Shown here one piece after another: positions 1-10,354 of a DNA stretch of 10,354 nt; within the stretch, counting starts at the first letter, position 1; each line of letters starts with the position of its first letter. The position numbers and the translations under genes are program-made. Source of the stretch: Promethearchaeota archaeon (lineage in GTDB: Archaea > Asgardarchaeota > Lokiarchaeia > Sigyniarchaeales > SOKP01); NCBI GenBank assembly GCA_019058015.1, contig JAHLWH010000223.1:1-10354 (forward strand), written 5' to 3'. Under the pieces are notes generated by a model, which worked only from the letters and a program-made list of their open reading frames with translations, was not told where the DNA came from and made no database searches.

Positions 1-2802
1 AATGTCAGTTAAAAGAAAATTAGTATTAATATCTAAAGCCTCACTATAAGAAGCATTTATTGTAATTTTTCTTTCATTAATAGGTGCATAAATATTAATG
101 TTAACTAAACCGAATCCATCAGTATATTTTGCATAAACTTCTTCTATAGAAGAGGTCCAGTAATAAATTTTAAAATTTATTGTAGCATCTCGTAAAGGTT
201 CATTAATTTCAGCTAAAGAAAAATTAAATTGTATAGAAAAAGAATTTCCTTCAATTATATTCTGGGGTAAAGAAGTTATTGTGATTAATACATTCTTTTT
301 TGCAAGAACTTCTATGTTTTCGGTGATAATGGAAGTATCATAATTAGTTTTTTCACCTTTTATTTGTAAAGTATAATTCCCTCCAATTAAAGTCCTTATA
401 TCAATTTCTTCTCTATAAACTCCATAGAACACAAAATCTAATTGTCCTTGAAATTCAGGTCTTTCAAGAATTTGCCATGTAACATATGCATTATCAATGC
501 CACTATCATGGAAAAGATCCTTAAAAAATAATGAAAGAGATGGTTTGGAACCCTCATATATTGGGGTAATTTCATCTAATATAAGTTCTGTTGGGAGATA
601 ATTAACTAGTGTAGAGACATTAGAAAAGATGGGGTTGTAGCCTTGAACTGAAATTTTTATAGACATATTTAGGTTTAGATATTCATTAATTACCCCTATA
701 TTTGTAGTATCCAAAAAAATCTCATAATACCCTCGGTCCTCGTAATTTCCAGTTGTTTTATATATTTCTGTCCAAAATAATGAATTATCTGCTAATTTTG
801 CTTCAATAAACGCATCCACTAACGGATTTAAACTTGTATTATCACAAATATATAATTTAATAAATTTTGTATTATCATCCACGTAAGGCGTATTATTTTC
901 ATAAATTAACCAAGTATTATATGTCTCATTGAAATACGCTCCTTCCACTATTGTAAAATTAGTAGATATTCCAGTAATATTCAATTGATTGAAATAATAT
1001 TTGTCTGGAAAGTTTGGTCGAATAAATATTATGCTGAGGTTATAAATCCCTACATCAATACCAATAGTCCCGACCGTAAGTATATAAGTTCCATTATTTA
1101 TGTTATTTATCAGATATTTTTTACTTGATGAAAAATCTAATCCCCATTCATGTTTAGTGTCATTATCATAAATAAATACTTCTGCATCCTTTATTGGATC
1201 ACCTCTAATCGAAGTATTATAATATATATTCATATCTGTTTCTTCACCAGGAAATAATTCTGTCTTAGGATCTTGAACCATATTAAGTTGACTTTCCCAT
1301 AAAGGATAAATATATATATCATCCAATTTAGCAGTCCAATTCATAACGTCCTTCGTATCATCAGCTGTAATGTTAAATTTGAAAGAAATTTCATAATACT
1401 GATCTATTTGGAGATCTTGAGATATATTTAATCTCAATGCATTCCAAGAATTTGAAGTTACTAAATTACTCTCATTTTTTATTAAAGTCTCATTCAAATA
1501 AATTTCTAAATTTAGATTTTTTACTCCAGTCTTGTTTAAAATTAAATAATTTAAAGCTAATTGATAATCAGTTCTTGAATTATTTTTGAGAAATGTTTGA
1601 TTTAATGCAGTCCATCCATTTGAAAGCGTTATAGTCTGATAAGATGAAGAAGTAAAAAGTTTATCGGTAAAATTATATTTAGATTGATAATTTCCTCCAG
1701 ATGTATAATTTTGCCAATCATCATCAGAATCAAAATTAGAATTTTTTAATAAATTATTAAGTGTTTTCATTAAAAAATAAACATTGTCAATACATGCAAT
1801 AAATTCTGACTCAATAATAGTATTTACACTTAGTTCTATTTCAAAACTTATCAAGTAATTTCCCCCCAATTTTATAGAATTTGGTATTTCTATTGAAAAT
1901 TTAGTTGGAGGTAATGTTGAGGTAATTTGATAAGACCAAATATTGGAATTATTAATTTTAACGGATAAGGTCGTATCATCAATACCTTCAAACGCAGATA
2001 CATTTGTTGTAAAATTTAAGAAATATGTTAGGTTATATAAATTCTCAATTGATACAGATTGATTAACATAAACTTGTTCTGTAAAAATTTTTGGTATAGT
2101 AGCGTTTGAATATGCAGCAACTAAATCTAAATTTACTTTATTAGATGGAGATCCAGGAATACTAAACAAAATATTAAAAGAATTTTGAGGCGAAGCGAGT
2201 CCACTAAGAGTTATATTAAACTCGATATTTGGTATACCTGAATAATTTCCCTGTCCGTAACCTCCAATAGGGGTTTCAGACTCATAATCATAAACTGTAA
2301 TATTCGAAGTATTTCCACTTGTTATATTTAGAGTTATTTTATCTCCGTTAGTTAAATTATCAGAAAAAAATACATCTAAATGTCTTCCATTCTTGATCTG
2401 TGCAGTAGTTGTATCATTATATAATAGCTCTGTAGTAACATTCTCAGTACTATCATAGAGGGCACTCTGAATTTGAAAATATTTTATGTATGTATCTATA
2501 TGAGGGTCGCTTGAATGGTTAAATTTTACACATTTATTACTAGAATCCCAATTTGAAGTTATATTATTACTACTAGTATAATTCCACCAAGTTATGCCAT
2601 CGTTAAAATGGGAATCTTGAAAGAGATTCATAATATCAAAAGGTGATTCTCCAAAAGAACTTAGTGGATTATTTAATGGTTGATCTGAATGTTGATGATT
2701 AGTGTCATTTTTTAACTTAATTAAATTTCCTGATAAAGTCAATAATAGTAAAGAACTAAAGAAAAACCATAGAGTAAATAGAAAAAAAATTCGCTTATTC
2801 AT
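1..2802 (-). CDS. Large secreted/cell-surface glycoprotein (partial, >=934 aa, 3' end outside window): signal peptide, CBM4/9-like jelly-roll domains, then tandem Ig-like repeats
   Basis: Hand translation from ATG at 2802 (MNKRIFFLFTLWFFFSSLLLLTLSG...) stays open to position 1 (...INASYSEALDINTNFLLTDI) with no stop, which explains its absence from the ORF track. It has a basic plus hydrophobic N-terminus. Jelly-roll-type ends are NLFQDSHF..WW...IDNVYF and NLLKNSNF..W...LDDIYI. Ig-like repeat motifs are PIKDAEV/PLVDAFI/GIDNAYV/PLRDATI and GTYIL/GYYEI/GVYRE/GNYTL. About 40 N-x-S/T sequons by hand count. Confidence 0.9.
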   Translation of the reverse strand, partial: MNKRIFFLFTLWFFFSSLLLLTLSGNLIKLKNDTNHQHSDQPLNNPLSSFGESPFDIMNLFQDSHFNDGITWWNYTSSNNITSNWDSSNKCVKFNHSSDPHIDTYIKYFQIQSALYDSTENVTTELLYNDTTTAQIKNGRHLDVFFSDNLTNGDKITLNITSGNTSNITVYDYESETPIGGYGQGNYSGIPNIEFNITLSGLASPQNSFNILFSIPGSPSNKVNLDLVAAYSNATIPKIFTEQVYVNQSVSIENLYNLTYFLNFTTNVSAFEGIDDTTLSVKINNSNIWSYQITSTLPPTKFSIEIPNSIKLGGNYLISFEIELSVNTIIESEFIACIDNVYFLMKTLNNLLKNSNFDSDDDWQNYTSGGNYQSKYNFTDKLFTSSSYQTITLSNGWTALNQTFLKNNSRTDYQLALNYLILNKTGVKNLNLEIYLNETLIKNESNLVTSNSWNALRLNISQDLQIDQYYEISFKFNITADDTKDVMNWTAKLDDIYIYPLWESQLNMVQDPKTELFPGEETDMNIYYNTSIRGDPIKDAEVFIYDNDTKHEWGLDFSSSKKYLINNINNGTYILTVGTIGIDVGIYNLSIIFIRPNFPDKYYFNQLNITGISTNFTIVEGAYFNETYNTWLIYENNTPYVDDNTKFIKLYICDNTSLNPLVDAFIEAKLADNSLFWTEIYKTTGNYEDRGYYEIFLDTTNIGVINEYLNLNMSIKISVQGYNPIFSNVSTLVNYLPTELILDEITPIYEGSKPSLSLFFKDLFHDSGIDNAYVTWQILERPEFQGQLDFVFYGVYREEIDIRTLIGGNYTLQIKGEKTNYDTSIITENIEVLAKKNVLITITSLPQNIIEGNSFSIQFNFSLAEINEPLRDATINFKIYYWTSSIEEVYAKYTDGFGLVNINIYAPINERKITINASYSEALDINTNFLLTDI

Positions 2803-2804
2803 TT

Positions 2805-2811
2805 AACCTCT
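2805..2811 (-). promoter_or_regulatory. Shine-Dalgarno-like site of the surface protein gene
   Basis: Minus strand reads GTGAGAGGTTAA-ATG, with GAGGT just upstream of the start at 2802. The spacing is short. Confidence 0.5.
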
Positions 2812-2984
2812 CACTTAAGACCTCTATGGGGGATTAGTAAATCTTTATGGTTTAGTAGAGATAATAATAATATTTAGATAATTTATATTTATGTAATTTA
2901 ACAAAATTTTAAGTAATGTTAAAAATAGCTCAATTTTTCCTTTTAAATTATGATCAAATCAAAAAGAGAAAAAAATTTTTCATT

Positions 2985-3004
2985 TGCACTATAATTTAAG
3001 TGCA
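2985..3004. promoter_or_regulatory. Inverted repeat TGCACT-N8-AGTGCA, candidate transcription-factor operator over the putative TATA box of the sugar kinase gene
   Basis: Perfect 6-bp arms (2985-2990 and 2999-3004) in a very AT-rich spacer. They flank TATAATTTAA, which lies about 28-37 nt upstream of the ATG at 3027. Confidence 0.4.
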
Positions 3005-3026
3005 TGATTTAATTAATTACATTTAT

Positions 3027-3983
3027 ATGAGTCCGCATATAATTAGTTTAGGCGAATTATTAGTTGAAATAATGAGGATAAGTATAGATGTGCCTCATAG
3101 TAAAGTTGGTGCAAATTACAGAGGTCCCTTTCCAAGTGGCGCACCCGCTATTTTTATCGATTCTGCTACAAGGATGAGTAAGCCTTTTGGTTTTACTAAT
3201 GGTTTTATTGGAGTTGTTGGAGATGATGAATTTGGCACTTGTATTGTTGAAAAATTAAAACTGGATGGGGTAGATATTTCTCAAATTAGAATTGAAAAGG
3301 AAAAAACAACTGGAATAGCATTTAATCAATATAATTCAGATGGTTCGAGAAAATTCATCTTCGCTGCTGGAGCTGCTGGAGAAACGACCCCTAATGATAT
3401 TAAAGAAGAATATTTTAGAGAATTTAAAAATTTGCACATAATGGGCAGTGCATTATCCATCAGTAAAAAATCTAGAGAAGCCTGTTATCAGGCAATAAAA
3501 ATTGCACAGAAAGAAAATCCAGAAGTTGTAATATCATTTGATCCAAATTTGCGCCCAGAAATGCTGGATATTAAAATTATTTTAAAAATTTGTCAGCCTG
3601 TATTAGATTCTTGTAAAATCCTTCTTCCTAGAGGTGAAGAAGCGGAAATGTTGGCAGGTATAAAGGGAGAAATAAAGGCTTGCAAAAAATTATTAACGTT
3701 AGGTCCTGAAATAGTTGTTTTAAAACAAGGGAGTAAGGGTTGTACAATTTTTACCAAACAAGAAGAAATATATGTTCAAGGATTTAAAGTTGAAGAAATC
3801 GATCCAACTGGTGCTGGAGATTCATTTGGAGGTGCATTTATTGTAGGTTATTTAGCAGGGTGGGATTTAAAAAAAATTGGAAAATTTGCAAATGCAGTAG
3901 GTGCTTTAAAGGTAGAAAATTTAGGTCCAATGCCGAATACGACTTATGAGGAAGTTAATCAACTAATTCTTAAAAAAAAATAA
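3027..3983 (+). CDS. PfkB/ribokinase-family sugar kinase, resembling the tagatose-kinase-like subgroup
   Basis: Motifs include N-terminal IISLGELLVEI, GPFPSGAPAIFID, GVVGDDEFG (PfkB signature 1), SFDPNLR, VVLKQGSKG and DPTGAGDSFGGAF (PfkB signature 2 with the catalytic Asp). ATG 3027 (MSPHIISLGE) is preferred to the track's GTG 3000 because PfkB homology starts there. Substrate is uncertain. Confidence 0.92.
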   Translation: MSPHIISLGELLVEIMRISIDVPHSKVGANYRGPFPSGAPAIFIDSATRMSKPFGFTNGFIGVVGDDEFGTCIVEKLKLDGVDISQIRIEKEKTTGIAFNQYNSDGSRKFIFAAGAAGETTPNDIKEEYFREFKNLHIMGSALSISKKSREACYQAIKIAQKENPEVVISFDPNLRPEMLDIKIILKICQPVLDSCKILLPRGEEAEMLAGIKGEIKACKKLLTLGPEIVVLKQGSKGCTIFTKQEEIYVQGFKVEEIDPTGAGDSFGGAFIVGYLAGWDLKKIGKFANAVGALKVENLGPMPNTTYEEVNQLILKKK

Positions 3984-4000
3984 AAAAATTAGAATTTTTT
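3972..4000. terminator. Reciprocal oligo(T) terminator tracts at the convergent kinase/PLD junction
   Basis: Stops at 3981-3983 (+) and 3989-3991 (-) are 5 nt apart. The minus strand reads T7-A-T9 straight after the PLD stop, and the plus strand has T6 at 3995-4000 after the kinase stop. Oligo(T) termination is the archaeal norm. Confidence 0.5.
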
Positions 4001-5413
4001 ACGTTTCTGATAATTTTTAAAATAGACTGCAATTATACTTAAAGAACTTATTATGATTAATATTGAAATATCAAACCCATATATTATTGTAAATGTTGGT
4101 TTAGTAGGTCCACCAGAACCATCACCGTATATTGCGAACCACCAATCCCGGTTTCCATCAACATCACCATCATCTTGAGGTTTTGGGCAAGAGCTTCGAG
4201 CCCAATTACCACTACTTATAATTAATGTATCATTATCAATAATACAATACTTACAATGTTGAAAATCAAAAGCTTCAGAGGCCCATAAGCCTAGTGCAGT
4301 ATTATTTTTACTTGGATCATCCTTGTCAGGTATTCCAAGAACCGTTAAATTAAATAGAGACCATCTGTTATATGCCTTTTCATACATATTAACTGTATCA
4401 TTTTCAAGTAAAAGTCGCACTTTTACCCCAGCAGCAATCCTATCAAGCATAATTCCTAATAGGTAAGGATGGGATAATGTATACACACTTAAATCAATTG
4501 ATTTTTCTGCATCATTGATTAATGAAGCGACTACATCATAACAATTATCAGGAGCAACAATGCAGGACACTGTCATTTTTCCTGTATAAGTGGTAGCTTG
4601 AAAGTGATTTGTATAGGTTGATAAATAAATTGAATTTACCTTAAGATTTGATGATGCACTGCTGGGTCCAGGGCCATTATAATCATCTGCAACGTTCCAA
4701 TCATGATTGAAAAGAGTAGTATAATAACCAGCAACATCTTCACTCTCAATCAATATTGCAGCTTCTCTATTGTCCCTTAGACCAGTTGGTGAGCCATTGA
4801 TTGAAGATATTAAAACATTTTTCCCATCAACAATAATCCCTTTATTATGGAGTTGAAAATATTGTGGTGAAGTGCCGTCTATTGTTTTAACTGTTATTCC
4901 TGCATTCTCTAATGCATCGGCTGTTCCTGTTACTTTTGAATCCGTGGTCTCTTTTAAAATCACACAGCAATTTACTCCACGATCTTTCGCTGCAATAATA
5001 GCATCAACTAGGTCAGTTAAAGTATTATAAATATACATAAATTCTATGTAAAGAGATTGCTGAGCACTATCAATTAATTCAATTATTTTGGTTTCAGAAT
5101 TATCCGGAGATAAAATAGGTGTTATACTCATTGTTTTATTAACAAAATCCTGCTTTGAAAATGGTTCATAGCTACTTCCATAACGATCCCAACTTGCCGC
5201 AAAGCCTAATCCATCATTTTCTGGTACATATGCATATCCATTGCTCCAATCCTCCTCAAAAAGTCCACGGAAATAATTAATAACCTGTTGTCCAGCATTT
5301 ATTTCTCCATCTTGACTTAACTCAAGTTCGGTACAAGACACAAAAGGATTAAAACATGTTATTGAAGTAAAAAAAAGAAGTAATGATAAATATATATAAG
5401 AATTTTCTTTCAT
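3989..5413 (-). CDS. Secreted, membrane-anchored phospholipase D-superfamily protein with two HKD motifs and a Loki-CTERM-like tail
   Basis: HKD motifs are HNKGIIVD...SSING and HCKYCIID...SSGNW. PLDc_2-type starts are SPDNSETKIIELIDSAQQSLYI and APDNCYDVVASLINDAEKSIDL, with RGV/AGVKVRLLLE and NRE/GNRDW also present. There is an N-terminal hydrophobic signal and a C-terminal IIYGFD + TM helix + KRKK. Confidence 0.93.
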   Translation of the reverse strand: MKENSYIYLSLLLFFTSITCFNPFVSCTELELSQDGEINAGQQVINYFRGLFEEDWSNGYAYVPENDGLGFAASWDRYGSSYEPFSKQDFVNKTMSITPILSPDNSETKIIELIDSAQQSLYIEFMYIYNTLTDLVDAIIAAKDRGVNCCVILKETTDSKVTGTADALENAGITVKTIDGTSPQYFQLHNKGIIVDGKNVLISSINGSPTGLRDNREAAILIESEDVAGYYTTLFNHDWNVADDYNGPGPSSASSNLKVNSIYLSTYTNHFQATTYTGKMTVSCIVAPDNCYDVVASLINDAEKSIDLSVYTLSHPYLLGIMLDRIAAGVKVRLLLENDTVNMYEKAYNRWSLFNLTVLGIPDKDDPSKNNTALGLWASEAFDFQHCKYCIIDNDTLIISSGNWARSSCPKPQDDGDVDGNRDWWFAIYGDGSGGPTKPTFTIIYGFDISILIIISSLSIIAVYFKNYQKRKKF

Positions 5414-5679
5414 ATTAGTTTCGCACTATTGTATTTTTAAATTGAATGATTATGAAGTTCTTTCCTTATTTATCTTTAAATTTACTGATATAAAAACTAA
5501 ATCTAAAAAAATATAATAATCAGCTAATAATTTTGAATTCAAATTTGGTTTTAATAAATACTCGAAAGATTATTTCAACTAGATTTTAAATGTGTAATTA
5601 TAGAAATATATGTAAAGGTATTTTAGTTATAATATAATTGAGATTTTTTTAATTAAAGTTTGAGTGAGTTTGATAAATC

Positions 5680-6327
5680 ATGGGAGGAAATGATAGTAGC
5701 AAAGTTGAATATTTAATCGAAGGAGTATGGATATTAGAAAATTTATCTGGAATATGTCTTTTTGAAGAAATTTATAGTGATTTTACTAAGGAAGGAATCT
5801 CAACCGATTTAATTACAAGTTTTTTATCGGCATTATTAGGTTTTGTAAATGAAGCTTTCACAGATGCAATACAACATATTCAATTATCAAACCGTAAAAT
5901 TTTATTCGAATTAACAAAACAAGTATTATTTGTTGTAGCTATAAACGCTAAGGCATCTGTTACTGATGCTGAAATTAAATACGCAATTCGGAAAATTGCT
6001 AAAGTATTTAATAAAAAATTTAAATCTTCTTTTAAAGATGGGAGTTGTGGTGGAAAAGTTAGTATTTTTAATTCATTCTCAGATGATTTAAGAAAAATCG
6101 TGAAAAAGGAGCCTTTAACATTAAAATTTTTAACAGTTGAGCAAGCTATAAGTAAATATCAAAAACAAATGTTAAAAACAACTCAAGGGTATTCCAAAAA
6201 AATACAAGAATTTCAAAAAACACAAATGAATGTGACAAAAGATTATTTAAAGGAAGCACGAGAACTTATGCTTTTAAGTAAAAGAGAGAAAAGAAAAAAA
6301 AAAATAGAAGAAAAAAAAGATAACTAA
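5680..6327 (+). CDS. Longin-like domain protein (Asgard eukaryotic-signature type) with a helical, basic C-terminal extension
   Basis: The pattern IEGVWILENLSGICLFE (beta-hairpin), TDLITSFLSALLGFVNE (helix), IQHIQLSNRKILFE..VLFVVAI (three strands), IRKIAKVFNKKF (helix) and VSIFNSFSDDLRKIV (helix) matches the b-b-a-b-b-b-a-a longin topology typical of Asgard longins. Recognised by eye. Confidence 0.8.
   Translation: MGGNDSSKVEYLIEGVWILENLSGICLFEEIYSDFTKEGISTDLITSFLSALLGFVNEAFTDAIQHIQLSNRKILFELTKQVLFVVAINAKASVTDAEIKYAIRKIAKVFNKKFKSSFKDGSCGGKVSIFNSFSDDLRKIVKKEPLTLKFLTVEQAISKYQKQMLKTTQGYSKKIQEFQKTQMNVTKDYLKEARELMLLSKREKRKKKIEEKKDN
6148..6255 (+). repeat. Two degenerate in-frame 18-aa (54-bp) tandem repeats in the longin protein tail
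   Basis: ISKYQKQMLKTTQGYSKK (6148-6201) aligns without gaps to IQEFQKTQMNVTKDYLKE (6202-6255): 6 of 18 identical plus Y/F and L/M similarities. Confidence 0.55.
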
Positions 6328-6350
6328 TTTTTTAAATTAATATTTAAAAA
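6328..6350. terminator. Probable bidirectional T-tract terminator between the convergent longin and ecfT genes
   Basis: T6 follows the longin stop (6328-6333), and T5 on the minus strand follows the tandem TAA TAA of ecfT. The two tracts form an AT-only inverted repeat TTTTTAAAT-taat-ATTTAAAAA (6329-6350). Confidence 0.4.
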
Positions 6351-6353
6351 TTA

Positions 6354-7247
6354 TTATGTAAAAAATAATGAATAAAGGGAAGGAAATTGAATAAATGGTA
6401 TAAAATGAATGAGACTTAATAAATAATACATAAAAAGTGCCCCAATTGTGAGAATAAAAATGATATCCTTCTTTTTAATAGGAATTTCTATCAGATTTGT
6501 TCGAGTTTTGTATAAACCAAAGCATCTATTTTCCATTGATATGGATGTGATATCTCCTTTTCTTAATATTGAGACCAGAATTGTGATGAGCCTTTCTTTT
6601 ATGAAATTATAAGCTTTCTTTAATGTATTCACCTTTTCTCTACCAAAACCCCTTGCCTTTTGGGCGAGTCCGATTGTTCTCGCCTCTTGTTGTATTAAAG
6701 GGATATATCGAAGTCCGACCATAAAAGCAAAACTATACTTATAAGAAACGCCGGTTTTCATCAATGCATAGACAAAATCCTTCATGGAAGTTGTATGGGT
6801 AAAAATTATTGCAGATAAGAATAAGATAAGAATCCATAATGCGTTTCTAAATGCATAATAAACGGCTAATCTTCTAATCGGTAAAAAAGTAAGATTAAAT
6901 AAATAGAATAAAATTTGAGATTCTTCATTGGGTATTGCGTTAAAGAAGATATTTAAGATTATTGAAAAGAGACTTAAGATTAGAATCCATTTAAATTTAT
7001 AAAAAAGAGATTTAATTGACATTTTGCTTGACAGCGCTAAAAAAAAGATTAATGCAAAAACAATTGAAAGAAAAATTAAGCTCTCGATTGAGAATACAAA
7101 AATCGTAAATAATATCAGGAAAAACAATTTACTTATGGGATTTAATTTATGCAAGAAAGAATTATTTGGAACATAAGAAAATAAATCCCTTGTCTTATCC
7201 AAATTGAATTGTTTCCTTTTAATTTTTGGTTTTTTGTTTTTAGTCAT
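6354..7247 (-). CDS. ecfT: Energy-coupling factor transporter transmembrane component T (CbiQ/EcfT family)
   Basis: Motifs are SFLHKLNPISK, multiple TM helices, FTHTTS, LRYIPLIQQEARTIGLAQKARG (first X-R-X coupling motif) and SMENRCF (second coupling motif). It starts 5 nt downstream of the ATPase stop. Confidence 0.95.
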   Translation of the reverse strand: MTKNKKPKIKRKQFNLDKTRDLFSYVPNNSFLHKLNPISKLFFLILFTIFVFSIESLIFLSIVFALIFFLALSSKMSIKSLFYKFKWILILSLFSIILNIFFNAIPNEESQILFYLFNLTFLPIRRLAVYYAFRNALWILILFLSAIIFTHTTSMKDFVYALMKTGVSYKYSFAFMVGLRYIPLIQQEARTIGLAQKARGFGREKVNTLKKAYNFIKERLITILVSILRKGDITSISMENRCFGLYKTRTNLIEIPIKKKDIIFILTIGALFMYYLLSLIHFIPFIQFPSLYSLFFT

Positions 7248-7252
7248 ATCTC

Positions 7253-8944
7253 TTAGATTTTTCCCAACTTTTTATTTATAATATTTAATAAAGAAATTGG
7301 CCCCAAACTTTGGTATTTTTGGAAGTATGAATAATTTTCTTCATATTCTATTAAATCACCGTTATCTAACTCAATTATTTTATCCACATGATTTAGAAGT
7401 AAATGATAATCATGTGAAGCTATAATAATTGTTTTGCCTTTTTGCTGCTCCTGATAAAGTATAGTAATTAATTCATCTATTGTTTTTTGATCTTGTCCTA
7501 TGAATGGCTCATCTAATAAAATAATTTCAGGATCATAAATAAAAATTGAAGATAAATTTAACCTTCTTTTCTGACCCCAACTAAGGTTAAATGGATTTCG
7601 ATCATATTCAACATTTCCAACCATTCTCATTAATTGATTTAAATTCTCTTCATCAATTTGATTTTGGATATTAAAATTTTTTGGGGCATATAGAATTTCA
7701 TCTCTTATTGTATTTTTAAATAGCATATTTTCGGGATTTTGAAATATGAATCCTATCTTTTCAGCATATTCATAAAAATCAATTTCCAAAAGATTTCTTC
7801 CTTTATAATATACTTTCCCCTTAGATGGATTATATAATCCAGCTAATAGGTAAAGTAATGTTGTCTTCCCGCAACCGTTATGACCAACTAATCCAATAAA
7901 ATCTCTTTTAAAGATTTTTAATGAAATATTGTTTAAAGCCATTCTATTAAGTTTAGGGTATTTAAATGAGGCATTCTTAAGTTCTAAAAGAATATCGCCT
8001 TCCATTCCGTCAGAATATTCTTTGTGGTTCATAAAATTTTCATAGAGTCTATTTTTCAATAATTCCAGATTCCTATTCGTTTCTTTATTAATCATTTCAA
8101 TAGCAGTATCAAAAAACAACGGAATTTCACGTTTTGGGGTTTTTAAAGCAGAGATAAAAAGATCTGGAATCCAAGGGATTCTTAGATTACAAGATTTTAA
8201 ATCATTGAAGTGGTTTCGAAATAGTTTATTAATTGAACCTTTAAGTGCAATTTCTCCATTATAATTTAATACTAACAAGTAATCAGCAATATCTAATACT
8301 TTAGATAACCTATGTTCAACAATTATTATGGATAAATCCAATTCTTTATTTTGATAGAGTTTTTTTAATCGATTCAATAATAAAGTGGAAGATCTCTGAT
8401 CTAAAAAGGCAAAAGGTTCATCTAAAATTAAAATTTTAGGCTTCATTACCAGGTAGGAACAGATTACAACAATTTGCTTCTCTCCTCCACTTAAATCATC
8501 AATATCTCGATCAATTAAATGCTCAATATTCATAAACTCTACTATATCATCCACTTTTTCGATTATTTCCTCCTTCGGAAGATTTAAATTCTCTAATCCA
8601 AATGAAATTTCATCTCTAACAGTAAATGTCACTAATTGCTCATCGGGGTTTTGTTTAACTAATCCCACCTTCTTTGATAATTCAGCTAAACTTTGATCCC
8701 AAACACTGAGACCGAAAACTTTTACATCTCCTTTCATGAACCCAATTTGTCTAAAAGGGATAATTCCATTTAGAGTATTGCATATCGTGGATTTTCCACT
8801 TCCACTACTCCCCGCAAGAATTAGAGTCTTTCCTTTTTCTAATTTAAAAGAAATATTTTTTACTGCAGGTCTAACACTTTTATCATTTCCATATATAAAT
8901 GTAAATCCATCAAACTCTAAGGCAAGATTGTTTTGTTCGTACAT
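7253..8944 (-). CDS. ecfA: ECF transporter fused dual ATPase (A-A', YkoD-like)
   Basis: NBD1 has GSSGSGKST, QNPDEQ, LSGGEKQ, ILILDEP and IVEH. NBD2 has GHNGCGKTT, FQNPE, LSWGQKRR, ILLDEP and IASHD. There are no TM segments, and the gene lies between the S and T genes. Confidence 0.95.
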   Translation of the reverse strand: MYEQNNLALEFDGFTFIYGNDKSVRPAVKNISFKLEKGKTLILAGSSGSGKSTICNTLNGIIPFRQIGFMKGDVKVFGLSVWDQSLAELSKKVGLVKQNPDEQLVTFTVRDEISFGLENLNLPKEEIIEKVDDIVEFMNIEHLIDRDIDDLSGGEKQIVVICSYLVMKPKILILDEPFAFLDQRSSTLLLNRLKKLYQNKELDLSIIIVEHRLSKVLDIADYLLVLNYNGEIALKGSINKLFRNHFNDLKSCNLRIPWIPDLFISALKTPKREIPLFFDTAIEMINKETNRNLELLKNRLYENFMNHKEYSDGMEGDILLELKNASFKYPKLNRMALNNISLKIFKRDFIGLVGHNGCGKTTLLYLLAGLYNPSKGKVYYKGRNLLEIDFYEYAEKIGFIFQNPENMLFKNTIRDEILYAPKNFNIQNQIDEENLNQLMRMVGNVEYDRNPFNLSWGQKRRLNLSSIFIYDPEIILLDEPFIGQDQKTIDELITILYQEQQKGKTIIIASHDYHLLLNHVDKIIELDNGDLIEYEENYSYFQKYQSLGPISLLNIINKKLGKI

Positions 8945-8960
8945 ATCTTATTCAAAATTA

Positions 8961-9638
8961 TTAACTTTTACCTAAATTTGTAATCTCATTTGTTTTAATA
9001 GTAAATATAGCTTGAGTCGCAATAGGAACGCCTGCTTTTATTAAGTAGTCCTTAATAACTTTACCTAATAAACCAGCTATAAACACACCCGATAAAAATG
9101 CAAAAATCATTGCTAATATGAATAAAGAAATATGAAGAGTAAATAATTTTCCCGAAATATACCAAAAAACAGGAACTTGAGTTATATTTCCAATTCCACC
9201 TGCAATCCCCCAACCTAATTTTGAATCTCCTTCATTAAGATGTTCCATAATAAAAAAGCCTATAAGTAATGAAACACCTTCTAATAAATTTATTCCGATA
9301 ATAATAATTCCATAAGAACCGGTTATGAGAAATTCGAGTATTCCTTTTGTAAACATGGAGATAAGAATACCGGGTTTATTTCTTGTTAAACCATAAAAAA
9401 TCGCAACCCAAATAATGTGATGTGCAGATGCTAATTGCGTTCCGCCCGTAAGAGGGTACCATACTTTTATTAATAAATCAAAGGGTATAACACTTGAAAT
9501 GATTCCTCCAAGAGTCCCAAAAATTGTTGCATAAATTAAAGTTCTAATTGAAATTCCAAATCTGCTTTTTTCAATTTCGAAATTTTCTACTCCGGTCCTT
9601 TTAAATTCTTCTTTTGTGTCTTCAAGATTTTTATCCAT
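8961..9638 (-). CDS. ECF transporter substrate-specific S component (YkoE/ABC_cobalt-like superfamily), substrate unknown
   Basis: About 6 TM helices in 225 aa. It shows RTLIYATIFG (AxxxA-like motif in helix 1), LTRNKPG..KGILEFL.G and the C-terminal SGVFIAGLLGKVIKDYLIKAGV typical of this S-component group. It sits immediately upstream of ecfA and ecfT. Confidence 0.85.
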   Translation of the reverse strand: MDKNLEDTKEEFKRTGVENFEIEKSRFGISIRTLIYATIFGTLGGIISSVIPFDLLIKVWYPLTGGTQLASAHHIIWVAIFYGLTRNKPGILISMFTKGILEFLITGSYGIIIIGINLLEGVSLLIGFFIMEHLNEGDSKLGWGIAGGIGNITQVPVFWYISGKLFTLHISLFILAMIFAFLSGVFIAGLLGKVIKDYLIKAGVPIATQAIFTIKTNEITNLGKS

Positions 9639-9647
9639 AGAGCAAAA

Positions 9648-9652
9648 TCACC
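9648..9652 (-). promoter_or_regulatory. Shine-Dalgarno GGTGA for the S-component gene
   Basis: Minus strand reads GGTGA-ttttgctct-ATG(9638), an archaeal-type SD with 9-nt spacing inside the 21-nt intergenic gap. Confidence 0.65.
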
Positions 9653-9659
9653 ATTAATT

Positions 9660-10232
9660 TTAATATACCCTAATTGCAACTGTATGTTTTGCAGTATATA
9701 TGGTATTCCAATCTGGAAATAAACTTCTATTCACTATTCCTTCTATTGGACCTCTATCCGGTTCCCCTCCCATGGGCATCCCGTTCCTCTCATATGCTAG
9801 CAAAACTAATTCAGGATTTTGTTCAACTAATGAAAAGAGGATATTTCTACTAACATATAAATCGCTCGCTTCAAATCGAAATCTTGTGGAATTGGGGTTT
9901 AAGCAATCTTCTTTATTAAAAATGTCCCATATAACCGCCCCAGAATAATTATCACTCCAAGTATTCCCAAAATCATTAATAAAATAAAATCTATGATTTA
10001 TTACTTGTTGATAATTGGATTTTAACTGAGTTAATGTAATATTGACTTCTCGTTTTACATTTCCGTATATTTTAATTGAAATTTCAGTATTACCATTAAA
10101 TTGTTGTTCTATAAATTGCAAATTATAGATTATTAATCCAATTGATGCACTTATAATTATTCCAAATAATATAAAAATAGAAAGATTCCTTTTTGATAAA
10201 AAGTCTCTAATTTTATGTTTTGAATTATTCAT
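9660..10232 (-). CDS. Membrane-anchored molybdopterin-binding oxidoreductase-fold (sulfite oxidase/MsrP-like, Oxidored_molyb) protein, apparently lacking the catalytic Cys
   Basis: Fold motifs are IKIYGNVKREVNITLTQLK, YSGAVIWDIF, RFRFEASDLY, VLLAYERNGMPM, GPI and AKHTVAIRV. The basic N-terminus is followed by one TM helix (LSIFILFGIIISASIGLIIY). The start is either ATG 10232 or TTG 10250, the latter overlapping the upstream TGA. Confidence 0.8.
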   Translation of the reverse strand: MNNSKHKIRDFLSKRNLSIFILFGIIISASIGLIIYNLQFIEQQFNGNTEISIKIYGNVKREVNITLTQLKSNYQQVINHRFYFINDFGNTWSDNYSGAVIWDIFNKEDCLNPNSTRFRFEASDLYVSRNILFSLVEQNPELVLLAYERNGMPMGGEPDRGPIEGIVNRSLFPDWNTIYTAKHTVAIRVY

Positions 10233-10246
10233 TTTGTAAATCAAAA

Positions 10247-10354
10247 TCAATTATTCTTAATGAATATAAATTTCCTTTTCCAAATTATAATTAATCCAGT
10301 TAAAAAAAACAAAATTAAAAAAGTGAAACCTAATTGATAACCTGAAATAATAGG
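10247..10354 (-). CDS. 3' end of an upstream gene encoding a surface protein with a Loki-CTERM-like sorting signal (partial)
   Basis: Hand translation from the window edge gives PIISGYQLGFTFLILFFLTGLIIIWKRKFIFIKNN*, with TGA at 10247-10249. This is an I-x-G-Y motif, a TM helix and a basic cluster at the extreme C-terminus. Not in the ORF track. Confidence 0.8.
   Translation of the reverse strand, partial: PIISGYQLGFTFLILFFLTGLIIIWKRKFIFIKNN

Follow-up and report, generated by a model that had tools for sequence, protein, structure and literature searches.

A candidate group I ECF importer for the pterin cofactor of molybdenum and tungsten enzymes in Asgard archaea

What could be imported by an ECF transporter whose genes stand next to a gene for a membrane-anchored protein related to sulfite oxidase (SO)? 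The window in which this question arose (10,354 nt from a Promethearchaeota archaeon) is one entire contig, and all five reading frames concerned (EcfT, a fused double ATPase, an S component, an SO-like protein and the end of a surface protein) are carried by its minus strand. The cluster is considered here as a candidate group I ECF importer that, judging from comparative sequence evidence, probably salvages the pyranopterin cofactor of Mo/W enzymes from the surroundings.

The gene cluster and its components

Both the coordinates and the intergenic gaps (5, 16, 21 and 14 nt from the T side upward) of the five co-oriented genes agreed with the initial annotation:

6354..7247, minus strand: EcfT (T component, 297 aa), PF02361 CbiQ at 1.2e-25
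7253..8944, minus strand: fused double ABC ATPase EcfAA' (563 aa), with two PF00005 stretches and matches to TIGR04520 and TIGR04521
8961..9638, minus strand: S component, divergent and YkoE-like (PF09819-related), 225 aa, recognised by the match of its family profile to 5EDL
9660..10232, minus strand: Cys-less sulfite-oxidase/PruR-like ectodomain protein, membrane-anchored, 190 aa, recognised by fold, Foldseek and a PruR profile match
10247..10354, minus strand: 3' end of a surface protein (35 codons), ending in a hydrophobic anchor and a short basic tail

The fused ATPase exceeded the cut-offs of both TIGR04520 ECF_ATPase_1 (342.8 bits) and TIGR04521 ECF_ATPase_2 (358.3 bits). EcfT matched TIGR02454 at 2.9e-19, yet under the family cut-off. 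The SO-like gene starts with ATG, an earlier TTG at 10250 being an alternative start in the ORF listing, and the surface-protein frame is open from 10354 to its TGA stop at 10249-10247.

The surface protein had been labelled Loki-CTERM. Its C-terminal anchor and basic tail are present, but the 35 codons scored below the cut-offs of Loki-CTERM (14.3 bits against 19.9) and of Heimdall-CTERM (14.5 bits against 24), so that this label is unproven. A full-length orthologue of 303 aa from the same genus (L033:9248-10156) showed a weak EB_dh match and an AF2 model (pLDDT 68) with an NxrC/EbdC/CBM9-like fold (Foldseek E 1e-9 to 2e-7); the first gene of the cluster thus encodes an EB_dh/CBM9-fold protein. 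In relatives, a further conserved upstream gene, missed by the initial annotation and lying beyond the contig end, encodes a two-domain protein with SO-like domains.

The SO-like protein scored 18.4 bits against PF00174, below the 24-bit threshold, which is passed by its multi-domain paralogues. The fold proposed for this TM-anchored protein was confirmed by its AF2 model (pLDDT 88, N-terminal helix at 14-46), for which Foldseek gave a probability of 1.00 to SorA sulfite dehydrogenase, chicken sulfite oxidase, YedY/MsrP and PruR. It differs from the sulfite oxidase enzymes, with which it shares the fold of the Moco-binding domain, in having a domain of only about 140 aa, no dimerisation or haem domain and no conserved Cys (none is invariant or nearly invariant among 44 family sequences). 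By sequence profile, the best PDB match of the family was PruR (7kom, 8.2e-5). PruR is described in the available part of PMC11194511 as a small, Cys-less, periplasmic and non-catalytic SUOX-fold pterin binder, and the SO-like protein, which probably faces outward, resembles the PruR proteins of Agrobacterium and Vibrio (7kom, 7kp2, 7kos) in being small, stand-alone and devoid of the Mo-ligand Cys (Foldseek TM 0.69-0.74, normalised on PruR). It is, however, anchored by a TM helix or by fusion, and has an ECF transporter as partner where PruR has the c-di-GMP enzyme DcpA.

Three residues are invariant among the 44 sequences (G57, D124 and G161), and D124 with the nearly invariant Y126 aligns to an N-x-Y stretch of V. 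vulnificus PruR (7kom). By its pattern, this stretch is probably the counterpart of N102/Y104, the pterin contacts given for A. tumefaciens PruR in the accessible text of PMC11194511. The column aligned to the W of the 7kom GPFW motif holds E in the window protein and R in most members; if that W is the PruR stacking Trp (W160), the latter would not be conserved in the family, which counts against cofactor import.

Conservation, gene fusions and riboswitches

The arrangement is not due to chance, since the order SO-like, S, ATPase, T recurs in 39 Asgard genomes from four families of the phylum, in which the SO-like profile matched 70 of 400 genomes. S directly follows the SO-like gene in 29/29 other short loci and the ATPase comes next in 27/29 (the remaining two stop at a contig edge), with the EcfT gene next, and last in the order, in 14/15 long loci. 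Distant S relatives consist of S, one extra TM and one or two PF00174 domains, and 296 such S-SO fusion stretches were confirmed in GTDB species genomes (Thermoplasmata, Methanobacteriota, Bacillota and other Asgard). The proposed linkage of SO-like and ECF genes is therefore conserved in Asgard and strengthened by the fusions. As the SO domain of the fusions comes after seven TM helices, it would be exported unfolded and hence without cytoplasmic loading. A metallophosphoesterase gene lies within the operon at 64 of 80 fusion loci; its absence from the Asgard version counts against the cofactor-import reading.

Riboswitches at bacterial homologues, as anticipated in the initial annotation, were found: of 19 bacterial loci, 7 have their operon led by a Moco/tungsten-cofactor riboswitch, with RF01055 located upstream on the operon strand in 5/16 and leading, in addition, two longer Syntrophomonas operons. 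At one locus (L124), RF01055 immediately precedes S-SO/AA/T, and this copy is devoid of stem P3, a form tied to tungsten-cofactor genes by Regulski et al. (PMC2408646, in the part available). Two observations count against cofactor import: no riboswitch was found in five bacterial loci whose upstream sequence spans 0.78 kb or more, and MoaC is still present in 4/5 riboswitch-bearing bacterial genomes. In bacteria the system thus coexists with biosynthesis, as would be expected of a molybdate or tungstate importer.

These data bear on whether the cluster is an ordinary YkoEDC-like thiamine/HMP importer with a functionally unrelated SO-like neighbour. The S component had no direct Pfam or NCBIfam match, and its relatives form only 65 representative clusters (E<=1e-3) among 1.84 billion proteins; they bear PF09819, some being fused to PF00174 or ABC ATPases. 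With a family profile matching the YkoE structure (PDB 5EDL) at 5.2e-9, the S component is, by sequence, a remote relative of YkoE rather than a member clustering tightly with thiamine/HMP transporters, an outcome considered in the initial annotation. The B. subtilis group I thiamine transporter YkoEDC likewise combines a dedicated S component with a fused double ATPase and a T protein in one operon (the layout of YkoD and YkoC, according to what is available of PMC5037267), and one metagenomic fusion protein was labelled thiamin/HMP permease by its source. However, of the five positions that contact thiamine in YkoE, four align to other, family-specific residues (YkoE/S family: Y46/S71, W49/H74, Q95/E120, D131/W159), only E77 being kept. 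Where YkoEDC is under a THI box, the bacterial homologues of the cluster are under the Moco/tungsten-cofactor class, and the 19 loci yielded no TPP riboswitch. YkoEDC has no extracytoplasmic SO-like domain, and the S-SO fusions argue for a joint function. A thiamine/HMP importer is therefore extremely unlikely.

Relation to cofactor biosynthesis and alternative cargoes

Gene absences were scored on MAGs, with two 100%-complete genomes of the window's genus in agreement. The window's genome (94% complete) contains 12 AFOR_N (AOR) and 3 PF00384 matches, and profile searches in it detected no MoaA (C-domain), MoaC, MoaE or MoeA (MoeA_N); nor was MoaB found, the sole PF00994 match being CinA-like. 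In the window's family (f1, 135 genomes, all with AFOR_N), the cluster occurs alone in 42 genomes and moa/moe alone in 63, while 10 have both and 20 neither, 17 of the latter falling short of 90% completeness. For the 89 genomes that reach 90%, the corresponding numbers are 34, 44, 8 and 3, and the split repeats within three genera (g5, g11 and g12). In a Thermoplasmata family of 46 genomes, typed for biosynthesis by MoaC alone, 25 have the fusion only, 13 MoaC only, 5 both and 3 neither; in five Thermoplasmata genomes (three chromosome-level records), AOR was found in 5/5, MoaC in 1/5 (a partial match) and MoeA in 1/5. The cluster and the moa/moe genes thus largely exclude each other, an anticorrelation that Fisher p-values overstate because related genomes are not independent. 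The correlation suggested in the initial annotation was borne out, the cluster running against moaC/moaE/moeA in two archaeal lineages with AOR everywhere; the 10 Asgard and 5 Thermoplasmata genomes having both systems count against cofactor import. In one Asgard genome (G276), a TrmO-like gene and then MoaC, MoaA, MoaD, MoaE, MoeA and MoaB come after the cluster, all on its strand, and coordinates indicate a like adjacency in G273-275 and G174.

Import of nothing but the metal, as tungstate or molybdate, with SO-like domains serving as oxyanion-binding or holding domains, is unlikely. Metals are substrates of some ECF systems (CbiMNQO, NikMNQO). No ModA/WtpA/TupA-type binding protein was found in the window's genome or genus (PF13531 in 0/5 genomes; PF12849 matches over cut-off are PstS only), and some metal route must therefore be missing; besides the retention of MoaC in riboswitch-bearing bacteria, this reading would agree with the classical control of modABC- or tupABC-type uptake by Moco riboswitches (PMC2408646, as far as available). 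Like the cluster, ModABC/WtpABC/TupABC belong to this regulon in bacteria and supply the Mo/W enzyme system, but they are binding-protein-dependent type I ABC oxyanion importers that need moa/moe, whereas the cluster is of ECF type and occurs mostly where moa/moe are absent. The tested genes are lacking in 42/52 Asgard and 25/30 Thermoplasmata carriers (MoaC alone in the latter), which therefore could not use bare metal. Moreover, the known ligands of the SO/PruR fold are pterins, and a phosphoesterase conserved at the fusion loci suggests that the cargo is an organic phosphate.

Another pterin or an earlier intermediate (cPMP, metal-free MPT, neopterin, monapterin, or folate- or methanopterin-related pieces) is a rather unlikely cargo. 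cPMP is the most stable intermediate, and the SO-like domain is PruR-sized and without the Cys hairpin. The cleft of PruR is shortened and takes non-Moco pterins, its ligands in signalling being of the monapterin type (available part of PMC11194511), whereas the context of the cluster points to a Mo/W pterin. cPMP or MPT alone would be useless to genomes also lacking MoaE and MoeA, the riboswitch class, like the neighbouring moa genes, is specific to Moco and the tungsten cofactor, and no link to folate genes was seen in the loci read.

It is very unlikely that the cluster is not an importer, acting instead as a PruR-like pterin sensor on an ABC module, or exporting cofactor to mature or feed extracytoplasmic SO-fold redox proteins. 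All ECF systems characterised to our knowledge are importers, most carriers are unable to synthesise the cofactor that they would export, the Mo-ligand Cys is not conserved and the operon in the loci read has no signalling output domain. The role of PruR in signalling (PMC11194511, in part) and the resemblance of the EB_dh/NxrC-like partner to haem-b subunits of Moco enzymes are nevertheless in its favour.

Proposed salvage pathway

Comparative genomics thus suggests that ready-made Mo/W cofactor is taken up by microbes unable to make it, and each check proposed with the initial cofactor-import interpretation that was run favoured it; if true, a prokaryotic importer of this kind would be a type of transporter not yet described. 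The cargo would be either the finished cofactor (Moco or its tungsten equivalent) or one of its late pterin forms, and the chemical lability of free Moco counts against such import. Cys-less SO/PruR-type domains on membrane- or wall-anchored proteins would capture the cofactor outside the cell, the candidate in the window being the 190-aa SO-like protein; the two-domain SO-like protein and, but for its last 35 codons, the EB_dh/CBM9-fold surface protein are encoded just beyond the contig end. In Thermoplasmata and Bacillota, trimming of the cargo (e.g. of dinucleotide forms) is probably the task of the extracytoplasmic metallophosphoesterase encoded with the importer. The bound pterin would then be handed to the YkoE-like S component, which in many lineages is fused to the SO-like domain, and import would be powered by the EcfAA'T module. 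The binding of a pterin and its transfer to S are putative, as are the direction of transport and the cargo itself, both in identity and in form.

A functional analogy may be drawn with the Isd/Shr relays of Gram-positive haem capture, in which proteins anchored in the wall or membrane, and bearing repeats of a ligand-binding domain, are encoded beside a membrane importer; the binding domain there is NEAT, whereas in the cluster it is of SUOX/PruR type, with an ECF-type importer and a putative transfer. A 2503-aa Syntrophomonas protein combines a Shr-like HID domain with several PF00174 stretches and has an SLH-anchored neighbour.

Composition of the ECF gene cluster

The window, 10,354 nt long, is an entire contig; it belongs to a 3.84-Mb genome that is 94% complete, and its G+C content is about 28%. 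The cluster lies on the minus strand and comprises the genes of a membrane-anchored protein with a sulfite-oxidase fold (SO-like), an S component, a fused double ATPase (EcfAA', here AA) and EcfT (here T), preceded by the end of a surface-protein gene:

10354-10247, minus strand: 3' end (last 35 codons) of a surface-protein gene, cut by the contig end
10232-9660, minus strand: SO-like protein, 190 aa (domain at 18.4 bits, PF00174 threshold 24)
9638-8961, minus strand: S component, 225-aa membrane protein, remote homologue of YkoE (5EDL)
8944-7253, minus strand: fused double ABC ATPase, 563 aa (TIGR04520 and TIGR04521, both above cut-off)
7247-6354, minus strand: EcfT, 297 aa (PF02361, CbiQ family, 1.2e-25, 90.9 bits, cut-off 25)

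The intergenic gaps are 14, 21, 16 and 5 nt (5' to 3' along the minus strand), and the ORF coordinates of the window confirm the co-oriented five-gene array described in the initial annotation. The label of Loki-CTERM surface protein given there to the first gene was not retained: on the C-terminal fragment, which ends in a hydrophobic stretch and a basic end, the NCBIfam models for Loki-CTERM and Heimdall-CTERM scored 14.3 and 14.5 bits, below their cut-offs of 19.9 and 24. The components of a group I ECF module are present (a CbiQ/EcfT-type T, two ECF-type ATPase domains and a small membrane S component), and the norm that such modules have no extracytoplasmic binding protein is broken by the presumably outward-facing SO-like domain, which is conserved next to S or fused to it. 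The cluster represents a variation on ECF transporters, and prokaryotes are not known to have an importer for the cargo predicted for it.

No direct match to the S component was obtained with Pfam or NCBIfam, and an exhaustive HMMER search among 1.84 billion representatives returned only 65 clusters at E<=1e-3. The closer relatives are stand-alone proteins or S-ATPase fusions; in the distant ones (329-459 aa), PF09819 (YkoE family) is followed by an extra hydrophobic helix and then by PF00174, as a single or a double domain. The S family profile matches the YkoE structure 5EDL at 5.2e-9, and import of thiamine was considered, an explanation that fails on both binding pocket and regulation. YkoE contacts thiamine through Y46, W49, E77, Q95 and D131 (PMC5037267). 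It is also under THI-box control. In the profile alignment the S family has replaced four of the five contact positions (S71 and the nearly invariant H74, E120 and W159; only E77 is retained), and no TPP riboswitch was found in the 19 bacterial loci homologous to the cluster. Judged by sequence, the S component is a member of the YkoE superfamily whose pocket is predicted to be different.

The SO-like protein has a basic N-terminus followed, in the AlphaFold2 model (pLDDT 88, 44-sequence alignment), by one long helix at residues 14-46. Foldseek assigns the model to the fold of the SUOX Moco domain (probability 1.00 to 2ca3, 1sox, 1xdq and others), with matches to the Moco domains of SorA, chicken and plant sulfite oxidase, nitrate reductase and YedY, and its matches to PruR proteins extend along most of the PruR chain (target-normalised TM 0.69-0.74). 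The top PDB sequence-profile match of the family is V. vulnificus PruR (8.2e-5), followed by SorA (0.008). While the window protein remains below the PF00174 gathering score, SO-like paralogues in related operons pass it. The fold is thus common to the sulfite oxidase enzymes, but their Mo-ligating Cys is not conserved: none of the Cys positions is invariant or nearly so among the 44 family sequences, and the one Cys in the window protein varies even among its near relatives (6/7). With no conserved Cys, a SUOX fold and a TM helix, the protein amounts to a membrane-anchored SUOX domain, Cys-less and of PruR size. That the protein is non-catalytic and outward-facing is a well-founded inference; the basic N-terminus with a single TM helix and the 7-TM fusions point to an extracytoplasmic location. 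A Tat-type signal (RRN/KRN motif) was considered and dropped, most members having a single Arg.

The periplasmic protein PruR is small, has a SUOX fold and lacks the Mo-ligand Cys; that of A. tumefaciens holds a pterin between Y104 and W160, with a hydrogen bond from N102 (PMC11194511). The SO-like protein resembles it as a small, stand-alone, Cys-less SUOX fold with a predicted extracytoplasmic location; the two differ in their partners, a DcpA-type diguanylate cyclase/phosphodiesterase in the operon of PruR and ECF genes next to SO-like. Positions G57, D124 and G161 are invariant and Y126 nearly invariant in the 44 sequences. In the sequence alignment alone, D124-x-Y126 falls on the N-D-Y stretch of 7kom, whose N-x-Y pattern is probably the pterin-contact motif of PruR. 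The Trp of GPFW in 7kom, the putative equivalent of the stacking W160, corresponds to E in the window protein and to R in most members.

Conservation, fusions and riboswitches

Of 400 genomes of the phylum, 70 are matched by the SO-like profile; within the family of the window the figure is 51 of 134. S directly follows SO-like in all 29 other short loci and the ATPase comes next in 27 of them, the remaining two stopping at a contig edge; T completes the set in 14 of 15 longer loci. Cluster loci occur in 39 genomes from four families, so that the linkage described in the initial annotation is conserved elsewhere, and across these loci S still shares 40-57% identity where SO-like falls to about 26%. 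Weak SO-like matches (1e-4 to 6e-5) in two other families (f16 and f18; loci L048 and L049) have no S, A or T nearby and were excluded from the synteny counts; as none of them belongs to the family of the window (f1), the family counts are unaffected. Upstream, an anchored protein of 370-430 aa is encoded in 12 of 16 loci, its N-terminal half being SO-like (hhalign 95%, 3.7e-8), and the protein of about 300 aa whose tail lies in the window is found in 8 of 16. The latter has a weak EB_dh match, and its model (moderate, pLDDT 68) resembles NxrC, EbdC and CBM9 modules. Other lineages have extra SO-like paralogues in that upstream position. In a single genome (locus L020, G155:C344), two copies of S (339-947 and 2080-2739) lie on either side of the SO-like gene.

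An alignment scan of GTDB species genomes for S components fused to an SO-like domain (S-SO) confirmed 296 stretches. The best 80 of these come from Thermoplasmata, Methanobacteriota, Bacillota (Syntrophomonas, Pelotomaculum, Syntrophaceticus, Dethiobacteria), Promethearchaeota, and Hermod- and Heimdallarchaeota. The common operon consists of a multi-domain SO-like protein, a metallophosphoesterase, S-SO, the double ATPase and T; among the best 80, the multi-domain protein is found in 65 loci and the metallophosphoesterase in 64, joined to an SO-like domain in one of them (L102). The S-SO gene at G410:C4:2019-3094, in a Thermoplasmata genome with MoaC, matches in three pieces in different frames and may be decaying.

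Five of 16 bacterial loci have the Moco/tungsten riboswitch (RF01055) upstream, on the strand of the operon. It stands immediately 5' of S-SO, AA and T in the Dethiobacteria locus, and in four bacterial loci it precedes SO-like and phosphoesterase genes that lead into S-SO, AA and T. In two Syntrophomonas genomes it leads a longer operon, all on one strand, that begins with a multi-SO-like surface protein (2503 aa, with additional Shr-like HID, PKD, NosD and Big_2 domains, or 1453 aa), continues with a purple-acid-phosphatase-like enzyme, an SLH protein and a 210-aa SO-like protein, and ends with S-SO, AA and T. The Moco riboswitches looked for in bacterial homologues are therefore present at 7 of 19 loci; among the 12 without one, seven are truncated within upstream genes, and in five none was found despite at least 0.78 kb of upstream sequence. 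None was found in nine archaeal loci. All seven copies measure 119-122 nt, against 135 model positions, and that of locus L124 has no stem P3; RNAs without P3 have been associated with tungsten-cofactor genes by Regulski et al. (PMC2408646). Three Syntrophomonas genomes (G451, G452 and G454, with loci L119, L125 and L108) each contain 11-12 copies of RF01055, some in tandem (e.g. G454:C28:14426-14930 and G451:C4:183438-183913), which agrees with the triple arrangement reported in S. wolfei (PMC2408646).

Distribution relative to Moco biosynthesis

AFOR_N, the marker used for AOR (tungsten/molybdenum-pterin) enzymes, is present in all 135 genomes of the window's family, whereas the Moco biosynthesis genes (moa/moe) are not: MoaC is found in 66, MoaE in 68 and MoeA_N in 72, all three in one gene cluster. 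The 52 carriers of the ECF cluster have MoaC in 9, MoaE in 9 and MoeA in 10, versus 57, 59 and 62 of the 83 non-carriers. One weak match (G210) and two partial matches (G162, G202) were counted as carriers, which biases against complementarity. Fisher values on the 135-genome counts are descriptive only, because kin are not independent.

Occurrence of the ECF cluster and of moa/moe genes (number of genomes: cluster only; moa/moe only; both; neither)
Family of the window, n=135: 42; 63; 10; 20
Same family, genomes at least 90% complete, n=89: 34; 44; 8; 3
Thermoplasmata family, n=46 (S-SO fusion and MoaC): 25; 13; 5; 3

Seventeen of the 20 family genomes with neither are less than 90% complete. 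Within genera, cluster and moa/moe number 2 vs 2 (genus g5), 10 vs 38 with 2 both (g11), and 21 vs 12 with 0 both (g12). Five genomes of the Thermoplasmata family, three of them chromosome-level, have AOR in 5/5, MoaC in 1/5 (a partial match) and MoeA in 1/5. The correlation with moa/moe genes that the initial annotation suggested examining is thus negative in both families (for MoaC in the Thermoplasmata), but MoaC in four of five riboswitch-bearing bacterial genomes counts against a strict rule of exclusion. Genomes with both systems have them side by side: in genome G276 the cluster leads on the same strand into genes for TrmO-like, MoaC, MoaA, MoaD, MoaE, MoeA and MoaB, and coordinates in G273-275 and G174 agree with this adjacency.

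The window's own genome has 12 AFOR_N and 3 PF00384 matches; at 94% completeness, no MoaC, MoaA C-domain, MoaE or MoeA_N was found in it, and its sole PF00994 protein is CinA-like. PF13531, which covers ModA and WtpA, is missing from all five genomes of the genus (two of them 100% complete) but detected in all of 14 control genomes; one PF12849 protein was examined and is PstS, with PstC and PhoU adjoining. Organisms of this genus encode many W/Mo-pterin enzymes with no recognisable way of making the pterin, inserting the metal or importing it.

These distributions bear on the choice of cargo. An importer of the metal alone fails in the many carriers without moa/moe, and one of cPMP or MPT fails in carriers that lack MoaE and MoeA as well. 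Most simply, the ECF system would salvage finished or nearly finished Mo/W cofactor.

Proposed function and neighbouring genes

Four independent lines of comparative evidence support the uptake of a Moco- or Wco-type cofactor put forward in the initial annotation: the gene fusions, the control by riboswitches, the complementary occurrence in two phyla and the proximity of moa genes. PruR adds a structural precedent. The SUOX/PruR-type domains would serve as extracellular modules for capture and hand-over of the cofactor, and we liken these surface domains feeding an ECF transporter to the Isd relay. On balance we lean towards the cluster being the first dedicated prokaryotic uptake system for Mo/W pyranopterin cofactors, made of an ECF transporter and an Isd-like PruR/SUOX-type surface relay, with an extracellular phosphoesterase in many lineages.

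In the full-text literature (main texts open without subscription), no prokaryotic importer of Moco or tungsten cofactor was found, the only uptake reported there being that of nematodes obtaining Moco from their diet; the main text of a 2024 survey of S-component folds mentions neither molybdenum, pterin nor YkoE. A 2018 survey of molybdenum use reported several hundred organisms whose molybdoenzymes are not matched by a full Moco pathway ("orphan molybdoprotein"; PMC6147048) and offered no explanation for them. If the proposed uptake is correct, the cluster would explain such genomes, and it would allow many anaerobic archaea and syntrophic bacteria, in large groups, to run numerous tungsten enzymes with neither cofactor biosynthesis nor a metal importer. 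In anoxic communities the cofactor would then be exchanged as a public good, its cross-feeding testable with a defined gene set, and metabolic reconstructions of Asgard and Thermoplasmata archaea (in which AOR genes can number a dozen or more) would have to be revised. An extracytoplasmic capture domain would be added to the ECF paradigm, and the uncharacterised small PF00174 proteins of anaerobes would gain a role.

Neighbours beyond the core (MoxR/VWA, DUF166, coiled-coil proteins, MscS, CBS, serine dehydratase) gave no functional lead. An APH/RIO-like kinase near the cluster (L035:14618-15442, minus strand; L067:9290-10051, minus strand; G000:C26:2425-3162) was rejected as a "re-phosphorylation" partner, since 113 of 135 family genomes have it, regardless of whether they carry the cluster or moa genes. 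The kinases of Asgard and Thermoplasmata loci are homologous (9e-18), occur in 44 of the best 80 fusion loci and are also found near moa clusters; the gene is a syntenic anchor, the mark of a shared genomic slot where ECF cluster and moa cluster alternate.

Elsewhere in the window, 5680-6327 (plus strand) encodes 215 aa with a weak Fuz_longin_1 match (E 0.037) and a lysine-rich coiled tail, which may be an Asgard longin/roadblock-type protein. At 3000-3983 (plus strand), at a distance of about 2.4 kb from the ECF genes, is the gene of a PfkB-family kinase that Phos_pyr_kin matches faintly (E 0.018); it and the longin-like gene accompany the cluster only within the genus. A secreted protein with a double PLD domain (PLDc_2, 8e-37), whose C-terminus resembles Loki-CTERM at 14.5 bits (below cut-off), is encoded at 3989-5413 (minus strand). 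Positions 1-2802 (minus strand) encode the first 934 aa of a very large protein that is truncated at the contig end; rich in Asn and N-x-S/T, with a signal-like N-terminus and no family match, it is probably a glycosylated surface protein. Locus L033, from the same genus, has a pair of small ORFs that overlap (146 and 93 aa; 4585-5263, minus strand) between EcfT and the longin-like gene; the pair is present in two sister genomes, absent from the window, and looks like an inserted two-gene cassette. The SO-like genes of this locus are immediately preceded, on their own strand, by a class I methyltransferase gene and a radical SAM/SPASM gene (11354-13516, minus strand), a pair conserved only within the genus.
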